64,000 nt of DNA from Octopus sinensis (GCF_006345805.1 NW_021832231.1:186001-250000); one strand, 5' to 3'. Numbered from the stretch's first letter, positions 1 to 64,000 are shown. Program-made: numbers and translations. Notes: generated by a model not told the origin, from the sequence alone.

Positions 1-240
1 AACTTGAATTTTAAATGGATTGACATCATTAAAGGAATTACAAGTTACTATAATTCTGTCCAGTTCCATGCCATTCAAGAATTGAAGAAATTGTCAAAGG
101 AAAGGAATTCAGCGACAATAAAATTTAAAGATTGGGTCTATGCCGAACCCAATTGAGAACATTTGATGTGCATTCCAAGCTGACATAAAAAGACACATCG
201 CAACAGACATGGAAAATATTTTGAATAATGTGAGACAAGA
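1..240 (+). mobile_element. Degenerate Tc1/mariner (IS630-like) transposase C-terminal remnant
   Basis: Frame-broken translation CHSRIEEIVKGKEFSDNKI..NPIENI*CAFQADIKR resembles the NPIENxW motif that carries the catalytic E. Confidence 0.5.
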
Positions 241-246
241 AGCTTT

Positions 247-605
247 GTGCCAGCGGCAAGGACGCAGTGTGCGTTGCCCCGAAGGATGAGCGCTGGGCCA
301 AATCACCGACCCACTCGTGCTACTACTTTCCGCCACAATCTCTCGACTGAGGAATTCATTCTGTCCCTGTCCTCGTTTCGTGGCACAAGAGAGATCCCTC
401 TCCGTATCCCCAAACAAGCACGTCTGACGGCTGCTTCCTGCCTCGAACAAATTATTTCAGAAGCACTCACTTCCGAAGAAGACCTCTCGTGGTTCCGTAT
501 CTTCCTTTTTGCACCTCTCTTCCTTGGAAACAAGCACGAGGCGACCAATCCCGGCAAGGGAATCTCGTCCATAATTAAGTCTCTGGCAGTTTCTTTCGGC
601 GAGGA
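247..605 (+). mobile_element. CRE-like non-LTR retrotransposon fragment (region upstream of RT)
   Basis: RIPKQARLTAASCLEQII..SWFRIFLF parallels NPKGARIAAATCLSDLI..SW in the full CRE-like element at 33467. Confidence 0.6.
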
Positions 606-1950
606 ATGCAACAATCTTGTACTTTTTTCCAATTTTGAAAATAAAAACACCTTACCGTCAATCTTTAATAAAAATATATCTAAAAATGTCTCTGAATTAT
701 ATTCATATAAAGTTGCAGAGATAATTTACAAAAACTGGTTGCATTATTATTTTAAATTATAGGTGGTGGTATTAATGCCCATTTGATTGTAGAGAATGTC
801 ATCCATAAGGAGGCGATACAAAAATTGGAAGGGCAAAAAGAATTCCAAATAGGTGATCAAAAAATAATGGTTGAGAACCAAATATTTCACCAAATTGATT
901 CATGGAATGAAGAAAGACAAACAGAAGCGACTGAATATCTTACTTAATTTTGGTCATCAAATGAAACTACAAGAACGAAAGCAATTTCAAATTCAGACAA
1001 TGCCGAAAGAAAAATGTTAGGAAAAGGAGTATGGAAAATGAAATTCCTATTTGTAACATCGTCAATAGTTGTCAGAAGAGTTTATGTTGACAGTAGCTTA
1101 AAAGCAATTTCAAATAACATAAATGATTACGTTCCTTGTCAAATTTCGCCTACCCCCGGAAATAGTGATATTCGTTTTCCGCGTAGTAATTCTTCATGTG
1201 CTGATATATGGGCTGGAAGGGTGGATCTTGTCCCATTATAAGGCAAAAATTATAAAACTACTAAAAAAACGAGGAGATTAGCGCTCAAGGTGGCCTTTGG
1301 CGCAAATCAGAGAGAAAATATCGAGCTGTCACAAAACTTTTCCAATGATTGGTGACATTGTCGAAAGCCAGTTTCAAAAGTTTCTAAACAAGAGAAAAAA
1401 ATAGCCATTGAGGACTTCATGTATAAGGTCTACTACTGGCCCTTAATTTTATGTCCGGTATCTCTTTGCGAAAATAAACCTGTCGTATCTTATTAGTTTG
1501 ACACGTTTGCCTTTCTGTTAGTTGGCTTTTGAATCGGTATATTGAATACCAGGTTTTTTTAACGGCTCGTATTTAACCATATCTCATTTTCGACCGGTCA
1601 GAATAATTTGAAAAAACTTGACAAAAAATGGGGCTTCAAACTAAACTGAAGAAGTTGTATTGATAAAAAAGAATAGAAAATAAGAAAATACACTCTCAAA
1701 TAGAAAATGCAAAAATCAAAATCCATTATTAATAATGCTTATATTAAAATACAAATGCTTTCAAAACAATCCATACTAAATGACGAAAGTCTTAAAAGAA
1801 AAACGAACATTAAAATAATGAATGAAAAAGTTTGAGAAAGAATTGCACAATAAACTTTCTTTATTTTTATAGTTTTTAGTTAATTTCAAGTTTATTTGCC
1901 AATCCTAAAAGCAGAGTATCGAAAATGAGACAAGAGCATAGGGAGAATAG
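458..1950 (+). repeat. Copy A of a duplicated TE mosaic (CRE piece + hAT end + RTE piece)
   Basis: 458-1823 is near-identical to 11311-12704; 1824-1950 matches 13940-14060. Confidence 0.9.
1000..1400 (+). mobile_element. Degenerate RTE-like RT C-terminal segment
   Basis: The copy at ~12000-12230 reads VILHVLIYGLEGWILS..KIIKLL; the inverted relative at 42000-42350 keeps FLYLGV and ILPVLMYG. Confidence 0.5.
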
Positions 1951-2228
1951 AACAGGCGGAACAAATCAAAAATGGATTCCGAGCAGAATATTAGAATAAA
2001 AACATTAAAAAATAGAATAAACCGCAGTAATCAAAGAATTAAATAAGAATAAAAAAGGCTAATAAATACGCAGAAACATGAACTGTACTTAAATTTCTAT
2101 TGTCTCAATTGTGGCTCATTGTCGTTTTAAATTTGGGTTAAACATTCTTTGTGTAAAATGATCGATGCGATTCGTAGCAACGTTATTAATATTGTTTCGA
2201 TATTTCTTTTAATCTGTGAACTCTAATC

Positions 2229-5200
2229 ATGGATCCCACAGGTACTGGGTCATCCTCACTCTCAGAACACATTGAGTGGACAGTTGACCAGAAAAGTACG
2301 TACATGAACGATTCAGAGTTCAAAAGTCGACTAAAACAACTACAAGTCTTCATCGACAACATTTCCTTAACTAATTTTGATGCCTCTCCAGCTCAGAAAA
2401 GACAAATTTTTTGTGGTTGAAGTTTTTAAAAGCTGAATAGCAGGAAACGTCCAATTTGAATTTTTTCAAAAAGCAGTAAACTCCATTTTTGAAGACGAGC
2501 TCGACATTCGTGGATTACGTAACTGCTTCCTAAAAATATTCACAACACCAGGACACAAACTTGACTGGACGGAGGTCCCTGAAATATAAATTTTAGCAGA
2601 TTTTTGGATCATTTGTCCCAGGAAATCGGATTGCCCTTAACAAATTCAACACTGGGGACACCGGACAGTCAAACCATAAGGCAATCTCCGGTAACATGAT
2701 CTGGTCAATCTTTCGAGATCTGAGCGCAGGAGACTTTGTCTGCTGTGTGAAATACTTTGAGCATCTGGAATACTACAGCACTGCCTCGATTTTGGGAATG
2801 GTGTGCATTTGGAACAAAAAAGTAGTTTTTCTAATAATTTGCAGTTCAGAAGAATAAACATGCTTATGACAAATGTCGTCAATGTTGATATAATCGAATA
2901 GAGTAAATACTGGACAGTGGGTTTGGGCTACGCTAAGGTCGGGAAGCGGGTTGTTCTCATAAACGAAAACGAACTGATCATCTGGGACTACAGAACTTCA
3001 GGGAATCAGAAAGTATCACACGTTAAATATTTCAGAACTACAGCATTCTCACGTGCACCAACAAACGAATCACGACCGCGGTGGTCGACAACTTGGACGA
3101 CGGGTCTGACGTTATCATTTTTGGTGACAGCGCGGGAAACATTGGAATTCTAAACTACCAGCAGTCCATGTTGTCTCGACAGCCAGAAATATCAAAAAAC
3201 TCCTCGATTTTGTTGTTCAATGTCTGCGATTCGGTCAAGTAGTGCAAGTCAAGTTCTTTTAGAAACTACCCTCAGTTCCACAGAGCTTCCGTCGAATCAG
3301 TTTTTGGTTTATGTGCACGTGCACTAGATATTATACGATTCCACACTAAAATTGTTAATCTCATCGTCAGCCACTAATCGTGGTCAAATTGTTATCACAA
3401 AAATATCAGGAAAAGACGTGCTTAAGTACGTTTTTTCCCTGTAATGTTTAGACAACAATTCGTTATTATAAAAGAGACGAAATGTCTGGAAGTGACACAA
3501 GGGATGGTCATCGTAGGAGGAAAGGACAAGATAATACACGTGTGGACATCCTTCAACTTCAATACAAAACCGAGTTGTTTAAAAAATACATTTCTAGACA
3601 AATTGTACGGACACAGGACTTGTATCATCGATTTGAAGTCATGTGGAAAGCTGCTGGCCAGTTTGTCGACGAACGGAGTCATTTTTGTGTGGAGTCTGTC
3701 ATCCTTTGTCCTCATACAAGTACTTTTGGCGACTAACTCCAAAAGCAAGTCAAGCCAAACTCCCCCACGTTTCTAAACTGTCTTTGTTTGGCCAAAAATG
3801 AGCTTGTCGCAGGTCGTGTTGTCGTCTCACGGCTTAGCCTCGACGAAGCTCTTGTTTTGGAAGGTCAACAAACTTTCTCTGGACCGCCACAAAATAGTTC
3901 AATCGCATGAATTTCCGGTCATTGACGTATTCAATTTGTATACACAAATAGATGTTGATCGAAGGAATGACAGGCCAAATGATATCATACGACCAACATT
4001 CCAACATAAAAGTCATTTTTTGCTTTTTAAACAGATTTGGGACTTGATGAACATGGAAAAGACCAGCGAATTTGAGGCCAGCAGTTCCGGGCTTATCACC
4101 GCCTGTGAACTCGAGCCTGGCTCATTCACCGCCACGTTTGGATATCAGAATGGTACCCCGTCAGTCCAATTAAAACAGGCGCTTTGGAAGTCTGGGATTT
4201 GGCATTTAAACAAAAGTTCAAGTCATTTGTGCCCGTCGAAGGTCACTCAAACAAGATTTTGGCGTTAAAAACGTACATAGTGAGGAACAAGCTGTCGATT
4301 GTGACCCTGAACGACAGCAAGGCTGTCGACGTTTATGATGGATCAGTACTTTATTGACTAATTTGCAGAAGAGAGACAAAAAACTGAAATAACTTTGCTC
4401 AATTCATTCCAATTACCCCCGAGTGAAGGAAAGCCTAATGTGGTCACTTTTTTCAAAAAAATGGTAATCATCGGGGACAATCGGGGGAATGTCGAAATAT
4501 ATAATTTGAACACATTGGAGAGAACTGCCCAAAAGTAAACTAATTAGATTAAATTTTAAGCAAAATCAGTCAAAAAGACGCGGCCATCGTTAAAATGGTC
4601 ATTATCGGGGCCAACAACTGGTAAGTACAGCCATTTTCTACCTCTAGTAGACCACGTAGCATAGTCAAGGAAAGTAAGGTAACATAATTACTAATTTAAG
4701 AAATTAAATAAAAGAATGGACTCAGTAAAACACAATCCAAGTTCAAGATATTTGTAAAAATACAACTCAGATAACAAATTCATTCTGAATGTGGTTTCCG
4801 CCCTATCCGATGGTACAATCGTAGTCTGGGAAGTCAAGGTTTCCTGTTTTCCACCAATATCCAGACCAACAAAATAGTAGAACTGAGCCTTCTCATGAAG
4901 AAGACATCCGTCGTGTCCAGTCTGGCCTACTCAAGCCAATACTGCGCTCTTTTGGCTGGAAACGAGGGTTGTGTCTGACATGTGAATAACAAGATGGTTA
5001 TATAATCAGAATAACCACAAATTTGAAAGATTCGGTGAACGAAAAGGACGTCGACTGGCAGTCATGGCAGGGCCACTCAGGGAGAATCAACTCGATCAGA
5101 ATCACCAAAGAGACGTTTCTGACCTGCAGTGAAGACACCTCAATAAGGTTGGGGATTGTCAGACTGGCAGAGTGTGGGATATAAAGACCAACAACTTTCT

Positions 5201-5647
5201 CCAACTACTGTCTAACAAACCGAGTTTTGTCGGGATTAATAAACGGAAAAAGTTTGTTTTTGAAGACATTCCCAACAAAGTTTGAGTTTTTTTGAATTAC
5301 GAGGACGCCGAAATACACCAGAAAAATTCAATTATAGCTCAGAACACGGGCGTAGTGGAGTATTCGGTTAAGTTCACTTTTTAGGAAAATTTCGTGTTTA
5401 CAAAACGACTTTGTCCTACCAAACATTCTCAAGCATAATTATTTTTGCAATATAGGAAACACTGCTGTGGGTCATACGTCTCGATTGAGTAAAAAACTCG
5501 AATTGGAGACTGTTTTTGGCTCGATCAAAGTCCATAAGGTATTTTAAAGTCAATATTGAGCAGATCGAATCGGTTCCTTCTGCAAGAATAGTGGCAAAGA
5601 AAATTTCAAAAGAATCTCGGACTTTGGATGGCCACAATACAATTTAA
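2229..5647 (+). CDS. Multi-exon WD40-repeat protein, WDR49/WDY/EFCAB8-like (tentative family)
   Basis: Tiny GT-AG introns (e.g. 2296-2316, 2822-2844, 3013-3035, 4621-4647). WD-like blades VIVGGKDKIIHVW, LYGHRTCIIDL..LASLSTNGVIFVW, IFGDSAGNI, VQSHEFPV. N-terminal FLKI..LDWTE resembles the family EF-hand-like segment. The 3' end is approximate. Confidence 0.7.
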
Positions 5648-5868
5648 CAAGTTAAAAATACTTTATTAAAATTAATCATTTTTTTAATTAAATTTAATGA
5701 TTTTGATTAATTTTTCGATTATAGTTGATATAATTTTTGGATTACATTATTTTGATTTTTGCTAATTCAAATATTTAGGAAAAACAATAAGTTAAAATAT
5801 ATTTAAAAATAAAAAAGAATATAAAAATATAATTATCAATATAAAAAATAAAATTTAAAGACAAATAT

Positions 5869-6279
5869 AGTATGTAGTCTTGTGTTACTTCTATTTTTTA
5901 GTGAATGATCAGGACAAGGTCCGATTCCGTGCTGAATTAGAGTTCGTGCAGTGCCTTTCAAGTCCTAAATATTTAAATTGTACAAAATCTATTTCCAACG
6001 TGTAGTAATTGCCCAAAAAGGATATTTTCAAGACACCTGCTTTATAAACTATTTATCTTACCTACAGTACTGGAAGCAACCCAAATATTCATATTTCATA
6101 AAGTATGTCACGTGACTAAGCCCAGATATCCCACATCACTATATTTCCTCGACTTACTTCAAGACCCCCAATTCCGCGAAAGAATAGCTCGATGCGAGGT
6201 AGCCCAGAACATAGAAGACCAACTGATTCTCCACTGGCAGAACTACCAGCGGAAACGACAAGGGAAGCTGAGTCAGTGA
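5869..6279 (+). CDS. MED31: Mediator subunit 31 (SOH1)
   Basis: Removing introns 5870-5901, 5980-6005 and 6103-6125 gives MNDQDKVRFRAELEFVQCLSSPKYLNLIAQKGYFQDTCFINYLSYLQYWKQPKYSYFIKYPTSLYFLDLLQDPQFRERIARCEVAQNIEDQLILHWQNYQRKR.., colinear with MED31. Confidence 0.95.
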
Positions 6280-8048
6280 AGGGAGAGGAGCTCTTTGAGG
6301 GCCTCTCCACCTCCTGGGACGTCGTGAATCTCCTCGGCCATTTATTCAAATGCAAACAAAAATCAGTCCGCCAACAACTGGCTTTGAAGCTTCAGGAGTT
6401 TCCCCAAAGTGAGGAGTATTTGGCACAGCTGTTGAGCATGCACGTGACTAACTACGATGGGGGGTTCCTCGAGGAATATCTCCTCACTCGTTGTCGGTCT
6501 TCGGTAAGATTTGCAGTCTCGTGCTCGCTCATGTTGAAGGCTCTTTCTGTTGGGTATGACGCGACATGTCGTCCTTTGGAGAGATATTTATGGAAGGCAA
6601 AGAAGAGTCACAGGAGGACATATTCTGATAGGGAGAGAGGAGGGTTTGATTCGGGCTGTCGATGTCCGGTCACCAAGTCTCAGTGGGTGGACGCATTTGC
6701 TCGAGGGGAGGTCGAATATGGGAGAGGGACATCACACTGTCGCTGTCAAATCAACTTGATTCGTCCACAAGTCGCATTTCTCTCGCAGTTGACTGCCCTT
6801 GGATGTGAGCAGTGTCTTTTCCATGAAAGACTGAATGTGCTTGTCAACCAACTCAAATGTCTCAATTCGAGTCTGCCTGCGCCTGTGTGGCTTCCCTTTT
6901 CCACAGAACACGTCATTCTGAATATTTGTGAGAATGAGACAGTCATTCTCAATTCCAAGCCCAATGCCCCCTTCCTCGTATATGTGGAGGCACTGCAGCG
7001 TCAGGCAGAGGCTACCATCTCCACCTACTCAAAGTCCGAGTCCAATCTCCAGTCCAACTCGGTCTATTGTCAGCGTGTGTCTGCCGCCTCTATTCGCCAC
7101 CGATTACAGCATTCCGTGACTCCGCTGAGTGTGTCTTCCTCCAAGGATTCCACGGCGATGGCCCCCGAGTGTTGGAATGTGAAGAAGGCGAGAATACGGG
7201 CGACATCTTTGTTCGGAGACCTGCCCAATTGGAGTTTGTGGCCAGTCATCGTCAAACGGGGGGATGATTTGAGACAGGAAGTGATGATATCTCAGGTTGG
7301 GTGGATTGTGATATTAGAGGTGATTGGACTACTCCAGGAGAGTTGGGAGGTCGAGAATGTGAGGTTGTGGGTTCGTCCTGTTCGTGTTTATGTGACTGGG
7401 TCACTTCGGGGACTGATTGAGTATATCCCCGACACTGCCTCACTCCATCAAATCAAAAAGCGAGGATTTCCCCGACTCAATCAGTATTTTGTGGAACAGT
7501 TCGGGTTGGAGACGTCTGAGAAATATTTATGTGCGAGGGAGAACTTTGTGAGGAGTTGTGCGGGCTATTGTGTGGTGTGTTATCTCCTGCAAGTCAAGGA
7601 CAGGCACAACGGGAACATTCTTCTGGACGCAGAGGGTCATATGCTGCATATTGACTTTGCATTTGTAATGTCCTCTTCTCCTGGGAGGAATTTGGGGTTT
7701 GAGGTGTCGCCCTTCAAGTTGACTGACGAGTTTGTGGAGGTGATGGGAGGGCTCGAGTCGGATATGTTCAGATTCTTCAAGAGTCTCATTTTCCAGGGAC
7801 TTGTGGCAGCCAGGAAGCACGTGGAGAGGATTATCACATTGATGGAGATAATGCAAGTTGGGAATCCTACTCTCCCCTGTTTTAAGAACAGCACATGTTC
7901 TATTCAGTCCGTCAGAGAGAGGTTTCATGTCTCGTGGAAGGAAGACCAGTTGGAGAGGTTCACTGAGGAGATGGTTAATTCATCCTTGCGCTCGATCACT
8001 ACTCGTTTGTATGACAGTTATCAGTACTTTTCCAATGGAATTTTTTAA
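6192..8048 (+). CDS. PI4KB: Phosphatidylinositol 4-kinase III beta
   Basis: 618-aa ORF with helical domain YLAQLLSMH and kinase motifs VIVKRGDDLRQE, YLLQVKDRHNGNILL, HIDF, FEVSPFKLT, and C-terminal RLYDSYQYFSNGIF. Probable in-frame intron at 7296-7319. Start codon uncertain. Confidence 0.93.
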   Translation: MRGSPEHRRPTDSPLAELPAETTREAESVKGEELFEGLSTSWDVVNLLGHLFKCKQKSVRQQLALKLQEFPQSEEYLAQLLSMHVTNYDGGFLEEYLLTRCRSSVRFAVSCSLMLKALSVGYDATCRPLERYLWKAKKSHRRTYSDRERGGFDSGCRCPVTKSQWVDAFARGEVEYGRGTSHCRCQINLIRPQVAFLSQLTALGCEQCLFHERLNVLVNQLKCLNSSLPAPVWLPFSTEHVILNICENETVILNSKPNAPFLVYVEALQRQAEATISTYSKSESNLQSNSVYCQRVSAASIRHRLQHSVTPLSVSSSKDSTAMAPECWNVKKARIRATSLFGDLPNWSLWPVIVKRGDDLRQEVMISQVGWIVILEVIGLLQESWEVENVRLWVRPVRVYVTGSLRGLIEYIPDTASLHQIKKRGFPRLNQYFVEQFGLETSEKYLCARENFVRSCAGYCVVCYLLQVKDRHNGNILLDAEGHMLHIDFAFVMSSSPGRNLGFEVSPFKLTDEFVEVMGGLESDMFRFFKSLIFQGLVAARKHVERIITLMEIMQVGNPTLPCFKNSTCSIQSVRERFHVSWKEDQLERFTEEMVNSSLRSITTRLYDSYQYFSNGIF

Positions 8049-8177
8049 TGTTTTTCAATCAATTGATAATCTTTTTTGGTTTCATCTGCCATTGATAGAT
8101 TGGCTATTTATTGTGGTCATCATTTCACACATATCTGCATGTGGTTATTCAAATATTTCCGTCAGATCAGTTGACTA

Positions 8178-10111
8178 CAGTAAAACCTCTGGTGCTCGCC
8201 ACCTCTGTTACTCGCCACCTCTATTGCTCGCCAAATATTTTCCAAAAAATTAAAAATTTCTAGTAAATTTTGATAAATATTCTATTGCTCGCCATTTTCT
8301 AAATCTCGCCATTGATTTTTAAAAATATTTTTTTTGGTTAAATTATTTTTTATATAAAATATTTCAACCATGCTAAATTCAACATGTGTAAGAGCACAAG
8401 ATTGTCTTTTAATGAAAAACGTCGCATTATTGCGTACATGGAGGAGATCAAAAGTCTCACGATGGACCGTATAGCTTACATTTTTTCTTCTGTTTTTGAA
8501 GAAATAAATATCTCGCAGGGCTGTAAACGATTTTAGACTTGGAAAAGAGAAAATAATGTTTACTGATCCTATTTTCTCCAATTAGAAGAGATTATCTAAC
8601 TTAACTTATTCTGTTATTGACACCGAACTATTAACTTGGATGGAATACATTGAGCTTAGAAGGCAGTTTCTGGACGATAATTCAATTTTGTTGAAAGCAA
8701 AGAACATTGCTAATATTTATGGAATTAAAGAGTTTAAAGCCAGTAATGGATGGCTAAGCAAGTTCAAGATACGGAACAACTTAAAATTGAGGACTTTACA
8801 TGGAGAATCAGGATCTACTGCAGTTGATCAGAAACAAGAAATTGATGCATTTACTTCTTTGATCTCTGCAAAGATTTAACAATATAATACTGCAAACATT
8901 TATAACGCTGATGAAACTGGGATTTTTTTACAAATCTATCCCTTCAAAAAGTGTTTGTCAGAAGGTTCGATATGGACATAAAATCCTTAAAGAACGGTTT
9001 AATTTTAATTTATTTTTTTAGATTTTCTTTGTTGCTATGCTCAAATATAACTGGGACAGACAAAAATTCCACTTATGATTGGAAAGTTCTAGAAACCTCG
9101 CTGCTTTAAAAAATTTAAAGTCGAAAATTTTGTCGATTACTGTCATTCACCAAAAGCATGGATGACAAGTAAAATTTTTAACGAATGGCTTTTAACATGG
9201 GATAGGCATCTAAAAAAACGAAAAATTCTTTTAGTTGTGGATCGATGCTCATCCCATAAACTTTACGCTGATTTAGAGTCAATTGAAGTTCTTTACCTAC
9301 CTTCGAAGACTACAACAATTCTACAACCAATGGATCAAGGAATCATTAGATCCTTCAAAGGACATTTTAATAAACTTAAATTTGAGTTTATGTTAGAAAA
9401 AATTGAAAATGGAGAAAATCCACTGGAAGCTCATACAAAATTAACCTTAAAAGACGGTCTTCTTTTTACATATTTTGCCTGGAAAAAAGTAACGACCAAA
9501 ACAAGTACAAATTGTTTCGGACATTCAAAATGGATCGAATGTGAAAATCAACTCGAAAGACCAACCGTTGAAATTGATAATTATGATCAAATGGTAAATA
9601 TCTTGAAAATATTGGACCCGGTGGATAAAGATGATTTTATTAATCATGAATTTACCGAAATAGATGAAATTGAAGATTACCTTAATATTGCTGGAGATTC
9701 TTTCCCACAAAAATATGACGATGAAGATACTCATAATGACGAATCTCATGTGAATTCAAAAGAGGCTTTGAAAATGTTGAAAAGAATAGTCATTCTTTTA
9801 TCAAAATGAAAATTTTGATAAACATCCGTTGGAACTAATCGACACCGTTATTAGAATTATGGCTGAATTAAAAAAAACTATTAATGATTTTTTTAGTTAA
9901 TTTTTTCTTTTTAATTTCTTTCGATTCTCTTTGTTTCTTTGCTCAAATATGACTTGGAGGGCTCACTTATGAAAGGAAAGTATCGAAAACCGAGATGTTT
10001 TCAAAATTTCAAAGTCAAAAAATTTATTGATTATTTCTATTGCTCGCCAAATTCTATTGCTCGCCATTTTTTCTTTGGTCCCGAAAATGGCGAGCACCAG
10101 AGGTTTTACTG
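8178..10111 (+). mobile_element. pogo/Tigger DNA transposon, full length, transposase disrupted
   Basis: Perfect TIRs CAGTAAAACCTCTGGTGCTCGCCA with TA on both sides. CENP-B HTH (FKASNGWLSKFK), IYNADETG, LLVVDRCSSH, LQPMDQGII; stops and frameshifts. Confidence 0.95.
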
Positions 10112-10429
10112 TATATTTAGAAAGAATATTGAGCTTACAGTCAATTTTATTAGAAAACTATTTCTGAAATAATGATAGGATAAAAGATTGTTATTCTTGA
10201 CAATATAGTCACATTCTATTTTTTGTTCAAATCAATATTATAAATTTGTAATTACATTATGACCTCTATTTGAGCACCTATTTAAAAAAATTCCCCCAAA
10301 ACAGAGATTTACCCAAAAATGGAGGTTTGGCATTTCCTTTAAATTTATCCACAGTTTAATAATTTTATTTTTATAACAAAAACAGATATAGTTAAAAGTT
10401 AACACAGTCATCCATCCGAAGTGGACCCC

Positions 10430-10808
10430 GCCGACATTATCGAGGCTTCGTTGCCTCTCACAATCGCAACAGAGATCAACTGGAGAAGCCACCGGGTCAC
10501 ACGTGTGTCGTAGCTAAGCGTCCAAGTTTCTTTAGGAAGCGAAGCGATTTCCAACTTATTCCTCTTGTTGTCTTGACCACAATCGGATAGAACGCGAATC
10601 GGTCGCGCAGCGCTTCGTATTTTCTCTCATTTGCCCTCATCGTTTTTTCCGCAACAAACAGTCTGTCCACTGCACTCCCAGCAATGTTAGACGGGCAGAG
10701 AGTGTCGATATAAGTTGTGTTCCAGACTATAGCTTTCCCCTCTTCAAATGGAAAAATTATGACCCCATCAGGACGTTTTCCATCTCCTCTGTCAAGGCCA
10801 ACAGGTTA
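10430..10808 (-). mobile_element. CRE-like retrotransposon 3' fragment (RLE domain)
   Basis: [36 protein letters not shown]. Confidence 0.85.
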
Positions 10809-10824
10809 AAATACCAAAAACAAA

Positions 10825-10998
10825 TCAACTAGAAAATACCCAAAACAAATCACCAGAGAGTAAGTAAAGGAATTCAGAGAAGGAGGACTGATAATCAGGC
10901 ATCTTCCGTCGAATTCTTGACACAGATACTCGTGTTTGCTGATGGTGGCAAGTTCGAGGTAAATCGGAATCCACATCGAGGCAGCTAACCCCGAAATA
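10825..10998. repeat. Unclassified ~175-bp dispersed repeat
   Basis: Near-identical to 21745-21920; shared core CATCTTCCGTCGAATTCTTGACACAGATACTCGTGTTTG. Confidence 0.8.
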
Positions 10999-11262
10999 AG
11001 TTTCAGCTCAAACTTAATAATGCATTAAAAGAATTAAGTGAGGCCATTTTTTGGATTAATTATTATTTATTAAGTAATTTAATTTATAAGTATTATTTTC
11101 TGTGAGGATAACATAGATTGGAAATATTTTAAATTCTATTAACAAATTGAAATTTTTGTTGAATGCCAAACTATGAAAAATTCTGCGAAAGTGACAGGTA
11201 ACCTATTAACTACCACTAATAATTAAAGACAAAAGAAAGTGCTGGAAGAAAAAATTAAGATC
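10997..11262 (+). repeat. Copy of tropomyosin 5' flank and first exon
   Basis: Matches 56975-57375 (minus the CRE insert) and 59820-59992. Confidence 0.85.
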
Positions 11263-12944
11263 TTGGAATATAAAAACAGATTGTTAAGATTATCTCAGAA
11301 CAAATTATCTCAGAAGCACTCTCACTTCCGAAGAAGACCTCCCGTAGTTCCGTATCTTCCTCTTTGCACCTCTCTTCCTTGGAAACAAGCACGAGACGAC
11401 TAATCCCGGGAAGGGAATCTAGTCCACAATTAAGTCTCGGGCAGTTTCTTTCGACGAGGAATGCAACAATCTTGTACTTTTTTCCAATTTTGAAAATAAA
11501 AACACCTTACCGTCAATCTTTAATAAAAATATATCTAAAAATGTCTCTGAATTATATTCATATAAAGTTGCAGAGATAATTTACAAAAACTGGTTGCATT
11601 ATTATTTTAAATTATAGGTAATGCCCATTCGATTGTAGAAATGTCATCCATAAGGGGGTGATATAAAAATTGGAAGGGCAAAAAGAATTCCAAAGAGGCG
11701 ATAAAAATAAAGATATAAAAATTGGAAGGGCAAAAAGAATTCCAAAGAGGCGATAAAAATAAAGATTGAGAACCAAATATTTCAGCAAATTGATTCATGG
11801 AATGAAGAAACACAAACAAAAACGACTGATTTTGGACATCAAATGGAACTACAAGAACGAAAGCAATTTCAAATTCAGACAATGCCGAAAGAAAAATGGT
11901 AGGAAAAAGAGTATGGAAAATGAAATTCCTATTTTTAACATCGTCAATAGTTGTCAGAAGAGTGTATGTTGACAGTAGCTTAAAAGCAATTTCAAATAAC
12001 ATAAATGATCACGTTCCTTGTCAAATTTCTCCTACTTCCGGAGATAGTGATATTCGTTTTCCGCGTAGTAATTCTTCATGTGCTGATATATGGGCTGGAA
12101 GGGTGGATCTTGTCCCATTATAAGGCAAAAATTATAAAGCTACTAAAAAACGAGGAGATTAGCGCTCAAGGTGGGCTTTGGCGCAAATCAGAGAGAAAAT
12201 ATCGAGCTGGCACAAAACTTTTCCAATGATTGGTGACCTGGTCGAAAGCCAGTTCCAAAAGTTTCCAAACAAGAGAAGGAAATAGCCATGGAGAACTTCA
12301 TGTGTAAGGCCTACTACTGGCCCTTAATTTTATGTCCGGTATCTCTTTGCGAAAATAAAACCCATCGTATATTATTAGTTCGACACGTTTGCCTTTTTGT
12401 CAATTAGATTTTTGAATCGGTATATTGAGTATCAAGTTTTTTAACGGCTCGTATTTAACCATATCTCATTTTCGACCGGTCAGAATAGTTTTAAAAAATT
12501 CACAAAAAAGTGGGGCTTCAAACTAAACTGAAGAAGTTGTATTGATAAAAAAGAATAGAAAATAAGAAAATACACTCTCAAATAGAAAATGCAAAAATCA
12601 AAATCCATTATTAATAATGCTTATATTAAAATACAAATACTTTCAAAACAATCCATACTAAATGACGAAAGTCTTGAAAGAAAAACAAACATTAAAATAA
12701 TGAATAGTTTGATAAGCATATAAAATACATATATAAATTATAGATTTTCATCATAAATAAATTAAACAGAAAGAAGACAAAAAGAGAGCAACAAACTAAG
12801 CAAGTACGTGTTCTTAGCTTTTTATTTATGTAATTAATGTTTCATAAAAATTTAAATAATTCGAATTAAAAAATTATTAGTTTACTTTTATTGGCATATC
12901 TATTTTTTACGGAAAATGTCTTTGATAATTAAACTTATGCCTCA

Positions 12945-13060
12945 CCAGTCGCCACCTATTGGGATTCGGAATCTCTGGGAGCGCCCGATCGCCGCTGTCC
13001 GCTACCTGATTGCAGCCGGCTTCCTACATGCTAGAGAAGCCGGGGTAACTAACTAACTAA
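12945..13060 (+). mobile_element. Ingi/Vingi-like retrotransposon extreme 3' end with (TAAC)n tail
   Basis: NLWERP..AGF..GCCGGGGTAA matches the 3' end at 18100-18200. Confidence 0.55.
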
Positions 13061-13900
13061 ATAACATAATTCCTAATAAAATAGTATTAAAATACCCTTC
13101 AGCCTTCGGAGTCCACTCTACGAGCTCCACTATCTTCCCGATCTATCATCCCAGGGCCCACACTTCCGTCAGTTTTAAGTCTTTTCGATCCATCCAGAAA
13201 AGGAACATGGTAGGCATCCTCGACAAGTCGACGCACCGCGATCTCTCGGTCACCGATCCCGTTAGCTTCCTCGTATTTTGAGAGTACCTCCTCAACCCGG
13301 GCTTCATAGTCCATTTGCGTAAGACCTCTCCGAAAGTCCATCACAATGCTCTCCATCGTACGCTTAAGCACAATTGATTGCATATAAGCAATCAGATGTT
13401 CCCTCACTCTGATCAAGTCCAAATATTTTTTAAAATATTTAGACACAATGCCATCCCATGTAAGAACAACAGGAATTATATTCACTTTGGCCTTGTGAAT
13501 CAGGGATAATTCATTAGCGAGTAAATCATATTTTCTTAACTTTTCAAGTTCTACTCGCTGTAAATTATCTTGAGAAGTAACTCCCACTTCCACATTCCAA
13601 ATTACGTTCTCTTTTTATCATATACCAATATATCAGGTTTGTTATAACGAACGGTAGAATCAGTCTCGATTCGAGTGTCCACCCGTATCTCAACTCTTTC
13701 ATTCGATATAACCTCCTGCACCGAGTGTGTCTTCAACCTTTTCTGATTCTTCAATCCATAAAGACGACAAAAATAAAGATGCAAACAGCGCACAACTTCA
13801 TTATGACTAACTAAATAACTAAACTTATTTTTAATTATAAATTCTTTACCCGGTTTATCGATCACAAAATGGCTTGACATATTTTAAGTCTGCCCATTCG
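13060..13900 (-). mobile_element. R4/NeSL-like RLE non-LTR retrotransposon 3' part
   Basis: HNEVVRCLHL, NKPDILVYDKK (PD-(D/E)xK), EVGVT..EKLRKYDLLANEL, VLTWDGIV. Confidence 0.88.
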
Positions 13901-14099
13901 GTTTCACAGTACTCTAGAAAACCTCATTTTCCGAGCACTTGAAAAAGTTTGAGAAAAAACTGCACAATAAACTTTCTTTATATTTATAGTTTTTAGTCAA
14001 TTTCAAGTTTATTTGCCAAGAGCAGAGTATCGAAAATGAGACAAGAGCATAGTGAGAATAGATTGAAAAATTCGACGAAAGTGACCGGTATTTACCCGA

Positions 14100-16308
14100 C
14101 CTATCAACTACCACTAACAATTAAAGTCAACGGAAAGTGCTGGAACGTAAAAATGAGGCCTTGAAAGATGCTAATGATGACTTGAAAAAAGAATTGAACA
14201 GAATTAAAAATGAACAGGGAACAATGAAGGACGAATTAGACAGTGTTAGCTAATTTTTCCTTTCAACCACCACTGCTAACACTTTGCCCGCAATAAATGC
14301 GTTTTAGAATCCGCAAAGTCTTCGAAACAAGTCCAACAAAGACGAAGAGCGAATTTACCTACTGGAAAAACAATTGGCCGATATAAAATGACAGCAGACG
14401 ATAGCGACCATAAATACAACCGAGTAAAAATAACACGTAACTGATAAATAGACCAGCAGGAAGTTGATGGTCACTGAAATAGACTTGGAGAGGACAATGG
14501 CTCGTCTCGAATTGGCTGAGAGGTATTTTAGTCCGGGACCCGCTGCGTGGGCAAAGTGTAGCAGTGGTGATGCATGCGGCTAATACTGGCGATTAGGTTC
14601 TAAGAACAAACAAAAACTTGGAATTATCTTGTGATAAATTCGAAGAACAGGCAAATGAATATAAAAAGTCAGTTCATTGGAACTGATTTAGACAACTGAC
14701 GATAGCTACAAACAAACATTCGAACGTCGAATTCAGAATAAAAACATTGGAAGCTCACTCAAATGAGGTTAGTCTTAATCTGTCGCTGCGGTTCCCGGTG
14801 TATTAAAACCAGTTTTATTTATATTTATGTAGTTAGATTATCCAGTTAGAAGATGAGCTAAAAGTTGTTTTAAACAATCTCAAATCTCTTGAGATTAGCT
14901 CTCTTGAGGTACCGAGCTAACAATCCTTCCTTTCTTATTCCCACTAGGTCCCTGGTGCTAACTTTAATTAATTAAACTGACATATTTATTGTAGGCATAT
15001 AACTAGGTAGAAGAATACGAGGCTACAATTAAGAAACTGAGAGAAGATTTGTATGAGGTAATGTGCAGCTTTGCTATGCGGCATAATTTGTCGAGTTTAT
15101 TTGAATTTAAGAGCGAGAAAGGGCAGCAGAGTTCGATAGGATGTTTAATAAGTGTCAGCAAGACATCGATAGGCTAGAAAGTTGCTCCTTTACCTATTTA
15201 CTGACATTCCCCGCTAACACACTCACATAGGCGACCAAATCCAATGAAGAATATTTAAATCGCATGCAACAAATGGAATTTATTCTAAAAATGGCGGAAA
15301 GTCTGTTTTTCTCAATATTTGCTCAGGTTTGCTGGAAAATGAAATTGATACAATCTCATTTGATACATCTGGTGATGAATGCAATGACATGAATTCCATT
15401 TAACTAATATCCATTATTATTGGTCTCTAACCATTCCCTGGATCATTTAACAACACTATTTTTATTTCACTCTAATATATTTATAGAAGAACTGATGTCA
15501 GAGAAAAGAATATACAATGAAATAAGCGCCAATATTGATTTAGAATACGCAAAACTTGGAGGATTCTGACTGAAACTAATTTTCTAACATTACTTCTAAT
15601 TTAATTTCTAACAGTTTTTTTAAACCAAATTAACAATTATTTAAACTATTTTGAGAATTAGGAACAAATGAGAGCAGCAAGATCAGGCGAATATGAGGCA
15701 GTACTTTTTTTGCAAAATTCTTCCAGGAGACATTTTATCAGCCTGGCTTTAGAGACCAGGTCAGCAGATGGCTTTTTTGTTGTTAGTCAACAATTCTTGT
15801 TTGTGGCAAATAACAACTCTTATTATTTGCTTATTTTCAACAATTTGGGATAGATTATTACTTTGACATCGCACATATACTCAACACTATCTTTTTGGTC
15901 GATAAACTGACTGTTCTTGACTAATTTAACAATGATGGGGTTTAAAAGAGTGTTAAAAAATCCGTTTTTCATTATTTGTGACAATCCCGTCAAAAGATAT
16001 TGTAGAAATTTATCTAAAACAACTCGTTTAGAACTCATTTCCCAACAAAAACAAATTTTTTAATAACTCGTGTATGCAATTTACTTCGTTGATAGATTCT
16101 CCGAGAAAAAAATTAACTAATTCGAATCACCTGTTTTAATTATTTTTGTTTGATTAATATTTTTGTCAAAGTAACCATCAAGAATTTCCTTTGATCTTAA
16201 GAATTACTGCAGAATAAAATTGTCGGTATAATCCTAATTTAGCTATATGAATACATTTTTAATTCCTTTGCGAAAACTTTTTATTTTTAATTTTTTGACA
16301 GATTTAGA
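14100..16308 (+). repeat. 2.2-kb segmental duplicate (tropomyosin block), copy 1
   Basis: Colinear and near-identical with ~57335-59535. Confidence 0.93.
14127..15569 (+). pseudogene. TPM: Tropomyosin unprocessed pseudogene, copy 1
   Basis: Exons 14452-14522 (71 nt), 14833-14908 (76), 14995-15057 (63), 15111-15180 (70) and 15487-15569 (83) match conserved tropomyosin exon sizes. Peptides KDEERI, TEIDLERTMARLELAE, LEDELKVVLNNLKSLEIS, DIDRLE, ELMSEKRIYNEIS..LGGF*. Has a frameshift in exon 4 and TAG stops in exons 6 and 7. Confidence 0.93.
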
Positions 16309-16313
16309 TTATA

Positions 16314-17180
16314 CAGTCTAACCCCGGGGTGGGGTACCAAAGTGCCCCAAAAAGCGGGGGTGCCCTTCCAAACAGGGGTCTGGTTCAAACTATTGAATTA
16401 TAGTTTATTTAACTTAAATTTTGGTTTACTTTGCGAACAAAGAACTCTTTCACATCTCTCAAAGTGTTTATATGCCGATAAAACAATAAGTTGTGCTTTT
16501 TTGCTCTATAGTTTGATAGATTTCTATTTTGTTTTTTAATTTGATTTTGATTAAAATAAATCATTATTTTTAAAACATTTTTTTAAAATAATCAGTCAAT
16601 TTCGAATTTTTCTTATTTCTTAAATTTTTTCCAAGTTGAAATCTAAACTCGTAATATTTTTGGAGTGTCTCAAAGATGTATTTTGCGCTACATTTTCCAA
16701 CTTATCCATCATTTCATACGTTTCTAATATCGTTGTTTTGTCCTCTATCCTAGTTCCATTATAAAATTCGCGACTTTTGACTAGATCTTCATTTTTTTCA
16801 GATATTACTTCGGTTATTATTTCTTCCAGGACTTTTTCCCCGCAATTTTTATCTTCAACTAATTCTTCTCTATTTTCCTCAATTTTCTTCCAACAATTAA
16901 TTATTGTTGTTTCTTTAACTTCCATCCACGCTTTTCTAACAAGTACCATAATCTGTCGCATATCTATATTTTTCAAAGATTTAGGATTAATTGTTGTATC
17001 TTCTTTCAAATCGAACATAAAGTCCATTAAAAAGTTTGTGTAATATACTTTAAAACATTTTATTATACCCATGTCTAGAGGTTGAATCAACGATGTTGTG
17101 TTTTTTGGAAGAAAAAACAATTTAACATTTGAGTATTTCAATAAAGAATGGCATGTAGCATTATCCATTATTAAATTTGC
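16314..17180 (-). mobile_element. pogo/Tigger transposon 3' half
   Basis: LIMDNATCH, FLPKNTTSLIQPLDMGIIKCFK; TA|CAGT terminus at 16312-16317. Confidence 0.85.
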
Positions 17181-17239
17181 CTCCCGCCACCAAAACATAA
17201 TCACCGCTTCTGGATTTCTGCAGGAACACATGAACATCT

Positions 17240-18200
17240 TTCGTCCTGGCTGAAATGCAATCTTCTTTCAACCTCTCCTTCAAATATCTGTTACGCTATT
17301 CACAACTGACCGCCGTCAGTTCACTTAGAGCCTATATTCCTGACAACACTCCACTCCCAGTTGAAAAATCCCCCAAATCTTGGGTGGATATTGATTGCTG
17401 TTTGTCCTTCTCGAAACATGTTTAATATCTGTGGAAAATCCCAGAAAAAACTCAATGTGCTCCGAGCTATTGCGGGGACTTCATTTGGGCAGGATAAGGA
17501 AAGTCTAATGTATACAAGCAGTTTATAGAACAACTATGAACTACGCCATCCCTGCTTGGGGTTCCTGCTTATCTAATCCAAACCTTGAAAAACTTCAGAG
17601 AACTCAAAACTCAGCATTACAAATTATTACCGCTGTCAAACGACACCTACCGACCACCTACATTGGGAATCGAAAATCCTTCCATCAGTGACCATTTGAA
17701 ATGCTCGGGCTGCAATTTCTTGACAATGCCGAACCCTAAATCACCCTGGCTACTTCCTCTGGCACTCCACTAACAACAGAAATAGTTCCGACCCTCGCGG
17801 ACAAAGTCCGCAAGCTTATACGATCCTCCGGACATTAACCAGAAGGGATTCACGACCTGGTGGCTACGAGGGCAATCAGATGTCTTGGAATAAACAAGCT
17901 TCGGGACGCTTCCGCCGCCAATTAATAAGATCGAATCCTCCCTCTCAAGAAGCCCGATGAACTTGGCTCGTCTCCGCTGTGGCCACCATACTGGTACACG
18001 ATTATCGCCTAAAAATCGGTCTTGGTGAAATAACCCTTCCTTTCCCTCAACGACCTTTCTCTTGTCCAGGCCCGCCTTCACTTCCTCGGAACACCGGATC
18101 ACGATCGGGGATCTTTGGGAGCGTCGACATTTGCCCTAACGTTCTATTAGCCACCGGCTTCTTCAATTGAGGCCGGGGTAAATAATAAATAAATAACAGC
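17240..18200 (+). mobile_element. Ingi/Vingi-like retrotransposon 3' fragment
   Basis: TLFTTDRRQF..SPK(I)LG..KKLNVLRAIAGTSFGQDKE..NYAIPAW..LARLRCGH; (TAAA)n tail. Same family as 22831-25560. Confidence 0.78.
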
Positions 18201-18419
18201 GGCGAATCATGCAATCAATGAACGACTTATTGATGGAAGCAGCCACCACGAGACATCAGAGGAACCTGTCGTGGACACAAACGCTGTATCCCGGCCATGA
18301 GTCTGGCAAAAGGAGGCAGATCGGAAACAAAAAAGAGGAAGCTGAAATTAAAATTATCTGGGGGTGCTCCAAAAATAGATGTGCCCCAGTGAGGAGGTCC
18401 TCCCCAAATGGATGTTGCA

Positions 18420-18900
18420 CTGTATAATTAATTAATGCTTCTTCTCTTTTCAGGAAAGCTACTTCGTTGACTAATCTGGTTCTTTTTTATATTTTGTTAA
18501 GAAAACTGACTTCTCTTCAGGTTAACTGACACTCCCAACTCTCCTCCAGTAATACGACTATTTGTTTCCTTCGCAACTTGGTGGTTGTCAACCTTCATGA
18601 CATGTCTGTGTACGGAAACCATGCCCTTCAACGTTTCCTCGATTGTCACTGTTTGAATGTACGCCTCAGTCAAAACATCTATACTCAACTTTTTCATTTA
18701 AAACTTGCAGAACTTTGTAACAACTCCATCCCATGTCAATAAGACAGGGATTTGTGCCAATTCTCCATTAAGTGCATCATACTTGTAGAATTTCTCTACT
18801 TCGACTTGCTTCAAGTTGTCTTGGATGTGATCCCAAGTTGGATTATATTTGTCTCATTTTTTGTTTTATTAAAGACACAAATATCTGGCATGTTGTTTTT
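18420..18900 (-). mobile_element. R4/NeSL-like RLE 3' fragment
   Basis: EVEKFYKYDA..LLTWDGVV..AYIQTVTIEETLKGM. Confidence 0.72.
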
Positions 18901-19305
18901 AACTTGACTATCAGTTTGAAACGTGGTGTCTACTCTTATTTAACACAAGTATTTGTCACGACCGACTGAACTGTATATATGTTTAACTTGTGGCGTAAAG
19001 TGAAAACAATTTTTTGCTAAAAAATAAAATAACTAATTATGTTATTAGCTGAAGGATTTTTTAATTTTCTTTAGTGCACGAGAAAGTCTCAAACGAACAA
19101 CCTGATTTTGTCATTCCATGTCGACCTCAGCATTAGAAAGAGAATTATTCCTTTTAGAGAAAAAAACTTTCGAATTTTCGTAATGTAGAAAGGTCTCTGT
19201 GTTTTCAAAATCAGAATAGATTTGGACACTCGCTTTGGCCATTATTTTAATAGGATTCATTGTATTTACGGCACTGGAGCTTACGATATGTTAGAAGATC
19301 TATAC

Positions 19306-21063
19306 AAAAGGGCTGGCCAACCCAAGGCCCGCGGGCCGCATGCGGCCCGCGATGGAGTTTGGTGCGGCCCGCGAGAGAAATTTTTGTATGTAGTTAACCT
19401 ATAAATACATTCAAGATAACTTTTTCTTAAGTTTAATAAAAAATACATAATTTTATAAGTTTAATAAATTTACGTTTATCTATTTTTTGTAGCTGTTTAT
19501 CAATATGAAGAAAAGTAAATTTTTGAAGAAAAAGGCAATTCAGTTCAATCATTGGGAAGAAGATTTACTTTTTTATATGCATAATTCCAAGCCAACATGT
19601 TTAATTTGCAAGGAGAAAGTATCGGTGGTGAAATAGTACAATGTAAGAAGACATATGAACCAAGCATTCCGAATACGCGAAATTTAGTAAGGAATTGAAA
19701 CAGGAAACTGGATTCGCTTAAATCTGAATTGAGAATCAGCAAAGACTATTAAATTCATCGATACACTCTTCTTCTGATACTGTTAAAGCAAGCTACTCTG
19801 TTGCAATGATAATTTCAAAGAGAATGAAATCATTTTCGGATGGAGAATCGCGTAAAAGAGTGTTGGATGCTGTCGTGAAAGACATTTGCCAGATAAAACT
19901 AAAAAGTTTTAAACATTAGCTTGTCACGTCAAACCATATGTCGCAGGGTTTAATGACATTCAAATGAAATTGTGGTGACTTGTGCGTGATCAAATAAAAT
20001 ATTTCAAAGTTATTCTTTGGCTTTGACGAAATGCACGGATCTATCAGACACGTCTCAACTTGTAGTATATATTCGTGGAGTTACCGAATCTTTTCAAGTG
20101 AAAACGAAATGCTTAACCTTGTCAGTTTGAAAGATACTACAAAGGGCGAAGATATTTTCCAAGCTGTTATGAATGTTTATCGCGACAATGGAGCGAATTT
20201 TAGAGACCCTTGCTGGATTTGACAACAGATGGGGCGCCGGCTATGATTGGAAGAAATAAAGGAGTTGTAAGCTAATAATGGATGAGATGGAGTCAAGAAG
20301 CATAAAAATTATTTATTAAGTAATACACTGCTTGATACATCAACACAATTTGTGCGCGCAAGTGTTGTCTATGAACATGTTATGAGTGTGGTTGTAAGAC
20401 TATAAACTTCATTCGTTCTCATGCACTTCAACATCGCCAGTTTAAAGAATTATTGAACGAGTTATATTCTCACTATGGTGATCTTGTGTATTTTTCAATG
20501 TCAGATGGCTGAGTCGCGAAAAATGTTTAAAACGTTTTTTCGACTTGAGAGAAGAAATCAAAAGTTTTATGATGCATAAGAAAATGACATTAACTGAATT
20601 AAATGATGAAGAATGGATGCTAGATCTGTGCTTTTTGGTAGATATAACCGAAAAAATTAATCAATTAAACAAGGAGTTACAGGACAGGATAATTTGATTA
20701 CTAGAATTTTTCACAAAGAGTTGTAAGCTCCTTGGATCTACTTACGTATGTGAATCATTCTTTTCGAAATTAAAGTTTAAGTAAAAGTAGATATAGATCT
20801 TCTTTAACAGATAAAAACTTAGAAAACCAATTAAGATGTGCAACTAGTAATTTGAAGTTGATTTGAAAAATTAAGTGAAGATAAAGACAAACAGATTTCT
20901 CATTGATACGTATAATTGGACTGAATGCTATTTTACTAAATAAAATTCTTATCTGTGTTGTTTTGATATCTATCCTTAGTATGTACATGTATATGCGGCC
21001 CGCGGAAAGGATTCATTTGGACACAAGTGGCCCGCGATGCGATTTGGGTTTGGCCAGGGCCTG
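19306..21063 (+). mobile_element. hAT (Buster/SPIN, GTF2IRD2-like) internally deleted element, copy 1
   Basis: 8-bp TSD ATCTATAC (19298-19305, 21064-21071); TIR (C)AGGGCTGGCCAACCC; BED-like PTCLICKEK..RRH..KH; GLTTDGAPAMIG; STYVCESFFS. Confidence 0.92.
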
Positions 21064-21744
21064 ATCTATACAAAAAAGCCATTCTTCTATTGACGAATTT
21101 CTCATTTTTTGTGTTTCCCGAAAAACCGAATTATTTCTTTAGAAATCCAAAGAATACAAGCGTTTCCAGTTTTATGTGACTGTCTTAACTGATGGAGCCA
21201 GATTCTTTTGACTGTTATCTAGTAAGTAAAATACACCAATTTGTAGGATTTATTGATACGTTCTGGATGTGGTTTTACTGGAAAATTTATCAACTCCAGA
21301 CTGAATGTGACAGCATTGGAGGATTGAAGATCGTAAAAATCGTTGCTTATACGTCGATGCGTCTTATAAATGAGATGAGAGTTCGTTTATAACGTAGTTA
21401 AACTTTCAGAATAAAACGAAGAGAATGCATAAATAAAAATAATTATGCAGCTTTACAAATACCAAAGATCCTTAAATGGAATTAAAAAAGATAAACAGAA
21501 ATTTCCTAGGACAATTTCAAATTAACCTCAGCCAAGTAAAATCAGTTACTTTGCTATTTGGCCAACAGATAATTTGGTTAAAATAATGACTATTTAAAAA
21601 TGATAAGTAATTTATTCTAAAACATTTCGTCCTGTAAAAGCCTGGGACCAGTCCTTCGGTATTTATTTTTGACATTATTGATCCAATCAGTTTGTTTAAA
21701 TGCAAACCAAAATACAGCAACCACCACCCAGCAGTCACAAAAAC

Positions 21745-21920
21745 GCAAAAACTAGAAAATATTCAAAAAAATCACCAGAGAGTAAGTAAGAGAATCCAAA
21801 GAAGGAGGGACTGATTATCAGCATCTTCCGTCGAATTCTTGACACAGATACTCGTGTTTGGTGATGGTGGCGAGTTTTCGAGGTAACTCGGAATCCACAT
21901 CGAGGCAGCAAAACCGAAAT
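21745..21920. repeat. Second copy of the unclassified ~175-bp repeat
   Basis: Matches 10825-10998. Confidence 0.8.
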
Positions 21921-22539
21921 AAATGCGAGTGAAATGGAAAAGAGGGAATGCTAGTTATTAAAATAAACACAAATTTACAAATTTTCCACAATCTTTGTGA
22001 TTTCTCTAGTTTTTTTGTGGTAAAATATTTCATACAAATGTACAAAAACTGTACAATGTGCTGAGAGACAGCGAAAGACGTAAAAATATGTAGAACGTGT
22101 TGAAAGTTCGCTGAGTGCCAAAAAAACGAAATATATACCATATTCTGCTGATTCCCAATCTAATAATATTTCATGGTTTAATACCTAAATGGGACTTGAC
22201 GGGAACTGAAACTGTTTTAGTTAGGTTCTCACATTCCACGTTGACGAGAATAAAACTTTTACTGTTTATGGTCACAAGCAGCAATATAAAAGATAAAAGC
22301 TGTTAAAAATGAATAATATAGATCGTACACAGGTTAGAATGCTGATTATGACTTCAGGAGACTTAAAAATATATGATTTTGAACTTTTCTGCATAAACAA
22401 ATTTAAAGATGGACGGAAGCAAATCTGGAAGTACATACAATTTATTATATTTTTATTTTAGACTTGCCAATTAATATTTTATTTTAGATAATAAATAAAA
22501 TATTTATTTATCGCTCTTCCTCTCGATTAATGTTATTAT

Positions 22540-22760
22540 AGGGGTAGGACTCTTTTTCAAATGCTCCCGTCATTAAGTCGGTTTCGTCGAGTTCTGATTT
22601 ATGTTGTTATCAAGGAAGTTATATTTTCTTCAAAACCGTCGTCCTCCTCTTGGGACATCATTCCATGTTTATAATCGATGTCACATACTTTCAAGAGTCT
22701 TCTTCATGATAATAGTTTGGATGTATGCTCTTACAGGGACTCATTTTCAGACCATTCTGG
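22540..22760 (-). mobile_element. R4/NeSL-like 3' remnant
   Basis: AYIQTIIMKKTLESM parallels TYIQSVVLKRTLESM at ~49750. Confidence 0.5.
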
Positions 22761-22830
22761 TATTGTTTATTATTATTTATTTTTTATTTATTAACTCCAA
22801 GACACCGAGAAATAGGTCAGAACTAACTAA

Positions 22831-25560
22831 TTAGGTGATCCCTGCCTCCAACAACAGCCGTACTTTCCTTACATGATGATCTTCTGATGAACCCGACCGT
22901 AATCCGGAAAAGCCTTCCTTCCTTCTGCAGAGGAACTCAATTGGAGGGCATTTCTTTATAACGACCGAATTCCTCTGCATGTGCCACCTTTTCCTTGAGT
23001 GGGTTTCCCAGTTCCTTGCAGAAACGTAGGAAACCCTGTCCATTCTCTGCGTCGCCTCCTCGGAAGCAAGACTGCCAACTGAGGTGTCAGTGTGGAGCAT
23101 AATCTTCCTTCTGAGTGAGTTCAAACGTTCCGCTTTCGAACAAGCAATAGCAAACCTCCAGGCTGAGCAGGCATACTCAACCGTCGGGGCAATCACTTGT
23201 TGGTAGACTTTGCTGACACAATCTTTCAGGGGGAAGGGACTCTTCTTTAACAGAGCTTTCAAGACGTCCACTTCCGCAGACCTTTAGCTAGGCCTCCTCT
23301 ACGTGACTTGAGAACGTCATTAAGGAGTCGAAAACCACGCCAAGGATCTTCTGGGTACGCGAAGAGGGAATAGGTTTGTCTCCAATGAATAGTTCCAGCC
23401 CATTCTTGAATCTTCTGTCAGTAGTAAAGAGGGTGAATTGGGATTTGGATGCAGACACACACAACATGTTTGCAGATAGCCAATCACATACACGGTTGAG
23501 GTGTGACTGGACCATTGCGACAGCCACAGAAGGAGATTTATCTCTTGCAGCGATAATCAGGTCGTCCGCATAGGATAAGAACATTATGTCTGGGTCATTA
23601 GTAGTGGGTAGGTCATGTAGAAATAGGTTAAAAAGGAGAGGAGATAAGGGGAGCCTTGTGGGACACCATTGGGCAGTAGTCTTGATCTTGAAGTAGTATT
23701 GTCGATACGGACCCTTCCGCGTCGGCCAGTTAAGAAATTTTCCAACCACAGTTTGATGTTCGGATGTAAGTTCGAATCAAATATCTTCCGCGTTAGGAGT
23801 TTCCTCGGGACAGAATCAAAAGCCTTTTGTATATCAATAGATACTAAGGCCGTCCGTAGGTGTGTTCCCATGTTAAAGCCCTCAGTGATAAATGGGAGAC
23901 AGAACACAAGTGGGTCGTTGTGGAACGGTCTGGTCTAAAACCGTGCTGGAATTCTGGCAGTTGTAGGACAGGAGAGATTCGCATTAATACGAGCTTTTCC
24001 AGTACTTTCGATAAGATACAAGTTATTGAGATTGGGCGGTATGAAGAGGGGGCATCCTTTGGTTTCCCAGGCTTTAGGATTGGCGTAATTAGGGAGTTTT
24101 TCCATATATTAGGTATCGTACGTAAGTTGATGGAGTCGTTATATAGTCTTGATAGTACGGTCCGTGCCCGGGGTCCCAGGTGTTTGAAGTGAATAGCACA
24201 AATCCCGTCGGGGCCACAAGACGGTTGGGACGTAGGGATTTAATAGCCTTGTCAACATCATCTGGTGTGAAGAAGGTGGAATACGGTTCTGGTCGTGGTC
24301 CGTGCCGTTCAGTATGTGGAGTGCGAGAGAAGTTTTTATGGCTGATCGATACATAATACTTCATAATCTTGTTTGCAAGTTTGCGAGCGGGTTCCGAGGA
24401 ATTGTGGGCAACAGCCTCAGATTCTCTGTCCTCCTCGGCGATAAGGCAATTGATCCTTCTTAGCGTTTTCCAAAAGGTGGCGCAGGAATTTCTGTGACAT
24501 AAACGTCCAACGAGACGACTCCACTTGAGTCCGTGATTAGTGCGGATCAGTTCAGAAATTTTGATATTCAAAGGACGTATGATATGGTATGAGTCATTGG
24601 ACTTGCTTTTCTTGAGGGCGTCCCGTTCTTATAAGTGATAGGATTTCTGAGGATAGTCTTGGATGAACTTCTTATATGAAGCGACAGGTATAATAATTTA
24701 TCGGCTTGCAGAATGATAGTAGACAGGATCTTGGCCGTCCTTTCCACCGTGCAATTTTCCATAGAGAGGTCGAGCAGGCAGTCGTCCACATACAGCCCGA
24801 ACCATGCCAGTTAGCTTTCGAGTAATTTTTGAACTTCGTAGGGCGGCGCGTTGGACAGAAAGGCCTCTAAGTGTCAGTACAATGGGGTTATGGTCGCTCG
24901 AGGAGCCATAACGAACATTCCACGAGATATATCCAGCCAAGGATGGAGTGCAAAGAGACAGGTCCGGGGATGTTGGGCTGTCTCTTCTACGGGTTGGTGT
25001 CCTTGTATGAGCGTATGGATCGTTTAGGATAGTCAACTTATTGAGTACGGAAGGATATATTCGCCACGAATGTCGGCCGGTTGAGACCGGAGCCAGAGCG
25101 GAATGCTTGGCATTTAGGTCGCCGCATAGCAGCAAGTCCTTCAGTCCGCCGAGTTTCAATAAGTTGGGTGTGTATTTTGAGATAAAAGAGGTCGTCGAGC
25201 TTTGCGGTGGGACATATACATTGCATAATGTAAAATGTCTTGAGGGTGAGAGAGGAACTTCTATGGAGATTTGTTCAAGGATAGGATCGTCTTGGCACAG
25301 GAGGAGATGAATGTTGTAACGTCGGTGAACACAAGCCCTCCTTGACAATGTCAATAGTCCTCCACCAAGACATCTCGTCCGGTCCTTTCGCAGTACACTG
25401 TAGCCAGGGAACCGAGGTGTTGGATGACGCGGAGAGTTTAGACTCCTTGATGAGGGCATGTCCACTTTTAATCGGGCTAGAAGGGAGCGTACTCCAGGAC
25501 CTTGCTTGGTACTCCATTGATATTCCATTGTAGGATAGTCGAGATCGGGCCCCGGATTTA
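22831..25560 (-). mobile_element. Ingi/Vingi-like APE-RT non-LTR retrotransposon (frameshifted)
   Basis: APE motifs TILQWNING, CGDLNAKH, SPDLSL, SSDHNPI; RT motifs DIQKAFDSV, GVPQGS, LSYADDL, KILGVVFD. Confidence 0.88.
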
Positions 25561-28500
25561 CTGACAATGGCATCCCACGTTAATACTATAAGTACTATAT
25601 TCACTTTTGCTTTGTGGATTAAAGCCAATTCACTTGCTAAGAGATCATACTTGTGGGATTTTTCGACTTCTACTTTTTTAAGAATTTGCTGCGAAGTTAT
25701 TCCAATTTCGATTAGTGTAATCGTATTCTTAATTTTATCCCACACGAAAATGTCGGGCTTGTTGTTATGAACGTGTGTGTCAGTATTTATAGTAGTATCG
25801 ACTCTGATCTCAACTGCTTCATTTGCAACTATAGACTGGACTGAATGGGTCTTCAATCTTTTTGACCTTTTTATTCCATACTGTCTGCAGAGATGTAAGT
25901 GAATACATCTCACTACTTCATTATGCCGTCGTAAGTAATCGCTGTTTAGCATTCGCCCACACCTGGTAGCTAGATGGTCAACAGTTTTTTTCGCAGAGCT
26001 GCAATGTTTGCAATTCGTTTCTCCTGCTCCAAAGAGGAAATTGCGGTCTTGTAGTAAACAGAAGGATGCTTCTGATCTCGGAGAGATGTTTCCATATGTT
26101 AACCACGCGGAGGACTCCGTAACATCGACATTAGTATCTTCCAAACAATTAAAGAGGCAGAGGTTTTTTCCTGATTTCTGCAATTAGGTATTCATTCTGT
26201 AATCCTTGCAGTGCCTTCACATTGAGACTTCCATGGTCTCCAATTTTGTATTTTCGAGTGATAAATTCTACGATTGTGGTCATATGTGTTTTCTTTGACT
26301 TCATGACCCGCAGAATTCCCGCTCTTCTCAAACAGTAATGAGACTTCTTTTCAAGGTCTCCTAAAAATTGGAGGAGCATTCGTTCGCTTTTTGAGTTATA
26401 GATACGAGTCCTCTCCAAGACGATTCCTGGGTAGGTATAATCTTTCTTTGTTCGCCGGCTTCAGGTGAATCTATTCTGTATTAGAATCCTCTGATTTTTT
26501 TATCAATAACCTCAAATTCGGTTGGGTCGATATCATAAGTCCAATATAATAATTATAAAGAGACAATGCATGTTCATTGATGGATTTGAATAGATTCCCT
26601 GAGTTAAGTTTTGTAGTGGCCAGATTGTTAATTCTTTTCTTCATCTCATCAAAGATTGATTTTAGCACATCGCTTTTCAGTATGTTACTCATTTTATCTT
26701 CGAGCACTCCCAGGTATCGGTAGCTATCAATTCCATCAAGTAGTTTTGCCTCGGAAGCCAAGCACTCCACGTTAGTAGCTGACTTTTCCACATTTTTCTC
26801 TAGTCCAGCAGCCTCGAAGAAAAGATTAACATCATTCATCATTTTTATCAACGTATCTTCTTTCTTCGAGAATATTTTTAAGTCATCCATGAAAAGTAGA
26901 TGGTTTGTTGAGTATGTAAGTGATCCCTGGCCAGAGTTGTCCATATTCACTTTTGGGTACTTCACATTTAATAATCTGCTTAACGGATCCATCAATAGCA
27001 CAAAGATCTGAGGGGATAACCAGTCTTCTTGTAAGATTCCCTTTCGTAATTTAAGTTCTCCAATTTCTTTTTTGTCAAATATCAATTTAAATTTCCATCT
27101 TTTCACAAATTTTTGATGAAATCTTTATCCAATTTGGAAGTCCAGAAGAGTCAAGAATCTTAAAGAAAGTCGTGGTCCCTGTGTCGAAAGCTTTTCTAAC
27201 ATCGATCCATGCAGAGGCCAAATTATTTCCGTTTTGTTGATTGACAGACTGATTAAATATTGCTTGCTCTTTGGCTCCTTGACACATTCTTTTCGTTCCC
27301 AACTGATTATCACTAACGAGATGCATCGATGTAGTCTGATAATTTCCTGTTCACACATTTCGTAGTCAGTTTATATAAATTTGGCATGCATGTAATCGGT
27401 CTTAGGTCTTTAGGAGAGTTGCAAACTTCTTTCTTAGGAATAAGATAGGTAATTCCTGAATAGAACCATTCGGCTGGACAGTATTTCCCGTTTATAATCT
27501 TTATAATTTCTTTGCACAGAAATTCATGAATCGAAGTAAATTTCTTTATAAAGAAATTATATACTCCATCACACCCAGCTGCTCTCCAGTTTGGTGATAC
27601 ATTAATCTCATCGATAATGAATTCTTTAGTGAAATCTGCATGTGTGGTTTCAGCACCAGTAGATCTGTTATTTAACGTAAATGTTTCTTCATTCCTTTCA
27701 CGTTCTTTCCATACTTCTTTCCAAAAAGATAAACAATCATCCTCATCAAATTCGAATTTAACATTTTTCTTATCCCCACTCAAAGTTCTGTAAAAATATC
27801 TTCTGTTAAGTTCAAAACACCAATTTTGTTTTCTGAACTCCTTTCTTGACTCGTGGATTCTGAGTTTTTTTCCAAAATTTGTATTTCATCCTGAATGTAA
27901 GACGAAATTCTTTCAAATTCTCCCTTCTTAGACTTTTTGTATCTGTACTCACGAAGAATTTCTCTAATTTCATCATCAAATTTCTGGTTTGTTTTCTGTA
28001 AGTCGAATGAATTAATTTGATCCAACTTCTTATTCAGATTAATCAGTTTTTCAATAATGCGCTCACTCCAGTTGCTTTTTCTTTGAGTCGACATTGTCAG
28101 GTATTCATAAGTTAATTGCCCCGCATATACAAAATCTGTAATGTCATCTAAATTTTTTGGATAATTGGATTTGGAAAATTCCCAGATTGCTGAATTAATC
28201 CCATTTAAAATTTCCTTCTTTAGTAACTGATAAGGCACTTTTCTTGTTGGCTTTCGTAAATCACGTGGGATTGATTTTACTTTCTCAATTTGGGAACAAA
28301 ATTCCTCATAACATTTTCTAAAATTGGAGACTTCAGTTTTTGGGTCATTTGCATCAGATAATTTGTCCATGGAAATTTTAGCCTTTTTCCGTTGACTTTC
28401 AATAACATCTTTATGTTAGAAACTGACTTGGTAGAAGAGAACTTTTCATTGAAAGCTTTTGTTATAAGAGGCCATCCTCCATACGGTATTCGATCGAATT

Positions 28501-28730
28501 TTGATTTAATAGCTTGAACTGCTTCATGGATCCATTCCAGTTTGTCATCCGTTTGTACTTGATCCATAATTGCTCGTAAAGATAGTAGTCTTGTTCGAAA
28601 AACAGGTTCTATAACACAGGGATGAGGTTCGATGTCGATTTCTTGAGCTTCATGCTGCCCCCTGACCACTTTCTCTACGTTAGTAGTGTTTTCTCTATCA
28701 ATATTCTTAGCGATAATGCCATTTCTCTCA
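25561..28730 (-). mobile_element. R4/NeSL-like RLE non-LTR retrotransposon, near full length, 3' end deleted
   Basis: PNWRAAGCDG, TYLIPKK..LRPITC, WIDVRKAFD, LLFMDDLKIF, YRYLGV, CCHC knuckle CKHC..DHLATRC, KPDIFVWD..LIEIG. Confidence 0.9.
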
Positions 28731-29654
28731 CTAGTAGGGTACCATCCCTCGAACCCGTAGGTAAGCACTGGGTCGAAGCACGTTTTATAAAACAAATAAA
28801 ACGTTTCCGGACTAAAGTGGAAGTGAATTATGAATTTGATATTTTATGACTGTGTCAGAGAAAAACCCACCCCTGGCATTCGAGATCTGGAATATTAAGT
28901 TGTATTTAATCATTATTTAGCAAATTAACTCCAAGATGACATTGAAAAGACTGCATCACAATTAACAGAGCTTGGTTCACTCTCTTTGGTTCGTACAGAT
29001 CTTTTGTCATACTATATTGGTTTAAGTAAGTTCCACAGTCATCTGCCACCAATTTACTAAATAATTAAGATTAATTTATTCAAGTTTAATGCAACTTGGG
29101 TCACTCGTCTTCTGAAAAAGTTAAATTTGTTGACTTAAATAGCAATATCAAAAAAATGACAAATGGGAAATTAATTTTCTTAAAAATAAAATGAATAACA
29201 ACGTCATTAAGAAATGCCAAATGGCATAAAAAAAGCTCATTCGAAACGTAAAGAAAAAAAGTAAATTTACAAAAAATAACACTCATAGATGAATTAAAAC
29301 ACAAAACTGATTACCAACCCGTAATAGCGACCACTCCAATGCAGTTAACCATTATTGAACTCCAAAAACAAACCCGTAAACAGATGACCGTACAGGAGAA
29401 ACTCCTGCAAGTGACAGTTTTGACGTTCTGTCCCAATCAGAGGCCAACTACTTAGTCCTAAACCAGAAATTACTTGACAGAGCTAATAATCGAAAATCCA
29501 CCAACATATGCCCCTTTAGAACACAGCCTTAGTCTTGAATCTATCAAAGCTCTAATTCAAAGAAAGCCTTACAAACCTTGTGTTAAAACCACATTCAACA
29601 AGCGCGTTGTACTTTCCTCAATTATATTAGTAGTATAATTTGTATGTTTATATT

Positions 29655-30020
29655 TTAGCTGTAATCGCACTTTGGTTCACCATAACGCATTCAGACCACA
29701 AAAAACGACATTAAGCCCATTGAACAGATTTGTGAAAAAATGTCTCTACATATTTGATCACAAATAACCAAGTGAATGTCACATATATGAAGGCTCTGAA
29801 TGCTGGATGGTTGGAATATGAGAATTCAGATGTCAACGAACTTAGATATTTTATTGGTTCGAATATAAAAAATGTCGGAATATTTGGACCTGGATATTAT
29901 CTTGTGAATAGAAATGATAAAGAAGGAACAAAATACATAATGCATAGATTTATTGGAAAATATGAATATCCGATGGGATTTTGTGGAAATAGTTTGCAAC
30001 AAATATTTGTTGCCTTTTAA
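29655..30020 (+). other. Unassigned open frame, possible orphan gene exon
   Basis: 88-codon ORF after an apparent TTTTAG acceptor; no recognisable motif. Confidence 0.25.
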
Positions 30021-30399
30021 GTAAATTACTTTTGATGTACAAATAAATTTATCTGAAAAAATATCTTTATAAATACAGATAAGCTGTTTTTAATCTAAAT
30101 ATTCTTTTTGTAGTGATTAGGCAAATATAAAAAGGAATGTCGCTGACTAATTTTAATATCTGTAAGCACTTTACTAAACTGCCGGTGGTTGAGGGGATGC
30201 CCTCTGACCATATTCAAAGAGAATTTGTAGTAGTTTTTAAAGATATCTTTACTTGTATCAGTTCGAGAAATTCTTCATAAATATTAAAATTTGAATTACA
30301 GGCTCTAACAAATATTGCTAATTGTGCAATTTGCGCATTGGAGCTTCTTGGTTAATAAGCAACTTAATACACTTTTTATCAAAAATACAGATTTTAACT

Positions 30400-31730
30400 T
30401 ATAAAAATCAAAATGAAGATGTTTCATGTCAGTATTTGGCTGATAGATTTTCCATTTGTTTAAAAAGAAGATTTCCAGAAAAACAATAATAATATTATTT
30501 TGAAAAAAGATTTTTTCTCAAAGAGTGTAAAAAACAAAATCTATCTTCAAAAAATGCGCATAGACTCAAGTTCCCACAGCTTGATGCTATGTTAGTTGAA
30601 TGGATGGATTCGATTGAGTCTAAAGGTAATTTGTACTAATTTATGATTAAGGTGGCTTTCTTAATGATGCTTTAATTTCAAATAAGGCTAATTTATTCGC
30701 AGCTGAATAAAACTGGATAATTTTAAAAACTCAAATGGATACCTTCATAAATTCAAAAAGAGGCCATGGTTTTCGAATGACCAAGTTACATGGAGAAATG
30801 AGAACTAATGATCCAGTAGATGTCGACTTATTTATCGAAAAATTCATAGAAATATCAAGAGTTATAATGCCGATCAAATTTATAACTTGGACGAAACGGG
30901 ATTGTACTACAAGCTGATTCTTCGAAGAGTATTTGTAGAAACATTTCAAGGATATAAAAATTTCAAAGATCGTGTTTCTATTATGCTATGTTCAAATATG
31001 AGTGGAAATCATAAATTGAAACCTGTGATGATCTCGAAAACCTAAAATGCCAAGATGCTTTAAATCTTATGACTATAAATGTTTCATTGATTATTATAGC
31101 ATAAATTTGGATAACATAAAATATTGTTTGTTTCCTCCCAAATAGTACTGGTCTTATTCAACTATAGATTTGGGTATAATAAAAACATTTAAAACACATT
31201 TTACTTGACACAAGTTAATGTATTTGACTGATTTGTTGGAACAGCAAAATATTTCAGTATACAGTTCCTACAAAAAGTTAACTCTAAAGGATACTGTAAT
31301 TTTCGTAAAAATGGCTTGGGAAGATGTGTCTGAAAAACGATTGCAAATTGTTTCGGAATTTTAAGCAACCCATTCAAAAAGAATCATGTAGTTGAAGTTC
31401 AAAGATATTGCAGTAGAAAAAACTGACATTTTTGATCCCTTAGAAGTCGAAAAATTTCTTAATTTGAATATTCTGAAAATGATACATTTCAGACGTTGAG
31501 GATATTGAAAATATAAAAAATGAAGAAGAAGTAGAAGCTGAAGTAGAATCCAATGATTCAATTGACAAAGAAGACATTGTGTTAAGTTAACTAAAATTGA
31601 AAACGAGCTCCTAAAAACATTGAGAACGAACATGAAGTTCAATTGATTACATCCATAAGGCGCTATAAGGAAAATGTCATTAAACTCAAAAAAGCAGATG
31701 GGCATCCAATTCTACTTTAAGAACATTAAT
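30400..31730 (+). mobile_element. pogo/Tigger transposase relic
   Basis: KFPQLDAMLVEW, KLHGE, QIYNLDETGLYYK, KDRVSIMLCSNMSG; many stops; TIRs not found. Confidence 0.83.
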
Positions 31731-31829
31731 AATGCTTAATTACTTAAAATTTTCTGGATAAAAGTTGTTCTTATTCAAAATTTATTACACAAAAGATTGA
31801 TTTTATTTCTCAATTGGCCATTTCCCCAT

Positions 31830-33395
31830 TACACCCATCTGGATTGAGTCCAACTCCTCGACAGTCCCTCTCTCTCCCCATTAACAGGCACATCCCCACT
31901 ACGAGGAATGGAGGATACACATATTGGTGAGGCACACCGTAACAGTCATAAAGTGAGTAATCAGGGGACAGTCGACCCATTAGTGGCAGGGTCGTACATC
32001 CAGTAGGGATCGGAAGGGAAAGTAAAACAGTCAGGAATTATCCCCGCAATCGGGGCCATTGGAATCGTCGACACTGATCCATCCGCTTGGAAGAATGAGG
32101 GAATCTTGTAGAAACCATTGGAATTTCCCCCCCAAAAACATTGAATTGTCGAAATAAAGAGACCCTGAGTGCCGAGACTGCTGTTTGTCACGTCGTTCCT
32201 TCTTGTTTTGACATCGAGCGAAGGACACCTCAATTTCCCGACTGCCCACAAACTTCTTATCCATTTTGCCGAGTGCCTTCTCTGCTGCCTTTCGGTCAAC
32301 ATAATGAACGAATAAATATTAGTAAAACGATTTATCCGCATAACACTGCCAAATCTGCTGAAAATATCCGAATATTCAGCATCAGACATGTCCCGTCAAT
32401 ATTCCTCACAAACAACACCTTGACATCCTCCTCCCCGTTCTCATCATTCACCACAACCAGTCAACCCCCACCAACTGGTCGAACGGCCTCACTCGCCCAG
32501 TAAACAACTTCTTTTGCTGGAGGAAGCATTCTTGTGTCGATCAAAGTGGATTGTACAACAACCAGGCCCCGTCAACTCCACATTCAGCACTCCATCCAAC
32601 AACTTATTGAACTCCCCATCAACGTCACTCGCCTCCTTATTCATAGGCAGATTGGACAAGGACAATTTGAGGTTAGGGATGGAAGGATTCACTCGTATCT
32701 TTCATTCCCGCCTTCAATTCCACTCCGTTGTATTTCTTGACTGCAATGTCCACTGCGTCGTCCTCCACGAAGTCACAAAACAGAACCCCTTGTTCCGTCC
32801 AGTGGCGCATCCACCATCATTCGGAGGTCGTAGATGGTGCCACACTTCTCCATCATGGGGATCAACGTGTCCTCACACAACCGAGTAGGGGATCGACCCA
32901 ATGTAGATCTCGTGTCCGTTGGCGGCCGGGATGTCCGTCATGTTGGGAGGCGGGCCATATTTCCGCTGGCCGGACGTGCGTTCGTAGGGGTAGCCAGTCC
33001 GTCGGATGATGGCCTCCATCTTTTGCTCGTCGGGTTTGAACACCTCCGTGTTGCTCAGACTGACGTTGTTCTTTCTCCTGTCCCGCACAGAGCCGATGGA
33101 CGTGCACAGGTGGGCACTCTTGTTCGAGATTGCGAGAGGTCGCTGGCTTCGAAACAGGCCGAAATGTCCTCCGCGGTCCCTCTGACTTAGACTTTTGAAG
33201 GCGTCGATCGCCCCGAGCGTCGAATTCGGAGAATTTCAGCCTCCCTGAGTTAAAAAAGGGCTGAAAGACATCAGAAACTCCTCGGAGACTCCCAGTCGTG
33301 CAGACTTTTGGCTCCGAGTAGTTTTGTGTGGTGGGGGGCGAGGAACGTTGTTTATTGGTAGTTTTGTCGAATGCATTGGATTGAGACTTAACCAT
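31830..33395 (-). CDS. HNRNPR/SYNCRIP: hnRNP R/Q (SYNCRIP)-family three-RRM protein; apparent frameshifts
   Basis: FDAR-AIDAF, SDLS..NKSAHLC, PDEQKMEAIIRRTGY..TSGQRKYGPP, EIYIGSIP, IYDLRMMVD..RGSVFVTF, RFGSVMR..YSFI..IEVSFAR. The 3' end is approximate. Confidence 0.88.
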
Positions 33396-33466
33396 CAGCC
33401 ACACGTGCGACAATCCCAAGGTCAGAAAATACAATTGTGCTGTGGTGTGATTAACGGAAACCTCAG

Positions 33467-36400
33467 ATGGTAAATAAAGAACGAAGCGAAGACGAAGTAC
33501 GAGGAACAAAGCCACTGAGGACAACTCGGGCATGTCTCTTTTGTGGGCAGTCGAATATCAGGAAACTTGGAATTAACTGCACGCCATGTGAATCATTCGC
33601 CCATTTGGGCTGCATAAAAAATGAGCAAAGCCTGCGCCGAGACGCTGTCAGCTGGCAGTGCCCCCCGTGTATTGGAAACGAGGTCCCCAGGCGGGAAACA
33701 ACAGCTCAGCCAAACTTTACATCACCACATACTGACCACATTTCTCTTGAAGATCTCGAACCTCCGGAAAGCCAGGAAAATCCCAGTAAAAATCCAAAAG
33801 GAGCACGTATTGCCGCAGCAACGTGCCTTTCAGACCTCATTGACAACGCACTGTCCTCTGACAGCTGGGATCCTGGCTTAAACTTATATGCTTCGCACCT
33901 GTTGCACTCGGAACACCTACAACGGAATCTGATAACCAGAGTAAAGAAACAAACCCCCGGCTAAACTTAACCGGGAAACTGAAGGAAGAATATTGAATTT
34001 CGGCAGTCATAGCATACACGCAATACTTGAACAGCCACTTATTGCCAATGCGGTCAAAACCAGAGGAGCATTCACCAAAGATGCCCCCAACAAACTGAAG
34101 GAGCGAGTGAATCGGAACTTCTGGAGGGCGATGTGCGGGCAGCCCTACGGGTTATCACGTCCGATGACACCGTGCTGTCTAGCACCCCCCCGAGGTCTCT
34201 GAATACCTTAACTCAGAAGCACCCAAGTGCACGAGTGATTATGTAAAGTTCTCGATCCTGAAGGAACCCAAGAGATTATGATTACCGAATCAGAAGTGCG
34301 GCGCGGAATCGCTTCTTTTGCCCGCCAGCAGCAGCGGAGGCTTGGATGGGTTTACGCCCCGGCCATATCAAGGACCTAACGTCCACCTACACCTCGAAGC
34401 AGGACGCTGTCTTGTTAAATCGATCACGGCCTAATAAGGAAAATGGTGAATGGCGACATCCCGGAGTATGCCAGAGAATTGCTCTTCTCCGCAAGGCTAC
34501 TCGCGTTCAAAAAACCCAACGGAGGAATCCGCCCATTGCGGTCGGAAACTATTTCAGAAGACTCGCAGCGAAGATTGCTTCGACCCTCGTGAGCCGCCCA
34601 CTCGGTGCGAGTTCTTCCCGAACAAATGGGTGTTAGTATCCAGAACGGATGTGAGGCAGCGGTTCATTGCAGCAAGGCGTTTCTTCACACAGAAGAATAC
34701 TGCAAACGAATGCATTGGAATCAAATTGGACATAACCAATGCATTCAATTCTCTCAGAAGAAGACTCCATTATGGAAACGTGTTGAAGAGGGCTCCCATG
34801 CTTTTCCCTCTTGTTAAATTGTCATACGGAGAAGATACGTCTCTGGTTTTTGATGATGAAATCATTAATCAAAAACTGGTGTCCAGCAGGGAGATCCGCT
34901 CGGACCCCTCTTATTTGCCCTGACAATTGATGATGTTGTGAGATCAATTGACGCACAACTAAATCTCTGGTATCTCGACGATGCACAATTGGAGGATCAT
35001 TCGAGGAAACATACAACTCTTTACGTCAAGCACTTCCCGCATTAAAACACTTGGGATTGGACATCAATATTACAATCAGAGTTAATAAATGTCTCATACT
35101 CAAACACCGACTTTCTCTCTATCAAGGAGGTTTTCAACGAACTGCTTCCCGGGATCCCGACTGTGCCAGTTGATAACTATATTTCCTTAAATGTCCACTC
35201 AGTGAAGACGAACTCAGGAACCATCTACTTTCTAAAAATGAAGAATTATCTCGCCTCGCAAAGATTGTCCATGCCTCGACTCTCACACATCCTTCTTCCT
35301 GATGAGAAACAACATCGGACTACCCAAGCTTTTATACCTACCTACTCGAAGTTCACCACACGAACTCCACACAACACTTACTTTGCGATAGCCACGACAT
35401 TACGACAGTCTACTTTCGATAACAAATCTCTCAACAAACTGTTGAGTCACTAATCAACGTCCGCTTCGACGAACTCGGTGGAAGCAATGTAAGCTTCCCT
35501 CTGGATTTGGGGGTGTCGGTCTAAGATCGGGCGCTGGAGGTCGCGTACCCGGCATATCTTTCGTCTCTCTCAAGCTGCAAACATTTGACACGGCAAGTCC
35601 TTCGTCACACTATTGGACTTCGCTGGAATGAGTCATTTGATAAGCTTGCCGGGATTGGAACGGTCAGGACTCAAAATCCCCGAAGACACAACGAAACAAG
35701 GAACTGGGATAACATTGTCTGCTCCAAAATTTCAGAGGGCTTAAAAAAGAAGCAAATCAACATCGTCTTGCTTGCTGGTGTCAGCCTCAAGTGGAGGGAG
35801 CGGAGCATGGCTTGTGTAATCCTTGCCCAAATCTCGGGACTTTTTTGGACGACGATTCTTTGAGGATTGGAATCGGACAAAGACTTGGACTAGACGTTTG
35901 CCAGGAGCACCGATGCCGCTGCGGAAAACGGTCGATGCGAAGGGATTGCACCCGCTATCCTGCAGGAGATCCGCCGGAAGAGGACCACGTCACGCCGCTC
36001 TGAACGACGTGATCGTCAGAGCTCTGAAGGCTGCAGGCTTCCCAGCACAGCTTGAACCAGTGGGTCTCGATCGAGGTGATGGAAAGAGACCTGACGGATG
36101 ACTCTTTTCCCTTTCAACTCCGGACGATCTTTTGTCTGGGACGCAACTTGCGTCGATACTTACTCAAGCACGAATCTCCTTAAATCGTTCAGACACCTGG
36201 AGCAGCTGCCTCAATCGCGGAAAACCTTAAAACCAAAAAATTCCTTCCTCGGGACCGCTACAGATTCACCCCTGTTGCGGCTGAGTCATCAGGAGCAGTT
36301 GGCCCAGCGACTGCCGAGTTCTTGCGCGAACTCGGAAGAATGCTCGCCACAAAGAAGAATGATCCTCGTGAAGGAGTATGGCTAAGACAAAGGATCGGAA

Positions 36401-36480
36401 TAGCCATACTCCGAGGAACTCGCTTTCCATACAGGCAGCGGGCTTCCTCAATTGATTTCTCAAATCAATCTCTTCTCTTT
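33467..36480 (+). mobile_element. Near full-length CRE-clade non-LTR retrotransposon with N-terminal PHD finger
   Basis: PHD CLFC-x11-CTPC-x4-HLGC-x13-WQCPPC; RT KPNGGIRPIAVG, KLDITNAFNS, LWYLDDA; CCHC CRCG..HPLSC; [23 protein letters not shown]. Frameshifted. Confidence 0.92.
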
Positions 36481-36639
36481 CGATATAATAACTTTATTTC
36501 TCGAATTGACCACAAAAACACGTGGACCCAAATGGCCAATTTCAGAGGAGTCACTGTACCTTCGAAATAATTGTATGATTAGATTGATAATGCCTTTTAG
36601 GTTGTATTCTTTCTTGAAACATTCCAGTCCGCTGGTTAT

Positions 36640-36755
36640 CACTTCACAAAGTTGTTAAAAGATTTCATTTTTGAGATCGGATTTAATTTAGTTTCTCTTA
36701 AATGAGAAATTATTATAATGCGGGCCCTCGAAACGAAATGAGTTTGACACCCCTG
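36640..36755 (+). mobile_element. Orphan hAT right terminus
   Basis: GAGTTTGACACCCCTG (reverse of CAGGGGTGTCAAAC) followed by CTCTAGAT, a Buster-type nnnTAnnn site. Confidence 0.5.
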
Positions 36756-37049
36756 CTCTAGATAGCTGAAATAAGGATAAAAAGAAGTGCAATCAAAAAA
36801 AGGACAATACAACCGGCTACACAATCAAAATTGGAAAGCCTGACAATATTCTTTTCTGCTTGTTTTTCATAAACTCACTGCACATATTGACTTATTATAG
36901 GGTTGACTATCAAATTGGTATCTGGCCGTTTCATCATCATCGGTCACCTACTACGTTCGTTTCTAATCCAAAATTTAATTTGTATAAAGAGGTAGATTTT
37001 CTCAGCCCACAGTTGAAAGATGATTCAAAATTGGGTGGGAAATAGAGTG

Positions 37050-40000
37050 TTGAAGACAAAAAAAACTTTGGAAACTGAAGCCTCTAGTATTTTTGATTGG
37101 CTTAACTCTGAAAATGAAAATTCTCTGCTGTTTTAGACTCCTATCAGAAATTCCTTCAGCCCGCGTGAGTGCACGCATAGCGGAAGGCTGAGGATTCCTT
37201 CTAGGAGCAGAACGCGTCCGTGGAGGAGTTTGTTTGGGTTTAAAACAGGCTTGGTAACCCACGGTTTTTGAGTGTCTTGCTTCTTAGACAATGAAGGGAA
37301 GTCTCGAAAAGTTCTTGAAGAACCCGATTTCGCCAATACTTCGACTGATTATAGGCTTTTTAAAGGAGAAAACAGCCAAATTTGGGAATAGTTTCTTTAA
37401 TTCCTCAAATAAAGAGAAATTGTCGGTTTCAAAAACGAAGAGGGAGAAACTTATGTCCTTAATGGCGACGTAAAATATAAACTCAAAAAAGCACAAACGT
37501 TTGAAGACGAAGAATGCTCAAAAATCACACGTTCTAAAATAAAAAATGCTGGGTAGAAAACTATTTATCCCAAAATGCACTTACTATCACTTTGAAGAAA
37601 ATTTCGACCAGGAGACAAAAATCCTTATCAGGAAAAGAAACTTTCTTAAAAAGAATCTAATTTCTATTCCCGAGAAGAAATGAAATAAAGAACCTAAATG
37701 ATACAATCACTAAGAAACTGAGGCATCCCAAAGAGAAGATGGGAAAAACAAATCAAAACGCTTGGAAAGGAAAATCTCCCCCAACGCATGTGAAACACAG
37801 TCTCAAAAAGTTCAGACCGCCACTATTGTACAGACTTCGAACAGAAAAGTCAACCTGAATTGAGTAAACTCATGAAATTCTACGCCGGAATCAGCCACAA
37901 GAATCATCTAAAGATAACTCATATTATATAAACAATAAACCAAAAAAATCAAACTCACGCATTTATACCTGCCAAAAGACCTTAACAACCAGAAGCACAT
38001 CACCCCGATTCATTCCTCACAAAAACTGCTCCCCGCCCGTTCTGCCAAATCTATGTAGATCTTGATATGACAATTCCCAGACCCAATTACGGAGAGTCTG
38101 TCCTTCTGGAGCTTCATACACAACAAACAAGACCAATGTGAAAGAATAAGACTCATGGCCAGGATCGCATGTAGCCCAGTTTTGGCAGAAAACATAAACA
38201 GCTTCCCGAGTCTATTGAGAAGCCTTCTTTACTCAATTTTATCCTCCTCTACAAACACATTGCTGAAGGGGCTGATTAATAATAGAATGAAAGAGACATA
38301 CACATTAACAACGAAGCTGTAAAGCAGGCCTGGCCAACCCAAATCGCATCGCGGGCCACTTTGTCCAAATGAATCCTTTCCGCGGGCCGCATATACATGT
38401 ACATACTAAGGATAGATATCAAAACAACACAGATAAGATTTTATTTAGTAAAATAGCATTCAGTCCAATTATACGTATCAATGAGAAATCTGTTTTTCTT
38501 TATCTTCACTTAATTTTTTCAAATCAACTTCACAATTACTAGTTGCACATCTTAATTGGTTTTCTAAGTTTTTATCTGTTAAAGAAGATCTATATCTACT
38601 TTTACTAAACTTTAATTTCGAAAAGAATGATTCACATACGTAAGTAGATCCAAAGGAGCTTACAACTCTTTGTGCAAAAATTCTAGTAATCAAATTATCC
38701 TGTCCTTGTAACTCCTTGTTTAATTGATTAATTTTTTCGGTTATATCTACCAAAAAGCACAGATCTAGCATCCATTCTTCATCATTTAATTCAGTTAATG
38801 TCATTTTCTTATGCATCATAAAACTTTTGATTTCTTCTCTCAAGTCGAAAAAACGTTTTAAACATTTTCCGCGACTCAGCCATCTGACTTGGAAAAATAC
38901 ACAAGATCACCATAGTGAGAATATAACTCGTTCAATAATTCTTTAAACTGGCGATGTTGAAGTGCATGAGAAGAATGAAGTTTATAGTTCTTACAACCAC
39001 ACTCATAACATGGTTCATAGACAACACTTGCGCGCACAATTGTGTTGATGTATCAAGCAGTGTATTACAAATAAATAATTTTTTATGCTTCTTGACTCCA
39101 TCTCATCCATTATTAGCTTACAACTCCTTTATTTCTTCCAATCATAGCCGGCGCCCCATCTGTTGTCAATCCAGCAAGGGTCTCTAAATTCGCTCCATTG
39201 TCGGATAAACATTTCATAACAGCTTGGAAAATATCTTCGCCCTTTGTAGTATCTTTCAAACTGACAAGGTTAAGCATTTCTTGTTTCACTTGAAAAGATT
39301 CGGTAACTCCACGAATATATACTACAAGTTGAGACGTGTCTGTATATCCGTGCATTCGTCAAAGGCCAAAGAATAACTTTTGAAATATTTTATTTGATCA
39401 CGCAAAGTCACCACAATTTCATTTGAAATGTCATTAACCTGCGACATATGTTTGACGTGACAAGCTAATGTTTGAAAACTTTTTAGTTTTATCTGGCAAA
39501 ATGTCTTTCACGACAGCATCCAAACACTCTTTTACGAATTCTCCATCCGAAAATGATTTCATTCTCTTTGAATTATCATTGCAACAGAGTAGCTTGCTTT
39601 AACAGTATCAGAAGAAGAGTGTATCGATGAATTTAATAGTCTTTGCTGATTCTCAATTCAGATTTAAGCGAATCCAGTTTCCTTGTTTTCATTCCTTACT
39701 AAATTTCGCGTATTCGGATGCTTTGTTTCATAATGTCTTCTTACATTGTACTCTTTCACCACCGATACTTTCTCTCCTTGCAAATTAAACATGTTGGCTT
39801 GGAATTATGCATTATAAAAAGTAATCTTCTTCCCAATGATTGCTGAATTGCCTGTTTTCTTCAAAAATTTTCCTTTTCTTCTTCATATTGATAACAGCTA
39901 CAAAAATAGATAAACTTTAAAATTTATTAAACTTATAAAATTTATCTTTATTTATTAAACTTAAGAAAATTTATCTTGAATGTATTTATAGGTTAACTAC

Positions 40001-40600
40001 ATACAAAAGTTCTCTCGCTCTCCGGGCCGCACCAAACTCCATCGCGGGCCGCATGCGGCCCGCGGGCCTTGGGTTGGCCAGCCCTGCTGTAAAGGATATT
40101 CTCACAGTACATTTTGAAAACAAAAGTGACTTTTTTGACCACATGAGTTAAATATTGTTGGGCATTAACGAACGAGTGCGGAAAATCAGAAGAAAGCAAT
40201 GGACATATAACCTTGCTTGTAAAACAGGAGTACAACAGGTGGTCTATGACCGGCTCTGGACAACACGCGTATATTGGGAGTGAAACGTCAGAGCCACTTC
40301 TTTATATAAAAGCGCTGAAAAGTCACATCTTTTTCTATATTGAATCCAGCACTTCGTTTAAGCCGTGCAATAAACTGGTTCATCAGGAAGAATTCAAATC
40401 TTACTTCCAGGGGCTCACTGATGGCATCAGCCTGTCATTCTTTTATAACACCATATTCAGGAATACGAGAGAAAGACATGTATTACGCACACCGTATTGC
40501 AAGTGAATATTTGATGAACATAATGGATATGAAGACATTAAAACCATTGAACATTTTATACAATTCAGAGAACTTCGTCAAAACGTTCTTACAATAGCAA
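37050..40600 (+). mobile_element. Highly decayed APE-type non-LTR RT relic, split by hAT copy 2
   Basis: Scattered motif-like pieces in RT order: LFGFKTG, CFLDNEG, LRLIIGFLK, QIYVD, IHINNEAV|..LYIKALKS. Confidence 0.35.
38325..40086 (-). mobile_element. hAT (Buster/SPIN) internally deleted element, copy 2
   Basis: Inverted near-identical copy of 19306-21063; 8-bp TSD CTGTAAAG (38317-38324, 40087-40094); intact TIRs. Confidence 0.95.
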
Positions 40601-41399
40601 GCTTCAGGGGAGGAAGCAATCCCCCTTCTAGTAAATGCCTATCACAAACATTGAACAATGCACTTCAACACTTATACACGATGAAGCGAATGGACAAGGT
40701 ACACCGAAGTGTACTATCACGGAAATTATTATTTTAGAGACCCTATAATTTTAGGGGTGTTGCTGGTTGGCATGCATGTAGCAATCAATTACTTTGGTGG
40801 GGAGAGATTGAAAAACTGGGAAAAGATTATATACAAGGTGTGATAGCAGAAATAATAAGGAATCAAACGATGGATACATTTTATGAAATGCAGACTCGAA
40901 CTTTTGGAAAAAGAGTGATTGATTATGCACTTTGTGGAGTGAAGTGAGACATGCATTGCGATCGATCGGAAAATTAACTGATATTCATCCACACTCTGAC
41001 ACATAAATACAACGAGTAGAGTTAAAAAATGTTAAGTTTTTAAATTTTTGGCAATTATCTTGAGTCAGTAATTAGTGTCAAACTAGGTGGGTCAACTATG
41101 TGTTTTAGGTGGTTTTGCTCGAAAGATATTGCTATGTCAAACAAGTATATGATGTGGACAATATTCACAACAATTTCTTTAACTGAAATGTAAAAATTTT
41201 GTCTCTGTTCTTCATTTATTTGAAAAAAAACATGCTTGACTTACTTTTTGAATTTGTGATGAACTGAAGCCGAACAAAGACGGCTTATTATTACTACCAA
41301 TATTTGTAGTACATTTAATAATTATAAAGGAAAATTACAATTCGACGATTTAATCAGCGTCTTTATATTCTGGGAGAGAAAGGGAAACTCCTCCGCCAA

Positions 41400-41990
41400 G
41401 CACGGAGGGAGGAACCTTTCCGCCAAAATGTTGAACCTCCCGTAAAAACTAAGGGCACAAAGTTTAGGAGCAGTGAGTGAAATAAGCATGTCCGGTTGGA
41501 GTGACTGAGTGTTTGTTATTCCCGTCCCACCCGAGAGGAATATTCACACTCGCTACTTGTATTCCGGCTGTTGAAGAGTTACTGTCTGCATGTCAAAAAA
41601 AAGCAAAAGCCATCGCAGCTCTCTGCCTCTTAGGAAGCATGCATCTGGACCCAGAAGTTTTTTTTTCTTCGTGTTCCACGCACCATCCTATCAAGCTTGG
41701 TGTACGAGATGGAAGCGTGGTACTACTCGAAAGATCTTGAGAAAATTAACAAGAAATGCATAAAGATCCGGCGCTATGCTCTAAAGCTAGCTTACAGGCT
41801 TGACTCGCAAGGCCCGGTCCCAATTTTGGCGGAGACCAAGTCCCCGGAGATACGGCAGGTCATTGAGAAATCTATCCGGTCTTTCTGGACAAGATCTCAG
41901 CCTATTTCATTCTCTTCTTTGCAAACTTTCGGAACTGGCTTTCTACAAGGTGACCAATCATAGGAAAAAATTCCTGACAGCTCGGTAATT
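41400..41990 (+). mobile_element. Non-LTR RT C-terminal remnant
   Basis: ILSSLVYEMEAWY..KIRRYALKL resembles the post-RT P-x-L-x-Y-G-x-E-x-W region. Confidence 0.5.
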
Positions 41991-41999
41991 TAACTCGCG

Positions 42000-42350
42000 G
42001 ATTTACGCCAAAGGCCACCTTGAGCGCTAATCACCTCGTTTTTTCCAGTAGTTTAATAATTCTTTCCTTATAAGGGGACAAGATCCACCTTTCAGCCCAT
42101 ACATCAGCACAGGAAGAATTGCTACTCGGAAAATGAATAGCACCGTCTCAGCGAGTAAGCAAAATTTAATAAGGCACATGATCATATGTGTACACCGTTT
42201 TTCGTTAGAATAATGTCTTCTTCACATTTTTCATTTTCAGGAAATTGGACTCCCAGGTATAAAAACGATTGGATCTTCCGAATATAGTCAATCGTGTATG
42301 GTAAGGTTTTTGCACTTCTTCCTGCTGATAATCGAGTGAGGGTGCACTTC
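42000..42350 (-). mobile_element. RTE-like RT C-terminal remnant (same family as ~1000-1400)
   Basis: Reverse-complement match to 1180-1310; FLYLGVQF, ILPVLMYG. Confidence 0.65.
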
Positions 42351-42409
42351 TCAATTGACAGTCAAGTTATTTACTCTAAATAGATTTTTATTGCGATATG
42401 AATTAAGAT

Positions 42410-45400
42410 ATTGGTAATTAATTATTATTAATTATAAAGCACTTTCGGAAAAGTCAAGTTAATTAAGCTTTCCTTGTGCCACCATTGAAATTCTCCCGGT
42501 CATGCGTCTCCAGGCTCTCCGGTCAGTTGCGATCGTCCTGAGTGAGTCGAGATCATCGCCATTTTTCAGTTTTTTATTAATTCCAGCTAGATCTTCATTA
42601 GCGTGGTAGCCAGAGTGACCCTGGGTCTTCCACGGAAGTCTCCTTTGGAATGGGCAAAGTAGTTTTCCATCGCGATATTCGGCGGAGTGAGGCTGTCAAG
42701 TCTTAATATGTGTCCAAAGAGTCGCCATCTGGACTCCAGGATGTCCATAGAGATCGGTCTCGAATTGCATTTTTGTATAGGGTGAATTTGCTATTTTCCT
42801 TGAGAATTGCATGTTTATCACTCTTCTCAGTTGGTTCCGATGAAATCGGTCCAAATTGTTCATATCGGTCTTACTGATTCCCCACGTCGATCCATTGTAC
42901 ATTAGGACTGGGACAACAAATGTGTTATATATTTTAAGTTTTGTCTTTGAATTTAGCTTCTTTAGGCGCCAGATGTTCATAAACTTATTGTATGTGGCAA
43001 TTGATAGTATTTTTCTGTGCATAATGTCTTCAGAGTCCCCTAAGAGAGATCCGACTTTCTTTTGTCTTCTCCAGGCTCATCATGATTCGTTCAGATCGAA
43101 TAAATTTCGTATGTTCAGTTTTATTGTGGTTGATTGTTAGAAACCATTTGGAAAAAATATCTGGTATGTTTCGATAATAAATCGAAGGGTTTCAGCATCA
43201 TCAGATACGAAGTCGACATCATCAGCATATATTATTTCGCGTTGTATTTAGTGTTGTCCCCAAGAGGCCGAAAGTCTCTGAGTGCTGCCTCTAGGTAGAC
43301 GATAAAGAGAACTGGGGACAGCGAATCGCCTTGTGGTATGCCCGTGATGTGTAGAAATAGTTTGACACATTTTTTACCAAGTTTGGTTGCTAATTGAGTG
43401 TTCTGAAGAAGCATTAGGATTATTCTGATGTCGTCATGATTTAAGAAGGTCATAAGTATTTCCACAAGTTTAGTTCTGTGAACAGAGTCGAATGCTCTGG
43501 ACAATCGATGCCGAGTATTTCAGTGCAATGTTTATATTTTTGGCATGTGGCAGCTGTCCATCTGTGAGTCCAGATCACATCAGCAGTGGACCTGCCAGTT
43601 CTAAAGCCACTTTGTCCCGGTGACAGAAAGTTTTCCACCTTGGTTCTTATCCTCTCTAATGCGATCAACGACAGTGTTTTTCCGAAGCGTCGTTAGCAAA
43701 ATAATAGGTCTTAGGCTGGATAGGGTCCTTTTTGTTTTCCAGGTTTCTGTAGAGGAATTAACCATCCTTTGCCGAGGTCTAATGGGTTGTTCTGCTCAAA
43801 TGCCTTGTTCAGGATATTTGCAGCGATTTCAGCAAACTTCATTGGCGCATATTTTACTAGTTCAGGTGGGATATTGTCCGGTCCCCCAGACCTGCCGGTT
43901 TTCAGTTCTTCATTGCCTCCAATATTTCGTAAGTGGTTAATGGGGAACTTAGTGCCCCTACAGTATATGGGTAGGGTTTTATCCTGATTCATCCTCCCAG
44001 TTAAGCATTTTGTAGTAGTATTCAGATATAGCCTCTACCTTACTCTTGTTGTCAATGATAGCCGCTTCCGTGGTGTCCCAGACAGTGATCGAATTTGCCT
44101 CTTTTTTTGCTTAGCAGCCTCATTGCCATGAACATTTTCGTGTCGTCCTTTGTTTGTTGTTATGTGTTGAAATTGCTCTTTTCTTTTTCTTTGTACATTA
44201 GCAATTTCTGTGTTTTCTTGATATTTAGTAATATCATGTTCCGTAATTTTCGGAGTTCTCTTATTTTTTTCGGGTTGCTGGAGTTTTGTATTTTTAACCT
44301 CAAGGTTTTCTGCCTTTCTGAGAGGGAGCAAATCTCGTTATCGTGAAATTTGTGTTTTTTTCGAGTGAGTCCAACAACATTTACAGCTGTCTTCTTCATT
44401 GCACTGGTCACTGCATCCCAATCGCATTTGCAGGTTTTGTTGTGTCAATATTGTCGAGTTCTTCCTGTATTTTGTCTGCATAGTTCTGTTTGAGTTTTTC
44501 ATCACGGATAATTCAAGATTATAGCTTTCTTGTTCATCATGCGTAAGTTTTTTCAGTTTGTTGTATGTCTTGTACAGTCCGATGCTAGTGATTACTAGTT
44601 TGTGGTCACTATTTGTCTCCAGTCCCCCGTATGAACGTGAATCCACAAGTAGATGTTTATGGGCAGCTTTGCAGAGGATGTAGTCTATTTGATTGAATAT
44701 AGGTATGTAATTTCCATTTGAGTCCTTTCTGTTCCAGTCCATGTTGTTTGTGCCTGGCTGGATGACGGAATGCCGTGTTGCATAAGAATAGGTCTAAATA
44801 GGTGCAGAATTGGATCAAGGCAGTTCCAGGCACATTTCTTTCTCCGTTTCTTCTTCCATGGGATCCTATGCATGTTTTCTCCGGGCCTGGCTTTCCCTGC
44901 TCTGGCGTTCTCAATCACCAGAAATGAAACACATATACGAGGATCTGAGTGTGTTGTATAAATTTGTGAGAGTGGAATAGAATTCATCAAGTTCATCCGG
45001 ATTAGCAAGGGCTCTGACTCCAGTTGGCGCGTACACATTAATGATTGTGACGAGGGAGTTCGGTTTCGTTCCCCATTTGATTTGGAGTACCGCAATCCTG
45101 TCCGAGACGGACCACCCCGGGATATGTGTTCGTCCAGTTTTCTGTTGATTGCAAACCCAAGGCCGTAGTGACGACAGGTAGTTGGGAGGGTAATTAGTGT
45201 GTAATCGCCTATCTTCGAGCTTCCATGTTCAGTTATTTTCGTCTCTTGTAAGCAGCAGATGGACCCTTGCTTGTTCCAAATCTCTTGTGAGTTGAAGTTG
45301 TTTATACATGGGATTGAGTCCTCTAACGTTTAGAGTGCCAATTGAGAACGGGCCAGCAGATATCAAGTGTGAGAAAGACATTGGTGCAATAGAGGCACGT
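42410..45400 (-). mobile_element. RTE-clade APE-RT retrotransposon, near full length, frameshifted
   Basis: IGTLNVRGL, QIDYILCK..NSDHKLV, GGPDNIPPEL, QSGFRTGRST, AFDSVHR, GIPQGDSLSP, YADDVDF, VVPVLMYNGSTW; (AAT)n-like tail. Confidence 0.9.
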
Positions 45401-45959
45401 CACCACCTCAACCACAAGAGTAATTTGTTGTTGTATATTGGTAATTTGTTGTATTTTTTGCAGAAAAAGTTTCACTAAAACCATGCTGCAATGCGTAACA
45501 ATAATTTTTTTATTAGAAATAATATTATCCATTAACTTAAAATAATTCGATCGTCATTTATTTTATAAAAAGTACATTTTTATTTTAATACAAAGTAGTC
45601 GGTCCATTCAACTGCGTGGTTCATTTAATAGACGGTGAAATTAAATGTTATTTATTCTAATTTTTAAATGTTCTTGATTTATTGAATAAAATACAATAAA
45701 TTAATTACATCAAGTCCACGTTATATTATTTTCTTGTGTTGTGTGCTTATGCTGTTAATTTTTATTTAATTTTACTTTGCTATCAATGTTTTATTTTTAA
45801 AATTTTTCGTTTTTTTATTTGTTTGAAGATTAATTAAACTGATTACTGGTAAAATATCTTTAATAAAGTTTATTTTGCAAGTGTATTTATATTCATTTTT
45901 TCAATTATTTAATCTTCATTCATTTAGATTTTAAAATTAAAATTATTATTTTTGGTACA

Positions 45960-46750
45960 TTCCTCCGACCCTGACGGGAAGTTTTGCTTGAGTTCAACCG
46001 ATTTTGTCAAAGGAAATGTTCAGAACTGCTTCCGTGCAGGATTTCAATGATTTTTCCAAGGAAGACAGAATGTCTGAATGCGAGTATAGCAGGCACGGGA
46101 GCGTGTACAGAAGTTTCGGCATATGTATACTGCTTTTCATGAGGAAAAAAGCGATGTGCGAGTCTATCTCTAAGAGTCTGCTTGTGAGGTTACAGAATTA
46201 CATGTCTTTCTTCGCCAGATGGGCCTTTAGGCCAGATGGGCTTAGAGGGCATCCAAGAAAGGTTGCTTCTAATGGCTGGGTTATTTGTGCACCAGTGATG
46301 AAACCTTGGATTATCATATTGACATTCGGAAAATCCGCCTCAAGGTAGTTGAGGTTTAGGAGTTCCGATTTATCCACGTTAACTTCTAGGCCAAGGTTGC
46401 GCAAAGCAGGGAACCGAATAATGGAGGTATGGGTCGAGAGGGCTTCGGAGATTTCCCAGCCTGTCTTCCTCACGTACGGGAAAGAAACTTCACTTATCTT
46501 TGGGGATAAAGTCATCCGTACCCGAACAGGAGTCCAACAAGGCGACCCTCTTGGACCATTACAGAATCAACACCAATATTCATGTGGAAAGAAAAATATA
46601 TTCCTGAGAATAAATTTATATTCGCCTTAGCAATCGACGAGGCTGTACGATCAATCCTCTCACCATTCAATTTATGGTGCCTGGACGACGCGACCATTGG
46701 CGGCTCTGTGGAATCCATCACCGAGGACCTAGCCCGCCTAATCTCTTCAC
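45960..46750. mobile_element. CRE-like RT fragment with internal inversion
   Basis: + strand 46420-46745: GVQQGDPLGPL..LWCLDDATIGG..EDLARL. - strand 46422-45960: IRFPALRNLGLEVN..LPVRVGG. Confidence 0.85.
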
Positions 46751-48193
46751 AAAATTATATGGAAAATCATGCATTTTGCCTTTATTTCATTATTTGAGGC
46801 AATGAATTTTCTATTTCGCGAACTACGCTTTTTATTCATTCTTTTAAAATAAGATGAATTCCTGTTTGCAAGACTAAAATTAAAGATTTTTTTATTCGTT
46901 TTTAAAAATAAATGCAGTCAAACCCCGTTTACTCGCCAAATTTAGTAGGTAAATAAAACTCTATCTTTAAGTGTGAAATTTTTGTATGATTCATGAATGC
47001 CATATTCGCATTCAATTTTCTGAAGAACTTCATTAAATTTGAATTCATCGAATTTAGTTATAAAGGAACGCATTATTATTTTATCCATAGACTGCAATAT
47101 TGTTGAGGTGTTGACTGGGAGAAAAAAAATTCAATAAATTTTAATTTGAATAATTTTTTTCAGAAGTTAATACATCATTGAGAACAAACAGCACCATATG
47201 AACATTTATGTTTAGAACACAAATGAAGACACAGTTCTCTGCTAAATAGTAGAACAAATAATGTCACTAAATGAGACTAAATATGAAACAAAGGACAATG
47301 AATAAAAAACGCAATTAGTTATTCTGATAATATGAGGGACCCCAATCATATTTGCGGTAGTATTGAGTCGGATACATGAAATAATGAACAGAAGTATATA
47401 AACGTTTCGGATACTTTATTACCGTTGGATGTGACAATGATTGCATTTGTGTCTTCTTATATTAGTTTGATGGCTAATCGTTTGTTTTGTGTGAGCAATT
47501 CCACTATTTTGTGAGGAACATGAAATGGTATCCAATAATTTTCTCTTCTTCAGTGTGTGTTATGTGCTTGAAATACATTTAAAGTAATACAATGAAAATT
47601 TGTTTATTTTACTAGTTAGGAAGACAGGAAAAACTAGCCTAAAAATTAAGATATCAACAATATTCTTTTTATCAACAATATTCAATTATGTTGGTTAGCT
47701 AATAAATAATTATTTGACAGCAAAAACTTTATAGATCATCATATTTTTTCGATTTTAACGTGCAGTCGAATATAACACGCAGGCAACTTTAGGGCCAAAA
47801 TATCTGGAAAAATGAAGTAATCAAATATAGTAAGCATCTAAAATTTTGCGCTGACAAAAATCAGAAATTTCACTTTGATGACTTTTTTGAACGTTGCGGT
47901 ATAACTTACTCGCCATGTTGCTTGTACAATGTCTAAAACTGAACTGAGGGAGAGTGAACTGAGACGAGTACAAGGCTAAAGAGGAAACAGTGGTTGTTCG
48001 GCTTCCCGATCGGTTTTACGAAATAAAGTAAAATCGAGAATTTATAATCGTACCAGCAAAAATTGGTAATTTATTTTAGTTATTGATTATTTACAAAAAT
48101 AATTAGTAAAAAATTAATTATAAAATGCACCCCATTTATTGGAATTAATTATATAACAAAAAAAGACAACTATCATGAGGAAAAAAAATTATA

Positions 48194-49437
48194 CAGTCCC
48201 GTCCAAATGTTAGAGGCACCCTATTTTTTCCCTAAAAAGGCACTTATTTATTATTTTTCGAAAGATTTCAAAGAATAATTTAAGTTTTTAAAGGAAATTA
48301 AACATTTCCAAAGTTTTTATAAATATTCGACCGATAGTATTCTCAAACTTGAAAACAAAAAATAATTGGTCGCTCATATGTTAGAGGCACCTATGTAAAA
48401 AGCAATAATTCTATAATTTATTATTATTAATTTTAATAAAAAATTCAAATGCCTCGTGTATCAGTTTATAACAGGTTTCTCGTCATCGAAAAATTAAAAT
48501 TTGGCGAATCTTAGGTGAAAATATCCAAAGATTTGGGAATCGGACGCATTGCAGTGAAAAAACCAAAATTGACTGCATCTCAGGTTGAAAAAGGTATACA
48601 TGGTGTCTTACTAAAATTCCGTGGAATCAAGACGACTGGAATTTAGTGATATTTTCTGATGAATGCCGGATTCAGTTAAATCAGATGTCTAGGCAATACA
48701 TAAGAAGACCCCCTGGATCAAAATTACAGAAAGAATATTCAATTTAAACTGTGAAATTCCCTTTATCAATTACGATATGGGGAGCAATTAAAAGCAATGG
48801 GCAAAGATCAATTGTCCTTTGCCGAAAAACAGTTGACTCCGCCGAATATCAACGCGTTATAAAAGAAGGATTTGAAAATTTTTATGAAGAAAATTATTTT
48901 CTTCAACAAGATGGAGCAACATGTCATACATCAAAATCCACTAGAGCGTTTATGGCCGAAAACAACATAAAACTCATGGAAAAATGGCCAAGTCAATCTC
49001 CTGACTTAAATATAATTGAAAATCTATGGGCAATTTTAAAAAAGAAGTTAAAAATTGTGGAGCATCAACGATTCAAAAATTATGGAATGAAACAAAGAAG
49101 GCCTGGGAAAACATTGATACAGGTGTGGTTATTAAGCTTTTTGAGTCAATTCCAAGAAGAATATCTTCGGTAGTCATAAATAATGGAGGAATGACTAAAT
49201 ATTAAATTTTTGGATAATTTTGTCTTTCGTTATTGAAATGTGCCTCTAACATATGAACGATGTATTATTTTGAGTTTCTTAGTAAATACACATTATAAAC
49301 TAAATGTGCTCAAAAATTTTAGGTTAAGATTTTTTATTCAATAGTTTGTTATTAACAAAAAACTTTTTTCAAAAAATGACAAATAAGTGCCTTTTTTAGG
49401 AAAAAAATAAGGTGCCTCTAACATTTGTACGGGACTG
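48194..49437 (+). mobile_element. Tc1-family transposon with IR/DR ends, internally deleted
   Basis: TIR CAGTCCCGT(C/A)CAAATGTTAGAGGCACC, TA TSDs, inner repeats ATGTTAGAGGCAC at ~48378 and ~49241; IFSDE, LQQDGATCH, WPSQSPDLNIIENLW (DD34E). Confidence 0.95.
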
Positions 49438-49499
49438 TATAACAAAAGTCTGTATGTTATAATCAACACTATTTATTAAAAGAAACAAAATTTAACTTA

Positions 49500-50005
49500 A
49501 GCTAGCTAGACTATTTAATTTAGGTTCTCAGTCCCGATTATTGGAATCTCTCTCCTTCTTTTAGGAGAAGAGCTTGCAACCAGTTCCTCCTCACTCTCCA
49601 TCTCCCAGTCAGATAGATTTTCTATTTGTCTCATATCTTTCACCAGCGTGTCACGGCAGCATGCCACTTCTGCAAGCTGGTAAGCAGCAGAGGCGTATTC
49701 TTCGGCAGATACTCTCACTCCATGTCTGTGTTCAACTACCATGCTTTCTAGAGTCCTTTTCAAAACAACAGATTGAATATAAGTTCTTGTGGCTTTTTCG
49801 ATCGATAATTTGATCATATAGTTTTTGAAGTATCTCGAAACAACGCCGTCCCACGTCAAGACAACCGGGATAATCTTTACCTTTGCATCATAAAGTATCG
49901 AAAGTTCGTTTGCGAGCAGATCATATTTGTGAAATTTCTCGATTTCGACTTGTTTGAGGCGATCTTGTAACGTGTTATAATCATTAAAATACAACGTGTT
50001 ATATC
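49500..50005 (-). mobile_element. R4/NeSL-like RLE 3' fragment
   Basis: LKQVEIEKFHKYDLLANEL..VLTWDGVV..YIQSVVLKRTLESM. Confidence 0.85.
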
Positions 50006-50770
50006 GCTCCAAGTCGGACCAACTCCAGCTGGCCACCCTTAACTGCGCCTGTCAGCCGCACACGGGTGACTGGCTCAAAGCTCTCCCCACTCCTAGTACG
50101 GGGTTACTACTGGACGACGAATCCTTGCGGATTGGGATCAGCTTACGATTGGGTTTGGACATCTGCCAGCCCCACCCTTGCCGGTGCGGGTCCTCAATTT
50201 CGTCAAACGGCTTGCACGCCTTGTCGTGTAAGAAGAGTGCCGGGAGAATTCCCCGTCACACTCATCTGAATGACGTTGTGAGGAGGGCTCTAGAGTCGGC
50301 TGGTTTCCCTTCCACCCTAGAGCCAGTCGGCCTTTCCCGGAGCGACGGCAAGCGTCCCGAGGGGATGACGACCTTTCCTTTTAGGGAAGGCAAGTCCCTG
50401 GTTTGGGATGCCACGTGGTGTGTCGACTCTTTTTCGACGACAATGCTTCCCAGGACTGTCGCAAACCCGGTTCCGCCAGTGCGCTGGCTGAAGAGACAAA
50501 GATGACGAAATACCGGTGTATTTCGGACGCTTTTGAGTTTGCCCCCCTCGCCTTCGAAACCTCTGGAATCGTCGGAAAGGCTGTGACTCAACTCCTCACC
50601 GCCATTGGTAGAAAAATCTCCACAAAACAAACGACCGGAGGGAGACGAGCTGGCTGTTCCAGCGAATCTCGTCGCTGTGCTCCGCGGAAACTGCCACTCA
50701 ATAAGCAGCGGCATCGTTGAGCTGACCCTCAGGCTCTCGACAATCCCCTTAGCACCCAATTGCTTACTTT
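50005..50770 (+). mobile_element. CRE-like retrotransposon 3' part (CCHC + RLE)
   Basis: GDWLKALP, CRCG..HALSC, EPVGLSRSDGKRPEG..VWDAT, VAVLRGNC. Confidence 0.88.
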
Positions 50771-50899
50771 TCTTTCTTTCTTTAATTTTAAAAAATACAA
50801 TATTTAAATACAAATTATTATACGAGAAGTTAATCTTAATAATAAAATGGTATGGTGTGGTCGTCTGTCTGTCTGTGTGTGCACACCAACTTCAAATTG

Positions 50900-51960
50900 G
50901 CAATACGATGTCCTCGACTACATGATGAGGTCCTTAAAACCTTCCCCCCAAAAAAATTAAAAAAAAATTTTCTGCATTTTGGTTAAAATGAACAACTACA
51001 TTGTCCTCGACTTACATGATGAGGTCCTTAAAACCTTCCCCCCAAAAAAAAAAAAAAAATTTTCTGCATTTTGGTTAAAATGAACAACTACGATGTCCTC
51101 GACTTACATGATGAGGTCCTTAAAACCTTCCCTCAAAAAAAATTAAAAAAAAATTTTCTGCATTTTGGTAAAATGAACAACTACATTGTCCTCGACTTAC
51201 ATGATGAGGTCCTTAAAACCTTCCCTCAAAAAAAATTAAAAAAAAAATTTTCTGCATTTTGGTTAAAATGAACACCCATTGTCCTCGACTTACATGATGA
51301 GGTCCTTAAAACCTTCCCTCCAAAAAAATTAAAAAAAATTTTCTGCATTTTGGTTAAAATGAACAATACATTGTCCTCGACTACATGATGAGGTCCTTAA
51401 AACCTTCCCCCCCAAAAAAATTAAAAAAAAATTTTCTGCATTTTGGTTAAAATGAACAACTACGATGTCCTCGACATACATGATGAGGTCCTTAAAACCT
51501 TCCTCCAAAAAAAAATTAAAAAAAATTTTCTACATTTTGGTTAAAATGAACAACTACGATGTCCTCGACTTACATGATGAGGTCCTTAAAACCTTCCCCC
51601 CCAAAAAAAATTAAAAAAAGAATTTCTGCATTTTGGTTAAAATGAACAACTACGATGTCCTCGACTTACATGATGAGGTCCTTAAAACCTTCCCCCCAAA
51701 AAAAATTAAAAAAAAAATTTTCTGCATTTTGGTTAAAATGAACAACTACGATGTCCTCGACTTACATGATGAGGTCCTTAAAACCTTCCCCCCAAAAAAA
51801 ATTAAAAAAAAATTTTGCATTTTGTTAAAATGAACAACTACGATGTCCTCGACTTACATGATGGTCCTTAAACCTTTCCGCCAAAAAATCAAAAAATTAT
51901 TTCTGCATTTGATTAAAATGAACAACGTTAATGTCCTCGACATTCATGATGAGGTCCATT
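50900..51960 (+). repeat. Tandem array, ~92-96-bp unit, 11 copies plus a degenerate partial
   Basis: Unit AACTACGATGTCCTCGACTTACATGATGAGGTCCTTAAAACCTTCCCCCC(A)nTT(A)nTTTTCTGCATTTTGGTTAAAATGAAC. Confidence 0.97.
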
Positions 51961-52151
51961 AAAAATCTCACGTATTAAGAATATCCTTGATGAAAACGAC
52001 AGCGAGAATATTAACAATGATGAACTCCCAATTATTCGCGATAAAGAAATTCAATTCATCTTATGATTTTCTCTTTAAAATTAAATGCATAACCATTCAA
52101 AATTAAACCTATTATCATATTTGACTTTGCCAGAATGTGCAATTACAGATT

Positions 52152-52345
52152 GCACGACCTTGAATAGAGTGTGCAATTAACAGATTTTGAAAAACACTTT
52201 GATAGTTGAAACCACATTAGCCATCATTAACACAATTTACACCAATGACGCACGACCTTGAATAGAGTGTGCAATTAACAGATTTTGAAAAACACTTTGA
52301 TAGTTGAAACCACATTAGCAAAATCATTAACACATTTACACCAAT
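52152..52345 (+). repeat. 2 x ~98-bp tandem duplication inside the Helitron
   Basis: GCACGACCTTGAATAGAGTGTGC.. at 52152 and 52250. Confidence 0.9.
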
Positions 52346-52394
52346 TGACAGCGCAATCAGAAGAATTTGCGTAAAAATATTAACTATTTAGTTA

Positions 52395-52625
52395 AGTTTT
52401 TCGTAAAGATAGAATTATTTTCGGTATGCCTCTTTTCCTAAACTTTTTATTATTCAAAAATAATTTTTTCAATAGATAACTGAAGGAGGGAAGACGACCT
52501 TAAGAAAAGAAGTTTTTCGTAAAGATAGAATTTATTTTCTGTATGCCTCTTTTTTCCTAATATTTTTTATTATTCAAAAATATTTTTTAAATAGATAACC
52601 GAAGGAGAAAAAACGAAGCTGAAGA
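52395..52625 (+). repeat. 2 x ~116-bp tandem duplication inside the Helitron
   Basis: AGTTTTTCGTAAAGATAGAATT.. at 52395 and 52511. Confidence 0.85.
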
Positions 52626-52691
52626 AAAACGGTCAGCTTAAGGTAATTAAATCTTTTTTGTGTGTCGCTTTTTTGGCTGCTGCTACTCTGC

Positions 52692-52750
52692 CTGCCGCAT
52701 CTCCGCCTGCCGCATCTCGGCTGCCCCATCTCCGGCTGCCCCATCTCCGC
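52692..52750 (+). repeat. 4 x ~15-bp GC-rich minisatellite
   Basis: CTGCC(G/C)CATCTCCG(C/G) units. Confidence 0.85.
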
Positions 52751-52984
52751 CAGTGGTTTGTCTAATCAAGGTCACTAAGCTAAATCTCCGGACTATAAAG
52801 GCTCTTAAGCATTATCTTAACTGGCTGTTAAAAAATTAGACAGGTTGTTGCCGTGGCGGCAGAGATTTTTTTGTTTATACTTTTTACAAATTTTTAAAGT
52901 TTTTTTTGTTTTTTCATTTCTTTGTTTTTTTTTTAAATTATTTATTTTTATTTGTTTTTTTTATTTTTTTTGTTATTTTTACAA

Positions 52985-53458
52985 ATTCAACCGGATTGAA
53001 TTTTAAACTCCTTAGATCCCTCTGGAATGCCGAATCATCTTTTAAAGTTAAAGATAGGCGTTCCAGTGGTTTTATTACGAAATCTTGCGCCACCTAAATT
53101 ATGCAACGGAACGAGGTTAGTTATCAAAAATTTGATGGCTAACGTAATAGAGGCGACGATATTCACAGGTAAGTATAGAGGTGAGGATGTTTATATTCCA
53201 CGAATTCCGATAATTTCTGATGAATTACCATTTAGATTTAAAAGGCTGCAATTTCCTTTGAGGATGAGTTTTGCAATGACAATAAACAAGGCCCAGGGAC
53301 AGTCATTAAAGGTAGTTGGGTTATTTTTAGAGAGTGAGTGCTTTTCACATGGACAGCTGTATGTGGGATGCTCGAGGGTAGGCAGAAGAGAAAATTTATT
53401 CATATATGCCAAGGAAGGACGGACGACAAACATCGTTTATCAACAGGCGATAGAATAG
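52985..53458 (+). pseudogene. Helitron PIF1-family helicase C-terminal fragment
   Basis: (EFL)[69 protein letters not shown]. Confidence 0.95.
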
Positions 53459-54299
53459 GGTTACATTAAACCAGGTAGTTTTATACATCTACATAAACTT
53501 ATAGTTGTTTGATGAAACAGGCCCTCCGCAGGAGCTAGGTCGCGGTGAGCGAAGCGAGCTGCCGAGCTAGTATTTAATAAAATGTCACAGGCCAGGGCTG
53601 CGAGCCACAAAAATGTCACAAAAAATATTCGAATTTTAATATAATACAAGTATTTATACATGTTAATTTTAAGATCTACAAATGAAATTTCCAAATTTAT
53701 GGAAGGAAATGAGTAATGTACTATTGACATTCCCTACCACTTATTTAGTTGATAGTGGATTTAGTTTTGTCAAACATAATACACAATGTGAAAGAAATAG
53801 ACTGGAAGTGTGTTATAGAGGCGATATACGCCTAAAGTTGAGCAGAATTTAACCCGACATAGAATATTTAGCGAGTAAACATCAATATCAAGGGTCTTAC
53901 TAATAATTTTTAATAAAAATTCAATTTTTACATTTGATTTATTATTTTATGTCACAGTCCAGGGCTGCGAGACGCCAAGGCTGCAAGGTTTTGAAAATAT
54001 TAATAATTTTTAAAAAATTACATTTCTGAAGTTCTTTTGTTGATCTCTTCAATAAATATCTAAAATTATTAATTTTTTCTTAATTATTTCAGAGATTGTG
54101 ATTTCATGAAAACCAACATATCACCAAAATCATTGATTTAACGTAGCGTTTTTTGATTCTATTAAAAAATTCACGGAAAATGGTTAACCAAACTAATTTT
54201 TGCGACGAAATTTATTAACAATATTAATTAAAATTTATAATATTAAACTTATAAGACTAAACTAACCGACAGCCCTACGGGCAGATCTTTCAGCTTGCT

Positions 54300-54330
54300 A
54301 CTAGACCCTATGCGGCCTTCGGCCGCGGTA
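54300..54330 (-). mobile_element. Second Helitron 3' terminus
   Basis: Minus strand reads GCGGCCGAAGGCCGC hairpin, 7 nt, then CTAG|T at 54304-54300. Confidence 0.6.
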
Positions 54331-54459
54331 TTTTTGATACCCTAACTTTCTAGAGAGGTATTTTTCCAAAACATTCTCTTAGACTCAAAAAAATAAAAAT
54401 CAAAAAATTAAGAAAATTTAAGTTATTACAACTTTTTTACGCGGCTTATATGAACGGTG

Positions 54460-54930
54460 TTTTCTATTTCTTCATCATCAAGAATTGTGATCATCTCTCC
54501 GTCAGTGTTTGTTACTTTATATTTTTTTGTTGAAATTTGGTCGTACAGCGGATATTTTCTATTACCCACGTTTGCGTCCTCATCGTGACGTATTAAACTT
54601 CACTACGTCTTGCACCATAAATCGTCAGTGACAATAAACTAAATAATTTATCTCGTCCAAAGTGGTTTAAATTGTGTTTAGCCTAATTTAAATCAGGAAA
54701 TATCAAACTTCAATGTATTTGAACTTTAATTCAGCTTCCTCGATACAAAAGAATCGCAACTCTCGACCATTTTTAGCAATGTAGGATGCGGAATTCTTGA
54801 AAGTGAAACTTTCGGCATATCGCTTGATTTTTGCCCTTTCCCTCCAGTCGATGCATTCATCTAGTAGTCCGGATTCACTGAAATTCCTAATTTTTTGAAT
54901 TGTTTCAAGTGTTAATTCCACTAGAACCAT
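54460..54930 (-). mobile_element. Ginger/KRBA2-like integrase N-terminal remnant
   Basis: HFGRDKLFSLL..YG..RSEV resembles the H2C2-domain H-x-G-R-D-K motif. Confidence 0.35.
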
Positions 54931-55949
54931 TTTTATAATTAATATTTAAATTAAAATTATATAATAAGTTTTATTTTTTATTATTAATAATTTTTTCCAA
55001 TGAAAAGTTTTCTAAAAAAAATATTTTTTTTGCATTTTAAGCATTGACCTTGCAGCCCTGGACGGCTCGCAGCCCTGGACTGTGACATTTTATATTTTGA
55101 TTTTTGAGTTATATACAAAAACAACCAATTAAGGGACAATGCCCAAAAATGTTTAAATTGTATGTGGACAAGGGGGCGATAAAATTTCAAAGGGAGGCGA
55201 TAAAATATCTAAGGGGGCGATGAACAAAAAAAGGTTGAGAATGCCTGCTATAAAGGATCGATCAAATTGTCTTAATTTAAAGAGGTTGAAATTTTTTCTC
55301 CCAAATGTATTTTGCAATTTGTATTACGTTCATAATCAAATGAAAATATATTTTTATATATTTTCCAAACTATTCCTGGAAATTGATTCTTTTTTCCGCA
55401 TTTGTAAATAATCAATTGGCTATAGGTTATATTTTGTCGCAATACAGACTTTATTATTTACCAATGTTTGTAGGGTTTTCTTTCAGCTTTAATATCGAAA
55501 ACGCAAACATTAGTGTTGACGCAATACAATTGTCTTAATAATCATCTAGAGTGGATTTTTTTGATTTAGAAACTAACTAAAACATCAACTTAAACATTGA
55601 AGTCGAATTCTATTTTAAACGTTTTTTTGGATATGTGGATTCTATCATTAACAAATCTAAATGTATTCGGCAATAAAGAGACGTTTTAGTTAAAATTTAA
55701 TGCATACGATTAATGAATCACAAGCTGATTTCACTGGAAAACTAAATGGATATTTCCTTTGAAATAAAATGTTCAATTTAATCGAAGAATGTCACAACTT
55801 ATTTGTACTTTCGAACTTGATAATGGAATACCACCCAGAATAAAAATGCAAATGACTATTGATATATCAGCTCAAAATGACTAAATAAATGGAATCAGCT
55901 TGAAACAAGTAACTTTTTAGAAAATATTAAAAAGTCATAGAAAAGGTTC

Positions 55950-56350
55950 ATTTAAAGAAATAAATCCATATCTTATGATTAGAATAAAAGAAAAGAAAAT
56001 ATTAATACATAAATCCCGTACCAAATTTCAAAGGACAACTGGTGCTTCGAATTGAATCGAAAAAATTTTTATAGACAAGTATCAGGAGATAAAAGTTTCC
56101 CTGACTTTGACTTCAAAACAATTATTGTTTTTTTTTAAGGAGCTTTCCTTTAAGCCATTTGGTGTCGTGGATAGAAGGGTTACCGGTATCGAGCTGTAAT
56201 TAAAATGTTGTATACTTTGAAGTTGTGAGGCTTGAGATGAATTCTCACAAATCATCGATTAATCTAGGATCATTGGAGAACTGCAGAACTCTAGATGGAG
56301 TCAAAATCTATAGATATTTTAGATACATGAAGACCAAAGAAGGAACGTAT
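55950..56350 (+). mobile_element. R4/NeSL-like pre-RT remnant
   Basis: NWCFELNRKNFYRQ parallels NWCFELNRRYFYR in the 25561-28730 element. Confidence 0.5.
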
Positions 56351-57100
56351 AAAAACAAAAAATAATTTCAAACCAATTAATAAGTATGTCCTATCTCTAT
56401 ATAACTATTAAATTGGATTAATCAATATTAAAAGTTTTAAATTTGATTATATTGATCTCCAAATACGAAGAATATACATTACACTAAAAATACATTTCAA
56501 TTCTGCCAATAAAGTGCGGCTTAATTTGCAAGAAAGAGCATGGGAAGGGCGTTGACATTAATTGTTTTTAAAACTAAATTAATGCTGCTTTAGTTATTAG
56601 ATACCCTAAAAAAGTCAGCTGTATCTGTCTCAGGAAGTTTGGACCCTGTTGGTTATTAAAAACAGAAACCGCATATAGCATCGATCCTGGATTCTTGCTT
56701 CTAAATATGGAATAGCTAATAAACTATTTATCACTAGCAAATCTCTGAGAGAGGCTCTTGTGAAATATTTATTGAACAAAATTAAGAACAAGTCATTTTA
56801 TTCTGTCTTCTTCCGATGAAAAGGGGTTCTAATGTTGATATCGAAATTTCTAGTGAGTGGTTAAATGAATGGAACAATACACCAAAATAGGACTTTACTA
56901 AGTATTTTAAAAACTGTTGGAATTGAATATAGGGAAAAAAAGTTTTCAATAAAAAATTGTTTTAATAATAATTAATAATAATGCATTAAAAGAATTAGGT
57001 GAGGTCATTTTTTGGATTAATTATTATTTATTAAGTAAATTAATTTATAAGTATTATTTTCTGAGAGGATAACATAGATTGGAAATATATTAAAATCTAT

Positions 57101-57251
57101 CCAAGTGGCTTTTCGAAAGGATTTCCTTGGCCATAGTACGTGGAAACTGTGTTTCCATTTACGATGCCGGGAATTTAGTTAGTTAATAACTATTTGTTAA
57201 TTACATATAACATTTAAAATTATTCCCTCACTTTAAAAAAAAAAAAAAAAA
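57101..57251 (+). mobile_element. 5'-truncated CRE-like insertion with poly(A) and TSD
   Basis: KWLFERISLAIVRGNC; poly(A) at ~57235-57251; TSD ATTAAAATCTAT (57089-57100, 57252-57263); empty site at 59954-59965. Confidence 0.87.
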
Positions 57252-57286
57252 ATTAAAATCTATTAACAAATTGAAATTTTTGTGGA

Positions 57287-58800
57287 ATGCAAAACAATGA
57301 AAAATTCTGCGAAAGTGACAGGTAACCTATTAACTACCACTAATAATTAAAGCCAAAAGAAAGTGCTGGAACGTAAAAATGAGGCCTTGGAAGATGCTAA
57401 TGATGACTTGAAAAAAGAATTGAACAGAATTAAAAATGAACAGGGAACAATGAAGGACAAATTAGACAGTGTTAGCTAATTTTCCCTTTCAACCACCACT
57501 GCTAACACTTTGCCCGCAATAAATGCGTTTTAGAATCCGCAAAATTTTCGAAAACAACTCCAACAAAGACGAAGAGCGAATTTACCTACTGGAAAAACAA
57601 TTGGCCAATATAAAATGGACAGCAGACGACAGCGACCATAAATACGACGAAGTAAAAATAACACGTAACTGATAAATAGATCAGCAGGAAGTTGATGGTC
57701 ACTGAAATAGACTTGGAGAGGACAATGGCACGTCTCGAATTGGCTGAGAGGTATTTTTATCCGGGAACCGCTGCGTGGGCAAAGTGTAGCAGTGGTGGTG
57801 CATGCGGCTAATACTGGCGATTAGGTTCTAAGAACAAACAAAAACTTGGAATTATCTTGTGATAAATTTGAAGAACAGGCAAATGAATATAAAAAGTCAG
57901 TTCATTGGAACTGATTTAGACAACTGACGATAGCTACAAAAGAACATTCGAACGTCGATTTCAAAATAAAAACATTGGAAGCTCACTCAAATGAGGTTAG
58001 TCTTAATCTGTCGCTGCGGTTCCCGGTGTATTAAGAGCAGTTTTATTTATATTTATGTAGTTAGGTTGTCAGTTAGAAGATGAGCCAAAAGTTGTTTTAA
58101 ATAATCTCAAATCTCTTGAGATTAGCTCTCTTGAGGTACCGAGCTAACAATCCTTCCTTTCTTATTCCCACTAGGTCCCTGGTGCTAACTTTAATTAATT
58201 AAACTGACATATTTATTGTAGGCATATAAAAAGGTAGAAGAATACGAGACTACAATTAAGAAACTGAGAGAAGATTTGTATGAGGTAATGTGCAGCTTTG
58301 CTATGCGGCATAATTTGTCGAGTTTAATTGAATTTAAGAGCGAGAAAGGGCAGCAGAATTCGATAGGGTGTTTAATAAGTGTCAGGAAGACATCGATAGG
58401 ATAGGCTAGAAAGTTGCTGTGTTACCTATTTACTGACATTCCCCGCTAACACACTCACATAGGCGACCAAATCCAATGAAGAATATTTAAATCGCATGCA
58501 AAAAATGGAATCAGATCTAGAAATAGCGGAAGGTCTGTTTTTCTCAATATTTGCTCAGGTATGCTGAACAATGAAATTGATATAATCTCATTTGATACAT
58601 TTGACGATGAATGGAATGACATGAATTCCATTTAACTAATATCCATTATTATTGGTCTCTAACCATTCCCTGGATCATTTACAACACTATTTTTATTTCA
58701 CTCTAATATATTTATAGAAGAACTGATGTCAGAGAAAAGAATATACAAAGAAATAAGCGCCAATATTGATTTAGAATACGCAAAACTTGGAAAATTCTGA
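57287..58800 (+). pseudogene. TPM: Tropomyosin unprocessed pseudogene, copy 2
   Basis: Exon 57534-57651 is 118 nt (IRKIFENNSNKDEERI..KYDE); terminal exon 58718-58800. Has TAG plus a 1-nt deletion in exon 6 and a 4-nt duplication in exon 8. Confidence 0.93.
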
Positions 58801-59819
58801 CTGAAACTAATTTTCTAACATTACTTCTAATTTAATTTCTAACAGTTTTTTTAAACCAAATTAACAATTATTTAAACTATTTTGAGAATTAGGAACAAAT
58901 GAGAGCAGCAAGATCAGGCGAATATGAGGCAGTACTTTTTTTGCCAAATTCTTCCAAGAGACATTTTATCAGCATGGCTTTAGAGACCAGGTCAGCAGAT
59001 GGCTTTTTTGTTCTTAGTCAACAATTCTTGTTCGTGGCAAATAACAGCTCTTATTATTTGCTTATTTTCAACAATTTGGGATAGATTATTATTTTGACAT
59101 CGCACAATATACTCAACACTATCTTTTTGGTCGATAAACTGACTGTTCTTGACTAATGGGGTTCAAAAGAGTGCCAAAAAATCCTTTTTTCATTATTTGT
59201 GACAATCCCGTCAAAAGATATTGTAGAAATTTATCTAAAACAACTCGTTTAGTACTCAATCCCAACAAAAACAAATTTTCTAATAACTCGTGTATGCAAT
59301 TTACTACGTTGATAGATTCTCAGAGAAAAAAATTAACTATTTAGAATCACGTGTTTTAATTATTTTTGTTTGATTAATATTTTTGTCAAAGTAACCATCA
59401 AGAATTTGCATTAATCTTAAGAATTACTGCAGAATAAAATTGTCGGTATAATCCTAATTTAGCTATATGAATACATTTTTAATTCCTTTGCGAACACTTT
59501 TTATTTTTAATTTTTTGACAGATTTAGAGTATATTTTCGTTTTCAGATATACAGTCGGGTAGAGATAATACAGTAAAAATAGTTTAACAAAAAAATATTT
59601 TCTTGTAAAAAAATTAAAAATTATTCCAAGGCAAGAAATATCATACGAATTTTTCATTAATTATTGTCTTAAATGACAAATTGTGTATTTTCTTAAATTT
59701 TTCAAGCGAACCATTGAACCTCTGAATGGAATACAGTTCGGAATTCCTAACTACTTTTATAGCAACAATAACAGTAAAAAGAATCTGGCTCCATCAGCTA
59801 TGACAGTCACAGAAAACTG

Positions 59820-59992
59820 GAAATAAGTTTCAGCTTAACTTAATAATGCATTAAAAGAATTAGGTGAGGTCATTTTTTGGATTAATTATTATTTATTAAG
59901 TAATTTAATTTATAAGTATTATTTTCTGAGAGGATAACATAGATTGGAAATATATTAAAATCTATTAACAAATTGAAATTTTTGTGGAATGG
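59820..59992 (+). repeat. Third partial copy of the tropomyosin 5' flank
   Basis: Matches 10997-11165 and 56975-57285; lacks the CRE insert. Confidence 0.87.
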
Positions 59993-60200
59993 ATCTCTGA
60001 TCTTCCCTTTGATACCGTTGATGTTTAGCTGGAGAGCCGTGAAGTGCTTTCTACGTCTTCGGGCTGCGGATGTCCTCCGGGAGGAGTGAGACTTAGGTAG
60101 GGTGCATCGTCCTGGGACAAAGATGTCACCAGGGGGACAAGTTTTGATGGTTCTTTTCCGGTGGGTATTAGGTACCCCTATGAAAAGTATAGTTAAAATT
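59992..60200 (-). mobile_element. Start of an APE-type retrotransposon ORF (truncated)
   Basis: FTALQLNINGIKGKIRD, an APE first-strand motif. Confidence 0.45.
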
Positions 60201-60947
60201 GTTCCAGTTTATCTGCTTTTTCTAATGTCATTAAGACGTAATTTAATGACAAGATTAATCGGATTTTTGGCATTTTGTATGAATTGATAATTTGGAAGAA
60301 ACTCTTTGCACTTTTATCAGTTCAGTTTCTTAAACTCCGTAGTGGACTTTGGGACTCACAACAATGCGAGTAAGTCAGATTGCAAATTCAAATCTCTTTA
60401 TGATCATTTAACTTTGAACAATTACAAAAGAGAATTAAGCTGACAAAAACAGTTTGAAAAATGCGGAAAATGTAAATCGGTTATTGATCATATGTGCCGT
60501 GATTTTGGAAAATCGTGTTTAGAAATAAACTTTTTTTGTATTTAACCAATCAAACAAAACTTTAGCGATCAAAAATATGCTTCCCTTCCTTGCCTTTGCG
60601 ACCAGTGGTATCATTAATAAGCGTGAACATGCGCTCCTATCAAAACAAAGATCTCTTCCAAGACCTTTGACCCCCGCAAGACGAGCTGGTTATTCCACAG
60701 CATTTCGTTTGCTGTCTTGCCGGGCAATTGTAAGTCAAACCTTTCGGCAGCAATCTCCTAATTAAATTTGACATTTGATTTGTATCTTTCGCCGTAAAAT
60801 AACACAAAAAATTTAGGACGATTTGAATGGATTTTCTTCCAATAATCGTATTTTATTCATCACTAATAAATTGCGAACAATATCTTCTTAGAGTAAAAAT
60901 GTAACAAAACAAGCAACCCAATTTTTAGTAAATAAACAAAAAAATCA

Positions 60948-61748
60948 GTGTTTATGATTGACCTCATACCACGTCAAGTCTCCTCTACACCAATAATCAA
61001 ACAACACTACTTTCGGAAAGGACACTCAACCAAGTAACGCACAATTCTGTTGTTTTCTGAATGGGTAGCCACAACGGGAAATGAAGGAGGCACAACCCCA
61101 GATTTTTTGACACTCTTGTTTAAAAACATTATTTTCTGAAGAGAACCGGGATCAAAGTAGTCCGGTCGGTTATAAACTACACTGAACAGACATTTCACAA
61201 CCATGTTGGACATTCACCTGAGAATCAACCCTTCCACGTTTAGACTTCGAGGAGTCAATTTTGGTCTTTTTTTGAAAGTTCTCGATGGGAGAAAAGTTCT
61301 GTAAATGTCTGTCCACATGAGCCTGAAGTTGAAGATCAGTGGAGAAAAGTCGCTCACATCCGTCGATTATGCATTTGAAGGCCTTTCCGCGCACGTGGGT
61401 GAGAATATGCTGCCTGAGGACACTCTCGCTTATTAACTCTCGCCCATATCTCCTGCAGTTGTCCCACAAACACTGCTTCGAGGTCTACTCATAAATCAAT
61501 CGCCGAACGTGAGAAGGCAGGTGGACTTCCTGGAGGTGAGTAAACAGAGAATATCCCGAGCAGTGGGGCACTCCACAGTTATTCCATTGACAGGTCTGGG
61601 GAATACATCCCTGCCCTTTCTTGGAATCACTTTCTGTAGAGTTGACTGAGCTTAGGGCATTCAATGTGGAGGAAAACACACTGTTCTCTGACTGAGTGTC
61701 ATCCGTCGTCTGCTTGAATGTAAAACTGCTGCTCCTCGAAGTACTCAT
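60948..61748 (-). CDS. AEBP2: AEBP2/jing-like C2H2 zinc-finger protein
   Basis: CQWNNC..HLQEVH; CLWDNC..LRQHILTHVRGKAFKCIIDGCERLF..LQAHVDRH; then RPDYFD. Introns at 61485-61508 and 61177-61201. The 3' end is approximate. Confidence 0.8.
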
Positions 61749-61803
61749 CACCACCCTCCCCTATCACTTGACACTATTCTTAATTTAATTATAATTAAAT
61801 TAA

Positions 61804-63004
61804 TTAAATAATCAAAAGAATATTATTAATAGGGAAAGAAGCGGGGGATGAACTCACTCCTTGTGGTGTTTTGAAAAGATGAGCGAAATGCAGCCTCATT
61901 TGTCGAAAATCTAAAAATAATTGCAATAAATACATTTGCTGAATCAACTCGATGGCCATCAACACATTCTCAAGTTGTCCTGTCACCACAATCCGCCTGT
62001 TCTCTCCCCCATCATCGTCTGATATCTTGACACACGCATTCGACTGTCTCCTAATGGTCAGTCAGCCACCCCACCGTATTTGGTCTATGCTCGCCCCCCT
62101 CCGGCCAATCACACACCCCACCTGCCCATTCGGCACTATTATCTCCTGCCTGTACTCCCCTCCCAGCCCCCTTCTATCCCTACAAATATAATCACCACTA
62201 CTTTATTTATATTATTTATAATAATAGAAAATTTAATATTATTTATAATAATTATATTTAATAAATAAAATAATAATACATGGACTGGTTTATAGTGGGG
62301 GATTTGACCTACGGGAATATATAAAGGAATATCCAACATATTTCCAAATGAGTTCATAGCAGTCCACCACATTCCCCACCTGCCCAGTCACCACCAACAA
62401 GACTTGTGCCGAAACCACGTGAGAAGAGAACTCTGCGAGTGTGGAGGAGGCCTGAATATGACACCACAACACCACATTCTCCATTTGTTTTAAATCACCT
62501 ATTTTAATCACGTGCGTCCAGAAAGAGGGGACCAGGAAGGTGACCTTCAGTAGAAAAGTTGGTTTGTCTGATTCGACTTGATAGAGACGTGCCTGTGGAG
62601 GGAGAGGGGACCAAACCTCAGCATTCATCACCGTGGAGAGGGTCATTCGGAGGGAACTGAATATTTGTGACTGGGAGTGAGTGAGGGTGACTATTCTCTC
62701 CACACAACTCCCATCAGATATGGAAAGGCGGCCTTCTATCAGCTATTTTAGTAATTGTTTAAATAAACGTTTTTTCTTAGTGCTTGGATTACTGCCATTC
62801 TACTAATTGTGGAATAAGGCATACTTTTCCTATCAGGATGCCGGCGAGCTAATAAAGTAGTTATATATTTATACTTGATCGAGTAGTATAAACCGAATGA
62901 TGACCAACGAATCACTTTCGGAGGATTGGGGAGGCTCAGATCCTTCTTATTAACTACAAATTTGCACCTATATTTGTGCTAACATCACATAAAGAATGAT
63001 CCAT
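61804..63004 (-). CDS. PCBP: Poly(rC)-binding protein-like triple-KH protein (PCBP/mub family)
   Basis: KH1 IIRFILL..LAGILIGKNG..LSISDGSCVERIVTL; KH3 EIIVPNGQVGCVIGRRGASIDQIRRQSNACVKIS..RRIVVTG. Many 22-29-nt introns; one 1-nt discrepancy near 62790. Confidence 0.87.
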
Positions 63005-63399
63005 AAGAACTGATTAGTTAAACAATTTATTTGTTATTTTTAATATTAATAAATTATAAATTAATTATAATCTAATATTATATTCTGCCCCAAGTAATAA
63101 TTTTTATGCGCTCCCCTGCGGAAAATAATAGTATGAGTCTCGAGGAAGCGGGATATTTGTCTGTCGGGGTGTACGAAAGCACGGAAAATTGAGTGGTTAG
63201 TCCTATCGATGGAGTCAGGAAGATGCCTCCAGCTATCATCAGCGAGGTCGACGGCTCTGGATCTCTTACATTGTCGATGCTACTAAGCAGAGGCTTGGAA
63301 GAATTTCGAGAGGAGGCTGGAAACTTATTGTGAGTGAGTACAACAGTCGATACTTAAAGAACATGGACTTATCTAATGTCAAGAAACTGATGATTCCAA

Positions 63400-63720
63400 A
63401 GAATCAGCAAAAGCAAAAAAACGTGCAAGAAAATGTAGGATTTATTATCAAGTCTACATCGACGAGATTTCTGATATCTTGTATGCTGCGCAATCAGCGT
63501 ATCTGTCCTTAACTTATAAAACGAGGACTAATTCTAACTGGGTTTAAGCTACGGGGAAAAATTGCAACCCTAATGGACCATCAGAATATAGTGAAAATCT
63601 ACGGAGCACTCTAGTCCGAGGAGATTATATTCTGGGAAATGGTTTTATATTGGAACCACATATTTGATCCCAAAAAAGACATCTGTGAAACACCAAACGA
63701 TCCTCTGCCCATCACGGCCC
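63400..63720 (+). mobile_element. R4/NeSL-like RT start, decayed
   Basis: KWFYIGTTYLIPKK..PIT parallels WFYSGITYLIPKK..RPIT at ~27450. Confidence 0.5.
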
Positions 63721-64000
63721 CCTTGGCTGAAGCCTAAGCTATGGATAATGGATCTGGACAGTCGTGAGTTCGATTCCGAAGGAGGCTAGTTTCATCCTGG
63801 GGTCAATTCTCGTTATCGTTCCCCTGCCCGTGAGGCAACGAGTACTTTTGGCACGACACAGTTAAAAAATGGGGATCTCTTACCTTCTTTCCGGCCTTCT
63901 TTCCGGTCTTAACACAAGTCATTGTCTTTGTAGGTTCCTATGGGGGCATGTTGGCCTCCTGGATGATAATTAAGTACCCTCTTTACATCACCAGGTGGAT

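Follow-up and report, generated by a model that had tools for sequence, protein, structure and literature searches.

A candidate 88-nt coding overlap between MED31 and PI4KB on a probable dicyemid contig of the Octopus sinensis assembly

PI4KB is a Golgi lipid kinase and MED31 is a subunit of Mediator. On the contig studied here, the genes encoding these two proteins follow each other on the same strand with zero gap between their conserved domains, as can be read directly from the sequence. The MED31 coding sequence ends at a TGA codon (6277-6279) and the first invariant PI4KB residues, L-F-E in an alignment with five animal PI4KBs, are encoded at 6291-6299, only 12 nt past this stop, too close for a promoter, a 3' UTR or an intergenic spacer to fit in between. 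This layout raises the question of where PI4KB translation starts, and on which mRNA. An earlier note on this locus had pointed to an ATG at 6192, located in the last exon of MED31 in another frame, and to the 88 nt of dual coding that would result; its reading of the MED31 stop, of PI4KB homology from about 6291 and of the lack of any ATG between the two was borne out by the sequence, by the five-ortholog alignment and by our map of ATGs in 6100-6500.

Origin of the contig

The window, meaning the whole stretch of 64,000 nt that was analysed, corresponds to GenBank record VCDQ01002408.1, to which it is identical across the 18.9 kb compared and which belongs to the "Octopus sinensis" assembly GCA_006345805.1. 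The PI4KB encoded in the window is only 35% identical to that of O. bimaculoides, all ten introns that we read are 22-32 nt long (32, 26, 23 and 24 nt in MED31 and PI4KB; 26, 27, 22, 26, 26 and 23 nt in a WD40 gene), and the GC content is 37.2% in a composition profile. For Dicyema, the published GC content is 36.7% and the published median length of spliceosomal introns is about 27 nt, and, among surveyed animals, ultra-short introns are known only from dicyemids and myxobolid myxozoans. Splice motifs in the dicyemid genome are minimal, consisting only of GT..AG (PMC13644364), and the dicyemid Dicyema japonicum is a kidney parasite of O. sinensis. Considering the 35% PI4KB identity, the 22-32-nt introns and the 37% GC together, the contig is most likely a dicyemid (Dicyema) contaminant rather than octopus DNA.

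A ciliate or apicomplexan origin was ruled out, since conserved proteins are seen to terminate at TAA as well as at TGA and the best matches are metazoan. No dicyemid relatives were found by word-indexed protein searches with full-length PI4KB, MED31 and the PI4KB N-terminus, nor by an exhaustive HMMER scan of 1.84 billion representatives; the closest PI4KBs in these protein searches were 35-48% identical, and exact-match look-ups for the 618-aa and 536-aa products returned no match. Rfam and tRNA scans of the window gave no matches either.

Since a dicyemid parasite with 22-32-nt introns is almost certainly the source, the usual animal expectations on gene structure do not apply here. A 1.03-Mb parasite contig would then sit inside the Octopus sinensis assembly, where NCBI labels its gene model as an octopus protein, and such a mislabelled parasite gene model can mislead cephalopod comparative studies.

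Structures of MED31 and PI4KB

The following features were assigned to MED31 and its upstream region from spliced translation, Pfam matches and ortholog alignment.

5820 and 5840 (5820..5845), plus strand: two TATAAA motifs from a hexamer scan, candidate core promoter of the MED31/PI4KB unit
5850..5869, plus strand: MED31 exon 1, made up of a short 5' UTR and, as its last base, the A of the start codon (AAATATA/GTATGT)
5870..5901, plus strand: MED31 intron 1, 32 nt, splitting the start codon (A/TG), with GTATGT as donor, TTTTAG as acceptor and a tail rich in pyrimidines
5902..5979, plus strand: MED31 exon 2 (spliced translation and Pfam Med31)
5905..5940, plus strand: second AUG overlapping the MED31 AUG (AUGAAUG) and opening, in the +1 frame, an 11-codon mini-ORF that ends at TAG 5938-5940
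5980..6005, plus strand: MED31 intron 2, 26 nt (GTACAA...GTGTAG)
6006..6102, plus strand: MED31 exon 3 (spliced translation and ortholog alignment)
6103..6125, plus strand: MED31 intron 3, 23 nt (GTATGT...CCCAG)
6126..6279, plus strand: last exon of MED31, frame mod 3 = 1, stop TGA 6277-6279

The identity of MED31 is given by a Pfam SOH1/Med31 match (E=1.4e-36), and its spliced CDS is intact, with three introns and 109 encoded residues, none of which is an internal Met. Joining 5869 to 5902 creates ATG AAT GAT, the beginning of an MNDQDKVRF N-terminus, and no alternative in-frame ATG exists after the stop at 5842/5868; intron 1, with its 32 nt, is of a length typical of this genome. The 3' edge of exon 1 at 5869 is firm and its 5' edge is a guess. 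Removing intron 2 yields YLN-L-IAQKGYF, as in orthologs, and removing intron 3 restores FIK-YPTSLYFLDLLQ. The spliced start codon stands in the context AAAUAU-AUG-A (U at -3, A at +4), which is weak by the vertebrate rule, from which the dicyemid consensus may differ. Both TATAAA motifs sit in an AT-rich spacer (12-16% GC) directly upstream of MED31. At its other end, MED31 carries the shortest C-terminal tail of eight aligned sequences, which looks as if it had been cut by the neighbouring PI4KB.

The features of PI4KB and of its downstream flank are these.

6192..8048, plus strand: PI4KB ORF, 618 codons (1857 nt, mod 0 frame), stop TAA 8046-8048
6339..6536 (aa 50-115), plus strand: PI4KB/PIK1 accessory domain, Pfam PF21245
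7242..7853 (aa 351-554), plus strand: PI3/PI4-kinase domain of PI4KB (Pfam)
7296..7319, plus strand: in-frame, stop-free 24-nt intron hidden inside the PI4KB ORF (GTTGGG...TAGAG), recognized in the ortholog alignment
8176..10113, plus strand: pogo/Tc5-like DNA transposon with perfect 26-nt terminal inverted repeats

Retention of the 24-nt intron would add eight residues, VGWIVILE, that are missing from all five aligned orthologs, and its GT/AG ends match this insertion exactly. The intron poverty of PI4KB is notable. A foreign or retrogene origin of PI4KB is unsupported, as its GC3 (0.56) falls within that of the exons of the WD40 neighbour (0.48-0.65) and it contains at least one intron. The transposon is inserted 128 nt past the PI4KB stop, outside the gene pair, and the public NCBI gene model wrongly fuses PI4KB to it. 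This same model (P0001) also starts PI4KB at ATG 6192, a choice made by a gene finder that does not count as independent evidence.

The region 6100-6500 contains ATGs at 6105, 6192, 6350, 6438 and 6457. The PI4KB frame is closed upstream by TAA 6117, inside MED31 intron 3, and only the ATGs at 6192 and 6438 are in this frame further downstream. In agreement with what had been proposed, ATG 6438 codes for a residue in the middle of the Pfam PIK domain, number 83, which leaves 6192 as the only upstream ATG that could serve. The stretch that would be read in two frames is then the following.

6192..6279, plus strand: candidate dual-coding stretch, 88 nt, reading RCEVAQNIEDQLILHWQNYQRKRQGKLSQ and the stop in the MED31 frame and MRGSPEHRRPTDSPLAELPAETTREAESV in the PI4KB frame

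Of the dual coding proposed for these 88 nt, the layout is as described, and the MED31 frame is backed by homology: 55 of the 88 nt lie within Pfam-covered MED31, which extends up to Y99 (6244-6246) and includes the invariant W96. In the PI4KB frame, no homology to other PI4KBs was found within the overlap, and it begins only at 6291. The 29-residue extension that the overlap would encode is disordered in an AlphaFold2 prediction of the 618-aa ORF (mean pLDDT 62), in which confidence is low for residues 1-39 and a first helix is placed at 31-36. Since this model is compatible with either the 6192 start or one close to the MED31 stop, it does not discriminate between them. Short PI4KBs that begin about 10 residues before that first helix exist elsewhere (e.g., P0234, P0246), so the extension is not needed for the fold.

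Candidate starts of PI4KB translation

We lean slightly toward MED31 and PI4KB being a single transcription unit in which PI4KB is translated from ATG 6192. MED31 and PI4KB would thereby be fused into a tight unit devoid of intergenic DNA, and PI4KB would start in the last exon of MED31, in the -1 frame, so that its first 29 codons would overwrite the last 29 codons of MED31 and its stop. The sequence itself shows how the ORFs are arranged, where the domains begin and end, which introns are present and where AUGs fall; co-transcription, the use of ATG 6192 and a scanning or reinitiation process are inferred. The likeliest route would be a single spliced MED31-PI4KB mRNA, on which part of the ribosomes would initiate at the weak-context split AUG of MED31, while others would either bypass it by leaky scanning or initiate at the overlapping AUG (AUGAAUG), translate the 11-codon mini-ORF, which may serve reinitiation, and then scan on. 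Whatever the frame, such ribosomes would then meet no AUG until that of PI4KB at 6192, 235 nt downstream. As a sub-variant that keeps ATG 6192, a second transcription start within MED31 could give rise to a PI4KB-only mRNA.

Several observations bear on this model. No AUG is present in the spliced MED31 mRNA apart from the MED31 start itself, one at +4 and the one at 6192. An AUG is missing from about 3-4% of the 235-nt windows taken from this sequence, or from 9% under a Markov model, and from none in the remaining PI4KB ORF; given the amino-acid sequence, the absence of off-frame ATGs is unremarkable (P=0.40). A start at ATG 6192 is also the sole in-frame one with which the conserved PIK domain stays complete. 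When all joins were enumerated, no GT..AG intron of typical size (18-40 nt) supplied another PI4KB start, and ATG 6192 was retained in every GT..AG join shorter than 87 nt. An upstream open frame with this ATG is only moderately improbable by chance: given the MED31 protein, the probability of an ATG at 6192 and no frame-0 stop up to 6279 ranges over 0.013-0.16 with the codon table chosen and is 0.036 when local codon usage is pooled. These estimates vary strongly with the table, and under MED31-like codon usage the probability of the open frame climbs to 0.28-0.38. The context of ATG 6192 is weak (U at -3, C at +4).

Folding of the RNA at the overlap (6150-6330) gave a minimum free energy no different from the mean of shuffled sequences (z=0.00), so that neither an IRES nor a TURBS nor a frameshift stimulator is indicated in this region. 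Polyadenylation signals were dropped as an argument for co-transcription because these hexamers are uninformative in this genome: AATAAA and ATTAAA are absent from 5848-8248, where only an estimated 0.9 or so would be expected from composition, those past the PI4KB stop lie within the transposon, and the neighbouring genes, the WD40 gene among them, likewise have none. Fusion of MED31 to PI4KB into one protein was rejected for each route considered. For splicing, the GTs within the overlap are at 6199, 6272 and 6276 and the bridging joins are only 10-19 nt long, which is too short; for a -1 frameshift, there is neither a slippery heptamer nor a structure; and for exon skipping, the join 6102^6277 leads to an early stop in the MED31 frame.

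A start at ATG 6192 makes predictions at the protein level: the tryptic peptides GSPEHR, RPTDSPLAELPAETTR and EAESVK are expected only with this start, to which any extension peptides from MRGSPEHRRPTDSPLAELPAETTR are also predicted to belong. A stricter version of the model, in which the dicyemid MED31 and PI4KB are expressed obligatorily from one mRNA, with an 88-nt frame overlap, an AUG-free cistron and an 11-codon 'launch' mini-ORF, is put forward tentatively, and we judge it to be rather less probable than its negation.

ATG 6192 was rightly singled out earlier as the only upstream ATG; a route through a split ATG close to the MED31 stop had been missed.

6275..6280, plus strand: AG/TGAA, candidate alternative 3' splice site from join enumeration, also containing an in-frame GTG (6276-6278) that overlaps the TGA

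If the 5' exon (donor 5869/5870) were alternatively spliced to the AG at 6275-6276, the join of 5869/5870 to 6276/6277 would create A/TG AAG GGA GAG GAG CTC, in frame, and PI4KB would start with MKGEELFEG at the edge of its helical domain. All MED31 coding exons would be skipped, the two CDSs would share only the TG of the MED31 TGA, ATG 6192 would be coincidental, and the predicted N-terminal peptide would be (acetyl-)MKGEELFEGLSTSWDVVNLLGHLFK. The MED31 start is itself demonstrably built from a split ATG, and since the hexamer AG/TGAA is common to this start (5900-5905) and to the MED31 stop (TTTTAG/TGAATG at 5900 versus AGTCAG/TGAAGG at 6275), the same 5' exon could make a PI4KB ATG as well. 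The enumeration found an in-frame join for every donor preceded by an A, and we estimated, rather than computed, the probability of an in-frame A-GTG by chance at about 0.05 a priori and about 0.2-0.25 given the MED31 tail. The first AlphaFold2 helix begins two residues past the 6276 codon, other PI4KBs also have short N-termini, and FlyBase lists gene pairs with a common promoter, first exon and start codon. The purine-rich sequence of the acceptor at 6275 is not disqualifying, since splice motifs are minimal GT..AG here (PMC13644364). However, this splicing would need a 407-nt intron in a genome in which we read introns of 22-32 nt and in which the published median is 27 nt, and it would have to compete with the closer acceptor at 5901. 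It would also make a coincidence of the AUG-free MED31 mRNA and another of the open frame behind ATG 6192 (P about 0.04). Altogether, we consider an alternatively spliced first exon unlikely, though it is the main rival of a start at ATG 6192.

A PI4KB start at the in-frame GUG 6276-6278, reached by scanning or by termination-reinitiation at the GUGA that it forms with the MED31 stop, is quite improbable in our view. Where an upstream AUG is available, GUG initiates poorly by comparison. This GUG lies 5 codons ahead of the conserved L-F-E, and AGTGAA occurs in the MED31 start region too, so that both genes could formally be read from a GUG; the consensus 32-nt intron that gives a true AUG explains the MED31 AGTGAA better, however. 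Reinitiation past a 109-codon ORF normally requires special RNA elements, which the folding result (z=0.00) does not suggest. Drosophila non-AUG starts have been annotated where an AUG is unavailable (PMC4528330).

We give very little credit to spliced-leader trans-splicing, by which a leader ending in ...A or ...AUG would be added near 6276 on a polycistronic precursor. The tight same-strand layout and the AG/TG acceptor would suit it, and some flatworm spliced leaders donate an AUG. The trans-spliced transcript suggested in the earlier note nevertheless found no support: the two dicyemid genome papers do not mention the process, no support for it was found in the literature searched, where a single paper names both Dicyema and spliced leaders, and the Rfam scan of the window shows no SL RNA. 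The MED31 stop overlaps the sole in-frame acceptor-plus-start, and no 3' UTR or poly(A) signal precedes this acceptor, so that cleavage there would leave MED31 without any 3' UTR. The AG/TG at the MED31 start has a good cis donor 32 nt upstream and thus needs no leader.

Lastly, a start at the in-frame ATG 6438 (Met83) on a separate transcript without overlap, or an error in the assembly or sequence of what is a long-read assembly of a non-target organism, hardly deserves consideration, since Met83 drops residues 1-82, cutting the Pfam PIK domain PF21245 (50-115) and deleting the invariant L34, F35, E36, L51, K55, V59, L77 and Q79, the intact 1857-nt PI4KB ORF and three-intron MED31 argue against local errors, and no single-base change in 6280-6290, where the earlier note had allowed for a hidden ATG, yields an in-frame ATG.

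Relation to known gene pairs

If confirmed, a start at ATG 6192 would make MED31-PI4KB a clean animal case of two conserved housekeeping genes that share coding nucleotides, probably on one mRNA, and a simple system for testing how two cistrons share out ribosomes when no spliced leader is involved. In dicyemids, the rules of gene expression are almost unexplored (22-32-nt introns, minimal splice signals, split start codons), and nothing comparable to this arrangement was found for them in the literature searched. Should the obligatory one-mRNA reading be true, this would be the first polycistronic dual-coding housekeeping pair described in the phylum, and it would hint that the extreme genome remodelling of these parasites of about 30 cells reaches the choice of translation start sites.

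Spliced-leader operons of nematodes, flatworms, Oikopleura and Ciona also consist of packed same-strand genes, which are co-transcribed; in contrast to these, MED31 has no 3' UTR or poly(A) signal ahead of the would-be acceptor. In mammalian dual-coding overlaps (INK4a/ARF, GNAS XLas/ALEX) and in viruses, one DNA stretch encodes two proteins in two frames, and one of the products is a disordered and poorly conserved tail there. Those overlaps extend over long stretches inside a single locus or gene family, whereas MED31 and PI4KB are unrelated and share at most 88 nt. Gene pairs with a shared first exon (FlyBase), in which one 5' exon serves two coding bodies, resemble the alternative splicing to 6275-6276; in that case, even the first base of the start codon would be shared, through a 407-nt intron amid introns of 22-32 nt and through junctions that are only predicted. 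The cholinergic ChAT/VAChT locus is another gene pair with a common promoter and first exon.

Animals are known to make dicistronic mRNAs. In Drosophila, 159 dicistronic pairs, or 2.5% of gene models, have been described, and both proteins of a pair are believed to come from a single processed mRNA, on which ribosomes initiate internally or resume scanning (PMC4528330). Like MED31 and PI4KB, these are unrelated conserved genes that share a strand and have a short spacer or none. The Drosophila pairs rest on cDNA and RNA-seq and their downstream ORFs start after the upstream CDS, whereas MED31-PI4KB is known from its genome sequence and PI4KB would start within the CDS of the upstream gene, 88 nt before its end. 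In green-algal polycistronic mRNAs (Chlamydomonas, Chromochloris), the start context of a short upstream ORF sets the share of ribosomes that reach the downstream ORF, and data from Kozak manipulation fit leaky scanning better than reinitiation, a point that the authors consider unsettled (PMC7896298). MED31, the upstream ORF here, is 109 codons long, starts in a context that is weak by the vertebrate rule and contains no other AUG ahead of the PI4KB start; the algal ORFs, which belong to a different lineage and were tested experimentally, are typically divided by stop codons rather than overlapping. MED31-PI4KB is likely to be a new case of the known dicistronic or overlapping gene pairs.

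Layout and exon structure of the MED31-PI4KB pair

Translation of positions 4800-7800 in all frames placed the MED31 stop codon at TGA 6277-6279, and a Pfam search recovered a Med31/SOH1 match for this gene (E=1.4e-36). The PI4KB open reading frame runs in a different frame from ATG 6192 to TAA 8046-8048 (618 codons), with Pfam matches at residues 50-115 (PI4KB/PIK1 accessory domain) and 351-554 (PI3/PI4-kinase catalytic domain). In an alignment with five animal PI4KBs, the invariant residues begin with L-F-E, whose codons occupy 6291-6299, 12 nt past the MED31 stop. The PI4KB frame is closed upstream by TAA 6117 and thereafter offers only two ATGs, at 6192 and at 6438, the latter being residue 83, within the PIK domain. 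An earlier note had described this layout (the MED31 stop, PI4KB homology from about 6291 without an intervening ATG, the next in-frame ATG inside the conserved domain and a sole upstream ATG within MED31 in another frame), and frame translation with Pfam, alignment and a map of ATGs bore it out. A start at 6192 would create an overlap of 88 nt (6192-6279), 55 nt of which fall in the Pfam-covered part of MED31. Within these 88 nt, the PI4KB frame found no homology support in the five aligned animal PI4KBs, and on that count the overlap would fall short of proven dual coding.

Features of the pair, from translation and alignment (MED31) and from alignment of five orthologs (PI4KB)
~5850-5869, + strand, MED31 exon 1 of 4
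5902-5979, + strand, MED31 exon 2
6006-6102, + strand, MED31 exon 3
6126-6279, + strand, MED31 exon 4
7296-7319, + strand, hidden PI4KB intron, 24 nt, in-frame and stop-free

The MED31 introns measure 32, 26 and 23 nt, and the spliced product (109 aa) aligns with other MED31s over its whole length. Its start codon (5869-5903) is interrupted by the 32-nt intron, a very small 5' exon supplying the A and exon 2 the TG: exon 1 ends in ...AAATATA, the intron reads GTATGT...TTTTAG and exon 2 opens with TGAATGAT, so that the spliced mRNA starts AUG AAU GAU (MNDQDK...). No alternative in-frame ATG for MED31 was found in the translated frames of the locus. A gene finder that needs a contiguous ATG would miss or shorten such a gene.

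The PI4KB frame looks uninterrupted, yet it hides at least one intron: the GT/AG ends of 7296-7319 match exactly an 8-residue insertion lacking in all five aligned orthologs. Both the plain translation and P0001, a public 670-aa protein model of PI4KB at this locus, therefore carry VGWIVILE, eight residues that are spurious, in the N-lobe region of the kinase. One or two introns at most are present in the 1.86 kb of PI4KB (6192-8048), and three in 0.33 kb of MED31; the published average for dicyemid genes is 5-6 introns per gene. The scarcity of introns in PI4KB, taken with its flush junction with MED31, would be compatible with intron loss by way of cDNA or with a retroposition long ago. The locus shows no visible poly(A) remnant.

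Origin of the contig and neighbouring elements

The 618-aa PI4KB product has one public match at 100% identity, P0001 ('phosphatidylinositol 4-kinase beta-like [Octopus sinensis]'), whose gene lies on VCDQ01002408.1 (1,033,805 bp, assembly GCA_006345805.1); the window corresponds to positions 186001-250000 of that contig and is identical to it across the 18.9 kb compared. The runner-up in a search of 5.8 billion clusters showed 35% identity, as did Octopus bimaculoides PI4KB, and an exhaustive HMMER search of 1.84 billion representatives revealed no relative above 46-48% over the kinase domain. All introns readable in the window measure 22-32 nt, a type found, among animals surveyed, only in dicyemids and myxobolid myxozoans (PMC13644364, PMC6543705). 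Dicyema japonicum resides in the kidney of Octopus sinensis, and its genome has 36.7% GC and 49% repeats (PMC6736024); the window has 37.2% GC and consists mostly of transposon debris. The 22-32-nt introns, the 37% GC and the 35% identity to octopus PI4KB together indicate that this ~1.03 Mb contig filed under Octopus sinensis is most likely a dicyemid parasite contaminant. A mislabelled parasite contig would then be the setting of the pair, whose gene model NCBI calls an octopus protein. An origin from ciliates or apicomplexans, which also infect octopus, was rejected: where conserved proteins end, TAA as well as TGA serves as a stop codon, and the top matches of both MED31 and PI4KB are metazoan.

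Other elements in the window
about 2200-5283, + strand, multi-exon WD40-repeat gene upstream of MED31, introns of 22-27 nt
8176-10113, pogo/Tc5-like DNA transposon flanked by TA, terminal inverted repeats of 26 nt, perfect (TACAGTAAAACCTCTGGTGCTCGCCA)
22800-28800 (- strand) and 32000-36500, blocks of higher GC made up of non-LTR retrotransposon ORF fragments, by eye from ORF translations
31961-32389, - strand, RNA-recognition-motif-like ORF fragments (e.g. ...IYIGSIPYS...)

At 7900-8880, P0001 is a chimeric mis-annotation: it discards the conserved PI4KB C-terminus (VRERFHVSW...YFSNGIF) and is spliced into the HTH domain of the downstream transposon. This element, whose ORFs encode HTH_Tnp_Tc5 and DDE_1, starts 128 nt beyond the PI4KB stop and looks like a recent insertion; short repeats related to the core of its terminal repeats, TTGCTCGCCA, occur at 8217-8299 and 10036-10070. 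In the WD40 gene, donors (GTAAAC, GTAAGT, GTAACA, GTTTCC, GTTGTG, GTTGGG) and acceptors (AAG, TAG or CAG) vary, so that only GT..AG and intron length look conserved. The non-LTR fragments are reverse transcriptase- or endonuclease-like, apparently nested and decayed, and the fragments at 31961-32389 hint that the window holds a further host gene.

Where PI4KB translation may start

Since the conserved domains lie so close together, an unusual mechanism is needed with any of the starts. Weighing the options on sequence evidence alone, we give a start at ATG 6192, with the 88-nt overlap, somewhat better than an even chance. The earlier note's main inference, that PI4KB starts within MED31, is thus kept as the likeliest reading of a real layout, although it is unproven and a split-start rival emerged. 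ATG 6192 is the sole AUG that leaves the PIK domain intact. P0001 begins there too, a choice made by a gene finder that adds no independent support. Enumeration of all candidate GT..AG joins revealed none of typical size that gives PI4KB another start, and all joins under 87 nt keep ATG 6192. When the MED31 amino acids were recoded synonymously, an ATG at the Arg-Cys junction together with a stop-free PI4KB frame over 6192-6279 arose in 1.3% of codings under PI4KB codon usage; the share was 3.6% when local usage was pooled, 6.6% when usage was uniform and 12-16% under MED31/WD40 usage.

The only AUGs in the spliced MED31 mRNA are the MED31 start, a second one 4 nt on (AUGAAUG), which opens an 11-codon ORF ending at 5940, and then 6192. 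An AUG-free run of 235 nt turns up in 3-4% of windows taken from this sequence and nowhere in the remainder of PI4KB; given the Met-free MED31 protein, however, it is unsurprising that off-frame ATGs are lacking (P=0.40). This AUG layout would suit leaky scanning to AUG 6192, and also reinitiation there after a very short upstream ORF. If PI4KB does start at 6192, one dicistronic mRNA would be the more probable route and a second transcription start inside MED31 the lesser one.

A rather unlikely alternative is that PI4KB uses a second split ATG at 6276 through a 5' exon shared with MED31. The AG|TGAA at the MED31 stop is the same hexamer as at the MED31 split start, and joining the shared exon (ending in A) after this AG would give A|TG AAG GGA GAG GAG CTC (MKGEELFEG). 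Such splicing would need a 407-nt intron in a genome whose introns span 22-32 nt, and it would face competition from the closer acceptor at 5901. An in-frame A-GTG at the MED31 stop is expected by chance at ~5% a priori and ~20-25% given the MED31 tail, both being estimates and not computed values. Initiation at an unspliced, near-cognate GUG 6276 overlapping the MED31 stop (GUGA) is improbable, and folding against shuffled sequences found no special RNA structure around it (z=0.00). Spliced-leader trans-splicing is very improbable, as is a start at Met83 or a sequence error; the remaining weight goes to mechanisms other than these.

AlphaFold2 modelling of the PI4KB ORF (mean pLDDT 62) gave low confidence for residues 1-39, with a first helix at 31-36, and some PI4KBs elsewhere have only ~10 residues ahead of that helix, so the 29-residue extension would be neither required nor excluded. 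The hexamers for poly(A) at the locus were uninformative as well.

In Drosophila, dicistronic mRNAs are well established (159 pairs), and FlyBase also records gene pairs that have promoter, first exon and start codon in common (PMC4528330). In green algae, a changed Kozak context at the upstream ORF shifted the ratio of the two products, which the authors found to fit leaky scanning better than reinitiation, without settling the matter (PMC7896298). A start of PI4KB at 6192 on a shared mRNA would be of the same kind in a new phylum, with the peculiarity of a downstream start that falls within conserved coding sequence of the gene upstream.
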